DNA of 64,000 bases, from assembly GCA_050950505.1 (NCBI GenBank), contig JBMNHS010000001.1, positions 320,001 to 384,000 on the forward strand. Reading direction: 5' to 3'. The notes under the pieces are model-generated. The model ran no database searches. It was given only the letters and a program-made list of their open reading frames with translations, and was not told the origin of the DNA. The position numbers and the translations under genes were made by a program. This DNA comes from Candidatus Methanomethylophilaceae archaeon (GTDB lineage: Archaea > Thermoplasmatota > Thermoplasmata > Methanomassiliicoccales > Methanomethylophilaceae). Positions 1-64,000 of the stretch are shown here, one piece after another; positions within the stretch are counted from its first letter, which is position 1, and the number at the start of each line of letters is the position of its first letter.

Positions 1-93
1 AACAGAAGCAGAATTTCCTTGGATGCTTCCGGAATATCCGTTTGGGGAGAACGTACCGATGTGGACGTCAAACCCGAAGCGGCGGAATCGTGA
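1..93 (+). CDS. Possible 3' end of a gene entering from the left edge (partial)
   Basis: Open frame from base 1 (NRSRISLDASGISVWGERTDVDVKPEAAES) ending in TGA at 91-93, abutting the proB stop. Confidence 0.4.
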   Translation, partial: NRSRISLDASGISVWGERTDVDVKPEAAES

Positions 94-1221
94 TTACAGA
101 AGAACCATGTTTTCCCTGTCGACGATGTCCGTATCCCGGTTACAGCCCATCATCTCGTTGATTTCGGAAGTCCGCAGGCCAATCATGGAAATCACATCTT
201 CGGAGTTATAATTGGTGATGCCGTGAGCTATGGTTTTTCCTTCGAACTTTATGCGTATCATGTCCCCGCGGTCGAATTTTCCGGAAACTTCCGTCACCCC
301 GACCGGGAGCAAAGACCGATGTCTGCCCAATGCCTTCGCGGCGCCCTCGTCAACGGTGACGGAGCCTTTCGGGTTTGCGAATTTCAACCAACGTCTTTTC
401 TTGGGGATTTCGGAATCCGACACGAATGCCGTTCCGATGTCCTGACCTGAAACTATGTCCTCGATGATTCCTTTCTTCAGTCCCGACGCGATTACCATCA
501 GACATCCCGCGTCGGCGCAGATGCGGGCGGCTTCGAGTTTGGTTTTCATTCCCCCGACGCCGACACGGGTGGTGGGCTCCCCGGCCATATGCATGACGTC
601 GTCAATGGATTCTACGATGTTCATAAGCTTGGCGTCTGAGTATATTTTAGGATTTTTATCGTAAAGTCCGTCAACGTCGGAAAGGATTATCAGAAGATCT
701 GATTCCGTGTTGCTGGCTATCACCGCGGACAGTTTGTCGTTGTCTCCGAACATCACGTCGATTTCTTTGGTGCATATCGCATCGTTTTCATTGAAAATCG
801 GAACGACGCCGTTGTCCAGCAGGGTTTCGATCGTGTTGTCCAGATTGTTGGCGGTTTCCCTGACGGAATATGCGTCCATGGTCAGAAGAATCTGAGCCCC
901 CAGAAGACCGTATTTTTCAAACGCGGTGTTCCATCGGTGCATCAGCACAGACTGACCCACGGAAGCGGCCGCCTGACGCATGGGAATGTTCTTGGGATGG
1001 GCATCTATGCCCATCACGTCCAGTCCCAGCCCTATCGCCCCCGAGGACACAAGCAGAACCTCGATTCCTCCGTCTCTCAGTGTCTTTACCTGACGCGCCA
1101 CATCCTCCAGGAACTCCATGGATTCCTCGGCGGAATTCCTTGTTATGGAAGACGTGCCCACTTTGACGACTATGCGTCTGAGATCTTTCACCAGAGACTT
1201 CCGGTCGCTCAAAGCGGACAC
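94..1221 (-). CDS. proB: Glutamate 5-kinase with C-terminal PUA domain
   Basis: IVVKVGTSS, LVSSGAI, AAASVGQ, NEND, FGDNDKLSA, GGMKTKLEAA motifs; adjacent to proA. Confidence 0.97.
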   Translation of the reverse strand: MSALSDRKSLVKDLRRIVVKVGTSSITRNSAEESMEFLEDVARQVKTLRDGGIEVLLVSSGAIGLGLDVMGIDAHPKNIPMRQAAASVGQSVLMHRWNTAFEKYGLLGAQILLTMDAYSVRETANNLDNTIETLLDNGVVPIFNENDAICTKEIDVMFGDNDKLSAVIASNTESDLLIILSDVDGLYDKNPKIYSDAKLMNIVESIDDVMHMAGEPTTRVGVGGMKTKLEAARICADAGCLMVIASGLKKGIIEDIVSGQDIGTAFVSDSEIPKKRRWLKFANPKGSVTVDEGAAKALGRHRSLLPVGVTEVSGKFDRGDMIRIKFEGKTIAHGITNYNSEDVISMIGLRTSEINEMMGCNRDTDIVDRENMVLL

Positions 1222-2531
1222 TCCCTTTCGATGTGTTTATGGGTGAACTTTTTGTCTCCCGAGGCGTAATCTTTGACTTTCTGACCTTCGCCGATCAGGA
1301 CATACTTGTAAATCATCAGACCTTCCATTCCCACGGGACCTCTCGAGTGAATCTTTCCGGTGCTTATTCCCACTTCCGCCCCTTTTCCGAATCTGTAGCC
1401 GTCGGCGAATCTCGTGGAAGCGTTCACGAACACGTCCGCCGCATCCACCATTTTGACGAAATAGGTCATGTTTTCTTTGTTTTCGGTAACAATCGCATCC
1501 GTGTGTCCGGAACCGTATCTTCCGATGAACTCGGCGGCTTCTTCGACGGAGTCGACGGTTTTGATTGCGATTATGAGTTCGTTGTATTCCTCGGCCCATT
1601 CGTTTTCCGCCGCGGGAATCACGTCTCCGACGTCTTTGATTTTCCGGACTCTCTCGTCTCCGCGGATTTCGACGCCGTTGTCTCTGAAGAGTCTGCACAT
1701 GTTCGGCAGGAACTTTTCCGCGACGGCGGCGTGAACCAACAGATTTTCCATGGCATTGCAGGCCGCGGGATACTGTATTTTTGAATCCAGGACAACAGAG
1801 TAGGCTTTCTCCAAATCCGCAAATTCGTCAACATAAACGTTGCACAGTCCTTCGGAGTGCCCCATCACCGGAATCCTTGTGTTGTCTTCGATGTACTTCA
1901 CGAAACTGTTGGAACCTCTGGGTATCAGCAAATCGATGTACTCGTCCAGGCCGAGGATGTTGCTGATGTCCTCATGGGTTTCCATCAGAACAAAGGCTTC
2001 TTTCGGAACTCCGGCGGAAGCCGCGGCTTCGGACAGGATTTCAAACAATGCCCGGTTGGAGTTGAAAGCTTCCGAGCCTCCTTTGAAGGCCACGGCGTTG
2101 CCGCTCTTGATGCACAATGACATGATCTGAGGCAACACATCCGGACGGGATTCGAATATCACCCCTAACAAACCAATCGGGCTTCTTACCTGATACAGCG
2201 TGAGGTTGTCGTCCAATTCTATGGTGGACATGGTTTCCCCAACAGGGTCGTCAAAGGACTCCACATCGTTTATTCCGACGATCATCCCGTTGATTTTGCC
2301 GTCGTTCACAAGAAGTCTGTCCACCATGGATCTTGTGAGTCTGCCCTGTTCCACCAATTTTTCGGCATTGGCCACGTCTTCCGCGTTGGCCTTCAGGATT
2401 CTGCTCCTGTTTTTGTCCAAAGCATCGGCCATTGCCCTCAGTGCTTTGTTCTTGACCCTCCCGTCAAGGGAGGAAAGCCTGACCGCGGCCTTCTCCGCTT
2501 CGATAATCTGTTCAGTGATGTCCTTAGGCAT
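1209..2531 (-). CDS. proA: Gamma-glutamyl phosphate reductase
   Basis: IFESRPDV, LLIPRGS, ACNAME, GSGHTDAI, NASTRFADG, ISTGKIHSRGPVG motifs; start set at ATG 2531 (MPKDIT). Confidence 0.97.
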   Translation of the reverse strand: MPKDITEQIIEAEKAAVRLSSLDGRVKNKALRAMADALDKNRSRILKANAEDVANAEKLVEQGRLTRSMVDRLLVNDGKINGMIVGINDVESFDDPVGETMSTIELDDNLTLYQVRSPIGLLGVIFESRPDVLPQIMSLCIKSGNAVAFKGGSEAFNSNRALFEILSEAAASAGVPKEAFVLMETHEDISNILGLDEYIDLLIPRGSNSFVKYIEDNTRIPVMGHSEGLCNVYVDEFADLEKAYSVVLDSKIQYPAACNAMENLLVHAAVAEKFLPNMCRLFRDNGVEIRGDERVRKIKDVGDVIPAAENEWAEEYNELIIAIKTVDSVEEAAEFIGRYGSGHTDAIVTENKENMTYFVKMVDAADVFVNASTRFADGYRFGKGAEVGISTGKIHSRGPVGMEGLMIYKYVLIGEGQKVKDYASGDKKFTHKHIERECPL

Positions 2532-2637
2532 ATTATTCCCTGTATGGCCGTCAATTGTATTATTATATGTGACAATGCGGCAGACCGGCCATCGCAATAG
2601 GAAATTTAAAAATATGCGGATGGGATTGTCTCGCTGA

Positions 2638-2724
2638 GCCGAGGTAATCTAGTCCGGTAGGGTGGCGGTCTCGAAAACCGCTGGCCGCGAGGCCTCGGGA
2701 GTTCAAATCTCTCCCTCGGCGCCA
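2638..2724 (+). tRNA. tRNA-Ser(CGA), long variable arm, CCA encoded
   Basis: GCCGAGG/CCTCGGC acceptor stem; GCGGT-CTCGAAA-ACCGC anticodon arm; GTTCAAATC T-loop; upstream TTTAAAAA and downstream T-run. Confidence 0.97.
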
Positions 2725-2738
2725 CGACCTTTTTTCGT

Positions 2739-3869
2739 TTACTTGAATCGATCCCTGAAGGACTGCCGGGTCTTTTTTGGACCTGCGGCTTCGTCCAGTT
2801 TCGTGAGCAGTTCGGTTTCCGCTTTGGAAACTCTCTTGGGCACATCCATCTTGACGCGGACCATGAGATCGCCTCTCGAAGACGAACCCATGGAACGGGG
2901 CATTCCCTTTCCGCTGAGTCTCAGCACCGATCCGACCTGGGTTCCCTTGGGGATTTTGAGAATGACTTTTTCTCCTTCCAGAGTTCTGACTTCCTCTTCC
3001 CCTCCCAGCACCAGTTTCGGATAGGATGTGGTTATGCCGGTCCAAAGGTTGGGGCCGTCCCGTTCGAAGGTGTCGTTCGGGGTGATGTGAATCATCACGT
3101 AAAGGTCTCCGGGTTGACCGCCGTCGGCGCTTGCGTTGCCCAGTCCCCTCAGCGTCAACGTGGAACCGTCGCTGACCCCTTTCGGAATCTTCACGTCCGC
3201 TTTGGTTACTTTGCGGACGTTTCCCGCGCCGTCGCATTCAGGACATCTTTCATCGAAAGAACGTCCCCTGCCCCGGCATTTGGGGCAGTCGGACACCGAC
3301 ACCATGTTTCCGAACATGGTCTGCCTGACCGTACGGGCCTGACCGGAGCCGTTGCATTGAGAACAGGACACGGTCTTGCCGTTTTTGGCCCCGGTTCCGT
3401 CGCAGGCTTCGCATTTGACGGAATGGGGGACTTCAACTTTTTCCGTTTTGCCTTCAAGAGCTTCCAGCAGAGAGATTTCGATGTCCATTCTGAGAGAGGC
3501 CCCTTTCTGGGGACCTCTTCTGGATGAACCCCGACCTCCGCCGAATCCGCCGAAGATGTCTCCGAAGATGTCTCCGAAGATATCGCTGATGTCTTCCGCG
3601 TGGGTAAAGTCGTCCCATGAGAACCCGCCTCCGGAGAATTGCTGGTTGACGGCGTCGCTGCCGTACCTGTCGTAAGTCTCCTTCTTCTGAGGGTCGGAAA
3701 GAACCTCGTACGCCTCGGAAATCTCCTTGAATTTGGCTTCGGCAACCTCTTTGGGTTCCGAAGACACGTCAGGGTGATACTTCTTGGCGAGATTTCGGTA
3801 TGCTTTCTTGACTTCCTCCGGCGATGAGTCTTTGCTCACGCCGAGGATCTCATAGTAATCTTTACCCAT
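2739..3869 (-). CDS. dnaJ: Chaperone DnaJ
   Basis: J domain with HPD, G/F-rich region, four CxxCxGxG repeats. Confidence 0.98.
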   Translation of the reverse strand: MGKDYYEILGVSKDSSPEEVKKAYRNLAKKYHPDVSSEPKEVAEAKFKEISEAYEVLSDPQKKETYDRYGSDAVNQQFSGGGFSWDDFTHAEDISDIFGDIFGDIFGGFGGGRGSSRRGPQKGASLRMDIEISLLEALEGKTEKVEVPHSVKCEACDGTGAKNGKTVSCSQCNGSGQARTVRQTMFGNMVSVSDCPKCRGRGRSFDERCPECDGAGNVRKVTKADVKIPKGVSDGSTLTLRGLGNASADGGQPGDLYVMIHITPNDTFERDGPNLWTGITTSYPKLVLGGEEEVRTLEGEKVILKIPKGTQVGSVLRLSGKGMPRSMGSSSRGDLMVRVKMDVPKRVSKAETELLTKLDEAAGPKKTRQSFRDRFK

Positions 3870-3883
3870 TTGTGAATCCCAAC

Positions 3884-5737
3884 TCAGTTCTCTTCGTCGT
3901 CGACTATGGTGTAATCCGCATCAACGACGTCGTCGTCAACGTCCTCTTGGGCTTTCTGCTCCGCTCCGCCGTGAGCCTGCTGCCCGGCAGAAGCTTCCTG
4001 GTAAATCCTGGTGGAGATGGGTTCCATGGCCTTCATGAGGTCGTCCATCTTCTTCTTGATGCGTTCTGTGTCATCGGTCTTGTTGGCTTCCTCAAGGTCG
4101 GTGATTGCGGCTTCGACGGCGGATCTCTCTTCCTGGGATACTTTCTCCCCCAGTTCGTCAAGGGACTTGCGGACCATGTGCACCGAAGATTCGGCCTGGT
4201 TGTGGGTCTCGATGACTTCCACCTTCTTCTTGTCCGCATCGGCGAACTTCTCGGCTTCCTTGACCATCTGTTCGATCTCTTCGTCACTGAGTTTGCTGGA
4301 AGAGGCGATGGTGATTTTCTGTTCCTTGCCGGTTCCGGTGTCCTTCGCGGTCACGGTGACGATACCGTTGGCGTCGATGTCGAAGGTTACTTCAATCTGA
4401 GGCATTCCGCGGGGGGCCGGGGGTATTCCGTCAAGGATGAAACGGCCGAGGGAGGTGTTGTCCGTGGCCATCTTCCTTTCGCCCTGCACAACGTTGATTT
4501 CCACCGAAGGCTGGTTGTCCGCCGCGGTGGAGAATATCTGGGACTTCTTCGTAGGGATGGTGGTGTTTCTCTCAATGAGAGGGGTCGCCACTCCGCCGAG
4601 GGTTTCGATACCCAGAGTCAGAGGCGTAACGTCCAAAAGAAGAACGTCTTTCACGTCTCCGGAAAGAACGGCTCCCTGAATCGCCGCACCCATGGAAACA
4701 CATTCCATCGGGTCGATTCCGCGCTGAATCTTGGGGCCGACGACGCTTTCCACGTAGTTCTGGACCGCGGGCATTCTGGTCGGACCTCCGACCATGATGA
4801 TTTTGTCAATCTGGTCCATGGACAGTTTGGCGTCCTTGACGGCGCCCAGGATGCTGTCCTTGCATCTTACGATGACCGGTTCGACGAGTTCCTCAAGCTT
4901 TGCGCGGGTAAGTGTCTGCACAAGGTGCTTGGGTCCAGAATCGTCGGAAGCAATGAAGGGAAGGTTGATTTCCGTCTGCATCGTGGTAGAAAGTTCTATT
5001 TTGGCTTTCTCGCAGGCTTCCCGGACTCTCCAGAAGGCCATCTTGTCTCCGGTGAGATCGATGCCGGTCTGTTTCTTGAATTCGTCGGTAACGAACTTGG
5101 TGATGTTCTCATCCATGTCCGAACCTCCGAGCTGGGTGTCTCCCTTGGTGGAGAGAACTTCGAAAACACCGTCGCTGAGGTCCATTACCGTAACGTCCAG
5201 AGTGCCGCCTCCGAAGTCGAAAACCATGATTTTCTGTTCGGTGTCGCTCTTATCGAGACCGAATGCGAGAGCCGCGGATGTGGGCTCGTTTATCATGCGC
5301 ACGACGTCGAGTCCGGCAATCGCGCCGGCGTCTTTGGTCGCCTGTCTCTGGTTGTCGTCGAAGTATGCGGGGACGGTTATCACAGCTTTGCTGAGATCCT
5401 CGCCGAGGAAGGCTTCCGCGTCCCTCTTGATTTTCTGAAGTATGAATGCAGAGATCTGCTGCGGGGAGTATTCCTTTCCGAACACCGTGATTTTTTCGCC
5501 GGAGCCCATCTTTCTCTTTACGTTCTTTATGGTTCCTTCGGGGTTGGTCACGGCCTGTCTCCTTGCAGGCTCTCCCACCAAAAGCTCTCCGTCCTTCGTG
5601 AACGCCACGTAAGACGGGAACGATTTGCCGCCGACGCTGGTACCCTCGGCGCTGGGTATTACGATTGGCCTTCCGCCCTCCATCGCGGCGGCGGCCGAGT
5701 TGCTTGTTCCAAGATCTATACCTATAATTCTTGACAT
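3884..5737 (-). CDS. dnaK: Chaperone DnaK (Hsp70)
   Basis: [39 protein letters not shown] motifs. Confidence 0.99.
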
Positions 5738-5742
5738 TTCTT

Positions 5743-6303
5743 TCACTCCTGTTTGTTTTCTTTCGCCGTCTCTCCGGCCGTCCCCTCCGTTTCGGAGGAT
5801 TTAGTTACTTTCACTTTCGAATATCTCAGGACCCTGTCGTCGCAAAGGTATCCTTTCTGATACACTTCGGCAATGTCCCCGTCCCGTTCCCCGTCCACGG
5901 TGCTCAGGGCCTCATGGAACCCGGGATTGAATTTACCGTCTGTCGGAATCTCCTTGACTCCGCGTGTTTCCAGAGTCTTCATCAGATTCTGGCGCACGCC
6001 CCTGATACCGAGAATAAAATCGTTTTCTTCCTCGGCCAGGCACAATGCCCGGTCCAAATCGTCGATTGTCTGCAACAGTTCCGCAATCAGATCGTCGTTG
6101 GCTCTTTTCTTGGCATCTTCCATGTCTTTGACGGATCTCTTTCTGTAGTTGTCAAAATCCGCCTGGATTCTTCTAGCCGCATCCAGATACTGTCCGGCCA
6201 GTTCTTTGGCTTCTTCGAGCTCGTCCTTTATTTCGAATTTCTCTTCGGTTTCCGGTGATTCCGTTTCTTCCGGTCCGGCTTTCTTTCTAAACTTGTCAGT
6301 CAT
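5743..6303 (-). CDS. grpE: Nucleotide exchange factor GrpE
   Basis: [28 protein letters not shown] motifs; directly upstream of dnaK. Confidence 0.96.
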
Positions 6304-6331
6304 GCTACGATCATCCAAAGGGGTAAGAATT

Positions 6332-6356
6332 AGGGAGGAAGCAATGCTTCCTCCCT
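6332..6356. terminator. Perfect 11-bp hairpin between thermosome and grpE (terminator or RNA-stability element)
   Basis: AGGGAGGAAGC-AAT-GCTTCCTCCCT. Confidence 0.5.
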
Positions 6357-6372
6357 TGTTTGGTTTACAGTT

Positions 6373-7992
6373 TCACTCATCCATATCCAAGTCGGACATG
6401 TCCATTTCCTGGGTGCTCGAAGATGCAATCACATCATCGATGCGCAGGATCATGACGGCAGTGTCGGTGGCGGCGTTGATTGCCTGTTTTCCAACCCTGT
6501 AGGGTTCCACAACATTGTTTTCGTACATGTCATCGACTATGCCGGTGAAGGGGTTGAGACCTGCGGTGATCTTACCCTCTTTGTGCTGTTTCCTCATTTC
6601 GATAAGGGTGTCGATGGGGTCGAGTCCGGCATTCTCGGCAAGTGTCGCGGGAATCACTTCCATGGCGGAGGCGTATGCTTCGAGAGCAATCTGTGCCCTT
6701 CCGCCGACGGATGATGCGTAATCCCTGAGGCGCATGGCGATTTCCATTTCTTTGGATCCGCCGCCGCATTCGATGAGGCCGTCTTCGATGGCCACTCTTA
6801 CCGCGGACCATGCGTCGACGAGGGATCTTTCGACTTCGTCCGCCACGTGAACGGTTCCGCCTCTCACGAGAACGGATACGGTCTTCGGGTCTTTGACGTC
6901 GGTGATGAAGGTCATTTCTTCGTTCTCGACTTTCTTTAGCTCGACGAGTCCGGCGTTTCCGAGGTCGTCCTTGGAGATGTCCTGGATTTTGTTGACGATA
7001 GATGCACCGGTGGATCTGGACAGTCTGTCCATGTCGCTCTTCTTGACACGTCTGCATGCATAGATGCCTTCCTTGGCAAACATGTGCTGTGCCACGTCGT
7101 CGATTCCCTTCTGGCAGAATACGACGTTTGCACCGACATTCTTGACTGCGGTGACCATTCTCTTGAGCATGTTCTCCTCTTCCGCCACGAACTCGGCAAT
7201 CTGGTTGGGATCCGTTATCTGGATCTTTGCGTCCATTTCGGTCTTCTTGACTTCGAATGCCGCATCGATGAGCGCAATCTTTGCGTTCTTTATGGACTTG
7301 GGCATGCTGGGCTGAACCGGCTCTTTGTCGATTACGAGACCCTTGTGAAGTTCGGTCTCTTCCATTCTCGCACCGGCTTTCTTGACGGTCTGGATGTTGG
7401 TAAGATCGACTTTGTATTTTCCGTTCGCGTCCTTTTCGGCAACAGTCTTGACGGCGTCAACGACGAGTTCCGCAAAGAATTCTTTCGAACCGCTGACCTG
7501 TTTGCTGATCATTGCGACTTCGGCAACTTTTCTGAGAACGTCTTCGTCCTCGATGGTGACTTTCTTGGCGATGTCCAGGAGAACTTCCTGAGCCTTGTCG
7601 TTGGCCATCCTGTACCCGGCGGAGATAATCGTAGGGTGAACGTTGGCTTCGATCAAATCAACGGCTTTCTTCAGAAGTTCGCCGGTGAGTATGACGGAAG
7701 AAGTTGTTCCGTCACCGACTTCGGCGTCCTGCGCTTTTGCGACTTCCACCAGCATTTTTGCGGCGGGATGCTGAACGTCCATTTCCTTCAATATTGTCAC
7801 ACCGTCGTTGGTGATTACGACGTCGCCCAAAGAGTCAACGAGCATTTTGTCCATTCCCCTGGGGCCCAAGCTGCTTCTTACGGCATCGGCGATGGCCCTG
7901 GCGGCGGCAATGTTGTTGAACTGAGCATCTTTTCCTTTGTTTCTCTTTGTTCCTTCTCTGAGAATCAGAACAGGTGTGTTACCCATACCCAT
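6373..7992 (-). CDS. Thermosome subunit (group II chaperonin)
   Basis: [33 protein letters not shown] motifs. Confidence 0.98.
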
Positions 7993-8044
7993 GTTTTTTT
8001 AGCCTCCAATTAATTCCATTTACCTGGATTCTGAGTTGATAAAG

Positions 8045-8073
8045 TTTGTTCTTCTATATAAACCTATCATTCA
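8045..8073 (-). promoter_or_regulatory. TATA-box promoter of the thermosome-grpE-dnaK-dnaJ cluster
   Basis: Minus strand TGAA-N7-TTTATATA-GAA-GAA-CAAA, about 60 nt upstream of the start codon. Confidence 0.6.
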
Positions 8074-8594
8074 GATGCACACAATCCGCTTTATCTTCCT
8101 GTTGAAGAAACACCCCCGGAAAAACCGTGCTGAATGTGTTGTCCGTTCATACCGGAAAGACGGTCACGATACTGATTGGCGGACAGGGCGTCTCCGCGAC
8201 GGGAAGAATCCTCGTCCGATAAAATGATCTCCGAACCTTTCTGTGGAATGCATTGGAGAGAAGTAAACAGAAATACGCAAAAGTGACTTAATTTTCCGAG
8301 AAACCCCTTATTCGCGCGGATTATAATGGGATACCGACAGTTTATGTTATATCCTATCTATCAATACGTAAGAGGGAACGTTGGAATAAACGGACCCGTG
8401 AAACGCAGGAACACACGATAAAGTTTAACAAACAAAACTTATGTCGGATGTCTGCCCGCGTGTTTGCGGAATCCTCCGTACAGCGGTACGGAATGATGAA
8501 CACAAACATGATTCCGAAAGGGTCGCAAAAGTCAGAAAAATGACCGGGGTACGGACTCCAAACATCAGAATCCGCAAAATATAATCATCAAGGA

Positions 8595-9137
8595 GTGATA
8601 GAAATGCCGATGGAAAAGTTGATCGAACAAGAGGAAGGAATGGATTCCCTCATCGAACGTGTCGGTCTGTATATTCCCATTTACAGGGGATACAAAGAAC
8701 AGAATCTTCGCAGGGACGAAGACAGAGCCATAAGGCAGGAACTTGTACTCACGCTCGAAGGCGCCGAGGAAAACATGAAAGTTATTTCGGAAGCTTCCGC
8801 GGAAAGCACCGATATTGCCGCCGATGTCGACAGAATAAGCGAAAAAATCAACGTATTCCTGGAATCCGTGGCTGAAAACGTCAACGGATACAGCGGATGG
8901 CATGCCTCCGCCGATTCCTTGGAAAAGGAAATGGAAGAATTGGTGTCCTTGGATTCCAAATTGATAGAAGATACCGTTCTTCTCAGAGGGACCGTCGCCA
9001 ATCTCGTCCAGAAAATAGATTTGGGGGAATATGCCATAATGACCCCTCTCAAGGAAATTGAAAAGATTCTTGACAGATTGATCGAAGATTATGACGGCAG
9101 AGAAACCGTCATGAAAAAATTCCTCAAAGAAGTCTGA
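8595..9137 (+). CDS. Conserved hypothetical alpha-helical protein
   Basis: 180-aa ORF with RBS-like AGGAG upstream; IPIYRGYKEQNLRRDEDR and GYSGW resemble a widespread uncharacterised family; true start may be ATG 8604 or 8610. Confidence 0.8.
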   Translation: MIEMPMEKLIEQEEGMDSLIERVGLYIPIYRGYKEQNLRRDEDRAIRQELVLTLEGAEENMKVISEASAESTDIAADVDRISEKINVFLESVAENVNGYSGWHASADSLEKEMEELVSLDSKLIEDTVLLRGTVANLVQKIDLGEYAIMTPLKEIEKILDRLIEDYDGRETVMKKFLKEV

Positions 9138-9380
9138 ATCCGAATCTCCCCGTCCTCTGAGGTTTCGGTACCGTTTTGAGTTTTTTGACGGACACGGTTG
9201 TTTCTTTTCTGTTTATTTTTCAGAATCTGCCGCGCATAGCGGCGTTTCTCATTTTATTCTTATTTTTCACTCAAATACACTTTTCAACAAATAAAATACG
9301 ATATTCGTATTAATAATTCGATAATCAACGTAATTCGTTATTCGATTGGTATAAATAGTAGAAAAATAATGTAAGTGTCG

Positions 9381-9555
9381 GTGGCAGGGAGTCGCCGACG
9401 AGCCTACAAGACCCGAAAGAGCGGCAAGTACGTTCGAAGACAAAATTCCGGAAGCAAGGAGCAGGAGACCGGTCTGTTGACACTCTACTCTGATTGACCC
9501 GGAATGAAAAACGTACTTCGAGAACCCGCAACGGATGACCCGATTCCCTGCCCAC
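9381..9555 (+). ncRNA. Candidate structured non-coding RNA (~175 nt, rod-like, family unknown)
   Basis: Nested stems 9381-9394/9541-9555, 9426-9434/9510-9518 and 9445-9451/9499-9505; TATAAATA at 9350-9357; T-run at 9561. Confidence 0.65.
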
Positions 9556-9625
9556 ATCCATTTTTGCGTTTCTTCTTCAGGATAAAAATAATATTCTGTC
9601 ACGCGTTCGCTTATACGGAAGACTC

Positions 9626-10150
9626 ATGAAAACCGTTGAAGATTATATCGTAACCGTGCCCGATTTCCCCCATAAGGGGATAATGTTCAGGGACGTCACA
9701 ACAATTCTGCAGGATGAAAAGGGATTCGCGCTGGCCGTTGACGGCCTGAAGGATATGCTCGACGGTGTTGATTTCGACCTTATCGCCGGATCGGAATCCC
9801 GGGGATTCATTTTCGGGGCTCCGGTCGCTTACGCAATGAATAAAGGATTCCTTATTGTGAGAAAGGCCGGAAAACTTCCGAGGGAAACGGTTTCCGAAAC
9901 TTATGATTTGGAATACGGAACCGCGACTTTGGAAATGCACAAAGACAGCGTAAAACCCGGTCAGAAAGTCGTAATCGTCGACGATCTTATTGCCACCGGC
10001 GGAACCACCGAAGCCATAATAAAAATGATTGAAAAACTGGGCGGCGAAGTCGTAAAGATCTGTTTCGTCATAGAATTGGCGGGATTGAAGGGCCGGGACA
10101 AGCTGAAAGGTTACGACGTGGAGTCTCTGGTCGTTTATCCGGGCAATTGA
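9626..10150 (+). CDS. apt: Adenine phosphoribosyltransferase, bacterial type
   Basis: PDFP..GIMFRD, ESRGFIFG, VRKAGKLP, YDLEYG, VVIVDDLIATGGT motifs. Confidence 0.96.
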   Translation: MKTVEDYIVTVPDFPHKGIMFRDVTTILQDEKGFALAVDGLKDMLDGVDFDLIAGSESRGFIFGAPVAYAMNKGFLIVRKAGKLPRETVSETYDLEYGTATLEMHKDSVKPGQKVVIVDDLIATGGTTEAIIKMIEKLGGEVVKICFVIELAGLKGRDKLKGYDVESLVVYPGN

Positions 10151-10577
10151 TTCCTGCGCTGTACGTCCGATAAGAGATTTGGAGTCTCCGGCAATCATAA
10201 AGGCGGTTCTGTTCTGAACATCGACGTCATTATCCCAAACCGGTTTCATAAAATCCTTCAAAAAACATGTAGCATATTATTGCCGGATGCCCGTTTTGCA
10301 ATGGTTTTACAGTAATTCTATCGAAAATGTATCGAATCTCAAATTTGATAAAATGGAAAAACGACTCGTTTTCAACATCGATCCTTGTTCTTCCGTATGT
10401 GTAAGGAAACCCCGAGGGGGTTTGCCGATCTTTATTGGTAATCAGAATCATTGCCAAAAGAAGATGGGAGTCTTTGAAAACGCGGGTACGTTGTTGAGAG
10501 GTTTCCTGTCATAGAGAAATTCACAGTGTTTTAGAAAGTGGTAATCTTACAGAAAACAGCCCGTTTTCGACCGTTAA

Positions 10578-11331
10578 TCAGACATTGTATCTTTTCCACC
10601 CTATGCCGTCGATGCCTCGGATGCCGCTCATTAAACGAGGATAGATATGCTTCTTGAACGCATCACTTTTTTCTTTGATACAATCCTCAAATTTTCCGTC
10701 GGCTATGTAATTTAATGCGAAATTTGCGATAACGTCACATATCTGTAATTCCGGCCATTCATGAGAAAGCCCTCCCAATATGTTCGGTATAATCATCGTG
10801 ACACAGTTTTCTCCTATTATGCGGATTCACGTATTCTTCTATGAGTTTACTGAAATCGTCCAATTCTTGTGTGTCTGAAAGATCCCAAATGATAATGTAT
10901 CGGTCATCGCCCATATGATTGGCATAACCGGATATCCTTTCCATCAAAAGTTCTCTGGCTATATCTTTCGGCAATACGCCCTTGGATGGGTTTGACGGAA
11001 TGAACATGCTAGTAGGCGTTTCCGGATTATTACAGGTTGAAGTAATCCATACTTTAAGGTTGAATTCGTCAATCGATTCAGCAATGCGTCTGGCAATGTC
11101 ATCGGCGGTCACTCCGTCCTTTAATTTATTTCCGGACACTCCCGAGCCTTTCAATTCCTTCTTTTCATACATTCTCATACAATCTCGTTTTAAGCTCTGA
11201 AATTGTATCGATAATTCATCATGTGTACTCATATCCGCACATATTCCGACGGAGACCCAGACATTGCCTTTGTTATTATGCGGAGATCCTTCTCCCGATT
11301 CATCAATAAATATAGTTTTAAACAGTGACAC
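10578..11331 (-). pseudogene. DUF3800-family protein split by a frameshift
   Basis: N-terminal FIDESG in ORF 10759-11331 and C-terminal LQICDVIA in overlapping ORF 10578-10796, in a different frame; AT-richer than flanks. Confidence 0.75.
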
Positions 11332-11416
11332 GTAATATCTGGCATATTTACATATATAAAAATACCCTAATATTTATTGGCGTATCCTTTTATACGCTTA
11401 TCTCCATGTTTATACT

Positions 11417-11457
11417 GGAGCGGAGAGGGTGGGTTTTTACCTGCTAGGCTCTGCTCC
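11417..11457 (+). other. GC-rich hairpin upstream of the DUF3800 gene (candidate small RNA)
   Basis: GGAGCGGAG (11417-25) pairs with CTCTGCTCC (11449-57), with an inner stem, in AT-rich context. Confidence 0.45.
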
Positions 11458-11680
11458 GCATTTATTATATGTTAAGTTTTTATCGGTTCGTTATAGGGAT
11501 GATAGAACCTCATAAACCTCAAATTCTGAATCTTCGTCGGAACCGATCGTTTCTTCACACTGTATGGTCAATTCTTCCTTGAAGACTGAATTACTATTTT
11601 TACTACAGATCTTCTACCGGATGTCCAAAATTTCACAGAAGGATGGGGGTTCTTTTTACAGAATGGGATATTACAGACAG

Positions 11681-11752
11681 CGGGCCCTCCGGGATTCGAA
11701 CCCGAGTCCTCGGCTTCGAAGGCCGACAGGATATCCGCTACCCCAAGGGCCC
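11681..11752 (-). tRNA. tRNA-Arg(TCG)
   Basis: Reverse complement GGGCCCT...TCGGC-CTTCGAA-GCCGA...GGTTCGAATCC...AGGGCCCG. Confidence 0.97.
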
Positions 11753-11843
11753 TGCGTCCGACGTTAAGCTGAAGGATTATTTTACTCTGCCCCCGCATCG
11801 GTGATAAGACAAGTCTTTAATTAGGCTCATTCATGTCGAAGTC

Positions 11844-12890
11844 ATGGCAAAAGTCGTAATGAATCACGGGGCGGGCGGGGAGGCCATGCAGGAATTTCTG
11901 TCAAAACACATAGTGTGTCATTTTCCCAAAACCGAGTCCGAAGTGTCCCTGGATTCCATGGACGATTCCGCCGTGATCGACGGCATCGTATTCACCATAG
12001 ACGGACACACCGTGAAACCTTTGGTTTTCCCCGGCGGGGATTTGGGAAAAATATCCGTAGCGGGAACCGTCAATGATATTTCGGTCATGGGCGCTGAACC
12101 CCTGGCCATCGGATGTTCCACCATAATCGAAGAAGGCCTTGAAATCTCGACCGTCGACGAAATCATGGCGAGCGCGGGAAGAACCAGCGAGGAATGCGGA
12201 GTGCCCATCGAGACAGGGGACACCAAGGTCGTGGAAATGGGAGCCGTGGACAAAATGTTCATGGCGACTTCCGCCGTGGGCAGAAGATCGAAATACCTCG
12301 ATAAAAACTTCGATACCGCCAAAGAATACAGAAAGGTCAAAGAAAACTGGTGCACCGATTCCAACATTGCGCCCGGCGATGCCATCATCGCATCCGGATA
12401 TTTCGGAGACCACGGAATCGCCCTGATGTCCTTCAGGGAAGGATACGGCTTTGAAAGTGAAATACAGAGTGACGTTGCACCTTTGAACAAGATGATTGAA
12501 AAAGCCCTCAAAGTCGGCGGGGTGGCGTCCATGAAGGATTCCACCCGCGGAGGTCTCGCGAACACCCTGAACGAATTGGCTTCCAAATCAAAAGTGGGAA
12601 TGGAAATCGAATACGCATCGATACCCCTGAGAGACGGAGTGATCAATGCCTGCGACCTGCTGGGTCTGGATCCTTTGAGCATAGGCAACGAAGGCAAATG
12701 CGTCATCGGCTGCGTGCCTGAAATGGCCGACGAGATTCTGAAAGCCCTCAGATCCACCCCCGAAGGGAAGGATGCGGCAATCATCGGATACGCCAATGAC
12801 GGACCGAACAGGGTCATTCTGAGGACGGAAGTGGGGGGACGGAGGATTCTTGAACCTCCGATCGGAGATCCCGTACCGAGAATCTGCTGA
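11844..12890 (+). CDS. hypE: Hydrogenase maturation carbamoyl dehydratase HypE
   Basis: HGAGG, PLVFPGGDLG, GTVND, GDTKVV, TRGG motifs; C-terminal PRIC. Confidence 0.97.
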   Translation: MAKVVMNHGAGGEAMQEFLSKHIVCHFPKTESEVSLDSMDDSAVIDGIVFTIDGHTVKPLVFPGGDLGKISVAGTVNDISVMGAEPLAIGCSTIIEEGLEISTVDEIMASAGRTSEECGVPIETGDTKVVEMGAVDKMFMATSAVGRRSKYLDKNFDTAKEYRKVKENWCTDSNIAPGDAIIASGYFGDHGIALMSFREGYGFESEIQSDVAPLNKMIEKALKVGGVASMKDSTRGGLANTLNELASKSKVGMEIEYASIPLRDGVINACDLLGLDPLSIGNEGKCVIGCVPEMADEILKALRSTPEGKDAAIIGYANDGPNRVILRTEVGGRRILEPPIGDPVPRIC

Positions 12891-12941
12891 GTACCGCGTT
12901 CATTTGAAATATACGTAACATGGTACTTTGAACGATTGGAT

Positions 12942-14123
12942 ATGGTTACTTTCTTACCTTTTCCGGGATACAGGCCTGCAATCGGCGACGGAGAGACCGT
13001 GGAGGATCGCATCAGCCCGCCTTATGACGTGATTGATGACGATTACCTTGCGGAACTTCAGAGCAAAGCCCACAACATCACAAGATTGACGCTGAACCCC
13101 GATGATGACAAAAGATACCACGGTTCCAGAAAAGAACTCGACCGGTGGATTGCCGAGGGTGCCCTGAAACAGGACGGCCCCTCGTTCTACGTGTACGAAC
13201 AGACTTTCGAAGACCACGGGGAGAAAATGACCCGGATGGGCATTGTGGGACTCCTTAAGACCGAACCTTACGAAAAAGGGGGCATAATACCCCACGAAGA
13301 GACATTTTCCAAAGTCAAAGCCGACAGACTGAATCTGCTCAGGGACATGGAGGCTCATCTTGAATCCATTTTCGGAATCCACGATTCTTTGAGCAACTCC
13401 CTGCACAGAAAAATCAGGGATCACTGCAGACTTGTTTGCAGATATGTGGACAACGAAGGGGTGGAACACAGATATTCCATACTTGAAAACGAAAAAATCT
13501 GCAATGAGATTACAAGCGAACTTCGGGATCAGAAAGTTTTGATCGCCGACGGACACCACAGATACGAAACGGCACTGGCATATTCCCAGGAGAACCCGAA
13601 ATCCGAGAAGAAGGGATACGTTCTCGCGACTCTTGTGGCCGGGGACGATCCGGGTTTGGTCATTTGGCCCACCCATCGTTTGGTCAAGACCGAGGAAATC
13701 TCCGAGAAGAACGCAATCAAGAAGATTGTGGATTCCATGGAAACAAAGGAAGTTTCCGAAGAAGAGATGCTTGCTGAATTGGGCGATTGGATGATGGGAT
13801 TGAGATTTCGCTCGGGAAAATGTTATCTGGCACGTTTCGGCGGTGACGGAATGTACACTCTCGACACGTATGTCGCTCAGGAAAAGATTCTGAAATACGT
13901 CTACAAGTGGGACGAGGACAAATGCGTCGTGGATTACGACGCGGAAATACCGTCGACCCTGAAGAAAATGGAAGACGGACTTTACGATCTGGCAATTCTT
14001 CTGAACCGACCCGATTTGGGAGAAGTTTGGAGCCTTTCGATAAAAGGCAAGCGTATGCCGAAGAAGACCACTTTCTTCTTCCCGAAGATCTGGTCCGGAT
14101 TCGTCATTTACAGAATGGTCTGA
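12942..14123 (+). CDS. DUF1015 family protein
   Basis: SPPYDVI, IIPHEET, LIADGHHRYETA, MPKKTTFFFPK motifs. Confidence 0.92.
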   Translation: MVTFLPFPGYRPAIGDGETVEDRISPPYDVIDDDYLAELQSKAHNITRLTLNPDDDKRYHGSRKELDRWIAEGALKQDGPSFYVYEQTFEDHGEKMTRMGIVGLLKTEPYEKGGIIPHEETFSKVKADRLNLLRDMEAHLESIFGIHDSLSNSLHRKIRDHCRLVCRYVDNEGVEHRYSILENEKICNEITSELRDQKVLIADGHHRYETALAYSQENPKSEKKGYVLATLVAGDDPGLVIWPTHRLVKTEEISEKNAIKKIVDSMETKEVSEEEMLAELGDWMMGLRFRSGKCYLARFGGDGMYTLDTYVAQEKILKYVYKWDEDKCVVDYDAEIPSTLKKMEDGLYDLAILLNRPDLGEVWSLSIKGKRMPKKTTFFFPKIWSGFVIYRMV

Positions 14124-14400
14124 AACCCGTTATTGCATAATTCCGGCGGGCATATTGCCCGTCGGACCGAATATTCGGACGGACGTGAATTTAAACCGTG
14201 CAGTAATGCCGGGAATCATCGGAACATACTTTGAAAAATCACACGTTCGGTTAAAATTGTTGAAATGCGTTGTGTAAAATCGGCACAAACGGAACCGAAA
14301 TCAAAGTTTTTTAACCGATTTTTGTGCAACGACATTGAATTTTTGCCTTAGAACGATGAAACGGTAGGATACCGTAACGTATTTCCTGAAAGAAGTGCCA

Positions 14401-14475
14401 TGGAGCCGCTGGAGGGAATTGAACCCTCGACCTGCGCATTACCAATGCGCCGCTATACCCCTTAGCCACAGCGGC
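14401..14475 (-). tRNA. tRNA-Thr(GGT), CCA encoded
   Basis: Reverse complement GCCGCTG...GCGCA-TTGGTAA-TGCGC...CAGCGGCTCCA. Confidence 0.97.
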
Positions 14476-14579
14476 CTGTAAAATGGCTTATTCGGTTGTT
14501 ATTGATAAAGGTTTCTGGTATCGAAACTGACACAGACAACCGACTAAACTAAATCATACGTCCATAATCCTTACCGTAC

Positions 14580-16523
14580 ATGAAGAAAGAAATGAGTTCC
14601 CTCGATGTCAGATCCGTCGTTTCCGAGATGGCTGATTTGGAAAATGCCCATATGGACAAAATATTCCATTGGGGCGCGGGGAACGTTCTTTTCCGGATTA
14701 CCGTGCCCGGCGGCAAGAAAGAATTGTTTTTCAGAGACAAAAAATGGCTTTACATCTCGCCGACAAAACCGGATACGCCCGTGATGCCCACCTCCTTCGC
14801 TTCATTCCTGCGCAAACGTTTGGACAATGCCAGGATCGGCAAAGTCTATCAGGCCGGCTTCGACCGTGTGGTAATCATGGAACTGAAGAAGGCCGATATC
14901 GATTATCAGATTGTTTTCGAAATCTTCGGCGGAGGAAACGTTCTTTTGGTTTCCGAAGGTAAGATAGTGAACTGTCTTATCCACAAAACGTACAGAGACC
15001 GCGCGACAAGACCGGGTGAAGACTATATCATGCCGAAACCCAGGTTCGACCCGGGAACTTCGTCGTACGAGGACTTCGTTTCGTTGTTCCGTTCGTCGGA
15101 ATCGGACACCGTACGGACTTTGGCGACCTCCGTGAATCTCGGAGGTCAGTATGCCGAGGAAGTTTGCGTCCGGGGGGGCATGGACAAAAATGCGCCGGCC
15201 GGATCCGTTTCCGAAGACGGTTTGAAAACAATGTTCGAAAAAATAGGGGAACTGGTGTCCGCCGCGGAAACCTCCCCTGAACCCACTCTGTACAAAACAG
15301 ACGGGAAAATCGTTGATCTGGCTCCCGTGAAACTCATGTCCTGCGAAGGTGCCGAAACCGAGACTTTCGATTCTCTTTCGATGGCCATTGACGCCATGGT
15401 GAAAGAAGACGAAACCGACGCCATCGAAGAGTACGTGGATCCTTCAATCGTGAAACTCCGGCGCAGAATCGAGAGACAGCGGGAAACCGTTGAAGAATAT
15501 TCCGGGGACTCGGAAGAATTCCGCCTTCAGGCCGATGCGCTGTACACGGAGTATTCCAAAGTCGAAACTCTGCTCAAAGTCCTTAAAGAACAGTCCGAAA
15601 AACTGACCTGGGATAAACTGAAAGAAGGTGCCATGAAAATCCCTTATGTGAAATCCATTGATCCTTCCAAAAATGCGGTCACGGCGGAAGTCGGCGGATA
15701 CAATACCGTTCTGGATTACACCAAAGGCATAGACACCAACGCTTCTTTGATTTATCAAAAAGGAAAAGATATCGGCGAAAGGGGAAAACGTGCCGAAGAG
15801 GCTTTGGAAACAAGTCTTCGGGAACTTGAAAAACTGGAGAAAGGGTTCGAAAAGAAAAAACAGTTGGAACTTACCCGCGCCCAGCCCACCAAACAGTTCT
15901 GGTTTGAACGGTACAAATGGTTTGTCACGGAGTCCGGAAAACTTGTCATCGGCGGAAAGAACGCCCACACCAACGACAACGTGGTGAAGAAACACATGAA
16001 GGAAGCCGATGTTTACGTCCACGCCGACGTTCACGGAGCGCCTTCGGTCATAATCAAGGACGGCAACGTAGCGACTCCCGAAGAGCTCAGACAGGTCTGT
16101 ATTTTCGCTTACTGCCATTCCAAGGCATGGGTTTCCGCAATGTCCAACGGAAGCGCCTACTGGGTATACCCGGATCAGGTCAGCAAAACCCCCAATCCCG
16201 GTGAATTCGTGCCCCGCGGTGCGTTTATCATCCGCGGGAAAAGAAATTATGAATATCACATCGAATCGGAGATGGGCGTGGGCGAAACTGAATATCAGGA
16301 CGAACGGAAGATTATGTGCGGACCCGTCGAACTGATTGAGAAAATATGTGAAAAATATTTCATCATACGTCCGGGAAGGGGCAAGAACAAGAGAACCCCC
16401 AACGAAATCGCCAAAGCTTTCGATGTTCCCGAAGAGGAAATTTCAAGAATCATACCTCCCGGAGACTCCGACATCGTCAAAACGGTCTGGCCGAAAGACG
16501 ATGAGGAAATTTCCGAAGAGTAA
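14580..16523 (+). CDS. rqcH: Ribosome quality control protein, NEMF/Rqc2/RqcH family
   Basis: MSSLDV, FDRVV, EIFGGGNV, WFERYKWF, HADVHGAP, QVSKTP..GE...GAFIIRGKRNY motifs. Confidence 0.93.
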   Translation: MKKEMSSLDVRSVVSEMADLENAHMDKIFHWGAGNVLFRITVPGGKKELFFRDKKWLYISPTKPDTPVMPTSFASFLRKRLDNARIGKVYQAGFDRVVIMELKKADIDYQIVFEIFGGGNVLLVSEGKIVNCLIHKTYRDRATRPGEDYIMPKPRFDPGTSSYEDFVSLFRSSESDTVRTLATSVNLGGQYAEEVCVRGGMDKNAPAGSVSEDGLKTMFEKIGELVSAAETSPEPTLYKTDGKIVDLAPVKLMSCEGAETETFDSLSMAIDAMVKEDETDAIEEYVDPSIVKLRRRIERQRETVEEYSGDSEEFRLQADALYTEYSKVETLLKVLKEQSEKLTWDKLKEGAMKIPYVKSIDPSKNAVTAEVGGYNTVLDYTKGIDTNASLIYQKGKDIGERGKRAEEALETSLRELEKLEKGFEKKKQLELTRAQPTKQFWFERYKWFVTESGKLVIGGKNAHTNDNVVKKHMKEADVYVHADVHGAPSVIIKDGNVATPEELRQVCIFAYCHSKAWVSAMSNGSAYWVYPDQVSKTPNPGEFVPRGAFIIRGKRNYEYHIESEMGVGETEYQDERKIMCGPVELIEKICEKYFIIRPGRGKNKRTPNEIAKAFDVPEEEISRIIPPGDSDIVKTVWPKDDEEISEE

Positions 16524-16532
16524 TTGAAAAAG

Positions 16533-16606
16533 CGCTCGCGCCGGAATTCGAATCCGAGTCAAGAGATCCGCAATCTCTCAGGATATCCAGGCTACCCTAC
16601 GCGAGC
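16533..16606 (-). tRNA. tRNA-Arg(GCG)
   Basis: Reverse complement GCTCGCG...AGAGA-TTGCGGA-TCTCT...CGCGAGCG. Confidence 0.96.
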
Positions 16607-16639
16607 AAAAATGGCGGAAAGTCTTACGACTAAAGAGTT

Positions 16640-16831
16640 TCAAATCTCAGGATGAGACATGTAACGTACAATGTATCCCGCGATTTTGTTCCTCATTGAA
16701 ATTGAGGTTACGTCCGTAAGAGCGCTGACCATCTCTTTGTTGTTCTCAAAATCCGTGTTAAAGACCTGAGGATACTTTTCCAAGAGTTCGATAGACACTC
16801 TCTTGATATATGTGGGTCTGATTCTTCCCAT
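16640..16831 (-). CDS. rps17e: 30S ribosomal protein S17e
   Basis: MGRIRPTYIKR, FNTDFENNK, RNKIAGYI. Confidence 0.97.
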   Translation of the reverse strand: MGRIRPTYIKRVSIELLEKYPQVFNTDFENNKEMVSALTDVTSISMRNKIAGYIVRYMSHPEI

Positions 16832-16869
16832 ATCTTCACCGAGTGACTCCGATTAAGTGGATTCTGTAT

Positions 16870-17532
16870 TTAATGCTTTTTAACTCTTTTCGGACGCCCG
16901 CAGGACTTTTCCCCTTCGGGGCACGGTCCTGTCACGCAGGGGGCGCCGGCATCCCTGAAAATCGTCGGGGATACCTCTTTGCACAGACGGAGCATCTCTT
17001 CCGCCATTTCCCGGATTTCCCACTGGGCCCTCTCACAGCACCTCAGCGCAAAAAAGTGGAGGAGTTCCCTGGCATTCATCGTTATGGTTATGTTCGTTAC
17101 GCATCCGTTGGGCAATACGTACCTTGCGTCTTCCACCGGAACCTTTTCGCTTAGTTGCGAATAAATGTTCCAGATGTCTTCCATGGCTTTTTTGTAGATT
17201 TCGGAAGTTTCCGGGTTTTCCGCAATGGTCGGAGGCGTGACGTAATCGGGATCGTTCAGCGGAACATACCTTTGGGATTGTTGGGAAAATGACGCTATCC
17301 TGTGTCTCACCAACTGATGGGTCAGGGATCTCGACACTCCGGACACGGAAAATGTGAACACCGCATGTTCTATGACGGAATAATGTCCCATTCCCACTAT
17401 AGAACCCAATGTTTTTTCGGGATTCCCGGTTCCGATTATTTCATCCGCGGGTTTTTCCGAATAGCAGGATCTTCCGGCGGCCGCGCATATTTCGTCGGCA
17501 TCCTTTGTGTAAGACAGCAGCACTACTTTCAT
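16870..17532 (-). CDS. thyX: FAD-dependent thymidylate synthase
   Basis: GHYSVIEH, RHRIASFSQQSQRY (ThyX motif), EDARYVLP, AQWEIR. Confidence 0.97.
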   Translation of the reverse strand: MKVVLLSYTKDADEICAAAGRSCYSEKPADEIIGTGNPEKTLGSIVGMGHYSVIEHAVFTFSVSGVSRSLTHQLVRHRIASFSQQSQRYVPLNDPDYVTPPTIAENPETSEIYKKAMEDIWNIYSQLSEKVPVEDARYVLPNGCVTNITITMNARELLHFFALRCCERAQWEIREMAEEMLRLCKEVSPTIFRDAGAPCVTGPCPEGEKSCGRPKRVKKH

Positions 17533-17533
17533 T

Positions 17534-18247
17534 TCACTCAAACCTGTCATACCATATGTCCGCCAGTATTTCCGTGATTTTTTCCTCATCCCGGATTTCG
17601 GCAAGACGGATGGTTCTTATTTCCATGTCCTCGGGAAGGAGTTCAATCAATCCGCGGACATGAGCATCGCCCACCACGGCGATCATCTTTTCATGTCTTT
17701 CGGAAGCTTTGATGATTTCCTTTGCCATGTTCTCGTTCCGTTCGTCGTGAAGAATCCGCATCATTGTCGGATATCGTTTCCTCAGGGACTCCATCTGTTC
17801 CTTTTCGTAAAGAGCGAAATCCTCATGGGCTTTTTCCGTATTTTTCTTTGATGTGAAACTGTTTCTGATTCCCGAGAACTTCCAGCGGAGTTTTTCTCCG
17901 AAGGACATCTCGTTCCACATTCTGACGAGGAATTCCACCGCGTCCCCGTCCATCAGTATCACTTCGGCACCGGATGTCTCGGCGGTTTTGCAGGCCTCCA
18001 GCAGTTCGAACCCTGTGTGGGCGCCGAATTGGGCCGAAGTTCTGTCCTGATTTTTGCCGATTCTTTTCACCATGCGGGGGATTTTGATCGGCTTGGCATC
18101 TTTCGGATGTTCGTATGTGCCGTCCATGGCCTGATACCTTTTCTCATCCAATTCCACCAACACGGCGTCGGGCCAAAGATGCTTGATTATGAAGCGTATG
18201 GGCTCTTCTATCTTGAATACGTGCCCGGTACCTATTATCAGAAGCAT
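17534..18247 (-). CDS. TraB/GumN family protein
   Basis: IGTGHV, VELDEKR, DERNENMA, VVGDAHVRG motifs. Confidence 0.88.
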   Translation of the reverse strand: MLLIIGTGHVFKIEEPIRFIIKHLWPDAVLVELDEKRYQAMDGTYEHPKDAKPIKIPRMVKRIGKNQDRTSAQFGAHTGFELLEACKTAETSGAEVILMDGDAVEFLVRMWNEMSFGEKLRWKFSGIRNSFTSKKNTEKAHEDFALYEKEQMESLRKRYPTMMRILHDERNENMAKEIIKASERHEKMIAVVGDAHVRGLIELLPEDMEIRTIRLAEIRDEEKITEILADIWYDRFE

Positions 18248-18321
18248 CGAATCTCCATACACCCGGATGTTAAATAAATTGTTTTTCAGAAATCTCCGAA
18301 ATCGGAGATACTGTTTTAATC

Positions 18322-18987
18322 GTGTCCTCTCATAAAACCGACGTGAGATACGAACTTGTCTGTTTTGACATGGACGGAACTTTGACCAAAGTGGACAGTT
18401 CCTGGGATTGGATTCACGAATACTACGGGGTGGACAACGAAGAGTCCTACGAAATGTACTGTTCGGGAATCATCGACGAAAAGGAGTTCATGCGCAGAGA
18501 CATCGGGATGTGGTTGGAGAAACATCCGGAGATTACCGCGAATGACATAGCCAAACAGTTCGCCACCCTGCCGCTGATCGACGGGATTCAGGAAACCGTT
18601 GCGGCGTTGAAATCCGAAGGAATGAGGAACGTAATAGTCAGCGGAGGCATCGATTCCGCCGCACGGATGATTGCCGATGAATTCGGATTTGATGATTTCA
18701 TCGCCGATTCCCTGGAAGTCTGCGACCGCGGCATACTGACGGGGGAGGGAATTCTTCACGTGGATCTGAGCGACAAAGGAATCAACGTGAAAAATTTTCA
18801 GAATGAATACGGGATAGGGAAAGAACGCACCGTTTCCGTGGGGAATTCGTTCACCGATATTCCCATGTTCGAAAACAGTGCGCTGTCCATAGCGTTCAAT
18901 CCCATTGACGAAAAGGTCATCGAAGCGGCGGACGCCGTCGTTGAATCGGATAACCTTTCGGACATATTGGAAATAATCTTCGAATGA
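18322..18987 (+). CDS. HAD-superfamily phosphatase (phosphoserine phosphatase-like)
   Basis: FDMDGTL, SSW, IVSGG, VGNSFTDIPMF motifs. Confidence 0.88.
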   Translation: MSSHKTDVRYELVCFDMDGTLTKVDSSWDWIHEYYGVDNEESYEMYCSGIIDEKEFMRRDIGMWLEKHPEITANDIAKQFATLPLIDGIQETVAALKSEGMRNVIVSGGIDSAARMIADEFGFDDFIADSLEVCDRGILTGEGILHVDLSDKGINVKNFQNEYGIGKERTVSVGNSFTDIPMFENSALSIAFNPIDEKVIEAADAVVESDNLSDILEIIFE

Positions 18988-18988
18988 C

Positions 18989-19621
18989 TCATTCGTCGTC
19001 GAAATCCATGACGGAGTATTGTTTCTTGCGGATCTTTCCGTAAACTCTCGTTATGTCTCCCGCTTCGGCGGAACCGCGGCGCAAGAGATTTCTTTTCGTT
19101 TTGATCGCGTGAACGAAACAGTCGAAATCGTCAAAAGGAACCGTCATCCCCACTGCGAAAATATCTTCGGGTTCCGCTTCCACAGAGGCAGAAACGGTTC
19201 TGTAATTGTCATTGACCGAGAATTTGACCCGGATCACTCCGAACTGTTTGACCCAAAGGGATTCTATGTCCGTGGCCTGGGCCCTTTTTGCGGATTTTCC
19301 GAATCCGGTTTCGATTTTTGTGACCCGGACCCGTTCTCCGCTTTCAAGATAAAAATCATCTCCCAGCTCGACTATGTCGTTGCTCATAAGCCGGGTTTCG
19401 GTAACGACGGTTTCATCATCGTCGCTGTACAGCACTTTGACTGTGATTTCTTCCGGGAGGCGTATGGTGGTCGAGGATACGGTTCCGCATTCGGTACATC
19501 TGAAGGTACCGGAGACCGAGGCCTTGCCGAACCTTCCTTTCAGTATCTCATGCTCGGTGAAGTCGTCGCATTCCCCGCATTCAAAAATTATTACGTCCGG
19601 AAGTTCTTCGTTGATTGTCAT
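18989..19621 (-). CDS. Archaeal zinc-finger protein (HVO_0476-like)
   Basis: CGEC...HEILK...CTECG, followed by duplicated beta-rich domains; ends A.DITRVYG. Confidence 0.8.
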   Translation of the reverse strand: MTINEELPDVIIFECGECDDFTEHEILKGRFGKASVSGTFRCTECGTVSSTTIRLPEEITVKVLYSDDDETVVTETRLMSNDIVELGDDFYLESGERVRVTKIETGFGKSAKRAQATDIESLWVKQFGVIRVKFSVNDNYRTVSASVEAEPEDIFAVGMTVPFDDFDCFVHAIKTKRNLLRRGSAEAGDITRVYGKIRKKQYSVMDFDDE

Positions 19622-19625
19622 GGTT

Positions 19626-20204
19626 TCATATACGGGTCGGAAACGGGAGCCCGTGTCCCGGTATTATCACGTCCGCGTATCTTCTTATCTTCTTAATACT
19701 TTCTAAGGCCAATCCTTCATCGTAGTTTGATGCCGGCGGGACCATTTTCACGAAATTGTTTTTTGTGGGTATTGCGTCTCCGGCTATCGCATATCTGAGT
19801 TCGGCATCCACAAACACGCTCATGGACCCTCTTGTATGGCCGGGGGTGTGAACCAGCAGCACATCGGGTTCCAATCTGTGCTCTTCGCCTTTCACGCGGA
19901 CGGCGCCGGGAATGTCGATTTCCTCGTCGTCGTGAATGTAAACTTCGGCTTTGGGAAACCTGCCGAGATTTTCGGTATGGTCTCTGTGGGCATGGGTGAG
20001 AATGACGGTGTCCACGTCCGCCGGGCGTATCTTCAGTTGCACAAATGACGTTCTTACCATGGGCCAAAGGTATTCGGTGCTCGGATCGACAAGAATTATC
20101 CTGTTCTTCGTGCGGACAAGGGCGGAGGTTGAATCTGCTTTGGTTACTTTTCCTTCTTCGTTTCTTTCGAGGATACCGATGGCCATGATGTCAAGCACCG
20201 TCAT
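19626..20204 (-). CDS. MBL-fold metallo-hydrolase
   Basis: THAHRDH, HTPGHT, GDA, PGHG motifs. Confidence 0.9.
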   Translation of the reverse strand: MTVLDIMAIGILERNEEGKVTKADSTSALVRTKNRIILVDPSTEYLWPMVRTSFVQLKIRPADVDTVILTHAHRDHTENLGRFPKAEVYIHDDEEIDIPGAVRVKGEEHRLEPDVLLVHTPGHTRGSMSVFVDAELRYAIAGDAIPTKNNFVKMVPPASNYDEGLALESIKKIRRYADVIIPGHGLPFPTRI

Positions 20205-20278
20205 GGTTTTGTATCCCCGACCGAGGATTATACGTTTTCCGTTTGCTTTATCATCGGTATCCGCCATGTATGGCGCAC

Positions 20279-20854
20279 ATGGAATACGACCCGGATATTC
20301 TGATTGACGAATCTCCCGATGTGTATCCCCCGTCGGAAGACAGCCTGTTGCTCATCAGAAGTTTTGACGTGACTCCCGGCGAAAAAGTTTTGGAACTGGG
20401 TTGCGGCTCCGGAATCGTCTCTTTGCATTGTGCGAAGGCCGGCGCCGTCGTCACGGCGGGAGATCTCAATCCTTCCGCGGTAAGGCTGACAAAAAAGAAC
20501 GGGGAGAAAAACAATCTGAACGTAAACGTTGTTCTTACGGACGTCTACGATTCCGTTGACGGAAAATTTGACACCGTGGTGTTCAATCTTCCTTATCTTC
20601 CCGTTGATGACGACCTTCCCCTGGCCGAAGCCTGGTCCGGCGGAGAGGACGGGTTGGGACCGTTGCCGAGAGTCCTGGAGGGCATTCATGACCGCGGCAA
20701 CGACGGATGGAGAATCGTCGTTGTGGTGTCTTCTCTCATGGACGAGGAGAGACTGGACTCTCTGCTGGCACCTTATCGCGTGACCGTATTGGGAGAGCTC
20801 CCGCTGTTCTTCGAAAAATTAAGGGTTTTGCAGATTTCAGCCGACGATCTTTGA
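20279..20854 (+). CDS. HemK2/PrmC-like SAM-dependent methyltransferase (putative release-factor glutamine methyltransferase)
   Basis: VYPPSEDSLLL, LELGCGSG, FNLPYLP, WSGGEDG motifs. Confidence 0.88.
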   Translation: MEYDPDILIDESPDVYPPSEDSLLLIRSFDVTPGEKVLELGCGSGIVSLHCAKAGAVVTAGDLNPSAVRLTKKNGEKNNLNVNVVLTDVYDSVDGKFDTVVFNLPYLPVDDDLPLAEAWSGGEDGLGPLPRVLEGIHDRGNDGWRIVVVVSSLMDEERLDSLLAPYRVTVLGELPLFFEKLRVLQISADDL

Positions 20855-22705
20855 AATTTCTTCGATCAAAAGCCTGTTCGCTTCCTTTCCGTCGACTTTT
20901 CCCCTTAAGGCTCCCATCACGGGCCCCATAAGCGGTCCGATGGCCGCCATGCCCCGCTCACGGACGAAGTCTTCACGTTCTTTAACGATGGATGCGATGA
21001 TGTCCGCGGCCTCCGAACTGTCCATGGAAACAAGACCCAGTTTCTCAGGGGCTTCGGAAGGTTCGGTGCCCTTCGCGACTTCCCTCATGATTTCCGGCAA
21101 CGCTTCTTTGGCAAACCGGTTTTCGGACAGCATTCCGAATATCGCCGTCATGGACTCATCGGTTATTTCCGAAACGGGGATGCCTTCGCGCTCCAGTTCG
21201 TTGTAAGTGTTGGTAAGTGCGGCGGCGATGTTCTGAGACAGTTCTCTGTACTCGCCGGCAAGACTCTCAAACAAATCGTTGTTGTCTTCCCTTATCAGCT
21301 GACGCGCCTGCTGTTCGTTGATTCCGTACTGCGCAATCAGTCTTTTCTCGATTTCTTCGGGAAATTCCGGCATCGATTTTTTTATCGCGGCAAGTTTCTC
21401 TTCGGATACGGCTGTGGGCGGCACGTCGGTTTCGGGATACATCCTTGCCGCTCCGGGCAACGGCCGTGAATATTTGGATTTGCCTTCGGGCAACGGATCT
21501 CTGGTTTCTTCGGGAACGCCTACAAGAGCCGCGTTGGCGCGTTGGGCGGCGGCTTCGATGGCGGCAACGGCCGTTCTGCGATGTGCCGCGCATATCGCGA
21601 AAGCATCCTGTTCTCCGGTCATACCCAGATGTTGTTTCAACGCGTCCACGTACTCCTGCTCTATGCCGTAATTCGGCAGTTCGTCGGAATGGAATATTCC
21701 CCTTACTCCGTGAATCATGGCATATTGGGCCATTTCTGAACCCAGTCTGAGTTTTCCGTTGTCGCCGTTCAGCAGACCGGCGAAACCCGGGAGTCTGATC
21801 GCCATGATTGCGCCTTTGCTTTTGAGGGCGGTGGAAATGATCTTGGAAGGACAGTCTTTGAAAATTTCGGTGACGTCCGCAGATTCGGTAGAAACAGGTT
21901 TCACGTTCCTGTTTTTGAGTGTATCCTTGATTTTCAGAAGCATTTTCTGCCTGTTGACTTCGTTTCTTACGAAATCCGGAAGCAGTCTCAGTTCCTGAAC
22001 CCCTTTGATTTCAATCCTCGCCCCTCCGGGAATTGAAATGTTCAGATCTTCCCTGATGGTCCCTATCCCTCTTTTGACCATTTTTGTGGCACGCAGAAGG
22101 GAACCGAGACGCATCGCAACTTCCATTACTTCCTCGGGGGTCCTCATATCCGGACCGGTGGCCACCTCTATCAGGGGGAAACCCAGACGGTCCAATCTGT
22201 ATGTGACTTCGTTTCCGCGGGTCTCTATTTTCCTTGCCGCGTCCTCTTCGAGACATACGGAAAGAATGGATATTTTTCTGCCGTTGACATCAACTTCCCC
22301 GCCGGTGGATATGAGAGAAGATCTCTGGTACCCTCCGGAGTTTGAACCGTCAATGACGATTTTTCTCATGGTGTGAATTTCGTCGACTATATCGGCTCCC
22401 AACATCGCGGAGTAAGTCAAAGCGGTATCCAATGCCTCTTTGTTCAGGGCACCGGGCGGTTCCTCGTCCAATTCCACCAAGCAGGAGGAATCGCAGCACT
22501 GATATCTGAAACTCATGTGTCTTTCGTACTGTGCCAGCGCGGCACGGTCCACTTCGCCGGTTTCGCTTACGGTGGGTCTGAGTTTCCTGAAATAATCACC
22601 GTGACCTTCATCATGGAGAGTCGTGTCGCAGGAACAGTACAGCTTCTTCGTGTCCAGCTGCTGATGGATTTCTATCCCGCACATCATTTCGTAATCTTCC
22701 ATCAT
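20837..22705 (-). CDS. gatE: Glu-tRNA(Gln) amidotransferase subunit E
   Basis: GIEIHQQL, MRKIVIDGSN, LDRLGFPLIE, HSDELPNYGI, RPLPGAARMYPETD motifs. Confidence 0.97.
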   Translation of the reverse strand: MMEDYEMMCGIEIHQQLDTKKLYCSCDTTLHDEGHGDYFRKLRPTVSETGEVDRAALAQYERHMSFRYQCCDSSCLVELDEEPPGALNKEALDTALTYSAMLGADIVDEIHTMRKIVIDGSNSGGYQRSSLISTGGEVDVNGRKISILSVCLEEDAARKIETRGNEVTYRLDRLGFPLIEVATGPDMRTPEEVMEVAMRLGSLLRATKMVKRGIGTIREDLNISIPGGARIEIKGVQELRLLPDFVRNEVNRQKMLLKIKDTLKNRNVKPVSTESADVTEIFKDCPSKIISTALKSKGAIMAIRLPGFAGLLNGDNGKLRLGSEMAQYAMIHGVRGIFHSDELPNYGIEQEYVDALKQHLGMTGEQDAFAICAAHRRTAVAAIEAAAQRANAALVGVPEETRDPLPEGKSKYSRPLPGAARMYPETDVPPTAVSEEKLAAIKKSMPEFPEEIEKRLIAQYGINEQQARQLIREDNNDLFESLAGEYRELSQNIAAALTNTYNELEREGIPVSEITDESMTAIFGMLSENRFAKEALPEIMREVAKGTEPSEAPEKLGLVSMDSSEAADIIASIVKEREDFVRERGMAAIGPLMGPVMGALRGKVDGKEANRLLIEEISKIVG

Positions 22706-23991
22706 AACATCCTCCTGTTTCCGATTTCACCGGCTATCGGAGTGATCATGAGTTCCCGAATATCTCTGTCTTTGCGGTTGGCCAACAGCCACATCAACTT
22801 GACGTAAGCCGTTTCCGGCAGCATGTCCCCTGCGGGAATCGCGCCTGCGGCCAGGATTTCCCGCCCTGTGTCGTAAACGTTGAGGTTAACGGTGCCTTCC
22901 AGACACTGGGTGGTCATAACCACGGGTATGCCGGCCTCCGTTGCTTTTCGGATCAGGGGAACCATCTCTTCCGTAACGTGTCCCAGTCCGGTTCCCGCCA
23001 GCACAACGCCTTTGCTTTTCATGATCACGCTTTCGAAAACTTCCGGCCTCATTCCGGGGAAACAGTGAAGCAGCACACAGTTCTCTTCCATTTCCGTATT
23101 GATTCCGACTTTTCCGTCCGAAACGGGTTTTCCGTCGGTCAGATGTTTGACTTTTCCGTCCCCGCCGATGTGTGCCGCGGGTGAAACGTTCATGCTGCGG
23201 AAAGCGTCACGGCGGGAAGAATGCATCTTCCTCACTCTGGTTCCGAGGTGTATTGCAAAAGAATCGTCTTCAATGGTTCCGTGCATTGCCACGAACACTC
23301 CCGCCCGGTTTCCCTTCGCACAGAATTCGGCGGCGGCAATCAGATTTCCCACCGCATCGGTGGACGGCCGGTCGGCGGATCTCTGGGCCCCGACCAACAC
23401 CACGGGTTTGGAAAGATCCGTCAGCATAAAGGACAGTGCGGCCGCGGTGTAACCCAGGGTGTCGGTGCCGTGGGCAATGATTGCTCCGTCCGCCCCGCCG
23501 TTCAGTTCTTCGGCGACGGCAACGGCAATTTCCTTCCAATGCTTCGCGTTCATGTTGTCGGAATACATGGAAAAAACAGACCTGGCATTAATGTTGGCCA
23601 CATCCCTTATCTCGGGAACAAGATCCAATATCTCATCCCCGGACATTGCAGGTTCGACCCGTCCGGTACGGTAGTTTATTCTGGAAGCTATGGTTCCTCC
23701 CGTGCCGACCAACGTCAGATTCTTCAGACCTTTCTTAGGAGGCACAGCTTCGGTTTCGGTTTTCGTCTTTACGGGTTTCTCAAGAACTTTAATGATTGTG
23801 TCGGACCGTATTCTTACGCCGATGTTGTAACCGCTGTCAAGTTTCAGCACCAATGTGTCGGAATCGCCGGTGCCGTGACGGGGCATCAAAAGTCCCGCGT
23901 ACTCACGGTCCCCGGTCTTTACGGAGACTTTGCATCCCTCTGCGGCATCCGCGGATGCCAGAAGTTTGGATAATGATTCGGAATAGCTCAT
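22702..23991 (-). CDS. gatD: Glu-tRNA(Gln) amidotransferase subunit D
   Basis: KLDSGYNIG, GTGGTIAS, HGTDT, GAQRSADRPSTD, RKMHSSRRDAF motifs. Confidence 0.97.
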   Translation of the reverse strand: MSYSESLSKLLASADAAEGCKVSVKTGDREYAGLLMPRHGTGDSDTLVLKLDSGYNIGVRIRSDTIIKVLEKPVKTKTETEAVPPKKGLKNLTLVGTGGTIASRINYRTGRVEPAMSGDEILDLVPEIRDVANINARSVFSMYSDNMNAKHWKEIAVAVAEELNGGADGAIIAHGTDTLGYTAAALSFMLTDLSKPVVLVGAQRSADRPSTDAVGNLIAAAEFCAKGNRAGVFVAMHGTIEDDSFAIHLGTRVRKMHSSRRDAFRSMNVSPAAHIGGDGKVKHLTDGKPVSDGKVGINTEMEENCVLLHCFPGMRPEVFESVIMKSKGVVLAGTGLGHVTEEMVPLIRKATEAGIPVVMTTQCLEGTVNLNVYDTGREILAAGAIPAGDMLPETAYVKLMWLLANRKDRDIRELMITPIAGEIGNRRML

Positions 23992-24079
23992 TTGAACAAC
24001 CCCCCATCTGACTTCGTATTTATGATTATTTCCGCTTTTCCGCGGTTAGTATTATTACAGGAAATGATGTTCACGTTTC

Positions 24080-24730
24080 ATGCACTTCATACAGGTGGGC
24101 ATGGAATTCGACATTCTGAAAGAAAATTCCAAATTGGCCCATAAGAATTACCGTCTGCTGAAAGAACACGGTATCAAATCCGTGGACTTCATGGGATCCA
24201 TAGGCGCGGGCAAAACCTCCCTGATAATCAGATTGGCCGAAAAGCTCAGGGACAGAGGCGTTCGGGTTCTGGCTATAGCCGGGGATGTCGTCGGTGACGA
24301 TGACTTCGCCAGAATGAAGGCTTCCGGAATGGATGTCATCAACTGCAACACCGGCAACGAATGCCATTTGGATTCCAATCTCATTGCGAAGGCTTTGGAC
24401 AAAGTGGATCTGAAAAACTACGACGTATTGTTCATAGAAAACGTCGGAAACCTTGTCTGTCCCGCGGATTTCCCCCTGGGAACGGATTACAGGGTTGCGG
24501 TCATATCCACCACCGAAGGTGACGACATGGTGAGAAAACATCACAGCATCTTCATCCATTCGGATATTGCCATCCTCAACAAAATGGACATCGCCGACGC
24601 GGTGGGGGTGAATCCCGACATCATCGCCGGAGATTACAGCAAGCTCACGGGCGGTCTGAAAGAGATATACAAATGCAGCGTGAGAACCGACGAAGGCGTT
24701 GACGGAATACTGAACGCCCTGAAACTCTGA
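24080..24730 (+). CDS. hypB: Hydrogenase nickel-incorporation GTPase HypB
   Basis: GSIGAGKT, ECHLD, ENVGNLVCPADF, TEGDD, NKMD motifs. Confidence 0.96.
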   Translation: MHFIQVGMEFDILKENSKLAHKNYRLLKEHGIKSVDFMGSIGAGKTSLIIRLAEKLRDRGVRVLAIAGDVVGDDDFARMKASGMDVINCNTGNECHLDSNLIAKALDKVDLKNYDVLFIENVGNLVCPADFPLGTDYRVAVISTTEGDDMVRKHHSIFIHSDIAILNKMDIADAVGVNPDIIAGDYSKLTGGLKEIYKCSVRTDEGVDGILNALKL

Positions 24731-24740
24731 GGGTGTTTCG

Positions 24741-26066
24741 ATGAAAGTTCTCACGATAGGCGGCGGCGGAAGGGAATGCGCCGCCGTGGAAGCGTTCCGC
24801 AGAGCCGGGTCCGAAGTGTATGCCGTGATGAAGAACGGCAATCCCGGAATCATACGGATGGCGAAAGATTTCATTTATACCGACGAAGGGAATCTGGAAA
24901 GAATCGTCGGTTATGCGAAGGAAAAGGGAGTGGAATTGGCCTTTGTCGGTCCCGAAGCCCCTTTGGAAATGGGAATCGTCGATGCGTTGGAAGAAGCGGG
25001 AATACCCTGCGCCTCCCCCACCAAAGCCGCAGCCAGAATTGAAACGTCAAAATCCTTCATGAGGGATTTGGTGCACAGATACGGCGTGGACGGCAATCTC
25101 GGATACGCCGCTTTCGACAGTGCCGAAGGCATTGAGGAGTATCTCGGAACCCTTGATTACGAAGTCGTCGTGAAACCCATCGGGCTGACCGGCGGAAAGG
25201 GCGTCAAAGTCGAAGGGGAACATCTGCATTCGATGAAGGACATAATGGAATACGTCCATGAGATTTTCAATCAGAACATCGGCAAAGCCGGAGTCATCAT
25301 AGAAGAAAAAGCCGTCGGGGAAGAGTTCACGCAGATGGTGTTCTGTGACGGCAAAACCATCGCTCCGATGCCCATGGTACAGGATCACAAAAGAGCCTAC
25401 GAAGGAGACGTGGGGCCCAACACCGGAGGAATGGGCTCTTACTCCGACGCGAATCACCTGTTGCCTTTCGCAAACGGGAAGGACCGGGAAGACTCTTTGG
25501 ACATTCTCAGACAAATCGTCAAGGCCATGTCCGATGACGGCTGCCCCTATCACGGTGTGATGTACGGTCAGTTCATGCTTACCAAAAACGGTCCGAAGAT
25601 AATCGAAATCAATGCCAGGTTCGGAGATCCGGAAGCGATGAACGTGCTTCCCATTCTCGAAGACAATTTTGAAAAAATCTGCAACGACATGGCTCACGGA
25701 ACACTGTCCGAAAAAGTGAAGTTCGCCAACAAAGCCACGGTATGCAAATACGTGGTGCCCAAAGGATACGGTACTTCTCCGGAGGCCGGACATGAAATCA
25801 GGGTCAACGAAGAAGGCATCCGGGAAGCGGGCTCCGTGATGTACTACGCAAACGTGGACATCGTGAACCGCAAAGTCGTCACCGGAACCTCTCGTTCCAT
25901 CGGAATGGTCGGTATCGACGACACATTGGAAAAAGCGGATTGGAACTGTGAATCCGCGCTGAAATACGTAGTGAGCGACGGGGTCACCGTAAGACATGAC
26001 ATCGGTACCCGCAAACTCATTCAGCGCAGAATCGACCATATGAAAGAGATCCGCGGAGATGACTGA
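24741..26066 (+). CDS. purD: Phosphoribosylamine-glycine ligase
   Basis: GGGGRE, GPEAPL, GGKGV, QDHKRAYEGDVGPNTGGMG, EINARFGDPE motifs. Confidence 0.98.
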   Translation: MKVLTIGGGGRECAAVEAFRRAGSEVYAVMKNGNPGIIRMAKDFIYTDEGNLERIVGYAKEKGVELAFVGPEAPLEMGIVDALEEAGIPCASPTKAAARIETSKSFMRDLVHRYGVDGNLGYAAFDSAEGIEEYLGTLDYEVVVKPIGLTGGKGVKVEGEHLHSMKDIMEYVHEIFNQNIGKAGVIIEEKAVGEEFTQMVFCDGKTIAPMPMVQDHKRAYEGDVGPNTGGMGSYSDANHLLPFANGKDREDSLDILRQIVKAMSDDGCPYHGVMYGQFMLTKNGPKIIEINARFGDPEAMNVLPILEDNFEKICNDMAHGTLSEKVKFANKATVCKYVVPKGYGTSPEAGHEIRVNEEGIREAGSVMYYANVDIVNRKVVTGTSRSIGMVGIDDTLEKADWNCESALKYVVSDGVTVRHDIGTRKLIQRRIDHMKEIRGDD

Positions 26067-26835
26067 TCTTGCCGTAAAAATCGCCTACATCGGCGAAGGT
26101 TTCCACGGATCCCAGAGACAGCCGGGACTGAGAACGGTGGAGAGTGAGATTCTGAGAAATCTCGTTACCGTTTACGGCACCGACGATATCGAATTCTCAC
26201 TGAAACTGGCCAGCCGGACCGACAGAGGGGTCAATGCCCTGGGAAACGTGGCCGTGTTCGACGCCGGCGACAGGGACCCCGACGGTCTTCTGAAGGCACT
26301 CAACGGAATCTCCAGAGGGGTTTTCTACCGTTCGCACGCTTATGTGCCGGAAGATTTCAAACCCCGGTACGCACACCGGAGGTACTACCGTTACATCATG
26401 CCTGCCGAAGGTGTAGACATAAAACGTGCGAAAAAATGCGCTTCTTTGTTTTTGGGGGAACATGATTTCTCCCGTTTCTGCAAATACGACGGAAAGCCGA
26501 CCATGAACAACATCGTGTCTTCCGACATAAGAATCGAAGAAGATTTTCTGATTTACGACTGCGGCGCAAGATTCTTCCTGTGGCAACAGGTAAGACGGAT
26601 GGCTTCCGCGATTGCGGAAGTGGGCCTGAACCGCGCGGATTACGACGATGTTACAAGAGCGTTGAACGGAGAAGACATCCATCTGGGAACGCTGAGGGGG
26701 GACGGATTGACCCTGATGGACGTCGAATACATGAATGTGGAATTTACGAAGCCTGTCAAAACCATGTACGAACGCAAAACCGGTGAGGAATCGTACAGAA
26801 ACAAAGTCCGGAGTCTGTTTTTCGCTTCCCTTTAA
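26059..26835 (+). CDS. truA: tRNA pseudouridine synthase A
   Basis: FHGSQRQP, ASRTDRGVNA (catalytic Asp), GEHDFSRF, FLWQQVRR. Confidence 0.93.
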   Translation: MTDLAVKIAYIGEGFHGSQRQPGLRTVESEILRNLVTVYGTDDIEFSLKLASRTDRGVNALGNVAVFDAGDRDPDGLLKALNGISRGVFYRSHAYVPEDFKPRYAHRRYYRYIMPAEGVDIKRAKKCASLFLGEHDFSRFCKYDGKPTMNNIVSSDIRIEEDFLIYDCGARFFLWQQVRRMASAIAEVGLNRADYDDVTRALNGEDIHLGTLRGDGLTLMDVEYMNVEFTKPVKTMYERKTGEESYRNKVRSLFFASL

Positions 26836-26857
26836 ACCTGTGATGCGATACGCAGGC

Positions 26858-27442
26858 ATGGAAAAGCTTGAGGAAACCGTCGCGGCGGTCGCCGACAGAT
26901 TTGCCGAGGCCGAAGAGAACCGGGAAATGGCCATACGCCTGTCCCGCAAAATTGTGAGAAGTTCCAAAAAAGTCATTCACTCCATCCACGAAGGCGGAGC
27001 CGACGCGGAGGAAATAAAAGAAATGGAAAAGTCCGTGAGGGAACTCGCCTCCGAGATGGAAAAGGATCCCTCCCTCGCTTATGCCGGACCCGCTTCCGAC
27101 GCGCTGTCTGAATACGCCGAAGCCGTGATTCTCAGGGACTTGTTGGCAGAGAACAGAATACCTTCTTTCGAGGACCTGTCGATAGACGAACGTTCGTGGG
27201 TTTTGGGTTTGGCCGACGTGGTGGGCGAACTGAGGAGAATCGTTCTGAAAAAACTCATGGAGGGAAAACTGGACGAAGCTTCTTCGGTATACGGAAACAT
27301 GGAAGAGATCGTTCACAATCTGCTGATGTTCGATGTTCCGGACGCCATTGTTCCCCTGAGAAGAAAACAGGACGTGGCGAGAGGGGTCATGGAAAGAACC
27401 CGTTCCGACATAGCCACCGCTGTGATTATGTCAAAAATATGA
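26858..27442 (+). CDS. Translin family protein
   Basis: RE.AIRLSR, EYAEA, LGLADVVGELRR, LRRKQDVAR motifs. Confidence 0.9.
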   Translation: MEKLEETVAAVADRFAEAEENREMAIRLSRKIVRSSKKVIHSIHEGGADAEEIKEMEKSVRELASEMEKDPSLAYAGPASDALSEYAEAVILRDLLAENRIPSFEDLSIDERSWVLGLADVVGELRRIVLKKLMEGKLDEASSVYGNMEEIVHNLLMFDVPDAIVPLRRKQDVARGVMERTRSDIATAVIMSKI

Positions 27443-27447
27443 AATTG

Positions 27448-27463
27448 ACGGGGTTTCCCCCGT
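27448..27463. terminator. Short hairpin between convergent genes
   Basis: ACGGGG-TTTC-CCCCGT with AT-rich flanks. Confidence 0.45.
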
Positions 27464-27471
27464 AAATGAGT

Positions 27472-28242
27472 TTAGCGTCTTCCCTTTGGCTTGCCGTAGT
27501 TCTTAACGGGTTTGCGCATGACGTACACGAACACGATGATCAGAATAATGAACATCAGGCCCATGACTATGGATGCCCATCTGTATTCGTTATGTCCGAT
27601 GTAGAACTCTCCTTCCTCGGTGATTTCGCCGTCTTCCGTTACTAACTGGTAGGTATGTTTTCCGCCGCCCAGGGAATCTGTCACCCATTCGTAAGTGACG
27701 GTCTTCTTACCGTTGGGGGCGATGTCTTTCACAACCTGTTCGCTGTCCCCGATAAGTTCTCCGTCGACCCAGAACGCCACGGTGATTGAACCTTTCACAC
27801 CACTGTCGTTGACGACTTCCGCCTTCAGGGTTATGGGAACCACGACCTTGACCTTGGTTTGACTCATTCCAGTTTTCGGACTGTCCTCATCGTCGGTTTC
27901 GTATTCGACGACCAGTCTGTACGTTCCCGCATCACTCGGCGCAGTTACGGTAATAGTCTTTACGTTCTCGGAAGATGAGGTTTTCCAAGTGGACGGCGAT
28001 ACCCCTCCGGAGTGCTTGTCTCCGTTGGGTTTCAGAAGATAGGCCGTGAAGTTTACTTCGGCATCGCCCAAATCATTATCGTAGAACACGGATTCGTAAC
28101 GGATCGTACCTCCGGTTTTCACAACGATTTTATCTGCTTCTTCGGGATGGACGTCGAAATACTCCCCGTACGAATCTTCGACGGAAGCCATCACGAACAT
28201 TCCCGAAAGCAGGAACAGAAGCGCCACACCGAGTGCGGGCAT
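27472..28242 (-). CDS. Secreted, membrane-anchored Ig-like (CARDB-like) protein
   Basis: N-terminal signal peptide, beta-rich core, C-terminal TM helix with basic tail; TGATG overlap with the upstream gene. Confidence 0.8.
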   Translation of the reverse strand: MPALGVALLFLLSGMFVMASVEDSYGEYFDVHPEEADKIVVKTGGTIRYESVFYDNDLGDAEVNFTAYLLKPNGDKHSGGVSPSTWKTSSSENVKTITVTAPSDAGTYRLVVEYETDDEDSPKTGMSQTKVKVVVPITLKAEVVNDSGVKGSITVAFWVDGELIGDSEQVVKDIAPNGKKTVTYEWVTDSLGGGKHTYQLVTEDGEITEEGEFYIGHNEYRWASIVMGLMFIILIIVFVYVMRKPVKNYGKPKGRR

Positions 28243-31200
28243 CACTTTCTTCGTGTGAACACCCCCCTCTTGGAACCTGTCCATACAACCAGCACAATCA
28301 TGATCACGCTCAGTACGGTGAACACCCAGAATATGGGCTGCATCGCATTGCCTGTGTGGTACACGTTGTTTCCTTCAACGGACAGCTTCGAGCTCAGTTT
28401 GATTTCTTCGTGAACGAGATCCAAAGTCGCACCGCCGTTCAATTCGATGTCCGGCGTGATCACGTCGATTCCAACGGATATGTCCGGAACGTCCTGCAAA
28501 CCGCCTACGGAATTCATGAGTTTCACATAAAGTACCGTCTTGGTGTTGCTGGCCAACGTCAATTCGTTGTCCGGCGAATCAGAGGTGAGCAGATATCTTC
28601 CCATTTCGTCGGATACGGCATATATCCAATCGTCTCCGGGATCGGACAGCAGGTCGAGTTTGACTTTCACTGTGCCGTTGTCGTAATTTCTGAAGGTTAT
28701 GGCGTACATGTACTCATTGTCCGTTATCAGATCGGGGGATGCCCCGCTTTCGGCGGACACGATTACGTCCACCTTTTTCTTCGGGTTGTCTGAGGGCATG
28801 TATATATCGAATATCTCGCCGGTCGCAACCGTCTTGCCTTCCAGACTTACCAATGAAACTTTCATCTTGGCATCCCTGTCGTCCACGTTGGTGGGGCTGA
28901 ACACACCGTTGATTGAGATTGTTTGGGGCGTGCTTCCGTTCAACGTGACCACGTAGGATTTGTCAAGTTTCCAGGGACCGACGGCTTTTACCGCATAGGT
29001 CGTCTCGCCTTCGGCATCATCCTCAGGGTTGACCGTGAGTTCGAATTGGAATTCGTTCCCGTTGATAATGGGGGTGTTTGTGGTGATTTCCAGTTCGTCG
29101 GATATTTTGACAATCGCACCGTCACCGCTCAGATAAGCGTTGGTGGTGACCGATGTTTTCTCCTCGTCTTCCAGATCGTCGGGTATGTTTACGGTGAAAC
29201 TGCCCGCGTATCCGTAAGTGTACTCCGAACCCGTGGGTTTGTACTTCAACTCGACGTCAATTTCGGCGGAAGAGGCAATCTTCGGCACATCGACGGAATA
29301 GGAACCGTCTTTGACTTTGGTGAACAGCTCAATTCCTCCGATTTCAATCGTTGCCAGACCGTTTCCGCTTACACCCAGATATCCTTTGAGGGTAATCTTG
29401 TCTTTAAGATCGAATTCGACTTTGTCGTCTGCCGGGACATCAATCATCATGTAGGATATCTTGTCCCCCTCGGTGGCCTTGAACAGATACGTTCCTTCGG
29501 TCATCAGGTACACCAGGTCGCCGTCCTTTTCAAACTGGACCTTGAAGTACTCCGCGTCCTCGCAATCCGGATGGATTTCCACGGATACCGTGGAATTTTC
29601 GGGTTTGTCCACTTCCACGGGACGGAGGAGTTCCGTCACTTCCGTGTCGGGTTCCGTGAAGAACACGGACTGTCCGAAGTACACCTTCACTTTGCTGTAG
29701 GTGTATTCAGTTCCGTTCAGTTCCACCAAGTAGTATGTGCCCGGAGTGACTTTTACATCGGTCTTGTCGCCGTAATTGGGCGTTTTATCGGTCTTGGAGG
29801 ACCACAGCCACATGTCCGTCAGATCATCGAACTCGGGAACGGGTATGTCTTTGCCCGCGACTTTCAGTTCCGCGGATGTGCCGGTGGTTGCGTCCTTGGA
29901 AAGGTCTTCCCAACTCAGGACGCCGATTTCTCCTTCCGCCACGGATACCGTGACGTTCGAACTCTTCGGTACGGTTACCGAAGCTCCTCCGGATGCGTCG
30001 GTGGTTGCGTAAACGGTGTATTCTTTACCGTCGTGCTCCACTTTCAGGGTAACATTAACGAAAGGTACCCCTTTCGTACCGTCGGCAAGGGAACTGTATG
30101 TGAATTTGGTCTTCAGCGTGCGGCCGTCATCGGTCTTGAACACCGTGGGCTCCTCCGATGTCGTCGCCGGCACGTTCACATCGTTTTCAATGAGAACCGT
30201 CCCATTCTTGCCGATGACATGCACAGTGTAATCTCCCGCGGGGAGTTTGGCGGTGACTTTTCCTTCCTCGTCGGAAGCGTATGTGAAAGTCGTTCCGCCT
30301 GCACCGTAGAATGTAATCGAACCTGCGATTTCCGTGTCAGACTTGGATTTGATTACCGCATTGAAGGTGACGGTATCCGCATAATCCGTGAAGACGGGGT
30401 TGCCTTTCTCATCAAAGGTGACGGTTCTGACCTTGTCGGTATCCAGGTCAAAGAGCGTGTAAGTGACATCGCCGAAATCGGGCAGATAAACCTTATCTTG
30501 GCCGTAGGACGAGTATCCCGGGGCCATGACCGCTGTGTTTCCGGCAATCGGATCCGCCGTGCTGAACACCGTGATGTTCGTCGAAGTGGAAGTTCCTTTC
30601 ACTTTCACGTCGGAAGAGGTGCTTACCTTGTCTTTGATGTGCACGATGTACTCACCGACGTTTGCAATGTCATCGCTGCTGGGCAGCAGTTTGAATTCCG
30701 CAAGGCCGTTTTCATCGGTGATTCCGTTGATGACCGAGCCGTCATACTTGTTCTGGACCACCACCGTTTCATTCTCCACAGGGGCGCCGTAGATGTCTTT
30801 CACGGTGACTTTCAGCGTGGACGAGAGATCGAAATCGACTCCGGAATTGGATCCGGGATACGCCGTTATGGACAGACTGTCGATTTCCTTTCCGTTCAGT
30901 CTGAGGGTCACGGTGTATTTGCCCGGAGCTATGTCGTTGAATGTGTATTCTCCGCCGGATACGTCTACATAATGTTTCTCGCCGGAGTATCCGTTCAGCA
31001 GTTCGACGGTCAGATCCCCGATTTCGCCTTCGACCGAACCTGTTACGGTGGATGCGTCCAAATCAAAGTTCGGATTGTCGCTTGCGTTGTATTGCAGATC
31101 GGTTCCGCCGACGGTCTTTTCCGTCGCGATGAAAATCCTGAATTCGTAATCGTTGGAATTCACGGGAACCAGAACGGAGTAGTTGCCGTCCTCGTCGGTA

Positions 31201-33815
31201 AACGCAGTGGAACGCTGGACGAGAATTCCGTTGGGGTCCTTTTCGAACACGGCGACTTTCGCTCCCTCAAGAGCCGTACCGTCGAAGGTGACCTGTCCGG
31301 TCTCCGTCTCATAGTTGTCGGAAACCTTCATCACAATCAGACTTGAGAAGTAATTGATCAATCCGCCTTCTTTCTTTTGTTTGTCCACGGCTTTGTAACC
31401 GTCCATGTACACCCATCCGTCGTCTGAGAATCCCGCGTCTTCGTTCGGGTTGTATTTGACCTGCCAGTAGTCGACTTCGAATCCGCCGAGGCCGAGACCG
31501 GGGGCTGCGGCCACGGAACCGTCGCTGGAAAGAAGAGACAGTACGGCACTGTAATTGATTCCGGTTTCATCGTTGATTCCCATCATGGCCTTCCATATGA
31601 AAGATTCGAACATTGCGTCCATATAATCTATGATGTAACTGTATTCGTAATACTTGGAAACGCTTCCGTCAGAATTTATGGCGTAATCGTTGAGATATGC
31701 CAATGTGGAGAACATAGTTCCGTCTCCCTTGTACATGGGAAGCATGCTCGCGTTGAGAACAACGTAAGTTATCGCTCCGTCGCTCCTTTCGCGGACTCCT
31801 TTGTAAACTTCATGTATATCCGCTTCGGTCATTTCGGACGTCATCAAACGGACGGATGCGAGATAAACCGCGTTTTCTTCATCCAAATCCGAACCCAGCC
31901 CGGGATAGGCTTCCTGATCCCCGAGCACATCTTTCTTGGTCTCCGACGGGTTGTCGATTATCTTCTTCAGACCTTCGACCAAATCGTCGTCCATCAGATC
32001 TTTGTACTTATCCATTCCGTCAGCGAGAATCATGCGGACTGTCATTGCGGACACCGCGCCTGCGGAACCTTCGGCGAGCAGTATGTTCGATACCGCCGTC
32101 GCACCCTGCCCCGAATCACTGGTGACCGATGTGAAACCGCCCCGATCGACGGATTTGGAAGAGTATTCGAACCATGTCGCAAGGGCACCTTCCTTATCCA
32201 CGTTATAGTAATCGTCCCAAAGCATGTTCATGGGATTGCCTTCGTCCGTATCCACGGTGTAACCGATTCCGCCGAGATATTTGCTGCCGACGTCCTGATT
32301 GGAAGATGTGGTCGCGTCGGCCAACAGCATTGCGTTGGGCGCAATCACCAGGAACACCACGCTCACAAGAGTGACGAAGGGTTCCGGGCGCAGGAACTTT
32401 TTGAGACTGGCCTTCCAGCCTCCGCCTTTGAGGGTTTTGAAGTATTCGGACATGCCCACATATCTGTAAAGCAAAACCAGCACGGAAGCGGCGGCGACGG
32501 AGTACATCGCACCGGCCATGATGGCGTTTTCCCTGGACAGCCAGCTGAGCAGGAAAACCCCGGTGATCCAAAGTAACATCGTAAGGTGGGATTCAGAGGG
32601 GCTGTTCTTGTCAAGTTTGTGAAACAGAAGAGCGATTATCACGAAGGGCATCCAAACGGTGGCCCATCCGTAGTATGAGGCCATCTTCGAAATTCCCACG
32701 TTGGTGGGCGTCAACAGACTGGCGACAATGGAAGATTCGAAGATTGCGTTGCCGCTCACCACATCGTTGAACAGCTGAGGGGTTGCCAGATACAGTATTG
32801 CAAATATCAGAACCGTCGCAAGAATAGGTATGACGAAAGATTGGAGTTTCGGTTTCTTCCTCATGGCGTAGAACAATCCCACCACTGCCACGGATATGAC
32901 GGCAAGCAGGAGAGGTCCGGTGAATATCAGGCTGAACAGCCCTGCGGCGTAGTAGTAAGGCAGGGATATTCCCAACGTCATAAGGAGCATTATCGCATAA
33001 GCCGCGAAAACAGAACCGAAATCATGGCTGTTGAGACGGGATATCACCGCGTGACCGGCCATCATGAAAACCAGGAGCACGATAATCATGCTGAATGCGT
33101 TCCATGACAGTGCTATGAACGCAAATAAAGCGCCTGCACCGAGGACGTATTTCAGAACGTCTTTCGCCAGAACCGCTTTTATGGTCCGGTCTTCGGAGGC
33201 TTCCAACGCCTTCATCGCTCTCAGAACGAACAGCGAAGCCAGAACGAAAATCATTACCAGGATTCCCATTGTCGTGCCGTCGGAGAATACGGACATTACC
33301 ACGGACAGAGGAAGAACCGCAAAGAAGAACGCGGCGATGATGCCGATGTTCCTGTCGAACATTTCCTTTCCGAGGTAGTAAACCAGAAGTACGGTGAATG
33401 CCGCGGCGGTCGGCCCGGAGAGTGCCAACACGGCTGAGGCCGCGGTGGATGCGGATGCCCCCAGTGCCATGGGAATCCATGCGAAACCTGCCAGTATGAT
33501 GTCGACCAGCGGAGGTTGCATGAGTGTGCCTCCGAACGGGTAGTTAAGCGAAGGGTCGGACAGCCCGAAGGTTCCCGTAAGGATGCTGATGATTGCGTGC
33601 TTGTGTTCCGCCGCACTCTGGCCGGACAGCGCGAAGCCGTTGTCGGCGGATATGCCGACGGCCATAACCGTTCTTGCCAGAACCGCGATGATCACTATCA
33701 GACCGAAGGTCAACGCAAGCCAATTTTCTTTGATTGATGATTTGATATCCCGGTCTTTGTCGACGGGATTCTTCCCTTTCGAAGGGGAAGAGTCAGTTTT
33801 GCCGAATTTACGCAT
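28242..33815 (-). CDS. AglB/STT3-like multi-TM protein with long carboxypeptidase-regulatory-like repeat ectodomain; catalytic motifs degenerate
   Basis: About 13 N-terminal TM helices, DPSLNYPFG...PPL loop, TDEDGNYS and TDENG beta-sandwich repeats, C-terminal TM anchor. Confidence 0.82.
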   Translation of the reverse strand: MRKFGKTDSSPSKGKNPVDKDRDIKSSIKENWLALTFGLIVIIAVLARTVMAVGISADNGFALSGQSAAEHKHAIISILTGTFGLSDPSLNYPFGGTLMQPPLVDIILAGFAWIPMALGASASTAASAVLALSGPTAAAFTVLLVYYLGKEMFDRNIGIIAAFFFAVLPLSVVMSVFSDGTTMGILVMIFVLASLFVLRAMKALEASEDRTIKAVLAKDVLKYVLGAGALFAFIALSWNAFSMIIVLLVFMMAGHAVISRLNSHDFGSVFAAYAIMLLMTLGISLPYYYAAGLFSLIFTGPLLLAVISVAVVGLFYAMRKKPKLQSFVIPILATVLIFAILYLATPQLFNDVVSGNAIFESSIVASLLTPTNVGISKMASYYGWATVWMPFVIIALLFHKLDKNSPSESHLTMLLWITGVFLLSWLSRENAIMAGAMYSVAAASVLVLLYRYVGMSEYFKTLKGGGWKASLKKFLRPEPFVTLVSVVFLVIAPNAMLLADATTSSNQDVGSKYLGGIGYTVDTDEGNPMNMLWDDYYNVDKEGALATWFEYSSKSVDRGGFTSVTSDSGQGATAVSNILLAEGSAGAVSAMTVRMILADGMDKYKDLMDDDLVEGLKKIIDNPSETKKDVLGDQEAYPGLGSDLDEENAVYLASVRLMTSEMTEADIHEVYKGVRERSDGAITYVVLNASMLPMYKGDGTMFSTLAYLNDYAINSDGSVSKYYEYSYIIDYMDAMFESFIWKAMMGINDETGINYSAVLSLLSSDGSVAAAPGLGLGGFEVDYWQVKYNPNEDAGFSDDGWVYMDGYKAVDKQKKEGGLINYFSSLIVMKVSDNYETETGQVTFDGTALEGAKVAVFEKDPNGILVQRSTAFTDEDGNYSVLVPVNSNDYEFRIFIATEKTVGGTDLQYNASDNPNFDLDASTVTGSVEGEIGDLTVELLNGYSGEKHYVDVSGGEYTFNDIAPGKYTVTLRLNGKEIDSLSITAYPGSNSGVDFDLSSTLKVTVKDIYGAPVENETVVVQNKYDGSVINGITDENGLAEFKLLPSSDDIANVGEYIVHIKDKVSTSSDVKVKGTSTSTNITVFSTADPIAGNTAVMAPGYSSYGQDKVYLPDFGDVTYTLFDLDTDKVRTVTFDEKGNPVFTDYADTVTFNAVIKSKSDTEIAGSITFYGAGGTTFTYASDEEGKVTAKLPAGDYTVHVIGKNGTVLIENDVNVPATTSEEPTVFKTDDGRTLKTKFTYSSLADGTKGVPFVNVTLKVEHDGKEYTVYATTDASGGASVTVPKSSNVTVSVAEGEIGVLSWEDLSKDATTGTSAELKVAGKDIPVPEFDDLTDMWLWSSKTDKTPNYGDKTDVKVTPGTYYLVELNGTEYTYSKVKVYFGQSVFFTEPDTEVTELLRPVEVDKPENSTVSVEIHPDCEDAEYFKVQFEKDGDLVYLMTEGTYLFKATEGDKISYMMIDVPADDKVEFDLKDKITLKGYLGVSGNGLATIEIGGIELFTKVKDGSYSVDVPKIASSAEIDVELKYKPTGSEYTYGYAGSFTVNIPDDLEDEEKTSVTTNAYLSGDGAIVKISDELEITTNTPIINGNEFQFELTVNPEDDAEGETTYAVKAVGPWKLDKSYVVTLNGSTPQTISINGVFSPTNVDDRDAKMKVSLVSLEGKTVATGEIFDIYMPSDNPKKKVDVIVSAESGASPDLITDNEYMYAITFRNYDNGTVKVKLDLLSDPGDDWIYAVSDEMGRYLLTSDSPDNELTLASNTKTVLYVKLMNSVGGLQDVPDISVGIDVITPDIELNGGATLDLVHEEIKLSSKLSVEGNNVYHTGNAMQPIFWVFTVLSVIMIVLVVWTGSKRGVFTRRK

Positions 33816-33909
33816 TATAAAGGTCTCCGTCCTTAAATTGTCGATTGATGATTGAATGCCTATTTATATCTTTACGGGCGCGCGTACAGTAGGACCGCAA
33901 TAGCGGAAA

Positions 33910-34554
33910 TCACAGCACTTTGGCAATCCGGTCCCTGAAGGATTCCGCAGATTCTCTCGGATTGTCGGATCCGTATATGGCACGGCCCACTATGACGTAG
34001 TCCGCACCGGCCTCTATCGCGGATGCCGCGTCGCCTCCCTGGGCCCCGACTCCGGGAGAAAGAATCAGTCTGTCGCCTATCACGGACCGTATCGCGGCAA
34101 TTCTTTCGGGTCTAGTCGCAGGGGCAATGAATCCGGAAACGTCGCATTTCACGCCCAGTTCCGCCATCTCTTCCCCGTGTTTTGCCGTGAAGGTTTTTCC
34201 GCCGGGGTGGCTCATTTCGGTCACGGCGAATATTTTTGCCTTTCCGGCGGCTTCTTTGGCGGCCAAGAGCGAATCTTCGCCGGTAAAGGCATGGACTATT
34301 ACGGCGGACGCTCCCCGGGATACACAGTTTTCCACAATCAAACGCACGGTGTTCGGTATGTCGGCGACTTTGAAGTCGCAGATGACGTCTCCTTTTTTCG
34401 CCAGTTCGTTTATCATGTCCGGGCCGGCGGAAAGCACCAACGGCCAATTTATCTTGATGGCATCCACCGCTCCGCGGACGGAATCCGCGATTTCCAGAGC
34501 TTTCTCACCGTCGGTCTCGTCCAATGCGAGTACCAGACGCGTATCCTTCTTCAT
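33910..34554 (-). CDS. pyrF: Orotidine-5'-phosphate decarboxylase
   Basis: LVLALD, DFKVADIPNT, TEMSHPG, PATRPE, SPGVGAQGG, IVGRAIY motifs; start trimmed to ATG 34554. Confidence 0.97.
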   Translation of the reverse strand: MKKDTRLVLALDETDGEKALEIADSVRGAVDAIKINWPLVLSAGPDMINELAKKGDVICDFKVADIPNTVRLIVENCVSRGASAVIVHAFTGEDSLLAAKEAAGKAKIFAVTEMSHPGGKTFTAKHGEEMAELGVKCDVSGFIAPATRPERIAAIRSVIGDRLILSPGVGAQGGDAASAIEAGADYVIVGRAIYGSDNPRESAESFRDRIAKVL

Positions 34555-34608
34555 GAGGGCCGATATTTCTGCGAGAGTTAATAATACGTCGGAACGGTTG
34601 AAGCCTTC

Positions 34609-35682
34609 ATGGTTCGGAGACAGTTGGAATGCGGATCTGCCGTCAACGGCGGATTGGCCGTCGGATGCGAGCATTGCACGGAAGGTTCCAAACTCGTTCT
34701 GTTCGTCACCGGACGTTGCAGCACGGGATGTGCCTACTGCCCCGTGTCTTTGGAAAAGAAAGGAAAAGAAGTTACGTACGCCAACGAGTCCAGAACATTT
34801 TCCGACGAGGATGTGATTGCCGAAGCCGAGGCCATGGACGCCACGGGAACCGGATTGACCGGAGGGGATCCGATGCAGAACTTCGATCTTACCCTCCATT
34901 ATCTGAAACTTCTGAAGAACCGCTTCGGACCGGAACATCACGTCCATCTTTACACCTCCACCGTGGATTATGAGAAAACAAAAATTCTGAAAGAGGAAGG
35001 GTTGGACGAAATACGGTTTCATCCCCGGGAGGAAGAGTGGATGGACTTCGACACTTCCGAGTTGGAAAAGATTCTGAAAATCGAAGGTCTGGACGTGGGG
35101 TTGGAGGTTCCTGCCCTTCCCGGCCGGGAAAAGGATCTGAATTCTTTGATCTCCAAAGTTTTCGATGCCGGCGTTTCGTTCATGAATCTGAACGAACTTG
35201 AGTTCTCCGAAAGCAACTGGAACATGATGGAAAAAGAAGGGTATCTTCTCAAAGACGACATATCCTCGGCGATAAAAGGTTCGGAGGAACTCGCTCTCGG
35301 ACTTATTGACAATCATCCGGAAAAACGGATACATTACTGCTCCTCTTCCTTCAAGGACGGGGTGCAGCTGAGACGCCGCCTGATAAGACGGGGGGAAAAC
35401 ACCGCCGCGGAATACGAAATCGTCACCGAGGACGGAACGATTCTGAAAGGGTTGGTTTACTCCGAAGACGTACGCGAAGCGTCCGACTTCCTGAAAGAGG
35501 AATTCGGGGTCCCGGAGGTGCTGATTCTTGAAGATAAAGAAAGAGGGCGTGTCGAAACCGCCCCGTGGGTTCTTCGGGAGATAGCCGACGAACTGCCGTA
35601 CGACTGCTATATCGTCGAAGAGTACCCCACGGCAGACAGGCTTGAAGTCGAAAGGATGCCTCTCGGCCGCCTTACGAAATGA
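34609..35682 (+). CDS. Radical SAM protein of unknown function
   Basis: GCEHC..GSKLVLFVTG, CxxxCxxC (CSTGCAYC), TGGDP, DEIRFHP motifs. Confidence 0.9.
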   Translation: MVRRQLECGSAVNGGLAVGCEHCTEGSKLVLFVTGRCSTGCAYCPVSLEKKGKEVTYANESRTFSDEDVIAEAEAMDATGTGLTGGDPMQNFDLTLHYLKLLKNRFGPEHHVHLYTSTVDYEKTKILKEEGLDEIRFHPREEEWMDFDTSELEKILKIEGLDVGLEVPALPGREKDLNSLISKVFDAGVSFMNLNELEFSESNWNMMEKEGYLLKDDISSAIKGSEELALGLIDNHPEKRIHYCSSSFKDGVQLRRRLIRRGENTAAEYEIVTEDGTILKGLVYSEDVREASDFLKEEFGVPEVLILEDKERGRVETAPWVLREIADELPYDCYIVEEYPTADRLEVERMPLGRLTK

Positions 35683-35684
35683 CT

Positions 35685-36113
35685 TCAGGCCACACTGAGA
35701 CTCTGTATCTCGTGATGTCTGTTGACGATGTCTCTTGCGATACGGAGATTCTTGCCTTCCTTCCCGATGGCTCTTCCCTTGAGTTCGGAGTCCACGGTCA
35801 CGGTGGCGTGGGTTATGTCCCCGCGTTGCTCGATTTCAACCTTTTCGGGTTTGTAAATATGGAAGACGTTCTTTACGAACTGCTCCGGATCGTCGGAATG
35901 TTCCACGACCTGGATGTTCTTTCCGGTCAGGTTCTTGAGCCTGATCATATGGTCTCCCTTCTTACCGACTGCCATGTTCCCCTGGCCGGCTTCGACCACG
36001 AAGACCAGCTTGTCCGGGGTTTCCATGCAGTCCACCGCGTTGGTCTTGGTGACTTCCTGGAACAACGCGATGTACCTTAGGGTATCGTCAGTAATTACGA
36101 TTTCTGCAATCAT
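35685..36113 (-). CDS. nusA: Archaeal NusA-like KH-domain protein
   Basis: MAVGKKG and KGRAIGKEGKN KH motifs; position in the rpo operon. Confidence 0.94.
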   Translation of the reverse strand: MIAEIVITDDTLRYIALFQEVTKTNAVDCMETPDKLVFVVEAGQGNMAVGKKGDHMIRLKNLTGKNIQVVEHSDDPEQFVKNVFHIYKPEKVEIEQRGDITHATVTVDSELKGRAIGKEGKNLRIARDIVNRHHEIQSLSVA

Positions 36114-36118
36114 ATCCT

Positions 36119-36406
36119 TCACAGCGTTAATATGTTAGAGGAACCCTTGTCGATGACGGCAAGCGCCGAAACGGAGAAGGGCTTACCGCAAAGAGCACCG
36201 AGCTCCATGTTGTTGCCTCTGTAGCGGTGGATTTTGACACCTTCCGCTTCAGCCAGCGTCTTGCTGGGGCAGTTTCGGGCCAGAATTATCATCTGGGCTT
36301 TGCCTGCCTTTATCGCTTTCTCCGTCTGATCAACGCCGAAATCGACCTTGCCCGTGGCTATGGCGGCTCTCAGCGCTCTGCTTATGTCGATTGTATTTTC
36401 ACTCAT
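36119..36406 (-). CDS. rpl30e: 50S ribosomal protein L30e
   Basis: [29 protein letters not shown]. Confidence 0.96.
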
Positions 36407-37851
36407 TCTTCATCCCCCTTTTTGTTTTTGGGTGTATAAATCAGGTTAACTGCGCCGGTACCCAATGTGACCGGCTGCCCGACTATGATGTTCTCCGTCA
36501 CTCCTTCGAGAGTGTCGACTTCGCCCACCATCGCCGCATGCATAAGATGGGTGGTGGTGATTTCGAAGGCCGCTCTCGCGAGGACCGAGGATTTCTTTCC
36601 GGAGACTCCGTGACGTCCGATGGCTTTCACCGATCCGTCATTGGTCATCTGATCGGCAACAAGCATGATATGCCTGATGTCGACGTTCAGACCGGCTTCT
36701 CCGAGAGTGTCTCCCGCTTCGTAAATGATGGAATTTCTGGCCGCTTCAACTCCCAGGACCTCAGCTATTTCCTGAATACTGTTGGTCATGACGTTGGGCG
36801 CGTCCACGCCTTCCACCTTCAGCACCTCTTTGAGGTTGCTGCCTTCGGTGACTATCTCATACTTTTCGTCTTTGTTTTTGCTTATGACCGCTCTCGTCAC
36901 GCCGTCGATGCCTTTGATTTTTGCATTCTTTATGGCATCGTGCATGGCCTGGATTTTCTTGAAAGACGGGGAATCCGACGTGATCGTCAGATTGAAGTCG
37001 TCTTTCTCGACCAGACCGCGGACGGCTCTTATTTTGCCGAGCTTGTCATGAATCTCGTCGATCGTCAATCCCTTTTTGTCCATCTTGTGGGCGTCGGGGG
37101 ATATGACGATGCGCATGTTGGTGACGTCTGTGTATATTTTGGCCACATCGGTCAGCAAAGTCATTTCTATGTTGGATGCGACATGGGTCGCGACACTTTC
37201 GTCCTCGGCGGCTATGCCGAGAAGAGGAATGGTCATCGACGGCGTGCTCGGAGCACGTCTGGCATCCACGATTTCAATCAATCTGGGAAGACCCTGGGTA
37301 ACGTTGATGTTCGCGACACCGGCGTAGTGGAAAGTACGCATGTTCATCTGGGTACCGGGCTCACCGATGGAGTGGGCCGCCATGACTCCGGCGGACTCGT
37401 TTTTGTCCATGAGGTGGGAATTGTACATCTCCCATGCCTTGTCCAGAAGTCTTTTGCAGGTATCGTCGTCAAACTCGTTGCCCGCCATGCGGGATGCGAT
37501 GTCGGACAGAATCTTCATAGGGAAGTCGTACCCGGATTCGTCGGCGAAATCCATCAATCTGATTTCCTCGGGGGTGTACACCCGTTCGCGGGTGATTTCC
37601 GTCGCCACGAAAAGAGGTGCGGCCTCTTCGGCTTTCTTCTTGACCTTCGAAGTGGCCTGCCGGGAAGGGCGTTTCGAGAGAGTCTCAATGATGGATGCCG
37701 CTTCTTCCGCGGATATTCCGAGATCTTCCATCTCTTCCTGGGTGGCCGCCTGGATGTCGGAAAGTATTCTGAACTTTGTCAGAAGCAGTGCCGCCGCCTC
37801 TTCACTTATTCCGCGCCTTATCAACGCGTTCATGGTGTCTTTTTTGGCCAT
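36403..37851 (-). CDS. rpoA2: RNA polymerase subunit A'' (Rpo1C) with N-terminal extension
   Basis: [46 protein letters not shown] motifs. Confidence 0.97.
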
Positions 37852-37854
37852 TGC

Positions 37855-40644
37855 TCACTCACCCCCTTCGTAGGTGTTTTCGTAATCATCCGTTTCTTCC
37901 TCGTTGAATTCCATTTCGTCCTTTTCCTTGGAGCCGTAGTCTTCGCCCACGTCTCTCTCGTCGAGCCGGATCATGTCTTCGGCGGCCTCGTCTCCGAGAA
38001 CTTCCGCGAAGAGGTCGTCCAGATCGATTGCTTTTCCGCGCACGGATCTGGTCGGATCGACCCCGTCCTCTCCGTATCTGAACTGAATGACGGTTCCCAC
38101 GGTGTTCCTGACGGTTCCGTCGGAAGTGAGCTTCAGGTCTTCCAATGCGGAGATCAAACGTCTCTGCATGTATCCCGACCTGGATGTCCTGACCGCGGTA
38201 TCCACCAAACCTTCACGGCCTCCCATTGCGTGGAAGAAGAATTCCGTGGGGTTGAGTCCGGACTTGTAGGAGTTGGCGCAGAATCCTTTGGCATCGGCAC
38301 CCATGTCCTTCTTCTCAAAGTGGGACAGGGTCCGGTTCCAATATCCTCTGGAAAGCCTTTCACCGCGGACGGTCTGCTGTCCGATACAACCGGCCATCTG
38401 AGACAGGTTCAGCATCGAACCGCGGGCTCCGGCTCTTGCCATGATGACCGCGGGGTTGTCCATTCCCAGGTGTTTTTCGGCTATCTTACCGGCTTCGTCA
38501 CGGGCTTCTTCCAATTTTCCTCTGGCTTTGACTTCCAGAGTCTCCTTCAGAGAGCGTCCGGGGGTCTGTTCCAAAGTTCTTTCGTGATAGGATTCCACCA
38601 ACTGGGAGACTTCGTTCACCCGTTCCTGAATCAGGCTGTTGATCTGCAACGCAATTTCTTCGGGAATGTCTTCGTCGCTGATGCCGGTGCTGAACCCGTG
38701 GTTCATAAGGGCTCCGAGGGCCAGTCTTGTGACGTTATCGATGAATTTCGAGGCTTCGTCCGATCCGTAGTCCCTTGCGATGCGGTCAAGGATTTTTCCC
38801 TTGCTGTTGCCGATGGCCCTGACATCGATGGTTCCCATCAGGAGTTTGCCGTCGCGTATTTTCACGTAAGCGTCGTTCTTGCACTCTTCCTTCATGCAGA
38901 CTCTGCAGTTCTGACAGATGTTCGCTTTGAAGGTTGTGCGGAATCCTTTGGGAAGAACCGAAGAGAACAGCTGTTTTCCTTCCCAGTAGGGCTTGCCATT
39001 CTCATCGTACTTAGGTTCGGGCATGACCACTCCGGGAAGCTTTGACATTATGTTCGCCGCTTCCGCCCTGCCGAACACGGGGTTGTTGTGAGTCAGGTAA
39101 TACGTTCCCGTGATGTGGTCGTGAATGGCTCCGATGATCGGACCTCCGTACCTGGGCGAAAGAATGTTTTCCTGAACCTGCATGAGTATTCTCGCTTCCG
39201 CCCTCGCTTCCTCGGACTGAAGAACGTGAAGGTTCATTTCGTCCCCGTCGAAGTCCGCGTTGTAAGGCGGACATACGCAGAGGTTGAATCTGAAGGTCTT
39301 TCCGTCCATGACCCTGACCCTGTGGGCCATCATGGACATTCTGTGCAGAGAAGGCTGCCTGTTGAACAGGACGACGTCTCCGTCCACCATCTGTCTTTCC
39401 ACAACGTAGTCAAGTTCCAGAGCTTCCGCCACGTCTTCGGCGTTGCGGTCGGTGACGCGGATTCTCCTTCCGTCGGAACGGATGACGTAGTTCGCTCCGG
39501 GGACGTATTCTCCGAATTCGTCCACGGGTTCGGTTCCGCCGGCCACGAGATTCTTCATGTTTTCAAGGTTCTGTTCGTTCACGTAAACCGGAACGGTAAG
39601 TTCCCTTGCGGCCGCAATCGGAATTCCCACTTCGTTTATGGAGAGCAGGGGATCCGGGGAAATCACGGTACGCGCGGAGAAATTCACACGCTTACCGGAA
39701 AGGTTGGATCTGAATCTTCCTTCTTTTCCTTTGAGTCTCTGGGACAGAGTCTTCAGCGGACGTCCGGACCTGTGTCTTGCGGGGGGTATTCCCGAGGTCT
39801 GGTTGTCAAAGTATGTAGTAATGTGATACTGAAGGAGCTCCCAGAGATCTTCGACTATGAGCTGAGGGGCACCGGAATCGCGGTTTTCCCTGAGCCTTTG
39901 GTTGATTCTCAGGATATCCACCAGTTTGTGGGTCAGATCGTCTTCCGACCTGTCACCGGAGTCCAACGTGATCGAAGGCCTTACGGTGACCGGGGGGACG
40001 GCAAGTGCGGTGAGCACCATCCATTCCGGCCGGCAGGTCGAAGGATCGAATCCCAAAGTGGCCAAATCCTCGTCGGTGATGCGTTCCAACCTTTCGCGCA
40101 CTTCTTTCGGAGTGAGTTTGTGGTTGTCGTCCACCTCACGGAAGGTGGTGGGTTTGTCCAACTTGATTTTGATCTGTTCCGCGCTGCAGTGGGGGCAGAG
40201 TCCTTTCGAGGATGCTCCTTTCGCCATGACTTTGGCGAAGTTCTTCACGTCCATCGAGTCCCCTCCCAATTCCTCCATGCGTTCCATGTCGGTGGCGGCG
40301 ACGGAAATCTGCTCGGGAGTCAGCATCAGTCTTCCGCAGGTGCGGCAGGTGCTCTCCAGAAGCATTTTTATGTCTTTGATGAACCCGACGTGAATGACCG
40401 GCAATGCCAAATCTATGTGTCCGAAGTGTCCGGGACACTCGTCCACTCTGTTGGCGCAGGTCTTGCAGCGCAATCCCGGTTCGATAACTCCCATTCTGGG
40501 GTCCATCAGACCCATTTCTATGGGATAGCCTTCATCGTCGTAAGTATCGGCGGTGATGACCTTGGTGGCGGACATCTTCCTGATTTCGTCGGGCGAAATA
40601 CAGGAGAATTTGATCGAACCGATTCTCTTCGTGATTCCTTTCAT
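37855..40644 (-). CDS. rpoA1: RNA polymerase subunit A' (Rpo1N)
   Basis: NADFDGDEMN active site, CPGHFGHI, FNRQPSLH, GYMQRRL; start MKGITKR at 40644. Confidence 0.99.
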   Translation of the reverse strand: MKGITKRIGSIKFSCISPDEIRKMSATKVITADTYDDEGYPIEMGLMDPRMGVIEPGLRCKTCANRVDECPGHFGHIDLALPVIHVGFIKDIKMLLESTCRTCGRLMLTPEQISVAATDMERMEELGGDSMDVKNFAKVMAKGASSKGLCPHCSAEQIKIKLDKPTTFREVDDNHKLTPKEVRERLERITDEDLATLGFDPSTCRPEWMVLTALAVPPVTVRPSITLDSGDRSEDDLTHKLVDILRINQRLRENRDSGAPQLIVEDLWELLQYHITTYFDNQTSGIPPARHRSGRPLKTLSQRLKGKEGRFRSNLSGKRVNFSARTVISPDPLLSINEVGIPIAAARELTVPVYVNEQNLENMKNLVAGGTEPVDEFGEYVPGANYVIRSDGRRIRVTDRNAEDVAEALELDYVVERQMVDGDVVLFNRQPSLHRMSMMAHRVRVMDGKTFRFNLCVCPPYNADFDGDEMNLHVLQSEEARAEARILMQVQENILSPRYGGPIIGAIHDHITGTYYLTHNNPVFGRAEAANIMSKLPGVVMPEPKYDENGKPYWEGKQLFSSVLPKGFRTTFKANICQNCRVCMKEECKNDAYVKIRDGKLLMGTIDVRAIGNSKGKILDRIARDYGSDEASKFIDNVTRLALGALMNHGFSTGISDEDIPEEIALQINSLIQERVNEVSQLVESYHERTLEQTPGRSLKETLEVKARGKLEEARDEAGKIAEKHLGMDNPAVIMARAGARGSMLNLSQMAGCIGQQTVRGERLSRGYWNRTLSHFEKKDMGADAKGFCANSYKSGLNPTEFFFHAMGGREGLVDTAVRTSRSGYMQRRLISALEDLKLTSDGTVRNTVGTVIQFRYGEDGVDPTRSVRGKAIDLDDLFAEVLGDEAAEDMIRLDERDVGEDYGSKEKDEMEFNEEETDDYENTYEGGE

Positions 40645-43600
40645 CTCAAGTCCTCCAGCTGAAGCCTCATGGCGACACCAAGCGACAGCAACTCGTCCAT
40701 CAGCAGTTTGAATGCGTAGGAAGTCTGCACGAGGTGGATGTTGGTGGTGTTCTTGCACACGGGGCAGTAGATATTGCCGAATCTGTTCATGATTGCCACG
40801 TGACCGCACTTGGGATTGCCGCAGATGTGCTGCTGGGTACCGTCGGACTGATCGAGCAGACGGTCTTTGATGACCATGGCGGCTCCGTGTCCGATAAGAC
40901 AGTCACGTTCCATCTCACCGAATCTGAGACCTCCCTGTCTGGAACGTCCTTCGGTGGGCTGACGGGTCAGAATCTGAACCGGTCCTCTGGAACGCACATG
41001 GAGCTTTCCGCTGACCATGTGGTGCAGTTTTTCGAAGTAAATGACTCCGGTGTAAATGTCCATCTGAATCATGCGGCCGGTGGTTCCGTCGTACATGACT
41101 TCCCTTCCGTCTTCCTTGAAGCCGTTCCTGATGAGTCCGTCGCGGATGGATTCCTCTTTCTCTCCCGAGAAAGCGGTACCGTCCACCGTGCGTCCTTCCA
41201 TGGATCCGACCTTTCCGGCAATCATCTCAAGAATGTGACCGACGGTCATACGGGAAGGAATACCGTGAGGGTTCACGACCATGTCGGGAACGATTCCTTC
41301 GCAGGTGAAGGGCATGTCGCACTGATCCACAAGTTTTCCGATGACTCCTTTCTGTCCGAATCTCGAACAGAACTTGTCGCCGACTTCCGGGATCCTCTGA
41401 TCCCTTACCTTGACTCTGACGAAACGGGAACCGTTTTCGGAATCCGTTATCATCACGGAGTCCACGTAACCGGTTTCGCCGGGTCTGACGGTGATTGAGG
41501 TTTCCCTTCTCTTCTGGGGGGTGAGGAAATCCGTTTCCTCCTCCAGGAATCTGGGCGGCGAGGTCTTTCCGACAAGCACGTCGCTTCCTTCCACTTTCGC
41601 TTCGGGGTGAATGAGACCGTCCTCGTCCAATGAGGCGTAAGACAAATCCATACGGGCGCCGATGATGTCGTCGGCAGGGGTTTCGAAACGGTCTTCCTGA
41701 CCTCCGGGGTACCTGCGCTCTTCGGCGCGGTAAGACCTGAGGAAGGTGGAGCGGCCCATGCCTCTCTGGACCGAACTGTTGTTCACGATCAGCGCATCTT
41801 CTATGTTGTATCCGTGGTAGGAGAACACCGCGATGCAGAAGTTCTGTCCCGCCGGCCTCTGGTTGTAACCTATGAACTTCATGGTCTCGGTCTGAACCAG
41901 GGGGGACTGGGGATAATGCATCAGGTGACCTCTGGTGTCGGGTCTGATACGGTAGTTGGCGGTGGGTATTCCCAACGCCTGTTTCGCCATTGCGGCACCC
42001 ATGGTGATACGGGGGGCGGAGTTGTATTCCGGATAGGGAATGACGCCTGCGGCGACACCGAGGATGACCATGGGATCTATCTCCATGTGGGTGTAATTGG
42101 ATTTGATCTTGGAGGGAACTTCGAATTCCCCGTCGCACCAACCGCACTTGATGATTTCTCCCTCGGAATCGGTTCCGGGGTTCATCCAATCGATTTCGGT
42201 GGCGGAAATGGCGTGTCCGCAGAGTTCGCATCTGTCGGGCGCTTCAAAAGCGTCGATGAGAACAAGGAGATCTTCCTCCTCTTCGGCGTCTATCCATTCG
42301 ATGACGCCTTCCATGAACAATTCGTTCCAGCTGATTTTTCCGTCACGCATTTTCTCGATGTGCTTTCTGTTGAGCACGGTCTTGCCGTCCTTGAGTACCA
42401 GCAACGGCCGTCTGAGACGTCCTTCGTCACAGTTGATGATGATTTCGTCCATTTCGTCATCGTGACGGATGTTGATTTCGTTGGAGAGCATTCCGCGTCT
42501 CCTGCGGTCCCTGATTTGGGATACGAGGTGGGCGGGGTCTTTGTGGGTTCCCACAAGATCCCCGTTTACGAAGACCCTGGTTCCCGCGTCCTTGACGGAT
42601 CCGAGTCCCATGTCCTTGTTGAGCACCCATTTGACGTCATTGTCCGGGAATCCCTCGGAAACGTCGATGATGAGCGCGGCGTTTTTCACCAGACCGCAGT
42701 TCTGACCTTCCGGGGTTTCCGACGGGCAGAGCCTTCCCCACTGAGTGGGGTGCAGGTCACGGGCCTCGAAGTGAGGCTGGCTTCTTGTCAGGGAAGAAGT
42801 GATTCTTCTGAGATGCGATATTGCGGAGAGGTTGGAAGTTCTGTCCAAAAGCTGGGACACTCCGGCACGTCCTCCGACCCAGTTTCCGGTGGCCAGCGCA
42901 TGCAGCAATTTGTGCGTGAGCAGGTCCGGACGGATGGTGGACGCTATGTTGAGTTCGTTCCTCTTCCTTCCCCAGTTTCTTTCCAACTGGTACTTCAAAT
43001 CCTTCATCAGGCTGTTGAAGCTGGTTCTGAAGAGATCTTCCATAAGATCTCCGGAAAGTTTGAGCCTTTTGTTCGCGTAGTGGTCCTTGTCGTCTTCCTT
43101 TCTCTTTCCGACGGAAAGTTCGAGAACCGAGCGTGCGATGCGGCCCAGATAAATCGCTTTCTTCATGCGGTCGTCCGCAGTGTCCCCCAGGTGGGGGAGC
43201 AGGGAGTGATCGAGAATGCTCTCGACTTTTCTGATTCTGTATTCTTTGGCCTGACCTGCCGCGAAATTCCTTTCCAAATAGAGAATCGCATCCTCGGTGG
43301 TGTGGAATCCGTTGGGGGCGTAGGCCTTTGTGTCAAGGGAAGCCTCAAGGTTCGAATATACCAGATTGGACATGTCTTCGTCGGAAACGATGGTGTCGTA
43401 AATTTCCTGATCCGATTCCATTCCCAGGGCTTTCATGAGAGCCACCAGGGGTATCGCGCTGGATGCGACGGGGACGCTCACGACGAGCATTCCGTCCTTC
43501 TTCCTTTCCACCAGGGTCAGCGCGCGGTATCCGTCCCTCTGGGAGAACACCTTGGCGGTTTCCAGGGCGGTGCCGTACCTTTCGTTGTATTCGACCATGA

Positions 43601-44246
43601 CCCGGTTGGGTGCAAGGTCTTCCAACGTGATGAGGGCTCTTTCGGTGCCTCCGATTATGAAGTATCCTCCGGGTTCTTCCGGGTCTTCCTTGCTGTTGAT
43701 GAGAGCCTGATGATATTCTTCGTCGGTGAATTTGCCGTCGTTGGCGAATTCCATGACTTCCCTGTTGAGATTGCAGCCTTTGGCTTTGATCATCATCGGA
43801 AGGTCTCCGACCCTGATCCATTTCTCATTCTCGGGTATGGGGATGAGTTCCCCGTCCTCATAAAGATCGAAGTGCACGAAAACCGGAGACATGTAGTTCA
43901 GGTTTCTGAGCCTGGCTTCCATGGGGGTGAGTTCGTGACTGTATCCGTTGGCCTCGGTCACTTTCGGGGAGTTTATGCGCACGGTGGGCGGAGATTTGGG
44001 ATCGATTTTACCGTCATCGAGTCTTGCGCGTCCGATGCGTATTTCGATGTTTCTGCCGCCGGTGCGTTCGGGATCCAATCTTATGCATCCCCTGTCCGTG
44101 TCTTCGGTGGGCACTCTTACGTCATCCACGATTTTCTGCATCCTGCTGTTGGGGTGATCCGCGGTCGCAAGGAAATCGTTGTAAGACGACAGGTGGTGAT
44201 TGACGATGTTGCGGTCGGTAAAGTAGAGTTCTACCAGATCTCTCAT
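40641..44246 (-). CDS. rpoB: RNA polymerase subunit B (Rpo2, unsplit)
   Basis: ETPEGQNCGLVKN, GDKFCSRFGQKG, NPHGIPSRMTVG, GGLRFGEMERDC motifs. Confidence 0.99.
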   Translation of the reverse strand: MRDLVELYFTDRNIVNHHLSSYNDFLATADHPNSRMQKIVDDVRVPTEDTDRGCIRLDPERTGGRNIEIRIGRARLDDGKIDPKSPPTVRINSPKVTEANGYSHELTPMEARLRNLNYMSPVFVHFDLYEDGELIPIPENEKWIRVGDLPMMIKAKGCNLNREVMEFANDGKFTDEEYHQALINSKEDPEEPGGYFIIGGTERALITLEDLAPNRVMVEYNERYGTALETAKVFSQRDGYRALTLVERKKDGMLVVSVPVASSAIPLVALMKALGMESDQEIYDTIVSDEDMSNLVYSNLEASLDTKAYAPNGFHTTEDAILYLERNFAAGQAKEYRIRKVESILDHSLLPHLGDTADDRMKKAIYLGRIARSVLELSVGKRKEDDKDHYANKRLKLSGDLMEDLFRTSFNSLMKDLKYQLERNWGRKRNELNIASTIRPDLLTHKLLHALATGNWVGGRAGVSQLLDRTSNLSAISHLRRITSSLTRSQPHFEARDLHPTQWGRLCPSETPEGQNCGLVKNAALIIDVSEGFPDNDVKWVLNKDMGLGSVKDAGTRVFVNGDLVGTHKDPAHLVSQIRDRRRRGMLSNEINIRHDDEMDEIIINCDEGRLRRPLLVLKDGKTVLNRKHIEKMRDGKISWNELFMEGVIEWIDAEEEEDLLVLIDAFEAPDRCELCGHAISATEIDWMNPGTDSEGEIIKCGWCDGEFEVPSKIKSNYTHMEIDPMVILGVAAGVIPYPEYNSAPRITMGAAMAKQALGIPTANYRIRPDTRGHLMHYPQSPLVQTETMKFIGYNQRPAGQNFCIAVFSYHGYNIEDALIVNNSSVQRGMGRSTFLRSYRAEERRYPGGQEDRFETPADDIIGARMDLSYASLDEDGLIHPEAKVEGSDVLVGKTSPPRFLEEETDFLTPQKRRETSITVRPGETGYVDSVMITDSENGSRFVRVKVRDQRIPEVGDKFCSRFGQKGVIGKLVDQCDMPFTCEGIVPDMVVNPHGIPSRMTVGHILEMIAGKVGSMEGRTVDGTAFSGEKEESIRDGLIRNGFKEDGREVMYDGTTGRMIQMDIYTGVIYFEKLHHMVSGKLHVRSRGPVQILTRQPTEGRSRQGGLRFGEMERDCLIGHGAAMVIKDRLLDQSDGTQQHICGNPKCGHVAIMNRFGNIYCPVCKNTTNIHLVQTSYAFKLLMDELLSLGVAMRLQLEDLR

Positions 44247-44247
44247 G

Positions 44248-44544
44248 TCACTTGGCCCCCGTTACCAGTCTGTAGGCCACGAATTCTTCTGCTGTTTCGC
44301 TCTGCCTCACAATTTTTATTACACTGCCCTCTTCGATCGGGCCGTGCACTGACTCCAGAACCTTGATTCCGGCATCACTCTTTTTTATCTTCGGAAGTTG
44401 ATCGCGGGTCATACCCAATTCGTTGAGAATTTCGGTCGCGTCTTCTTCAGACAAAAGGTGATGTTCGGGTACGAGTTTGTGCTCGAGAACATTAAACGGG
44501 ATGTTATTTGTTGACAATGTTTCACCTTCTTGCTGCCCCGCCAC
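44248..44544 (-). CDS. rpoH: RNA polymerase subunit H (Rpo5)
   Basis: HKLVPEH, QLPKIKKSD, IKIVRQSETA..YRLV. Confidence 0.96.
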   Translation of the reverse strand: MAGQQEGETLSTNNIPFNVLEHKLVPEHHLLSEEDATEILNELGMTRDQLPKIKKSDAGIKVLESVHGPIEEGSVIKIVRQSETAEEFVAYRLVTGAK

Positions 44545-44633
44545 GGGATGATTGCGGGTAATTCGTTTCAGAATCTTTGAATTTCACTTTCCTCATACTT
44601 GATCCGCCGTTGATCGCTCATGAAGTCCATCAG

Positions 44634-44707
44634 CGGGCCTGAAGGGATTCGAACCCTTGACCACCTGATTAAAAGTCAGATGCTCTTCCTAGCTGAGCTA
44701 CAGGCCC
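44634..44707 (-). tRNA. tRNA-Lys(TTT)
   Basis: Reverse complement GGGCCTG...TCTGA-CTTTTAA-TCAGG...CAGGCCCG. Confidence 0.97.
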
Positions 44708-44905
44708 TTGATAGCTTAAGCTTGCAATCTGTGTTGAATTCATCCTTATATATAACTCCTTGTTTTTAAAAGACGGAATTCTTCAGATTTGCTTTAGCTG
44801 AGCAGTGTAAGAAGGAGTCTACGTTAAATATCTTCTGCATTGGAAGACGAAAACCCCACGATTTCAGAATATCTATTATAACGGAATCGCAATCGGGATT
44901 TTGTT

Positions 44906-47098
44906 ATGGTTGACCATCTTGAACTTAAAGTAGGCATGGCTCGGAGACAATCCGAAACAGGTTACGGACGGGCAAGATTGGATGCGGCCTCCCGGGCCGC
45001 TTTGAATCTGGAAATAGGCGATGCCATAGAAATCAGCGGCCGGAAGACCGTGGTCGCCAAAGTTTTCAAAGGGGATTCCGAAGACGAAGGAAGAGGGGTG
45101 ATACGCATAGACGGTCTTACCAGAACAAGTGCCGGGATCGGTGTGGACGACACCGTCAGAATAAGAAAATGCGATCCCCGTCCGGCGGAAAAGGTCATTT
45201 TGGCCCCGGACATACCCGAGGGAAAGAAAGCGGTTTACCGTGAAGGCATCGAATCGGTTTTTGTCAAAGACCTCACCGGCAGACCGTTGATAGAGGGATT
45301 GGACATTCTCCTTCCCAACGTGGCGTTGCTCGGCAACCGTTCCACATTTTCAGTCATAAGCACGGTGCCGCAGGGCCCCGTTTACGTCACTTCCGAAACC
45401 GTCATCGATCTGAAAGAAACCTCTTCGGCCGAAGTTTCCGGAAAAAGAGTGAGAAACATAACCTACGATGACGTGGGCGGACTGGACGGCGAACTCAAGA
45501 GAATAAGGGAATTGGTGGAGTTGCCGTTGAAACATCCCGAGCTTTTCGACCGGTTGGGAATCGCACCCCCCAACGGCGTGCTGATGTACGGGCCTTCGGG
45601 AACCGGAAAGACTCTGATTGCCCAAGCCGTGGCGAACGAGTCCGGAGCGTCCTTCTTCACGGTGCAGGGGCCTGAAATCATGGGAAGTTATTTCGGTCAA
45701 AGCGAAGAAAGACTCCGGGATATTTTCAAGGAAGCCACCGAAAACGCCCCGAGTATAGTTTTTCTTGACGAAATCGATTCCATCGCACCGAACCGGGATT
45801 CCGTCGTCGGCGAAACCGAGAAAAGAATCGTTGCGCAGCTGTTGACTCTGATGGACGGAATGAACGATCGGGACGGAGTCATCGTGATAGGCGCCACCAA
45901 CAGGGAAGACTCCATCGATCCCGCCCTGAGAAGGCCGGGAAGATTCGACAGAGAGGTGGAAATCGGCATCCCGGGACGGGAGGCCAGAAAAGAAATACTT
46001 GACGTTCACACGAGAAACATGCCCGTGGCCGACGACGTGGACACGGATTATCTCGCTTCAATCACTCAGGGGTTTGTCGGGGCGGACCTTGCCGCTCTGT
46101 GCCGGGAAAGCGCCATGCAATGCCTGAGTTCCAAGATGGAAGAATTGGATCTGGACAAACCCATACCTTCCGAAAAACTTGCTGAAATGAAAGTCAGCCT
46201 GAGCGATTTCACCGAGGCTTTGGCCGACGTGGAACCCAGCGGAATGCGGGAGGTTCTGGTGGAGATACCCAAAATATCCTGGGCGGACGTGGGCGGTTTG
46301 GACGAAATCAAAGAAGAAATCAGAAACGGATTCCTTCCGGGCAAAAATTCCAAGGCTTTCGAAAAATTGGGAATAGTTCCGGGCAAGGGACTTTTGCTGT
46401 ACGGACCTCCGGGAACCGGAAAAACTCTGATCGCCAAAGCCGTGGCGAACGAATCCGGGGCAAATTTCATCTCGGTGGGCGGACCCGAATTCATCAGCAA
46501 ATGGATGGGGGAAACCGAACGGGCCATAAGACAGGTTTTCAAACGCGCCAAACAGATGGCCCCCTGCATCGTGTTCTTCGACGAATTGGATTCCGTGGCT
46601 CCCCGGAGAGGGGACGGGCGGGACGGCCTCGAGGGGGCGGTGGCTCAATTGCTTACCTCCATGGACGGAATCGAATCTTTGGGAAACGTCACCGTCATGG
46701 GCGCAACCAACCGCCCGGACATGATAGACCCGGCTTTGCTGAGACCGGGAAGATTCGACAAAATGGTTCTTGTGGGAAAGCCCGATCTGAAAAGCAGACT
46801 GAGAATATTGGAAATACATACCGAAAACATGCCGTTGATAGGAATCGATCTGATTGACGTCGCCGCGGAAACCGACGGTTACGTGGGAGCGGATCTCGCC
46901 GCTCTGTGCCGGGAAGCGGGAATGGCGGCGTACCGGGAAAATCCCGATGCCGAACTCATCGGAGAAAAACATTTCAAAGCCGCGATGGAAACCGTGAAAC
47001 CTTCGGTGGACCCGGAAACCTTCAAAAGTTACGAGAACATAGGCAAGGAAATGAGGAAACGGAAAGACGGATGGGACGGGGTCCCGTTCTACGGGTGA
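44906..47098 (+). CDS. cdc48: CDC48/VAT-family AAA+ ATPase
   Basis: Two AAA modules (GPSGTGKT and GPPGTGKT; DEID and DELD; ALRRPGRFD); C-terminal FYG. Confidence 0.96.
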   Translation: MVDHLELKVGMARRQSETGYGRARLDAASRAALNLEIGDAIEISGRKTVVAKVFKGDSEDEGRGVIRIDGLTRTSAGIGVDDTVRIRKCDPRPAEKVILAPDIPEGKKAVYREGIESVFVKDLTGRPLIEGLDILLPNVALLGNRSTFSVISTVPQGPVYVTSETVIDLKETSSAEVSGKRVRNITYDDVGGLDGELKRIRELVELPLKHPELFDRLGIAPPNGVLMYGPSGTGKTLIAQAVANESGASFFTVQGPEIMGSYFGQSEERLRDIFKEATENAPSIVFLDEIDSIAPNRDSVVGETEKRIVAQLLTLMDGMNDRDGVIVIGATNREDSIDPALRRPGRFDREVEIGIPGREARKEILDVHTRNMPVADDVDTDYLASITQGFVGADLAALCRESAMQCLSSKMEELDLDKPIPSEKLAEMKVSLSDFTEALADVEPSGMREVLVEIPKISWADVGGLDEIKEEIRNGFLPGKNSKAFEKLGIVPGKGLLLYGPPGTGKTLIAKAVANESGANFISVGGPEFISKWMGETERAIRQVFKRAKQMAPCIVFFDELDSVAPRRGDGRDGLEGAVAQLLTSMDGIESLGNVTVMGATNRPDMIDPALLRPGRFDKMVLVGKPDLKSRLRILEIHTENMPLIGIDLIDVAAETDGYVGADLAALCREAGMAAYRENPDAELIGEKHFKAAMETVKPSVDPETFKSYENIGKEMRKRKDGWDGVPFYG

Positions 47099-47103
47099 TT
47101 GAC

Positions 47104-47343
47104 ATGAATGTGAAATTCTTTTCAAAGGAACTTATAGGAAAGACCGTGGAGAACATCTCCGGGAACACCGTGGGCATTTTGGACGAAATAGTTTTGGACA
47201 CCGTCGGAGGCCGGGTTAAGTATCTGCTTATCAGACCCACGGGTTCCATAATAAACAAGTCCGCCAAAGTCGACGAACACGGCCGTCTCGTGGTGGAAAC
47301 CGGGCGCATCCGTCTGGAAGGGGAACGGATAGTCATCAACTGA
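47104..47343 (+). CDS. PRC-barrel domain protein
   Basis: LIGKTVENISGNTVGILDEIVLDTVGGRVKYL pattern. Confidence 0.85.
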   Translation: MNVKFFSKELIGKTVENISGNTVGILDEIVLDTVGGRVKYLLIRPTGSIINKSAKVDEHGRLVVETGRIRLEGERIVIN

Positions 47344-48868
47344 CTTTTTTCATCATGTACGGACGCCGGAGTTCAAATCCCAGCTTTCTGTAAAATCCTC
47401 TGTCCCCGGGACCGCAGGTCACTCTCAGCAACGATGCGTCGGATTCGGAAACTATCTTTTCGGCTTCTTTCATCATAAGCATATCGTATCCTTTGTCATG
47501 CCACGAATCCTCGTCGGAAGGGGAAGACATGGTTCCGGATACTTTCACCTCTCTGACCGAAGCGATGTCCCCGTCGATTCTCAGTCTGAGATAGCTTATC
47601 ACCGAATCTTCGTATTCGTAACTTATGAAAAATTCCTTTCCTTCGGACGCTTCGTATTCGAAAACTTTCAAAGCCGCTTCTTCGGGCTCCACGGGACGGA
47701 GGCCGGTGTGACCGACTTCCCTGCATCTCAGACAGTTGCAGGTCATTCCTTCGTCGCTCATGTGTTTTCTCACGATCTGCCGGAGATTGCTGTTCATTAT
47801 CCCCGCGGCGATTTCGGTGGTGGGAATGTCGCGTTGGATTCTTTGGATTCTGACGTATTCCGGAACCGTGGATTTCATCTCGGAAAGAAGAACCGCGGCG
47901 GTTTCCGTGTCGTAGGGTTCGTATTCCCCGTTGATCCACATATCATAAAGACGGGTTCCGGGTATCACCAGCGTGGTGTAGAATTTGAAAGAATCCGGAC
48001 GGAAATCCGAATCGGAGAATATCCGTTTGAAAGATGCTTTGTCTTTCATCGGATCCGAACCGGGAAGGCCGGGCATTATGTGGTATCCCACGGGAAGACC
48101 TGATGTTTTTCCCATCCGGGTGGCGTCGATTATGTCCTGTATGCCGTGACCGCGGTTGACGGCTTCCAAGATGCCGTCGTCCAGAATCTGAACGCCGAGT
48201 TCTATCCTGGTCGCTCCCAGTTTCATCACGTTTTCCGCTTCTTCCTCATCGAAAGAATCGGGACGGGTTTCAACGGCCAGGGCGACGCATCTGTGTTCGG
48301 CGTGTTCGTTAAGGTCTTGAGCGGCTTCGAGATTCGGGGAATCCTCCCCGTTCATGGCGTCGAAACATCTCCTTACGAACCATTCCTGATAGTCTCGATC
48401 CCTGCAAGTGAAGGTTCCGCCCATGACGATCAGATCTATTTTCGAAGTGTCATGGCCTATGGCGGTCAACTGCTCTATCCGGTCCGTTACCTGAAGGTAC
48501 GGATCGTATTCGTTTCTGCCCGCCCTCCTTGCCGCAGGTTCTTTCCCGGTGTAGGATTGGGGCGAGTTCTGTTCGACCCCTCCCGGACAGAAAGTGCATT
48601 TTCCGTGGGGGCAGGGGTGAGGGGAAGACATAACCGCCACGACGGCGGTGCCGCTGGCGGTTCTCATGGGTTTTTTGATCAATAACGGCAAAAGCAGATT
48701 CCTGTCCTCATCGGCGACTTCGGCCAGAATCTCGGAATTGGGAGGGACTCTTTTGAGTCCCAGTTCGCCGCAGAGCTTGATTTTTTTGTCCTGTATCCCT
48801 CCGCGGGTACGTATTTCACCGTCTTTCACGGCCGCGATCAGACGGGTTGCCAGCTCGGGTACTTTCAT
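47336..48868 (-). CDS. elp3: Elp3-family radical SAM tRNA U34 modification enzyme
   Basis: RTASGTAVVAVM, CPHGKCTFCPGG, SYTGKEPA, MGGTF, ETRPD, RIQRDIP, CLRCREVG motifs. Confidence 0.93.
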   Translation of the reverse strand: MKVPELATRLIAAVKDGEIRTRGGIQDKKIKLCGELGLKRVPPNSEILAEVADEDRNLLLPLLIKKPMRTASGTAVVAVMSSPHPCPHGKCTFCPGGVEQNSPQSYTGKEPAARRAGRNEYDPYLQVTDRIEQLTAIGHDTSKIDLIVMGGTFTCRDRDYQEWFVRRCFDAMNGEDSPNLEAAQDLNEHAEHRCVALAVETRPDSFDEEEAENVMKLGATRIELGVQILDDGILEAVNRGHGIQDIIDATRMGKTSGLPVGYHIMPGLPGSDPMKDKASFKRIFSDSDFRPDSFKFYTTLVIPGTRLYDMWINGEYEPYDTETAAVLLSEMKSTVPEYVRIQRIQRDIPTTEIAAGIMNSNLRQIVRKHMSDEGMTCNCLRCREVGHTGLRPVEPEEAALKVFEYEASEGKEFFISYEYEDSVISYLRLRIDGDIASVREVKVSGTMSSPSDEDSWHDKGYDMLMMKEAEKIVSESDASLLRVTCGPGDRGFYRKLGFELRRPYMMKKVS

Positions 48869-49104
48869 CCGTAATAAACGTCCTTGGGGGATTCGGGTCC
48901 TTCTTCCGGGGCCTGTTGCACAAGCCTCATGATGGTGATTGATGCGGACGGAACGTAGACTTTGCCTTCTTCGTCTTTCAGAACCAAAGCCGTTTCCGTG
49001 CCTATCATGACATAACCGAGAAAGGCCCCGGTTATTTCTTCGCCGTCGACGGTGACGGTGTAGACCGAACCGGTTTTCAGTTCGTTGTTCCTGCCCTCAT
49101 TCAC
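48865..49104 (-). CDS. Small hypothetical beta-barrel protein
   Basis: 79 aa, overlapping both neighbours in one operon; beta-rich; ends DVYYG. Confidence 0.7.
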   Translation of the reverse strand: MNEGRNNELKTGSVYTVTVDGEEITGAFLGYVMIGTETALVLKDEEGKVYVPSASITIMRLVQQAPEEGPESPKDVYYG

Positions 49105-49561
49105 CGTTTTCCCTCCGTTTGACGGATAACTCCTGAAGGTGAACCGCGGTGCTTTTGTAATTTTCCATGGCCATTTTCACATTGGCTTCGGTGAAACTCC
49201 AGGCTTTTGACAGATCTCCGTATCTCAGACGGTATCCTTTTCTGGGCTGGTTTTCGAACTCCGTGTCCGCCCCTTCCATCAGATCAAGGGACTTCAGTTT
49301 GTTGATGTGCCTGTAAATTGTGGGTTTTGAGGTATCCAGCAAAATCGCCAGTTCGTCAACGGTCCAGAGCTTGTTTGGATTCGCCATAAAGAAATCCATG
49401 AACAGTCTGTACGGTACACTGTCTCGGACTCCCGTTGCGGAAGTTTTCGGATCGTATCCTTTCGGAATATACCCTATATCCGTCAAAAAAGTCTCCGCGA
49501 CAATTTCCAGATCCGGAACGGAATTCATGGGGGTGTTGCTGACAACCTGTAACGTGAACAT
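49097..49561 (-). CDS. Winged-HTH transcriptional regulator
   Basis: TVDELAILLDTSKPTIYRHINKLKSLDLME HTH. Confidence 0.85.
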   Translation of the reverse strand: MFTLQVVSNTPMNSVPDLEIVAETFLTDIGYIPKGYDPKTSATGVRDSVPYRLFMDFFMANPNKLWTVDELAILLDTSKPTIYRHINKLKSLDLMEGADTEFENQPRKGYRLRYGDLSKAWSFTEANVKMAMENYKSTAVHLQELSVKRRENGE

Positions 49562-49605
49562 ATTATCGCCTGAGCTTGATAAAGTAAAGGCGATATTTTA
49601 ATTTT

Positions 49606-50118
49606 TCAAATAATATCTTCCAAACGTTCAATGGCTTTGATTATGCTTACGGTGGGGATGACCCTTGAAACCGGAATGGTCAGAATTTTTTCCACCGTGG
49701 GGGCGACTATGGGTGCGCAGACGATTGCCAACGCTCCGTCCCTTTCGGCTCTCACCGCCGCTATTATGGCATCCTCCACGGTGTTCACGGGGTATTCCCT
49801 GAGAACCACGGTCCGCCCTCCGACTTCCGCAGCCTGGGGCATGACATCCATGGAAACGTTGGAAGCTATCACCGCAATGAAAGGTTCGTCCGCGGAACTT
49901 GTCAGTTCCCGCAGGGCTTTGATGACCCTCCTCACGGTACGTATGTTCGGTTCCCGTTGTTCTTCCAGTACTTTGTACATGGTGGACGGTGAAAGGCCTG
50001 ACAGTTCACAGAATTCGCTCAGGGACATTTCCAGCTCGTCATCGAGCATGGAACGGAGGGCTTTCTGAAACCCCCCTTCTTCCCTCAGCATTCCGGCTAT
50101 CAGGTCCTCCACTGTCAT
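49606..50118 (-). CDS. XRE-family HTH regulator with C-terminal alpha/beta domain
   Basis: SLSEFCELSGLSPSTMYKVLEEQREPNIRT; AVRAERDGALAIVCAPI. Confidence 0.85.
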   Translation of the reverse strand: MTVEDLIAGMLREEGGFQKALRSMLDDELEMSLSEFCELSGLSPSTMYKVLEEQREPNIRTVRRVIKALRELTSSADEPFIAVIASNVSMDVMPQAAEVGGRTVVLREYPVNTVEDAIIAAVRAERDGALAIVCAPIVAPTVEKILTIPVSRVIPTVSIIKAIERLEDII

Positions 50119-51005
50119 TTGACGCCCTTCAGGAAATCCGCCGCCGCCAATCCCGCAGTGCAGCCCTGACCGACCGCTCTCGCGACCTGCCAGGGTTTGC
50201 CGGTGACATCTCCGCAAGCGAAGAGGCCGGGTATCTTGGTGGCGCATTTCTCATCGACCTTCACGGTATCGTCGATTTCGGGCATGAGATCCATGTCCAT
50301 GACCAAATCCGCGGCGGACTTGGCGCCCAATTCTATGAACACCCCGTTGAGCGAGAGTTCGGTACCGTCTTTCAGGACAAGGGAAGTCACTCTGGTTTCG
50401 TCTCCGCGGATTTCCGCGGCAGGGGAACTTTTCATGACGACTCCTGCCAGCTTGGCCCGTTCCACAAGGGTCTTCACGGCTTTGGGTTTCTCGGTTATCC
50501 AGTACACATTGGATGCGTATTTGGACATGAGTTCCGCGGACAGGGCGGCTTCGGTTTCGTTGCCGATCACCGCCACGGTCATGCCTTTATAGAAACTGCA
50601 GTCGCAGACGGAACAGTAGCTTACGCCTTTGCCGATGAATTCCTTCTCGCCGGGAATTCCGAGTTTCACTCTGGAGATTCCTGTGGCGACAATGACCGCT
50701 TTTGCGGTGAATTCTTTCCCGCTTTCCGTGGTTATGAAGAATTTCTTGTCTTTCCTTTCGGCGGAAATGACGTTTTCTTCAACAAAGCCCGCCTCCGATT
50801 CCTTGACCTGCCCGATTCCCGCTTTCAGTATTTCGGAACCTTTGACAGGTCCGGAGATGCCGAAGTAGTTCACTATGTCGGCGTCGAACATCGCGGAATT
50901 TTCGGGTTTGCCTATCAGCACGGTCGAAACCTTCTTTCTGGCCGCATGGATTGCGGCCTGAATTCCGGCGGGTCCCGCACCGATGACCAGTACGTCCGTT
51001 TCCAT
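50115..51005 (-). CDS. trxB: Thioredoxin reductase-like flavoprotein
   Basis: IGAGPAG, VIVATG, GKGVSYCSVCD, GLFACGDVTG motifs; follows trxA. Confidence 0.9.
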   Translation of the reverse strand: METDVLVIGAGPAGIQAAIHAARKKVSTVLIGKPENSAMFDADIVNYFGISGPVKGSEILKAGIGQVKESEAGFVEENVISAERKDKKFFITTESGKEFTAKAVIVATGISRVKLGIPGEKEFIGKGVSYCSVCDCSFYKGMTVAVIGNETEAALSAELMSKYASNVYWITEKPKAVKTLVERAKLAGVVMKSSPAAEIRGDETRVTSLVLKDGTELSLNGVFIELGAKSAADLVMDMDLMPEIDDTVKVDEKCATKIPGLFACGDVTGKPWQVARAVGQGCTAGLAAADFLKGVK

Positions 51006-51006
51006 T

Positions 51007-51315
51007 TCAGGCACCGTTCACGGCCTCGACGATGTCGTTTTTGGGCCTGAGACCCACAAGGGTCTTGATGAGGTTGCCGTCCTTGAAAACCAGCATTGTG
51101 GGAATGGCGTTTATGTTGAATCTTACCGCTATGGCCTGATTGTCGCTGGTGTTGAGTTTCGCCACAGCGAAGTCGTGGCCCTCCGAAGCTATTTCTTCGA
51201 TTATCGGGCCCAGCATCCGGCAGGGTCCGCACCAAGGGGCCCAGCAGTCGATCAATACCTTCTTGTTGTTTTCGACAAATTCGTCGAAATTCGATTCATT
51301 GAGTTCGGTTACCAT
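51007..51315 (-). CDS. trxA: Thioredoxin
   Basis: WAPWCGPC active site, AIPTML. Confidence 0.97.
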   Translation of the reverse strand: MVTELNESNFDEFVENNKKVLIDCWAPWCGPCRMLGPIIEEIASEGHDFAVAKLNTSDNQAIAVRFNINAIPTMLVFKDGNLIKTLVGLRPKNDIVEAVNGA

Positions 51316-51375
51316 ATTATGCCTCTCAATGTTATAGGCGGATTAAATAAATAACTTACACTATAACGAGGTCTG

Positions 51376-51648
51376 ATGTTGGAAACGATTTCGAACATAA
51401 AGGGACTCGAAATATACACTCCCGAAGGAATTTTCGTGGGAGTGGTGGACGAAGTCATCATCGATCTGTCCACAATGAAAGCTTCCGGGCTTTACGTGGA
51501 GAAGGCCAGCCCGGTGTTGGTTGACGACAATGTGTCGATATCCATTCCCTTTTCGTGGATAAGGGGAATCGGAGACGTGGTTGTTCTCAGAAACTTTCCC
51601 GATCGCGTCTCTGCCGGGGCGGCTCCCCAAGAGGACTGTCCCCTATGA
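51376..51648 (+). CDS. PRC-barrel domain protein
   Basis: GLEIYTPEGIFVGVVDEVIID...IPFSWIRGIGDVVVL. Confidence 0.88.
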   Translation: MLETISNIKGLEIYTPEGIFVGVVDEVIIDLSTMKASGLYVEKASPVLVDDNVSISIPFSWIRGIGDVVVLRNFPDRVSAGAAPQEDCPL

Positions 51649-52177
51649 TTTCAACGATGAGATCCAAATCGAATCCCACGGTTTCCGATAATTCCTTGTG
51701 AAGTTCGATTATGCGTTCCGCCCCGCCGAAGGCATCTTTCGCCATGAGTTTCTCAACGGGGACTCTGTGGGAAACCACCAGGGAATCGCTTACGAGATTG
51801 TCGGCATGAGCCACTATTTTCTGTTCGATGGTTCTGGGATAATAATCTCCGGGGGGCAGATCGAAAGCTTGTATGTCATCATCGTCCAATCCCGCACCGG
51901 TATGCCTTTTGATGATTTCCGTCACGTCTTCCGGAAGACCCAGTTCTTCGGCCATCCGCGCGCCGATCGCCGCATGTCTGATGGTGTGGTCCTTCACCCG
52001 TCCCAGATCGTGAAGCAACGCCCCGGCCACAACCAGTTCCTTGTTCACGCCGGGTATTCTCGCGGCGATTATGTCCGCCACGGCTTTCACCGTTCGGCTG
52101 TGATGGATGATTCTGGGGGAACATCCCGCTTCTTTGAGTATGGCTATGCATTCTTTTTCGTCAGGAATTGTCGACAA
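51587..52177 (-). CDS. HD/HDIG-domain phosphohydrolase
   Basis: IIHHS, ALLHDLGR, HAAIGA, IKRHTGAG, KIVAHADNL motifs; probable TTG start. Confidence 0.9.
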   Translation of the reverse strand: MSTIPDEKECIAILKEAGCSPRIIHHSRTVKAVADIIAARIPGVNKELVVAGALLHDLGRVKDHTIRHAAIGARMAEELGLPEDVTEIIKRHTGAGLDDDDIQAFDLPPGDYYPRTIEQKIVAHADNLVSDSLVVSHRVPVEKLMAKDAFGGAERIIELHKELSETVGFDLDLIVEIIGDSPLGEPPRQRRDRESF

Positions 52178-52676
52178 CCGTCTTCCCCCTTTCATTCGGC
52201 ACCACCGTCATTTTTCCCCCTCTGTCCGAATACAGAGAACCTCCTCCCGTGTACGCATACAGGAATATCGCCAGAGCGGATATCTCGGAGTGGGGCTGAT
52301 TCCCCACGGAAACGTTGAAATCCGCCCGTTGGTACACCTCCGCGGGAACTTTTTCTGCGCCCACCACGATCATCATGTCCCGGTCCTTGGGTATTTTGGG
52401 AAGCGCTTCGTCCATTCTCTGTCCGTACATGGTGAGATGAACCACGGTGCCGTCAAAATCTTTCAAAGCGTCTTTCCACTTCACGCCGGTTTTGATTTCA
52501 AACCCGCCGCCGAAACGTTCGGTCACTCCGTGAATTCCTTCCTCGAGCCCGGGATCCCGGGTGTCCACGTAAACAGCGGACGCTCCCAAAGCCCTTGAGG
52601 ACAATGCCACATGGGTGGTCACCCGTTTGTCCCTGTCAGGTCTGTGACCTATTCTCATTATCCGTATTTCGGACAT
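52161..52676 (-). CDS. trm56: tRNA (cytidine-56-2'-O)-methyltransferase
   Basis: GHRPDRDKRVTTHVAL, VHLTMYG, VGAEKVP, VGNQPHSE motifs. Confidence 0.96.
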   Translation of the reverse strand: MSEIRIMRIGHRPDRDKRVTTHVALSSRALGASAVYVDTRDPGLEEGIHGVTERFGGGFEIKTGVKWKDALKDFDGTVVHLTMYGQRMDEALPKIPKDRDMMIVVGAEKVPAEVYQRADFNVSVGNQPHSEISALAIFLYAYTGGGSLYSDRGGKMTVVPNERGKTVVDNS

Positions 52677-52679
52677 GGG

Positions 52680-53180
52680 TTACTCTTCTGGCAGGGGCTC
52701 TATTCTGTGACCGCGGTAATCCATCTTTACGGATCTTCTTACAAGACTCTTCAGCATGGTTGACGTGAGATTGAGCGTTTCCGCAACGTCTCCGGAAAAT
52801 CTGCCGGTTTTGCCGAGTTCTTTTAAAATTCTGTTTTCGGTTTCCGTAAATTCGTCATCGCTCATCATGGCGGCAGCCAAGACGTCGCTGATTTCGTATA
52901 CCGGCCACTGAGCGTTTATGCTGAAAGAAGTGTAATAGGAATGGTATGATTTTTCGGGATAATTCCCGTCCACGGATAGCCATCTGGTCTCTACCAGTTT
53001 CATTTTTTCGAAGAAAATTAATGCATCCCTGCCCTCGGCACCGAATTTCTCTTCAATCTGTCCGAGCGTTCTCCACTCCAAGGTCACTTCCTTTAACACC
53101 TCCCGTTTTACGGGGGTGTCGACGGATCTGAGCACGGGCACAAGCTCAGAGGGTTCGTTTATGACCTTGATTTTATTCAT
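52680..53180 (-). CDS. Conserved archaeal ArsR-like regulator
   Basis: INEPSELVPVL, KMKLVETRW, PEKSYHSYY motifs. Confidence 0.8.
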   Translation of the reverse strand: MNKIKVINEPSELVPVLRSVDTPVKREVLKEVTLEWRTLGQIEEKFGAEGRDALIFFEKMKLVETRWLSVDGNYPEKSYHSYYTSFSINAQWPVYEISDVLAAAMMSDDEFTETENRILKELGKTGRFSGDVAETLNLTSTMLKSLVRRSVKMDYRGHRIEPLPEE

Positions 53181-53408
53181 GAAACTATAACGATACGTTA
53201 GAAATATAATACTATTCTCATTTAAACATGGATTTAGTAAGAAAACCCGTATGTTTTAGTTGTATTTTAATAAAGCGGGAAAAGATTTGCCCCGTTTATA
53301 TGTGCGGCATCGTCATATTTTTATGAGCTTTAGTTGTAAAAATACCTGCGGAATTTGACAAAAGACTTTACTAAACCTTTATTAAGCGGACATCGCTTCT
53401 CCGTATCA

Positions 53409-53579
53409 ATGGCAAAGAAAAGAGAGCCCGAACTGCAGTTCCAGTGCCTCAAATGCTACAAAACCTACCACGGAGAGAACGGGGAACAGAAAGCCCTGGA
53501 CTGTTGCGGTTCGTATGTACAGGCGTTCTGGAAATATTACTCCAGATGGGGCGAAAAACTCAAGTGGTACGGTCGCTGA
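53409..53579 (+). CDS. Small Cys-rich (putative Zn-binding) protein, 56 aa
   Basis: ATG about 25 nt after TTTTATTAAG; CxxC...CC; aromatic, basic C-terminus. Confidence 0.65.
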   Translation: MAKKREPELQFQCLKCYKTYHGENGEQKALDCCGSYVQAFWKYYSRWGEKLKWYGR

Positions 53580-53639
53580 TCGTCTCCGACGTACGTACGG
53601 TTTTTACTTTAACGCATAAATGCATATATTCAATCGCAG

Positions 53640-53963
53640 GTGGATCGAGTGAAAACTGAAACAGGCGTGACCAGCGGAGCGTACAAGGAAATCGAGTTGA
53701 TAGAACGGCATATCCGAATGCTGTATGCCACGAAAATGAATCAGCCCGTGGGGATCATCCGTCTTTCGGAAATTCTGAATCTCCCCCGCCACAAGGTACG
53801 TTATTCACTGAGAATGCTGGAGAAAGACGGAGTCATCATCGCCACCCCGGAAGGGGCCGTCGTATCGGATCGTTATGAGGCATTCATGGAAGAAACCCAT
53901 GAGTATCTTACCCATCTGATTGAACGCATAAAGGCTGTCAAAGACCTCGTACCAGATACATAA
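53640..53963 (+). CDS. Winged-HTH transcriptional regulator
   Basis: ERHIRML...QPVGIIRLSE...HKVRYSLRMLE...TPEGA. Confidence 0.85.
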   Translation: MDRVKTETGVTSGAYKEIELIERHIRMLYATKMNQPVGIIRLSEILNLPRHKVRYSLRMLEKDGVIIATPEGAVVSDRYEAFMEETHEYLTHLIERIKAVKDLVPDT

Positions 53964-53999
53964 CTGTTTAATATAAGTCCAACTTTGCACAATTCACAG

Positions 54000-54075
54000 G
54001 CCGTCGTAGCTCAGTCGGTAGAGCGCGTGACTGTTAATCACGAGGTCCACGGTTCGAGCCCGTGCGACGGCGCCA
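54000..54075 (+). tRNA. tRNA-Asn(GTT), CCA encoded
   Basis: GCCGTCG...CGTGA-CTGTTAA-TCACG...CGACGGCGCCA. Confidence 0.97.
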
Positions 54076-54124
54076 TTCTTTCACGATATCTTTTTAACTG
54101 ACTCCCATATATCCGTCATTACTG

Positions 54125-54198
54125 GGGCTCGTAGCTTAGGCTGGTAGAGCGCCCGGCTCATAACCGGGTGGTCGTCGGTTCAAATCCGGCCGGGCCCA
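54125..54198 (+). tRNA. tRNA with CAT anticodon, probably tRNA-Ile2 (agmatidine-modified) rather than Met
   Basis: GGGCTCG/CGGGCCC-A acceptor typical of archaeal Ile tRNAs; CCCGG-CTCATAA-CCGGG anticodon arm. Confidence 0.88.
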
Positions 54199-54376
54199 CT
54201 TCTTAATCCATTTCACGCTTCCGACGCATTTTTGCCGTTGATGTGCCAATGGGTTTTTTTGACGGACTTTTCACCCATGAATGCAACAATAAATCGGAAA
54301 GGCTTAATTATAGGCAGACTTGTTCTGCCTCTTATAGATAAATGGTCGGTAAAGACCTGCTCCGGGGAAGACCTAT

Positions 54377-56314
54377 ATGATTGATATCAAATTTAAAGAA
54401 AGAAACAAAGTGCCCAGAATGCCGCGTATCGCAAAAGCCTTGACGCAGTGCGTGCAGTGCGGATATTGCATCGATGTCTGTGAAGCCCACGAAAGGACTC
54501 CGTGGGAATCCGTGACCGCCAGAGGCAAAATTTATTACCTTAACCAATTGGACAAGGTCGGATTCGGCCTTGTGGACAAAGCGCTCGGAAGGAAAATTTC
54601 CGTAAGCCCCGACTTCGTCGACGCGATGTACAAGTGCACGGGCTGCGGAAACTGCGAAGCCGTTTGCCACTCCAACATCCACCTCGTGGATCTCTGGGAA
54701 GACGTCAGGGCCTGGCTTGTCCAGTACGGATACGGACCCATGTCCGCCCACAAGGCCATGTACGAAAAAATCGAAACGGTCTACAATCCTTACGGCGAAG
54801 ATCCCCAGAAGAGGGACGCCTGGTGGCCCGAAGGGGTCGAAAAGACCGCGGTCCCCGATGTTCTTTTCTTTGCCGGATGCACCGGATCTTACAGAATGCA
54901 GGAACTCGCATCCGCGGGAGTCACGGTTCTTTCCAGAGCCGGAGTCACCGTGGGAACCATGGGCCCCGACGAGTGGTGCTGCACCTCTCCCATAATCAGG
55001 ACCGGAGCAAGAGGCCTGAGCCCCGAATTCTCCAGACACACCGTGGAAACCGCTGACGGCACCGGAGCCAAAGACATGGTCATGACCTGTTCCGGATGTT
55101 ACAAGACGATTCTGAACGACGCCGGCAAATATTACGCAAAGACCGGTCAGAACGTTTACCACTTCGCGCAGTACGTCGAGAAATTGATTTCCGACAGAAA
55201 ACTGCCCATGAACAACGAGTTCAACGTCAAAGCGACCTACCACGATCCCTGTCACCTCGGAAGGCACGCAGGGGTTTATGACGCCCCACGTAACGTCATC
55301 AAGAAAATCAAAGGTATCGATTTCGTCGAAATGTACCGCACCAGGGAATTGTCCAGATGCTGCGGCGCCGGCGGAGGATACAAAAGTCAGTACGGAGACA
55401 ACGCCGTCGCGATTGCCGGAGACAGAATCAGGGACGCCGAGGAAGTCGGTGCCGAACTTATCATCACGACCTGCCCCTTCTGTGTTCTGAACCTGAGGCA
55501 GGGCGCGAAGAAAATCGGATCTAAGATAAAGGTCATGGATTTGTCTGAAATTCTGCTTGCGGTCACCGGACCCAAGATTGAAAAGAAGCCCACGGCCGAG
55601 GAAGAAGCCGAAGACGTAAGAAAGATTCAGGCCGAAAAAGAGAAACTCCAGGCCGAACTGGAAGCCAAACTTGACGCGGTCAAACAGGCCGAACAGATCA
55701 AAGAAGAAAAGGTTGCCAAAATCAAAGCCGAAAGCGATATGGCAAAACTGAGAGCGGACAGACTCAAGGCTGAGGAAGAGGCCGCAAAACTGAGAGCGGA
55801 CAGACTCAAGGCTGAGGAAGAGGCCGTGAGAATCGATGCAGACATCCTCCCCCAAATCAGAGCGGAAGAGGAAGAGGCCGCAAGAATGGCTCTCGGAAAA
55901 GAAAAGGCTGAACCTGTCAAGGAAGAACCCAAGAAGGAAACTTCCGAAGACAAATCGGAACCGGACGATTGGACCGCAAATGAAACCGATGAGGTTTACA
56001 TAGACGACTACACCGATTACAGCCCCGAAGCCATGGTCAGAAGGGCCGCTTGGAACAAGGGTCTCAGATGCAGAAGGGACTACGGTCCGGACAAGATTCC
56101 GGTGGCTTTCGTCGGGGGAAAGGTCGCGGTGTTCGTGGAACCCGCAGATGCGGACAGGACTCTGGACAACAAGCTCATATCCAAAGGTTGGACCGTCCTC
56201 AGATACGATGAGAACGATGTCACCGACGGTTTGAAAGAAGGCGATGAAATCGATGAGGCCGTCAAGGAGAATCTCAAAACCAAGAAACGCGCCCGCAAGA
56301 GCCGCAAGAAGTAA
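54377..56314 (+). CDS. hdrD: HdrD-like heterodisulfide reductase (Fe-S/CCG) protein with C-terminal coiled coil and Vsr-like domain
   Basis: CVQCGYCIDVC and CTGCGNCEAVC [4Fe-4S] motifs; FFAGC, EWCC, TCSGC, YHDPCHLGR, CCGAGGG, TCPFC CCG-domain motifs. Confidence 0.85.
   Translation: MIDIKFKERNKVPRMPRIAKALTQCVQCGYCIDVCEAHERTPWESVTARGKIYYLNQLDKVGFGLVDKALGRKISVSPDFVDAMYKCTGCGNCEAVCHSNIHLVDLWEDVRAWLVQYGYGPMSAHKAMYEKIETVYNPYGEDPQKRDAWWPEGVEKTAVPDVLFFAGCTGSYRMQELASAGVTVLSRAGVTVGTMGPDEWCCTSPIIRTGARGLSPEFSRHTVETADGTGAKDMVMTCSGCYKTILNDAGKYYAKTGQNVYHFAQYVEKLISDRKLPMNNEFNVKATYHDPCHLGRHAGVYDAPRNVIKKIKGIDFVEMYRTRELSRCCGAGGGYKSQYGDNAVAIAGDRIRDAEEVGAELIITTCPFCVLNLRQGAKKIGSKIKVMDLSEILLAVTGPKIEKKPTAEEEAEDVRKIQAEKEKLQAELEAKLDAVKQAEQIKEEKVAKIKAESDMAKLRADRLKAEEEAAKLRADRLKAEEEAVRIDADILPQIRAEEEEAARMALGKEKAEPVKEEPKKETSEDKSEPDDWTANETDEVYIDDYTDYSPEAMVRRAAWNKGLRCRRDYGPDKIPVAFVGGKVAVFVEPADADRTLDNKLISKGWTVLRYDENDVTDGLKEGDEIDEAVKENLKTKKRARKSRKK
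55742..55825 (+). repeat. Exact 2 x 42-bp in-frame tandem duplication (AKLRADRLKAEEEA)
   Basis: GCAAAACTGAGAGCGGACAGACTCAAGGCTGAGGAAGAGGCC occurs twice in tandem. Confidence 0.95.
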
Positions 56315-56331
56315 TCCGGATCCGGAAAAAG

Positions 56332-59067
56332 ATGTCCTTTGAAACGCTGAGCCCCTGGCTTACGGACATACTTCACAAAAGGGGCATCCATGAACCTACC
56401 GAACCTCAAGCAGACGCCATCCCGAAAATATCCGCCGGTCAGAACGTTCTGCTGATAGCCCCCACCGGCATAGGAAAAACCGAAGCCGCAATCCTGCCGA
56501 TATTGGACGAAATCCACAAAAGCGGCGGGGAAGGGTTTCAGTGCCTGTACATCACGCCCCTGAGGGCGCTGAACCGGGACATGCTGAAAAGAATCCAGGA
56601 ATACGGGGAAGAATCCGGAATTTCCGTCGGCGTGAGACACGGGGACACGTCTCAGAGCGAACGTACCGCCCAATCCAAGAAACCGCCGAAGATACTGATC
56701 ACCACCCCGGAGACGGTACAGGTTCTTTTCACCGGAAAGGTTCTGAGGGAACATCTCAAAAACATCCGCTGGGTCGTCGTGGACGAGATTCACGAACTTG
56801 CGGACAACGAACGCGGGGCACAACTGAGCGTCGCGTTGGAACGTCTGGCGGCTCACGGCGGAGAGTTTCAGAGAATCGGACTGTCCGCCACCGTCGGAAA
56901 CGCCGAGCATGTCAAAAATTTCCTGGCCGGGGTCGGACGAAAAGTTACCGTCTGCAGACACGACACCCATCGGGATTACGACATAACCGTGGAAAGTCCG
57001 TTGCCGGAAAACAACCCCGTGCTGTTGGACAGACTGCAGACGGATCCGGACATGATGGGGGTCATGGTGCACGGACGCCGTCTCATCGAAGAAGGAAAAT
57101 CCACGTTATTTTTCGTGAACACCCGAGAGACGGCGGAATGGCTGGCGGCGAGATACCGCCTTTGGGACGAGGATTTTTCCATTGACGTCCATCACGGATC
57201 CCTTTCCAAAGAAACAAGAATGGAAATGGAGGACCGTTTCAAAAACGGAAATCTCAAATCCCTTCTGTGCACCTCCTCGTTGGAATTGGGAATCGACGTG
57301 GGAAGCACGGATTTGGTGATACAGTTCAACTCCCCCCGTCAGGTTTCGAGAATGATTCAACGGGCGGGACGGGCGGGGCACCGCATCGGCGAACTCATCA
57401 AAGCAAGGATACTCGCGGTGGCCCCCGACGAAGTGGCGGAAGCCATGGTCATCGCCAGAAAATGCGAAGACCGGGAAACGGAAAGTCTTGAAGGACGGGC
57501 CTGTCCTCTCACCGTGGTCGCCAATCAGCTGATTGCGATGACCATGTCCGGCCGCGTCACCAGAGACGACGCTTTCGGGATTTTCAGAAAATCCCACTTT
57601 TTCAAAGACCTTGAAAGATCGGAAATGGACGAAGTGATCGAACAGCTGAAATCCATCAAGATTCTTTTCGAGGACGAAGAAGGGTTCAGACGCTCAAGGA
57701 GAGGAATGAATTATTTCTACGGAAACATTTCGATGATTCCCGACGAACGGTTCTATTGGATCCGCGATATCGGCACCCGTTCGGTAATAGGCACATTGGA
57801 CGAAAGTTTCGTGGCCACTTTTGCCGAAGAATATGCCATGTTCATCGCCAAAGGACGGACCTGGCGAATAATCGAGATGCGGGAAGAGGAAATTCTCGTT
57901 GAAGAAGCCCGGGAAATCGGTTCGGTTCCGTCGTGGACCGGTTCGGACATCCCGGTTCCCTATGAAGTCGCCATGGAAGTCGGCCGGATGCGCCGCATGA
58001 GAAACTACAACGACTATCCTTGTGATGCGCAAAGCAGGAAGGTCGTCGATGATTTCCTGAATTCCCAGGGGGATCAGGTTTTGCCCACTGACAAAATCAT
58101 AACCTTGGAAACGGGAGACCGTCTAGCAATCGTAAACTGCTGTTTCGGAACCAAGGTAAACGAGACCCTCAGCAAAATCATATCCGCGCTCCTCACCGCA
58201 AGATTCGGGGAAAGCGTGGGAGTCTCCACGGACCCGTACAGAATAATAATGGAACTTCCCAGAAACATCGGCAGGGAGGATCTGGAAAGCACTTTTGCGC
58301 TGATACGCCCGGGGACCGTCGAAGATCTCTGCAGAAAAACGATTCTGAATTCCACGTTTCTGAAATGGCGTTTTGTCTATGTCGCAAAAAAATTCGGCAT
58401 AATCGAAAAGGATGCGGACCACCGTTTCATGAATTTCAACAGACTGTTCGAAATGCACAAGGACACCCCCGCGTACAGAGAGGCGGTGAACAAAGTCCTT
58501 TGGGACGATCTGGACATACCCAACACGGAAAGGGTGCTTTCCAGGATTGCCGACGGAGAAATCGAAATCGTCTCGGGAAGAGTCGCCCCCGTGGGATTGG
58601 AGGGGGTCACCCGTTCCAAAGAACTGATGCAGCCGGTCAGAGCCAGTCATGCCATTCTCATGGCCATGAAAAAGAGGATAGACGACGAAGTCGTCTACGC
58701 CACCTGTATGAGTTGTGCCACCCAGAGAAGGCTCCGGGTGGGAGACGCCCCGAAAAAACTGAAATGCCCGAACTGCGGAAGCATCATGATTGCGGTGCTG
58801 AAAAGTTACGAAAGAGAGAACGCCAAACTTCTCGGAAAGGACAAGTTGACGCCCCATGAGAAAAAGGATCTTCAAAGAATGTCCAAGAATGCCAATCTTG
58901 TCATGGGCGACGGCAAACGCGCGGTGTTCGCCCTCGCGGGAAGAGGCATCGGACCGGACAGTGCCGCAAGACTGCTGAGAGGAATATTCGTGGACGAGGA
59001 TGATTTTCTCAGAGGAATCATGGCCGCCGAAGTTCAATATGCGAAAACCAAAAGGTTCTGGGACTGA
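56332..59067 (+). CDS. lhr: Lhr-family SF2 helicase with C-terminal Cys motif
   Basis: APTGIGKT, PLRALNRD, TTPE, DEIH, LSAT, HHGSLS, SSLELGID, QRAGRAGH, MIPD; CxxC...CPNC. Confidence 0.95.
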   Translation: MSFETLSPWLTDILHKRGIHEPTEPQADAIPKISAGQNVLLIAPTGIGKTEAAILPILDEIHKSGGEGFQCLYITPLRALNRDMLKRIQEYGEESGISVGVRHGDTSQSERTAQSKKPPKILITTPETVQVLFTGKVLREHLKNIRWVVVDEIHELADNERGAQLSVALERLAAHGGEFQRIGLSATVGNAEHVKNFLAGVGRKVTVCRHDTHRDYDITVESPLPENNPVLLDRLQTDPDMMGVMVHGRRLIEEGKSTLFFVNTRETAEWLAARYRLWDEDFSIDVHHGSLSKETRMEMEDRFKNGNLKSLLCTSSLELGIDVGSTDLVIQFNSPRQVSRMIQRAGRAGHRIGELIKARILAVAPDEVAEAMVIARKCEDRETESLEGRACPLTVVANQLIAMTMSGRVTRDDAFGIFRKSHFFKDLERSEMDEVIEQLKSIKILFEDEEGFRRSRRGMNYFYGNISMIPDERFYWIRDIGTRSVIGTLDESFVATFAEEYAMFIAKGRTWRIIEMREEEILVEEAREIGSVPSWTGSDIPVPYEVAMEVGRMRRMRNYNDYPCDAQSRKVVDDFLNSQGDQVLPTDKIITLETGDRLAIVNCCFGTKVNETLSKIISALLTARFGESVGVSTDPYRIIMELPRNIGREDLESTFALIRPGTVEDLCRKTILNSTFLKWRFVYVAKKFGIIEKDADHRFMNFNRLFEMHKDTPAYREAVNKVLWDDLDIPNTERVLSRIADGEIEIVSGRVAPVGLEGVTRSKELMQPVRASHAILMAMKKRIDDEVVYATCMSCATQRRLRVGDAPKKLKCPNCGSIMIAVLKSYERENAKLLGKDKLTPHEKKDLQRMSKNANLVMGDGKRAVFALAGRGIGPDSAARLLRGIFVDEDDFLRGIMAAEVQYAKTKRFWD

Positions 59068-59068
59068 A

Positions 59069-59635
59069 TCAGAGTTTTATCGGCATCATCGTATCTTCGT
59101 AAGATACGAGATTCTGCACTATGTTCGTGATGAGTTCGTCTCCGTTATCGGTGACGGTGACAATTTTGCGTTCAATTTTGTAAATTATGCCGTCTTCCTG
59201 ACCCACATACCGCGTTATGGTTTCGTTTCCGTCTTCCTGAATATATACGTTCACCGGAACAATACCGTAATTCGTAGTCAAGAAATCATCTATTTCATGA
59301 GACAGTTCCCCGATCTGAGGTTCTGAAAAAAACTTCCATTTCGCGGCAAGATCGTAATCTTTCTTCACGTCTCCGATTTTGTAATGGACGTCGCTGACCG
59401 TGGACACTCTTTCGATGCCGAATATGTACATGTGGGTGGTACTGACCGTTCCGGACAGGGGAACTATGTATTTCACGCCGTCCGAATCCTCATATGAGTA
59501 TTGGCCGGATACTTCGTAATCGTACACCGTGGCCTCGTAGTCGGTTGCGAGCACGAATCCCACGCCGACCAACAAAGCGAATATCACCAACACACTCAGC
59601 ATCATGAGCAATACGGTACTGGTCTTTCTCTCCAT
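59069..59635 (-). CDS. Hypothetical membrane-anchored protein
   Basis: N-terminal hydrophobic helix followed by a beta-rich domain. Confidence 0.75.
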   Translation of the reverse strand: MERKTSTVLLMMLSVLVIFALLVGVGFVLATDYEATVYDYEVSGQYSYEDSDGVKYIVPLSGTVSTTHMYIFGIERVSTVSDVHYKIGDVKKDYDLAAKWKFFSEPQIGELSHEIDDFLTTNYGIVPVNVYIQEDGNETITRYVGQEDGIIYKIERKIVTVTDNGDELITNIVQNLVSYEDTMMPIKL

Positions 59636-59695
59636 GAGCGCTTCCCATGTGAGGATAGCGGATATGTGGGTATATATCTAACGTCTGACGGACAA

Positions 59696-60379
59696 TCAGA
59701 TGAAGTCGCCCTTAACCGTGAATTCCCCCTCCTCCGATTCCGGTTCGGGTTCCACCAGTTCCACTTTTTTGTTTGCGCGGAACCCTTTGCATATAACGTA
59801 CACTTCGGAAGAGGTGTCACGGGTGGCGGCGGGGGTGTGGACCCTGACCGAAGAGAATCTTTCCTCGGTTTCCCTGCGAACCGTGTCGAACATATCGCCC
59901 ATGAAAACTTTCATGACCAGCCGTCCGCCTTTCCTGAGAATGCGGTCGCATACGTTTATCGCGTACATGGAAAGATGTACCGAACGCGCATGGTCCGTGG
60001 AATAATGACCGGCTATGTTCGGAGCCATGTCGGACAGGACAACATCGACTTTTTCACCGACCAGTTCCAACAGCTCCAACATCGTCGCGTCTTCGGTGAT
60101 GTCCCCCCTGATGGTTTCCACACCTTCGAGGGGCTTGATGCTTCTCAGATCCAAACCTATGACTTTGCCGGATTCGCCCACTCTTTCCTTGGCGACCTGC
60201 AACCAGCCTCCCGGGAACGCTCCCAAATCCGCAACGCGGTCGCCTTCTTTGAAAATGTTGAATCTGTCGTCTATCTGCAATAGTTTGTACGAAGCTCTGG
60301 AACGGTAACCTTCTTTCTTTGCTAGCCGGTAATACCGTTCCTGCCTTCTCTCCTGTACCCATCTATCGCGCAACGTCAT
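59696..60379 (-). CDS. rlmE: 23S rRNA 2'-O-methyltransferase RlmE/RrmJ
   Basis: YRSRASYKL, DLGAFPGGW, SDMAPN, KVF, SSEVY (K-D-K-E tetrad). Confidence 0.95.
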   Translation of the reverse strand: MTLRDRWVQERRQERYYRLAKKEGYRSRASYKLLQIDDRFNIFKEGDRVADLGAFPGGWLQVAKERVGESGKVIGLDLRSIKPLEGVETIRGDITEDATMLELLELVGEKVDVVLSDMAPNIAGHYSTDHARSVHLSMYAINVCDRILRKGGRLVMKVFMGDMFDTVRRETEERFSSVRVHTPAATRDTSSEVYVICKGFRANKKVELVEPEPESEEGEFTVKGDFI

Positions 60380-60459
60380 GGCCGACTCATTGTGTTAATC
60401 TTTAAACCCTTTTTCCTACGTGATAAATATAGGGATGGAGCTTTCAAGGAACGAGTGTC

Positions 60460-61476
60460 ATGAACGAATGGACTTACGAAAAAGCAGGAGTCAGCATCGA
60501 CCGCAAATCCGATGCCATCGAAGCTCTTGTGAGCGAATTGATATATCGCCGCGAAGGAAAAGGGCAAAATGTCAGAAAAACGGGATTGTTTGCCAGCCTC
60601 ATAGATTACGGCGATGAGTATCTTACATTGGCCACCGACGGAGTCGGCACCAAACTGATGGTCGCTCAGGCCATGGACAAGTGGGAAACCGTCGGCATCG
60701 ACTGTGTCGCCATGAACGTCAACGACACCATCTGCGTAAATTCGGAACCCATGTCCTTCGTGGATTACGTAGCGATCAAAGATCCCAACCCTAATGTTAC
60801 CCGGGCCATCGGAATCGGACTGAACAAAGGCGCCGAAATGTCCAACATGGACATCGTCGGAGGCGAAATTGCCGTACTTCCCGAAATCGTAAAAACCAAC
60901 GACCTGTCGGGAACCTGTCTCGGCCGCGTCAAGAAAGAAGATGTCATTACCGGTGAAAACTGTGAAGAAGGGGATTTGATCGTGGCTTTGAAATCTTCCG
61001 GGATACACTCCAACGGTCTGACCCTTGCCAGAAAAGTTTTCGAAAACGCGGGATTCGGACTCATGGACCGGGCTCCAGGACTCAAGGACACCGTGGGCGA
61101 GAGTCTGTTGGTTCCCACCGAGATATACGTGAAACAGGTTTTGGACATCACGTCCAAATTCAACGTTCACGGATTAATCAACATCACCGGGGGAGGTCTC
61201 CGAAATCTTCTCAGAATGAGAACGGGGCTTCATTACATCATTGACGATCCGATGCCCCCCTGCGACATATTCAACGTCATACAGAAACTCGGCAACGTAT
61301 CCATCGGTGAAATGTATCAAACCTTCAACATGGGAATGGGATTTCTGATCATCGCACCTTCCCTGGACGCCGAATCCATCGTAAGGGAATACGACAACGC
61401 CCAGGTCGTGGGAAGAGTCGAGAAGGGCACCGGGGTTCTGTACGAACCGGACAACATAGTCTACGAACGTTACTGA
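60460..61476 (+). CDS. purM: Phosphoribosylformylglycinamidine cyclo-ligase
   Basis: TYEKAGV, TDGVGTK, IDCVAMNVND, SSGIHSNG, ITGGG, TFNMGMG motifs. Confidence 0.97.
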   Translation: MNEWTYEKAGVSIDRKSDAIEALVSELIYRREGKGQNVRKTGLFASLIDYGDEYLTLATDGVGTKLMVAQAMDKWETVGIDCVAMNVNDTICVNSEPMSFVDYVAIKDPNPNVTRAIGIGLNKGAEMSNMDIVGGEIAVLPEIVKTNDLSGTCLGRVKKEDVITGENCEEGDLIVALKSSGIHSNGLTLARKVFENAGFGLMDRAPGLKDTVGESLLVPTEIYVKQVLDITSKFNVHGLINITGGGLRNLLRMRTGLHYIIDDPMPPCDIFNVIQKLGNVSIGEMYQTFNMGMGFLIIAPSLDAESIVREYDNAQVVGRVEKGTGVLYEPDNIVYERY

Positions 61477-62012
61477 TTCAGAAGCGCGTGGATTGCCCCC
61501 GACACCGCGCCTATCGCGGTGCAGGTTTCCAACGAATAGTTGCCGCCGGTCACGTCAAAAGTATGTTTGGGTATGGACGCCACGTTTTTGGGCACTCCGT
61601 GGGGTCCGATGCCGAACACCAGCAATATTCCCGAGCCGTTGTCGATTTCGTTTACAATCCAGGACAGATTCACACTTCTGGAACTGTCTTTGGAACTTGT
61701 GGTCAGTACGGGAACGCCCAATTGCGGAGGAAATCCTTTTGTGGGATACGGGAACGTGGAAAATCTTCCTTTCTCCGCCAAATCCACGAAATATTCCCCG
61801 CCTCCGCCTATGCTTGTGGTGGTTGCGATCCACTCGGCAATTTCCACCGGAGTTTTTATTTCCTCGGGAAGAGGGAATCCGAAAAGCGCAAGGTTCATGT
61901 CGAAAGCCATGGCAATTCCGCCGGTGCGGGCAATGACCCTTCTGTGAGGTTCCCTGAATTTTTTAGGGTCGTAAGAATTGTAGAGTCCTATCGTAATCCG
62001 TCCTTTTCCCAT
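61470..62012 (-). CDS. DUF531-family protein (SPOUT-like)
   Basis: TIGLYNSYD, GFPPQLG, GIGPHGVP, DVTG..SLETCTAIG motifs. Confidence 0.85.
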   Translation of the reverse strand: MGKGRITIGLYNSYDPKKFREPHRRVIARTGGIAMAFDMNLALFGFPLPEEIKTPVEIAEWIATTTSIGGGGEYFVDLAEKGRFSTFPYPTKGFPPQLGVPVLTTSSKDSSRSVNLSWIVNEIDNGSGILLVFGIGPHGVPKNVASIPKHTFDVTGGNYSLETCTAIGAVSGAIHALLNQ

Positions 62013-62093
62013 TCAGATGCCCCCGGGATTATTTTGAAATCCGGGAATTTGATGACATTGACGTATTCCGTCAGTCATGAAATATTGATAATG

Positions 62094-62169
62094 TGGTGCC
62101 ACGAGCCGGACTTGAACCAGCGACCTCATGATCTTCAGTCATGCACTCTCCCAACTGAGTTACCGTGGC
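62094..62169 (-). tRNA. tRNA-Phe(GAA), CCA encoded
   Basis: Reverse complement GCCACGG...CATGA-CTGAAGA-TCATG...TCGTGGCACCA. Confidence 0.97.
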
Positions 62170-62271
62170 TTAGGCCCCCTTATGCGAGGAGGTCTTATAA
62201 AGTTTACTGGGTGCGCGGAGCCGTTCCTTCTTCCGAATTTCCTTAAAAATCGGTGATGAAAATATATCGGA

Positions 62272-62300
62272 GCGACGGCCGCAGCACATGCGGCCGTCGC
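62272..62300. terminator. Perfect 12-bp GC hairpin downstream of gyrA
   Basis: GCGACGGCCGCA-GCACA-TGCGGCCGTCGC. Confidence 0.5.
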
Positions 62301-62350
62301 GGAAACGGGGCAACCGAGGTTAAAGCTGTCCCGTTTCCGACTCAAGGGGT

Positions 62351-64000
62351 TTAATCTTCTTCCTGTTCCTCTTCCCACTGATGGGGAACGTCCTCATCCT
62401 CTTCCGGGACGGGGATTTCCGGAACCGGAACTTTCTCGGTTTCGGGAATGTGTTCGACGACGTCCATGATGTCGTCGTCTTCGACCACGGATTCCACGGC
62501 GGTGACTTTGTCCCCGTCATGAAGTTCCATGATTTTCACTCCCTGGGTATTGCGGCTGGTCTGACGTATGCTTTCCACCGCGATTCTGAGAATTTTCCCT
62601 TCGACGCTGTTGAGCATCAGTTCTTCGCCCACGGCAACCTTTCTCACGGAAACCACACCGCCGTTCCTTTCGGTGGTGCGGATGGTTATGACTCCTTTTC
62701 CGCCTCTCTTGGTGAGACGGTATTCGTCCACCGACGTCACTTTTCCGAATCCGTTTTCAGTCACGGTCAGAAGAGTGTCTTCGGGTTTCACCACGGCCAT
62801 GGACACGGCGACGTCGCCTTTGTTGAGGGTGATTCCCTTCACGCCCATGGTATCCCTTCCGGAAGGACGCACGTCATCCTGGTTGAATCTGACCGCCAGA
62901 CCGTTGCGGGAGGCGATGATTATTTCGTCGCCTTCGGTGCATATGTCGGTCTCGATCAATTTTCTTCCGGGCAGAAGTTTGATGGCTTTTATGCCCACTC
63001 TGCGCACGTTTCCGTAAGCGCTCAGCCTTGTTTTCTTGACTATGCCGTCATCGGTGCAGAACACCAGGTACTTGTCGTCGGAGAATTCGGACACGCAGAT
63101 GGTGTTGACTATCGTTTCCCCCTCGTCCAAATCCTCAATCAGGTTCACGATGGGTTTGCCTCTGGAATGTCTGCTTCCCTCGGGAATTCTGTATCCCTTG
63201 AGCCAGTGGAGACGTCCCTGATCCGAAATGAACATGACGTAATCGTGGGAAGAGGAGATGAACATGTTGGAAACATGATCTTCGTCCTTGGTCTGCATTC
63301 CCATGAGACCCACGCCTCCGCGTCCCTGCTGTCTGTACGTGGACAGGGGTATGCGTTTGATGTAGTTGTCTTTGGTGATGGTTATCACAACATCCTCTTT
63401 GGGAATCAAATCCTCTTCATCGGTATCGATGTCGAAAGGACTTATTTCCGTGCGGCGCTCATCCCCGAACTCGTCGCGCAGCTGGGTCAGTTCATCCTTG
63501 ATGATTTGGAGAATGCGGGGTTCGTGGGCAAGAATGTCTTTCAGATCCGTCATGGTTTTGATCAGTTCGTCGTACTCCTCGCGGAGCGTCTCGATTTCCA
63601 GGCCGGTAAGCCTCTGAAGACGCATGTCCAGAATCGCCTTTGCCTGTTCCTGATCGATTTCCAGCAGTTCCTGAAGCCCTTCGTTGGCTTCCTCGCCGCT
63701 GGCGGAGGCGCGGATGAGCGCCAGGGTCTCGTCCAATCTTCCCAAAGCTTTGATCAGACCGTTCACGATGTGGAATCTCTTCTCGGCCACCCTGAGATCG
63801 TATTCGGTTCTGCGCCTTACCACTTCGTTCCGGTGTTCGGTGTAGTGGAAAATCATGTCCCGAAGGGTCAGGAGGGTGGGTTTATTGTTCACCAGAGCCA
63901 GATTGATTATCCCGAAGGTGGTCTGCAAATCCGTCCTCTTGAACAGATTTTCGAGAACCACGTTAACTATGGCGTCCCGGTGAAGTTCGATGACTATGCG
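62351..64000 (-). CDS. gyrA: DNA gyrase subunit A (5' part lies outside the window)
   Basis: LQTTFG, ILDMRLQRLTGLE, GyrA-box QGRGGVG, beta-pinwheel repeats, acidic tail. Confidence 0.97.
   Translation of the reverse strand, partial: RIVIELHRDAIVNVVLENLFKRTDLQTTFGIINLALVNNKPTLLTLRDMIFHYTEHRNEVVRRRTEYDLRVAEKRFHIVNGLIKALGRLDETLALIRASASGEEANEGLQELLEIDQEQAKAILDMRLQRLTGLEIETLREEYDELIKTMTDLKDILAHEPRILQIIKDELTQLRDEFGDERRTEISPFDIDTDEEDLIPKEDVVITITKDNYIKRIPLSTYRQQGRGGVGLMGMQTKDEDHVSNMFISSSHDYVMFISDQGRLHWLKGYRIPEGSRHSRGKPIVNLIEDLDEGETIVNTICVSEFSDDKYLVFCTDDGIVKKTRLSAYGNVRRVGIKAIKLLPGRKLIETDICTEGDEIIIASRNGLAVRFNQDDVRPSGRDTMGVKGITLNKGDVAVSMAVVKPEDTLLTVTENGFGKVTSVDEYRLTKRGGKGVITIRTTERNGGVVSVRKVAVGEELMLNSVEGKILRIAVESIRQTSRNTQGVKIMELHDGDKVTAVESVVEDDDIMDVVEHIPETEKVPVPEIPVPEEDEDVPHQWEEEQEED

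Follow-up and report, generated by a model that had tools for sequence, protein, structure and literature searches.

The stretch of the + strand at about 9380-9560 of the window, i.e. of the entire 64,000-nucleotide DNA segment analysed here, is probably an independently transcribed, abundant and structured RNA of ~175 nt, present in this genome as one of two copies; that estimate includes the roles proposed below, both for the family and for this copy. Judging from the comparison of homologs, the element belongs to an undescribed RNA family that is confined, as far as searched, to a single archaeal family. Its parts in the window copy, together with those of the upstream control region, are listed in Table 1. 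All seven motifs reported in the first-pass annotation, along with the ATTCG repeats and the T-run at 9561-9565, were recovered by script where it had placed them. The GC-richer block that it had described within AT-rich DNA is likewise present (GC 0.52-0.53 at 9400-9549 vs 0.24 at 9250-9349), and RNAfold returns the nested stems that it had drawn.

Table 1. Features of the window copy and its upstream region, in order of position
Feature	Position	Strand	Sequence	Basis or remark
Palindromic operator-like site	9297..9309	+	TACGATATTCGTA (TACGA-N3-TCGTA)	Includes first ATTCG repeat
Further half-sites between palindrome and TATA box	9316, 9333, 9340 (in 9316..9344)	+	ATTCG	Script check
TATA box (9350-9357) plus conserved GTAG	9350..9361	+	TATAAATA (TATA box)	
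Open frame, 40 codons, GUG to UGA	9375..9497	+		Doubtful gene in the window copy
P1, closing stem, 5' strand	9381-9394	+	GTGGCAGGGAGTCG	RNAfold, script check
Large internal loop, 5' strand	9395..9420	+		Alignments
P2, 5' strand	9421..9424	+	GCGG	Family-invariant; partner in window copy CCGC 9526-9529, pairing there read off the sequence
P3, 5' strand	9426-9434	+	AAGTACGTT / AAGUACGUU	Pairs with 9510-9518; RNAfold, script check
P4, 5' strand	9445-9451	+	AUUCCGG (DNA ATTCCGG)	Pairs with 9499-9505; RNAfold, script check
Upper stem	9458..9491	+		GGAG 9458-61 with CUCU 9488-91; GGAG 9464-67 with CUCU 9483-86
Apical hairpin	9472-9481	+	GUC-UGUU-GAC	Best-conserved section within the genus
P4, 3' strand	9499-9505	+	CCGGAAU (DNA CCGGAAT)	Script check
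P3, 3' strand	9510-9518	+	AACGTACTT / AACGUACUU	Script check
P2 3' strand of window copy and 3' motif remnant	9526..9540	+	CCGC, AAC, then GGAUGACC	Alignments
P1, 3' strand	9541-9555	+	CGATTCCCTGCCCAC / CGAUUCCCUGCCCAC	RNAfold, script check
T-run, likely archaeal terminator	9560..9565	+		Script check; RNA contigs end at 9547-9554

The palindrome TACGA-N3-TCGTA occurs exactly twice in the 1.33-Mb genome, each time just upstream of one of the two RNA copies, and it recurs at most 130 nt upstream of the homologs, exactly in 36 of the 66 and with no more than one mismatch in 51. The block of ATTCG half-sites, the first of which lies at 9303, is conserved in the same-genus alignment, as is TATAAATAGTA, present in all 11 same-genus loci having the full flank. 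Across the wider set 47 of the 66 homologs have a TATA-like box, which in 43 of them begins 28-31 nt before model position 1. Thus, the proposal that the element has an archaeal promoter of its own is supported by the conservation of both the TATA box and the upstream repeats among relatives; we infer a transcription start at ~9378-9381.

A discrete transcript is made from the window element. Over 9000-9900, four RNA libraries from four studies yield one contig each, of 151-161 nt, and nothing else; these contigs (9391-9549, 9388-9549, 9393-9547 and 9417-9554; depth 2.5 to 372) give neither the strand, the exact ends nor the abundance of the RNA, and one of the libraries, X1, may be DNA. The flanks of the RNA within the same interval have no contig in the four libraries, which does not by itself prove them silent. 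Transcription of the + strand is established from the alignments, because G-U pairs are many across the family (e.g. in 22, 18, 24 and 13 sequences at four example pairs). The contigs confined to the RNA, the covarying fold, the conserved promoter and the presence of two genomic copies together uphold the earlier description of the element as a stand-alone regulated non-coding RNA gene.

Measured by folding energy against shuffled controls, a check proposed at the outset, the window copy alone does no better than chance: the + strand has a minimum free energy of -56 kcal/mol with z = -1.33, 18 of 200 shuffles folding equally well, and the - strand has z = -2.03, with 5 of 200 shuffles its equal. 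Covariation among homologs backs the rod in both the same-genus and the family alignments. In an unfitted MAFFT alignment of nine same-genus sequences 90.8% of cells are paired, vs 38-50% with slid partners; nine pairs have changed on both sides, vs 1-5 in the slid controls. By MAFFT alignment, 13 of the 47 predicted pairs are compensated. In the 66 family sequences, the alignment of which is fitted to the model and hence biased towards its structure, 87.9% of cells are paired (39-46% when slid), and those changed on both sides number 411, vs 38-79 slid and 124 shuffled, with none of 500 shuffles reaching 411. Taken helix by helix in these 66 sequences, family helix 1 (P1) is 86.5% paired, its pair 7-367 being non-standard in 27; helix 3 (P2) is G-C or C-G in 64-66; helices 4 and 5 (P3) covary strongly; and the apical hairpin also covaries, with U-A in 37 sequences and C-G in 21. 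Between the window copy (genome G000) and its ortholog in G015 there are two double compensatory changes in P3 (U-A to G-C; C-G to U-A). A scan of the well-occupied columns supports no further long-range helix or pseudoknot. On this comparative evidence the rod is established as consisting of the closing stem P1, the GCGG/CCGC helix P2, P3, P4 and the conserved apical hairpin.

Searched against 151 genomes of the taxonomic family, the covariance model R1 has full-length matches in 76, which span 9 of the family's 19 genera. Across the order, the model matches in 34 of 151 genomes, namely G000 and 33 of the 63 in family f1, and in none of the 87 genomes of the order's other families; R1, with which these wider searches were made, is genus-based, and distant members in genera g6 and g8 may escape it. 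Among 401 genomes of the class, a 16-base motif (GCAAGACN{5,7}GATGACCGC) is present in 25, each of which belongs to f1 and has no more than one occurrence. A 15-nt repeat of the motif lies at C1:42541, within unrelated sequence. Within the genome under study blastn finds one copy and R1 finds two, which are diverged from each other, the second being canonical.

With regard to known RNAs, the element's novelty stands by the Rfam check: there is no match in the window at gathering scores, no match at loose thresholds was accepted for either the window copy or copy 2, and at E<=1 nothing is recovered for 12 homologs. A cmscan of 9150-9700 at E<=10 returns four weak matches, with no 6S family among them. 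RNase P, SRP and 5S RNA are each found elsewhere in the genome above the cut-off and none of them in the window. A search for RNA targets by complementarity gave 10-mer matches at chance level. Literature searches on Methanomassiliicoccales non-coding RNA and Methanomethylophilus small RNA brought up no description of the RNA; passages of one such paper (PMC4153887) list Rfam-based non-coding RNAs.

Typical members of the family show a more elaborate architecture. Their 5'-terminal GGAGG is paired to the 3' tail and followed 9 nt on by an AUH codon, and an additional hairpin (P5) emerges from a junction. They also contain a GA motif in which a 13-nt bulge is conserved. In this motif, which is of tandem G-A character and adjoins the 5' strand, a 5' CGA faces a 3' GAUGA; both are nearly invariant, as is the bulge, and the adjoining GCGG/CCGC helix covaries. 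A K-turn comprises a helix, a 3-nt bulge, tandem sheared G-A and A-G pairs and a second helix. The likeness of typical members to the K-turn or box C/D GA motif (L7Ae) lies in the GAUGA facing CGA beside the Watson-Crick GCGG/CCGC helix, and they could form tandem sheared G-A pairs. However, their bulge, conserved in sequence, measures 13 nt rather than 3, the C/D and H/ACA models give no match, and in the window copy the CGA partner and the standard GA arrangement are missing. Box C/D RNAs carry C (RUGAUGA) and D (CUGA) boxes at their ends, C'/D' boxes and 12-nt guides, whereas the family has a single GAUGA, near the 3' side and facing CGA, which misfits in spacing and order and has no Rfam match. 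H/ACA RNAs, in turn, have a pseudouridylation pocket and, 14-16 nt from it, an ACA box that ends the hairpin unit on its 3' side; RACAA does follow CCGC in most members, but P5 and P1 come after it and no Rfam H/ACA model matches, while the 3' strand between P3 and ACA measures ~24 nt and the window copy reads AACGG. Readings of CUGAUGA, ACA and CUGA as parts of a hammerhead, H/ACA or C/D RNA all have the motif order or the spacing wrong.

Typical members also have an open frame of ~33-45 codons, which extends along the 5' strand and has its stop a little beyond the apical hairpin. GGAGG with the AUH codon 9 nt later is conserved in 63 of the 66 sequences, and the distance of AUH from this Shine-Dalgarno sequence is the genome's usual spacing. 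In 63 of 66 AUH stands exactly nine codons before the C/S/R-G-E codons; its frame contains stops in 0 of 63 sequences, as opposed to 33 of 63 and 49 of 63 for the other two frames. The length of the 5' strand changes, across the aligned family, only in steps of three: 49 sequences have a spacing of 39, 42, 45, 48 or 51 nt and another 6 one of 50 or 53 nt, the anchors not having been found in 11 of the 66, while the 3' spacing, taken as a control, is distributed 18/20/20 across the classes modulo 3. As to a canonical start, no AUG, GUG or UUG is conserved in the family, and the codon two before AUH varies among members (GUG, GUA, GCG, GCA or AAA). Purifying selection on the peptide is not seen: the synonymous fraction is 0.24 in frame vs 0.34 and 0.27 in the other frames, and the differences by codon position number 460/448/421 (101 close pairs, 45 sequences). 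The apical hairpin is crossed by three different frames in different clades. The family peptides find nothing meaningful in Pfam or NCBIfam, and a profile search of PDB gave no match; nor did a word-based protein database search with a 44-residue family member return any candidate. Searched against 1.84 billion proteins, the peptide profile has 57 matches at E<=0.001: five are full-length matches to small predicted proteins, each with an N-terminus that is read from the promoter region, and the other 52 align in several stretches with long proteins.

Small-protein-encoding sRNAs (spRNAs) and dual-function sRNAs are known, for example, from Methanosarcina mazei (bioRxiv 10.1101/2025.10.28.685009 and PMC11456600) and resemble the family in being short stand-alone transcripts with a small open frame that may act as RNA. 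The family differs from them in that its frame follows one strand of a rod that covaries and has no conserved canonical start, its peptide shows no selection and its window copy seems to be devoid of translation signals. A further parallel is hok, a fold-back-inhibited type I toxin mRNA in which the 5' end is paired to the 3' end. In the family, too, the 3' end is paired to a 5' end that includes the ribosome-binding site, and most members have a competing 3' hairpin; however, the peptides are hydrophilic and basic and not membrane toxins, and no antisense RNA was seen.

The window copy departs from the typical members, as does its G015 ortholog: both lack GGAGG, AUH, hairpin P5 and the standard GA arrangement, and have P1 lengthened to 14 bp. 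In the window copy GGAGG has become GGUGG; the 5' strand of P1, which aligns with the family's 5' GGAGGYAAG, reads GGUGGCAGG there. The 5' loop strand is the counterpart of the conserved 13-codon block of typical members and is unconserved in this copy, where RNAfold gives an internal loop between P1 and P2 of 26 nt opposite 10 nt. On the 3' side, GGAUGACC is what this copy retains of the conserved family motif GCAAGACNNNNNNGAUGACCGC, which is kept in full in 24 of 47 family genomes and in copy 2 but not in the window copy. Because GGAGG, AUH and P5 are lost, P1 is lengthened and the changes in P3 are compensated, the window copy most likely acts purely as an RNA.

Two rivals to this reading concern the window copy itself. 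It would be a small protein gene if a basic peptide of 38-40 residues were made from GUG at 9375 or 9381, and in favour of this there are the 40-codon open frame, a C-terminal stretch of 15 residues common to same-genus relatives with many changes at third codon positions, the frame constraint across the family as a whole, and the fact that GUG 9381 would coincide with the inferred 5' end, the arrangement of a leaderless mRNA. We nevertheless consider it improbable, given that the N-terminal half lies in a different frame in G015, where the same GUG leads to a stop after 15 codons, that GGUGG replaces GGAGG and the AUH codon is gone, and that the start would be buried inside the 14-bp stem; moreover, the peptides queried, those of other family members, match no protein family, and the profile gave only the five small predicted proteins with N-termini through the promoter region. 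A conserved protein of 36-40 residues in the genus, suggested by the third-position changes, was rejected for the window copy on the grounds that starts and frames differ between close orthologs. It is likewise improbable that the window copy arose by duplication of the canonical gene and is now in decay, still transcribed but functionless. The loss of GGAGG, AUH, P5 and the full 3' motif, with a canonical second copy in the same genome, is what decay would look like; against it stand an intact promoter, palindrome and TATA box, the discrete transcript in four libraries, a P1 that is lengthened and not eroded, the two double compensatory changes in P3 between G000 and G015, and ~80% identity of the apical 52 nt across the genus.

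The remaining rivals concern the nature of the locus. A structured 5' leader, attenuator or riboswitch controlling apt, 70 nt downstream, had been offered earlier as the alternative to an independent gene, and we find it very unlikely. Although a same-strand apt lies directly downstream in 11 of 21 loci, two genera included (Pfam check), and many members have a hairpin and a U-rich tract after the RNA, a convergent P-type ATPase takes the downstream position in 8 of the 21, copy 2 lies before cas3 at a distance of ~370 nt, 10 of 12 same-genus loci have a separate conserved TATA-like box (CTTTTTATAC) in the interval that separates apt from the RNA, and none of the RNA contigs, which end at 9547-9554, spans the gap to apt. 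Very unlikely indeed is an archaeal counterpart of 6S RNA, the architecture to which the first-pass annotation had likened the element, i.e. a rod whose central bubble would mimic an open promoter and sequester RNA polymerase. The parallels with bacterial 6S RNA (RF00013 and related models, ~180 nt) are a rod of ~175 nt with a long closing 5'/3' stem, a large internal loop (26/10 nt, between P1 and P2) and a discrete transcript in the libraries, with a contig depth of up to 372 in one of them. Yet no 6S family is matched in the window even at E<=10, or by the 12 homologs at E<=1. The host is archaeal, and a mimic of the sigma-70 type would be without an obvious target there, because archaea rely on TBP and TFB to open their promoters. 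In typical members, moreover, the loop appears to be not a plain, two-sided bubble but a junction containing the P5 hairpin and the frame-constrained 5' strand; the GGAGG with its open frame and the GA motif with its 13-nt bulge are further differences, and conservation is highest not in the loop but in the apical hairpin and in the GA motif of the 3' side. Finally, a MITE or other repeat whose inverted repeats only resemble RNA stems would account for inner stems that are perfect inverted repeats without G-U and for the slightly better folding of the - strand; its likelihood is close to negligible, with only two diverged copies in the genome instead of the many dispersed ones of concern earlier, a position that is syntenic across genera, no match in phage or plasmid collections, and frequent + strand G-U pairs in the family.

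For the independently transcribed RNA, which remains the preferred reading, we propose the following roles. The family would comprise structured small mRNAs or dual-function RNAs with a ribosome-binding site masked by the 5'/3' stem; the frame would be read, the sequence of the resulting peptide mattering little, and the GA motif is a putative K-turn-type site for protein binding, with L7Ae as a possible ligand. The window copy would instead be a regulated protein- or RNA-binding rod using the apical hairpin and the GGAUGACC remnant, and might be switched by a factor that binds the palindrome. A more far-reaching version, to which we give a rather low probability, is that the family constitutes a new kind of archaeal riboregulator and the window copy its non-translated paralog, a closed decoy. 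The 5'-terminal GGAGG would then be masked by the RNA's own 3' tail, and the near-cognate AUH start would send ribosomes up one strand of the rod, such that their passage, and not the peptide, would open the rod and expose the invariant 3' motif beside the K-turn-like GA site. The window copy would have dropped translation and would serve as a decoy that binds protein in a constitutively closed form; its control would lie with the same dedicated transcription factor.

Structured archaea-specific RNA families are few, and the small RNAs of this host-associated and wastewater methanogen-like lineage have barely been studied. The probable RNA described here is directly testable, with its clear promoter, an operator site restricted to its own genes, evidence of a transcript and a fold backed by covariation. 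The copies with and without translation signals in one genome offer a natural comparison between the function of the RNA and that of the open frame. If the frame is indeed read from AUH, the family would provide a handle on near-cognate initiation in archaea.

The element is a genuine small RNA gene, and a regulated one. A script check of the window sequence confirmed the coordinates that the first-pass annotation had given for all seven stem and promoter motifs, the four ATTCG repeats and the T-run (see the table), and GC content is 0.52-0.53 at 9400-9549 as against 0.24 at 9250-9349. RNAfold likewise reproduced the nested stems, but against shuffled controls their energy was no better than chance: on the plus strand z = -1.33, with 18 of 200 shuffles folding equally well, and on the minus strand z = -2.03. 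Since energy alone cannot tell the fold from chance, the case for structure rests on the relatives.

Coordinates of the element, its transcript contigs and neighbouring features (window positions unless a contig or locus is named)
Feature	Position	Strand	Depth
Rod-shaped RNA element	~9380-9560	+	
RNA contig	9391-9549		28
RNA contig	9388-9549		5.8
RNA contig	9393-9547		2.5
RNA contig	9417-9554		372
ATTCG repeats	9303, 9316, 9333, 9340		
T-run	after 9560		
AT-rich TATA-like stretch ATAAAAATAATATT	9583-9625		
apt start codon	9626		
180-residue ORF	8595-9137	+	
Thermosome (Cpn60/TCP-1) gene	6373-7992	-	
Second copy, same genome	C1:898567-898737 (locus L049, 2001-2171)		

By blastn, the element is a single match in its own 1.33-Mb genome and is found in 11 of 15 same-genus genomes, mostly as the central 52 nt alone (~80% identity), at loci that all precede apt and have a strongly conserved promoter region before them. 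A covariance model trained on nine sequences from the genus matched at full length in 76 of 151 genomes from the same taxonomic family, covering nine of its 19 genera; two genera (g6 and g8) returned no match, and a single-genus model may miss distant members. In a sample of the order, the model matched 34 of 151 genomes, i.e. the window's own, 33 of 63 from the same taxonomic family and 0 of 87 from the other six. Of 401 genomes of the class, 25 have the most conserved motif, GCAAGACN{5,7}GATGACCGC, never more than once per genome; all 25 belong to this taxonomic family, and 0 of the 353 class genomes outside it have the motif. Two other genomes of the genus also gave a second copy with the model, as did the window's genome, where that copy is diverged. 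This diverged copy lies outside the window and is canonical in form; it has the same palindrome and a TATA box upstream and a strong hairpin, CCCUGCCC/GGGCAGGG, after it. Neither copy of this genome has a match in the phage and plasmid collections.

Rfam at gathering scores returned only seven tRNAs in the window, none on the element, and at E<=10 nothing relevant over it; the second copy and twelve homologs (at E<=1) were likewise without a relevant match. The RNA family is also absent from the databases and literature searched, including the passages on Rfam-based ncRNAs in PMC4153887. Archaeal RNase P RNA, SRP RNA and 5S rRNA were located elsewhere in the genome, above their cut-offs; the first two, together with the thermosome gene in the window, confirm an archaeal host.

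Covariation is evident among the homologs. RNAalifold on an unfitted MAFFT alignment predicts a rod of 47 pairs, 13 with compensatory changes. In the nine same-genus sequences aligned by MAFFT, 90.8% of cells are paired versus 38-50% in slid controls, and nine pairs have changed on both sides versus 1-5. The alignment of 66 family sequences, which was fitted to the covariance model and hence leans towards its structure, shows 87.9% of cells paired (39-46% in slid controls) and 411 changed on both sides (38-79 in slid controls; shuffled mean 124, with 0 of 500 shuffles reaching the observed value). The best-supported helices are the inner stem P3 (one pair is G-C in 27 and A-U in 26 of the 66), the apical hairpin (U-A in 37, C-G in 21 at one pair) and the extra hairpin P5 of typical members. 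P2 (GCGG/CCGC) is invariant, and the closing stem P1 is 86.5% paired, one of its pairs being non-standard in 27 of 66 sequences. Frequent G-U pairs identify the plus strand as the RNA strand; a scan for additional long-range helices found none. Most members also have a short 3'-terminal hairpin, ACCCY-loop-RGGG, followed by a U-rich tract (e.g. L043, L029 and L042), with some covariation (CCCG/CGGG, UCCC/GGGA). It reuses the 3' strand of P1, so the two are mutually exclusive; the window copy is without it.

The proposed archaeal promoter of its own is upheld by a TATA box, TATAAATAGTA, in 11 of 11 same-genus loci with full flank. A TATA-like box precedes 47 of 66 homologs, in 43 of these starting 28-31 nt before the first model position, a spacing by which transcription probably starts at the first bases of P1. 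The genome contains exactly two instances of the palindrome TACGA-N3-TCGTA, one shortly before each RNA copy; in the 130 nt upstream of the homologs, 36 of 66 have it without mismatch and 51 of 66 with at most one. This pattern points to a putative dedicated DNA-binding regulator. Seven of nine public runs contain part of the stretch, and four of these, from four studies, were examined over window 9000-9900. Each yielded a single contig of 151-161 nt there, with none over the upstream ORF or apt; strand and exact ends cannot be read from contigs, and X1 is possibly a DNA run. Short contigs that end where the predicted RNA ends, on both sides and in several studies, are nonetheless the pattern expected of an abundant, discrete small RNA. 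An A>G change appears at 9507 in RNA contigs of three studies, with a 1-nt deletion at 9498 as well in two of them; both differences, located at or beside the 3' strand of the inner stem P4, are probably strain variants.

The first-pass annotation had also offered a leader or attenuator of apt and a likeness to bacterial 6S RNA. Among 21 loci examined, same-strand apt lies downstream in 11, and a convergent P-type ATPase takes its place in eight. The second copy lies ~370 nt upstream of cas3 (HD and DEAD domains), its other neighbour being presumably an ABC-type ATPase gene, named from sequence only. A TATA-like box, CTTTTTATAC, separates the RNA from apt in 10 of 12 same-genus loci, and the stretch at the same place in the window, ~40 nt ahead of the apt start codon, probably serves as the promoter of apt itself. 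Hence the RNA is no leader for this gene, over which none of the contigs extends, and the linkage looks like inherited gene order. On the other side, the upstream neighbour in three genera, by Pfam, is an SPFH/Band 7 protein with a zinc ribbon; at this position the window has the 180-residue ORF, without a Pfam match. As for 6S RNA, the element resembles it in outline only and lacks the sole membership feature tested.

Typical members begin with GGAGG, and an AUH triplet (AUC, AUU or AUA) stands exactly nine codons before UGC GGC GAG, which is also the P2 5' strand, in 63 of 66. Its frame contains a stop in 0 of 63, versus 33 and 49 of 63 for the other two; the frames are ~33-45 codons long and end within the RNA, soon after the apical hairpin, in 60 of the 64 with the anchor, the other four running off the match end. 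Excluding 11 of 66 sequences in which the anchors were not found, GCGGCGA stands 39, 42, 45, 48 or 51 nt from the apical hairpin in 49 sequences and 50 or 53 nt from it in the six apt-linked same-genus copies; the distance along the other strand, as control, takes 13 values over 30-44 nt, spread 18/20/20 across classes modulo 3. Steps of three on the 5' strand, against this even spread, show that it is under a reading-frame constraint. The GGAGG-to-AUH spacing of 9 nt is usual for the window's genome, where the 16S rRNA terminates in CCUCCU and GGAG precedes 14.7% of crude starts (4.2% background), most often at 8-10 nt. A functional peptide is nevertheless disfavoured: no canonical start codon is conserved across the family, synonymous changes are not in excess between close pairs, whose differences spread evenly over codon positions, compensatory substitutions at the apical hairpin replace Ser-Ile-Asp with Pro-Ile-Gly, different clades cross that hairpin in different frames, and the peptides are without a match among protein families, solved structures or annotated proteins. 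We read the frame as probably translated, with a peptide that would itself be of little importance. In AUU-bearing members (L035, L049, L075), a small 5' hairpin can form between GGAGGU and AUUUCC; it would mask the ribosome-binding site and putative start codon together.

The window copy and its ortholog in genome G015 are derived forms. Both have GGUGG in place of GGAGG, have lost AUH and the conserved 13-codon block, lack P5, pair GCGG with the CCGC before GGAUGACC and extend P1 to 14 bp; they read the 5' half in different frames. Between them P3 shows two double compensatory changes, and in the window copy the apical 52 nt are conserved and promoter and palindrome intact. Together with the discrete transcript, this argues that the window copy is maintained as a structured RNA, most likely kept without translation.

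In typical members, CGA is invariant directly after GCGG, the next three bases covarying with UUC where P3 begins. GAUGA faces CGA, between a nearly invariant 13-nt bulge, GCAAGACUCGACN, on its 5' side and CCGC on its 3' side. CGA and GAU can engage in tandem sheared G-A pairing of the K-turn or box C/D type, but the bulge greatly exceeds the three bases usual in a K-turn. L7Ae may plausibly bind this motif. The best-supported picture is of a rod-shaped RNA bearing a putative protein-binding GA motif and controlled by a putative dedicated transcription factor. Most members would couple this RNA to a small translated frame, and the window copy would be reduced to the RNA alone.

Follow-up and report, generated by a model that had tools for sequence, protein, structure and literature searches.

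An apparently non-catalytic domain of Vsr descent at the C-terminus of HdrD-type heterodisulfide reductases in the Methanomethylophilaceae

Introduction

Why would a core energy enzyme end in a domain that resembles a DNA repair endonuclease? The question is raised by one gene in the window analysed here, a stretch of 64,000 nucleotides from a Candidatus Methanomethylophilaceae archaeon (contig JBMNHS010000001.1, positions 320,001 to 384,000). A preliminary description, made from the letters alone, had read this gene as a complete HdrD-like heterodisulfide reductase fused through a coiled-coil stalk to a degenerate Vsr/DUF559-type domain, and had suggested that a repair-locus gene was captured beside the lhr helicase gene and that the domain might couple the CoM-S-S-CoB redox state to DNA or RNA. 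Here we report what the fused domain is, where else it occurs, and what it may do.

Results

Architecture of the gene

The features of the locus, in window coordinates, are as follows.

53640..53963, + strand: small winged-helix protein upstream of hdrD (weak HTH matches)
54377..56314, + strand: whole ORF, 645 aa, comprising HdrD-type module, spacer, Vsr-derived domain, basic tail and stop codon
54377..55573, + strand: HdrD-type catalytic module, aa 1-399, with two [4Fe-4S] motifs and two CCG modules
55574..55996, + strand: low-complexity spacer, aa 400-540, E/A/K-rich by composition, net charge -13
55742..55826, + strand: perfect 42-bp tandem duplication (14 aa x 2) within the spacer
56009..56281, + strand: Vsr-derived, apparently catalytically dead domain, aa 545-635 (hhalign, HMM search, ESM Atlas, column table)
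56282..56311, + strand: basic tail KKRARKSRKK, aa 636-645
56312-56314, + strand: stop codon of the hdrD ORF
56332..59067, + strand: lhr-type helicase gene (Pfam DEAD, Helicase_C, WH_Lhr, DEAD_assoc), a conserved neighbour outside the module

The gene is thus a single uninterrupted ORF in which an intact HdrD-type heterodisulfide-reductase module is joined, via a fast-evolving flexible spacer of 141 aa, to a domain of about 91 aa descended from Vsr, followed by a Lys/Arg tail. The C-terminal sequence and tail are exactly as they had been quoted in the preliminary description, and the ATG of the co-oriented lhr gene does lie 17 nt past the hdrD stop. A scan for bacterial-type promoters and terminators gave signals not above those of shuffled sequence.

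The reductase module, which had been described as complete, is borne out in full. Its two [4Fe-4S] motifs (CX2CX2CX3C) lie at C25..C35 and C87..C97, and its two CCG modules (CXnCCXnCX2C) have CC at 201 and 328 and CxxC at 238 and 366. Pfam CCG matches two stretches (E 7.4e-34, 116.2 bits), and Fer4_8 (E 2.2e-09) and Fer4_17 are both above their cut-offs. Among solved structures, HdrB subunits come closest (E 1e-14 to 3e-11), and no curated equivalog model was reached (TfrB scored 215 bits where 385 are required). The host genome (G000) also encodes McrA, a complex-I 49-kDa (FpoD-like) protein and a second HdrD-like paralogue of 38% identity. According to the accessible parts of three earlier reports, the Methanomassiliicoccales have no HdrE, and their HdrD is thought to work with an Fpo-like complex (PMC4153887, PMC7374477, PMC10804542). 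The window protein shares both motif pairs with the HdrD of HdrDE-type enzymes, but differs from it in a 245-aa C-terminal extension, of which we found no description in the literature searched.

The spacer consists of 22.7% E, 17.0% A and 15.6% K and includes an 86-residue run without Pro or Gly. A 94%-identical protein (P0002, 631 aa) has one copy of the 14-aa unit that is doubled here, and contig assemblies break at the duplication. Among 21 HdrD carriers the spacer varies from 58 to 362 aa, and it is often rich in Pro, Ala, Val and Glu. Of the proposed coiled-coil stalk, therefore, the E/A/K-rich segment is real and may form either a coiled coil or a single helix, but such a stalk is not a conserved property of the orthologues.

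Descent of the C-terminal domain from Vsr

When a profile of 55 copies of the domain was aligned to 14 Vsr proteins with hhalign, the match had a probability of 99.1% and an E value of 4.7e-19 over 84 columns, with a gap of about 29 columns. A search of 1.84 billion proteins with the domain profile gave 409 matches at E<=1e-3, and of 14 weaker ones that were checked, 10 carry Pfam Vsr above cut-off. In the ESM Atlas, whose models alone were used for the fold, the models closest in structure come from clusters of Vsr and DUF559, the predictions agreeing at TM 0.74-0.82 for Vsr and 0.76-0.79 for DUF559 (PF04480) and REase_MTES_1575, which belong to the same superfamily. The common core T-x-P-E ... 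LRRxLW.xG.RYR ... KVAVFV ... L...GW.VLR is shared with Vsr. The alignment and the profile search together place the domain in common descent with Vsr (PF03852 / TIGR00632), and we conclude that it descends from a Vsr endonuclease; the likeness, at the level of profiles only, is far beyond chance. The preliminary reading of the C-terminus as a degenerate domain of Vsr/DUF559 type, attached to a complete HdrD module, thus stands.

Single sequences tell less. The window copy scores 14.4 bits with DUF559 (E 0.036; gathering cut-off 20.6), the window protein 15.9 bits with TIGR00632 vsr (cut-off 97.85), and PF03852 matches neither the window copy nor, at E<=1e-5, anything in G000. Across the 55 copies, PF03852 matches nine and DUF559 eleven at E<=0.01, the best DUF559 match having an E value of 4e-5. 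A single-sequence search of PDB sequences returned nothing meaningful (best E 0.93). With the domain profile, the best solved-structure match is the nuclease domain of I-Bth0305I (PDB 3r3p; positions 6-85), at an E value of only 0.087. That domain is short, Vsr-like and without a zinc motif, as described in the accessible part of PMC3239194, but its catalytic EDxHD residues are intact and it cleaves DNA.

The single-sequence family scores, which fall under every curated cut-off, could point to a decaying remnant or an artefact of assembly or annotation, devoid of function. We consider this extremely improbable, because the HdrD-domain architecture recurs in 10 of 14 genera, because the stretch is present in independent contigs of 13 studies, and because the domain is 58% identical across genera while the spacers cannot be aligned between them. 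Contigs from two DNA runs and two RNA-library runs span the passages from core to spacer and from spacer through domain to lhr, with neither a stop nor a frameshift between the modules (a stop there would have spoken against a fusion); occurrence in RNA-library contigs is not in itself proof of transcription. Within the domain, four of the five variants are synonymous. Its identity of 58% compares with 65-69% for the enzyme core, so that the two are conserved about equally.

From which lineage the Vsr came cannot be named: the closest active subtype has the motif YG..KID[VI]AF (e.g. P0198), with relatives scattered among DPANN archaea and numerous bacteria.

Loss of the catalytic parts

The column-by-column table shows which parts of Vsr remain. 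Ten of its 22 near-invariant columns are kept (E24, R28, G35, R39, G47, A59, F61, L104, W109 and V111, each in 43-55 of the 55 copies). The column of the catalytic Asp, D50 (Asp51 in E. coli Vsr; residue roles from the accessible part of PMC3239194), holds Pro in 39 copies, that of the window among them, Thr in seven and Asp in four. Columns F66, W67, H68, W86 and K89 are gaps in all 55, and every copy has lost a segment of about 29 residues to which the FWH/His, zinc and Trp-wedge residues belong. Counterparts of His64/His69, of the zinc loop and of the intercalating Trp68/Trp86 are absent, as is the N-terminal clamp. The domain also differs from DUF559 in having no acidic active-site residues, and from Vsr in being fused C-terminally to unrelated carriers and followed by a Lys-rich tail.

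Judging from these residues, with Asp replaced by Pro and the His/zinc/Trp segment deleted, the domain should be unable to work as a Vsr endonuclease. The preliminary description had noted the missing Asp and FWH/His segment, and the column table confirms both; its proposal of a non-catalytic binding or scaffold role is sensible for that reason. The nearest precedent for how the domain may work, likened by description, is the RAP domain of FASTKD4, which has a Vsr-like fold and, according to the accessible part of PMC11879112, binds nucleic acid (RNA) without cutting it. Unlike the present domain, it is eukaryotic (mitochondrial), keeps the positively charged Vsr-like cavity and works with FAST motifs.

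A clade-specific module with two carriers

The domain was found in 59 of 63 genomes of the Methanomethylophilaceae and in none of 87 from other families, sister families included. In a census of 91 family genomes at least 90% complete, 20 have it on HdrD only (as does G000), 16 on both carriers, 46 on the other carrier only and nine on neither; the fusion to HdrD thus occurs in 36 of the 91. Within the domain-bearing clade, seven of 89 genomes show no copy; one of the seven is 99% complete, and one has only a weak partial match. The other carrier, encoded elsewhere in the genome, accounts for 155 of 176 classified carriers and is a six-TM membrane protein (six hydropathy peaks in 84 of 92) with the domain at its end. 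Housekeeping genes, none clearly related to chromatin, flank its gene, and its N-terminal 190 aa gave no lead in the ESM Atlas (best score 0.76). On both carriers the domain is invariably C-terminal, behind a variable, mostly acidic spacer and followed by the Lys-rich tail. Tandem copies occur in L031, L041 and L044, and in one genus HdrD bears four or five. The domain is, then, a clade-specific module whose carrier is HdrD, the membrane protein or the two together. One of them alone seems to be enough, because lineages have lost one or the other. The domain tree requires at least two carrier changes. Concerted evolution of the HdrD- and membrane-type copies within a genome was considered and rejected, their identity being 51-66% against a cross-genome mean of 47-64%.

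Might the module have arisen through capture of a repair gene, and serve DNA repair, in an active or a regulatory capacity, together with the neighbouring helicase? Its descent from a repair nuclease, the start of lhr 17 nt downstream and the conserved hdrD-lhr adjacency agree with this. The survey of the fusion and of synteny, however, showed the same adjacency with a short, domain-less HdrD in g7 and g2; in g10 and g12, which also have the short form, the pair is kept with inserts (a ClC-type channel and a glycosyltransferase, or channel fragments). Most copies of the domain lie on the membrane protein, whose gene is far from lhr, no free vsr-like gene stands between hdrD and lhr in the six loci examined, and the domain has lost the catalytic Asp as well as the two His positions. 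We thus abandon the proposed capture beside lhr, and regard a repair role as very improbable. The winged-helix gene upstream of hdrD is likewise a conserved neighbour, found in three of six loci compared.

Discussion

What, then, might a nuclease fold without its catalytic residues do on these carriers? We favour, at a probability of roughly 0.4, a non-catalytic binding module that would keep its carriers tethered to some polyanion, of which the nucleoid is the probable one. The Arg-rich first helix and the Lys-rich tail would bind a cell-wide polyanion, most likely nucleoid DNA (or RNA), and the nucleoid would thereby be linked to membrane-associated carriers, directly in the case of the membrane protein and, for HdrD, via its presumed docking on the Fpo-like complex. 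The first 40 residues of the domain have a net charge of +4/+5, and the tails across carriers have a median of six K/R and no D/E, some being Ala/Lys repeats; the multivalent arrays of the domain also count for this reading. Against it, the domain taken whole has a median net charge of -2 to 0, neutral to acidic, with -5/-6 in its second half, and the spacers are strongly acidic. Nor do we know of any reason for an energy enzyme to be placed on the nucleoid. Vsr's own grips on DNA are likewise absent, namely the Trp wedge, the first half of the major-groove helix and the N-terminal clamp (accessible part of PMC3239194).

The same tails could instead make the module a membrane-lipid anchor, the polybasic tail and a basic face of the domain adhering to anionic lipids. 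With a median of six K/R and no acidic residue they are suited to this, and HdrD must be near the membrane-bound Fpo-like complex (accessible part of PMC7374477). Most carriers, however, are already integral membrane proteins (six hydropathy peaks in 84 of 92), for which an anchor behind a 325-aa spacer adds little; the short HdrD of g2 and g7 copes without the domain; and a folded, strongly conserved domain of 90 aa exceeds what an anchor needs. We therefore hold an anchor to be quite unlikely.

The main rival to a tether on the nucleoid is protein-protein docking, in which the domain would bind itself, the Fpo-like complex or another partner and so place or cluster HdrD at the membrane, assuming part of what HdrE does elsewhere. 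Self-binding could pair the HdrD copy with the membrane-protein copy, or yield homo-oligomers. A compact core has been kept while the DNA-contact elements of Vsr were deleted, a pattern typical where an enzyme fold has been recruited for interaction; HdrD in this order, which is without HdrE, is assumed to touch the Fpo-like complex directly (PMC7374477, PMC10804542, in their accessible parts); the related nuclease domain of I-Bth0305I forms dimers in solution (PMC3239194, likewise in part); both carriers are present in 16 of 91 genomes; and the repeated link of the domain to HdrD, with at least two carrier changes, argues for a tie to that enzyme. In 20 genomes, G000 included, there is only the HdrD copy, however, and in 46 only the other carrier, and therefore a heterotypic pair cannot be the general function. 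Moreover, the two kinds of copy are no more alike within a genome than across genomes (51-66% against 47-64%), and docking leaves the ever-present Lys-rich tail unexplained. We regard docking as possible but somewhat doubtful.

A tether to the nucleoid may be relevant in this family in particular, since the Methanomethylophilaceae have been reported to have no known chromatin protein (bioRxiv 10.1101/2021.07.08.451601, accessible part), and searches for histone, Alba, HU and MC1 gave no match in G000. Within the family, Alba occurs only in two genomes, those of g10 and g12, which are genera without the domain, and an Lhr tree places this pair as the sister group of the clade that has the domain. 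The domain-bearing clade thus coincides exactly with the Alba-less clade of the family, a coincidence that counts as a single event on one long stem branch, which many other traits will share. Also against a nucleoid tether are the seven genomes of this clade that show no copy and the housekeeping neighbours of the membrane-protein gene. The domain and its Lys-rich tail might even constitute the missing nucleoid-handling system, in which acidic leashes on the membrane and on HdrD would grip the chromosome and couple the nucleoid to the energy-conserving membrane; we offer this as speculation and think it rather unlikely.

The module provides a natural example of how a nuclease fold can become a non-catalytic module through one deletion and a few substitutions, and its presence on the membrane protein as well marks it as a domain family, hundreds of members strong, that lacks annotation. 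For the Methanomassiliicoccales, which lack HdrE, it bears on the placement and wiring of HdrD, and hence on the energy metabolism of gut and rumen methanogens. As a conserved, lineage-specific end module on HdrD, it offers a handle for pull-downs, localisation and deletion studies. In a clade without Alba and other known chromatin proteins, the domain is a candidate for the organisation or anchoring of DNA.

The extended HdrD-type gene

The window contains an HdrD-type gene with the following features.

54377..56314, + strand: HdrD-type ORF, single open frame, 645 aa
Residues from C25 and from C87: two CX2CX2CX3C motifs (motif reading)
CC at residues 201 and 328, CxxC at 238 and 366: two CCG modules (motif reading)
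55742-55826: perfect 42-bp tandem duplication (14 aa x 2), inside the spacer

Residues 1 to about 400 form a complete HdrD-type module, in which Pfam recognizes CCG (E 7.4e-34, two stretches) and Fer4_8 (E 2.2e-09) and for which HdrB subunits are the closest solved chains; the protein falls below the curated equivalog cut-off, its top model being TfrB (215 bits versus 385). The genome of the window (G000; 1.33 Mb, 99.6% completeness) is that of a methanogen, in which McrA and an FpoD-like gene were both found, together with a second HdrD-like paralogue (367 aa, 38% identity). The spacer (residues 400-540) consists largely of Glu (22.7%), Ala (17.0%) and Lys (15.6%), has a net charge of -13 and includes an 86-residue run without Pro or Gly. 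P0002, a 631-aa protein from another assembly that is 94% identical to the window protein, has one copy of the 14-aa unit where the window has two, which indicates that spacer length changes through the gain and loss of repeats. The last 101 residues, ending in KKRARKSRKK, read as quoted in the preliminary description, and the short distance that it gave to the lhr helicase gene is also correct (ORF stop 56312-56314, lhr start 56332).

Is the fusion real? The stretch is present in 20 public runs from 13 studies, and both the core-to-spacer junction and the path from spacer through domain to lhr are covered by contigs of two DNA-library and two RNA-library runs, the latter being no proof of transcription. 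These contigs break only at the 42-bp repeat. No indel was found inside the ORF in the contigs of the four runs, and 21 of 24 single-letter differences are synonymous (4 of 5 inside the domain). One contig of low depth (4.2, RNA-library run) carries A>T at window position 55010, turning R212 of the HdrD core into a stop; the other three runs lack this change, which may be an assembly error.

How might the extension have arisen? It had been suggested that a repair-locus gene was captured beside lhr. The lhr gene follows hdrD in all six related loci compared. In genera g7 and g2, HdrD ends directly after the core, which leaves about 70-100 nt to lhr; in g10 and g12, HdrD is 388 aa long and a ClC-type channel gene, or fragments of one, lies between hdrD and lhr. 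Because the adjacency occurs with short HdrD, it is older than the extension and independent of it, and the capture proposal is not upheld. The channel gene is intact in the g10 genome G098 (locus L063); only fragments are present in the g12 genome G130 (L064, 5600-6500), where it looks like a decaying gene.

A Vsr-derived end domain

Taken singly, the window's sequence stays below every cut-off: it scored 14.4 bits against DUF559 (cut-off 20.6) and 15.9 bits against TIGR00632 vsr (cut-off 97.85), Pfam assigns nothing to the domain, and a PDB sequence search with the single sequence returned nothing meaningful (top E 0.93). The Vsr/DUF559-like character proposed earlier nevertheless becomes clear with relatives. 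A profile of 55 domain copies gathered from related genomes (alignment A1) was compared with 14 Vsr proteins of the same phylum, found with PF03852 in 13 of 151 genomes, and the two matched with a probability of 99.1% (E 4.7e-19, 84 columns), with one gap of about 29 columns at the Vsr segment GCFWHGC...FW..K..RN. Searching 1.84 billion representative proteins with an HMM of A1 yielded 409 matches at E<=1e-3, of which 103 reached 1e-10 and 75 reached 1e-30. Ten of 14 weaker matches scanned were Pfam Vsr above the cut-off; the remaining four comprised a DUF559/MTES_1575 protein, a divergent member of the family, a fragment of HdrD and a spurious repeat protein. When the 55 copies were scanned individually (E<=0.01), 11 touched DUF559 and 9 touched Vsr; the window's own copy touched neither. 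The top solved structure for the A1 profile was the I-Bth0305I Vsr-like nuclease domain (3r3p), at an E of only 0.087. An ESM Atlas model of the window protein exists; for residues 541-645, family members are the nearest neighbours (TM by query 0.86-0.98), followed by clusters of Vsr (0.74-0.82) and of DUF559 (0.76-0.79), and the predicted Vsr-type fold rests on these models. P0223 (129 aa, above the Vsr cut-off), in which FWH is kept and the segment after it much shortened, is a naturally occurring intermediate between complete Vsr and the form with the deletion.

The A1 copies and the Vsr set were also aligned jointly. Among the 55 copies, the kept columns are E24 (43), R28 (53), G35 (45), R39 (52), G47 (52), A59 (52), F61 as F/Y (53), L104 (55), W109 (55) and V111 as V/I (55). 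The N-terminal arm column M13 is a gap in 54 copies, P49 is I in 51, and D50 is P in 39, T in 7 and D in 4, the window having P. F66, W67, H68, W86 and K89 are deleted in all 55, and N93 and W115 are also lost. The catalytic Asp and the FWH His segment, both described as missing in the preliminary description, are indeed absent from the window's copy. Passages of PMC3239194 describe Asp51 as the catalytic Mg holder and His69 as the likely general base in a site completed by His64 and Asp97; Trp68 and Trp86 are the residues that intercalate at the mismatch, helix 82-107 is in the major groove, and the zinc motif is located in the loop that the window's domain is missing. The stable core of the predicted fold has therefore been kept, and Vsr chemistry and the Vsr mode of DNA grip are both gone. 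As judged from sequence, the end domain is a conserved, catalytically dead Vsr derivative with a basic tail. In divergent copies (L032 of genome G146, P0213 and P0152), the Arg-rich first helix is replaced by C-x-x-C (e.g., VCKAC, ICDAC).

Two kinds of carrier

With residues 400-645 as the query, 529 of 7999 scored candidates matched at E<=0.001; among the 120 matches listed, HdrD Pfam domains were found in 15 and were absent from 105. The non-HdrD carriers have a common N-terminal membrane domain; six hydropathy peaks were seen in 84 of 92, and the loop charges fit both ends lying inside the cell. A long spacer, the domain (60-75% identity) and a Lys-rich tail follow. The gene for the membrane form lies elsewhere, with a divergent beta-CASP ribonuclease gene beside it and TFS, PCNA and pentose-phosphate genes downstream. 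The end domain is a clade-specific module that HdrD shares with a membrane protein. In public records the carriers go under the names 'heterodisulfide reductase-related iron-sulfur binding cluster' and 'hypothetical protein'.

We classified 176 carriers as 21 HdrD forms, with spacers of 58-362 aa (median 86; net charge per residue -0.08), and 155 membrane forms, with spacers of 16-572 aa (median 325; -0.18). Tails have a median of 6 K/R and 0 D/E, and the domain itself is a dipole, +4/+5 in the first 40 residues and -5/-6 in the remainder. The variable spacers of membrane forms have in common a motif of the type [ND]xF[ML]xKL[VM][AS]SxDA; this short, conserved motif, NDFMSKLVSSKDA (e.g., P0017, P0031, P0182, P0188), is not found in HdrD forms and is a possible second binding site.

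Several carriers depart from these plans. In genus g13, HdrD has four or five tandem domain copies in proteins of 953-1092 aa (L031 of G138, L041 of G181, L044 of G180); the inner copies are more Vsr-like (LRRRLW.RGYRYR), and the last copy has Asp at the catalytic position and a Lys-rich tail. L032 has three domain copies on one contig. L037 (G076) is a membrane form of 1161 aa with about 800 aa of Ala/Glu/Lys/Gln-rich, coiled-coil-like repeats that, if extended, would form a very long tether. In the metagenome protein P0129 (229 aa), an SH3 domain of eukaryote-like type is joined to the archaeal domain; this protein is most likely from a chimeric contig of a gut sample.

Distribution and carrier changes

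The window's domain matched 59 of 63 genomes of Methanomethylophilaceae and none of 87 genomes from six other families of the order; matching public contigs are titled Candidatus Methanomethylophilaceae, Methanomethylophilus, Methanogranum, Methanoplasma and Methanarcanum. Five public bins with bacterial titles (Bacteroides ovatus, Bifidobacteriaceae, Lachnospiraceae, Ruminococcus sp. and Eggerthellaceae; L117, L118, L123, L124, L170) carry the archaeal domain at 58-68% identity and are probably mislabelled or contaminated.

For 91 family genomes with a completeness of 90% or more, we combined HdrD core places with domain places and counted 20 with the HdrD carrier only, 16 with both, 46 with the other carrier only (in five of which the HdrD place was not among the matches listed) and 9 with none. 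The HdrD fusion thus occurs in 36 of the 91 genomes, representing 10 of 14 genera. In G000 the HdrD copy is the only one, and the membrane protein has no detectable relative there. Although the tree of the domain is short and poorly resolved, its well-supported branches require at least two carrier changes; the HdrD copies of g1 group with membrane-type copies of g7 and g8, apart from other HdrD copies. No homogenisation between copies within one genome was seen. Within the domain-bearing clade, each of the carriers has undergone repeated loss, and 82 of 89 genomes retain at least one, a pattern that fits a function of the module rather than of the carrier.

In short-form genomes (g7, g10), many of the HdrD matches contain one in-frame TGA, and some of those in g5 one TAG; these may be natural stops read through by the aligner, or recoding. 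By sequence motifs, a 494-aa ORF in L051 (G046, same genus as G000) fuses a true Vsr to a C5 cytosine methyltransferase-like region, so that the genus also has active-type Vsr genes elsewhere, none being shown in G000.

A possible link to the nucleoid

A preprint describes Methanomethylophilaceae as lacking every known nucleoid-associated protein (bioRxiv 10.1101/2021.07.08.451601; journal version PMC7613761), and in G000 histone-fold, Alba, HU and MC1 gave no match, while the controls did. Across a 151-genome sample of the order, Alba was found in 60 of the 87 genomes from other families and in only 2 of 63 of Methanomethylophilaceae. These two, G098 (g10) and G130 (g12), belong to the two genera without the domain; in the family sample, 59 genomes have the domain without Alba, 2 Alba without the domain, 2 neither and none both. 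In an Lhr tree of 17 rows, rooted with five genomes of four other families, g10 and g12 (100/100) are sister to a clade of ten sampled domain-bearing genera (100/100, stem length 0.52). This topology places domain gain and Alba loss on one long branch; they count as a single coincidence, and that branch must be shared by other traits too.

The literature on HdrD of Methanomassiliicoccales and on inactive Vsr-like domains, as far as covered (passages of PMC6147122, PMC4153887, PMC10804542 and PMC7374477 included; most subscription journals outside coverage), holds no description of the HdrD extension or of the domain family. The architecture consists of an intact HdrD module, a variable spacer, a conserved dead Vsr-derived end domain and a basic tail. 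A precedent for such a domain is the RAP domain of FASTKD4, described in PMC11879112 as Vsr-like and binding RNA without cutting. Two points speak against a nucleoid partner: the DNA-gripping parts of Vsr are deleted, and the domain is overall not basic. The main alternative is a protein-docking role, in which the partner would be the domain itself, the Fpo-like complex or another protein; we regard it as somewhat less likely than a polyanionic partner. HdrD is assumed to dock on the Fpo-like complex, HdrE being absent (PMC7374477, PMC10804542, PMC4153887). We tentatively favour, at a probability of roughly 40%, binding of the module to a cell-wide polyanionic partner, the nucleoid being the most likely one; the membrane-associated carriers, whether HdrD or membrane protein, would thereby be tied to it.
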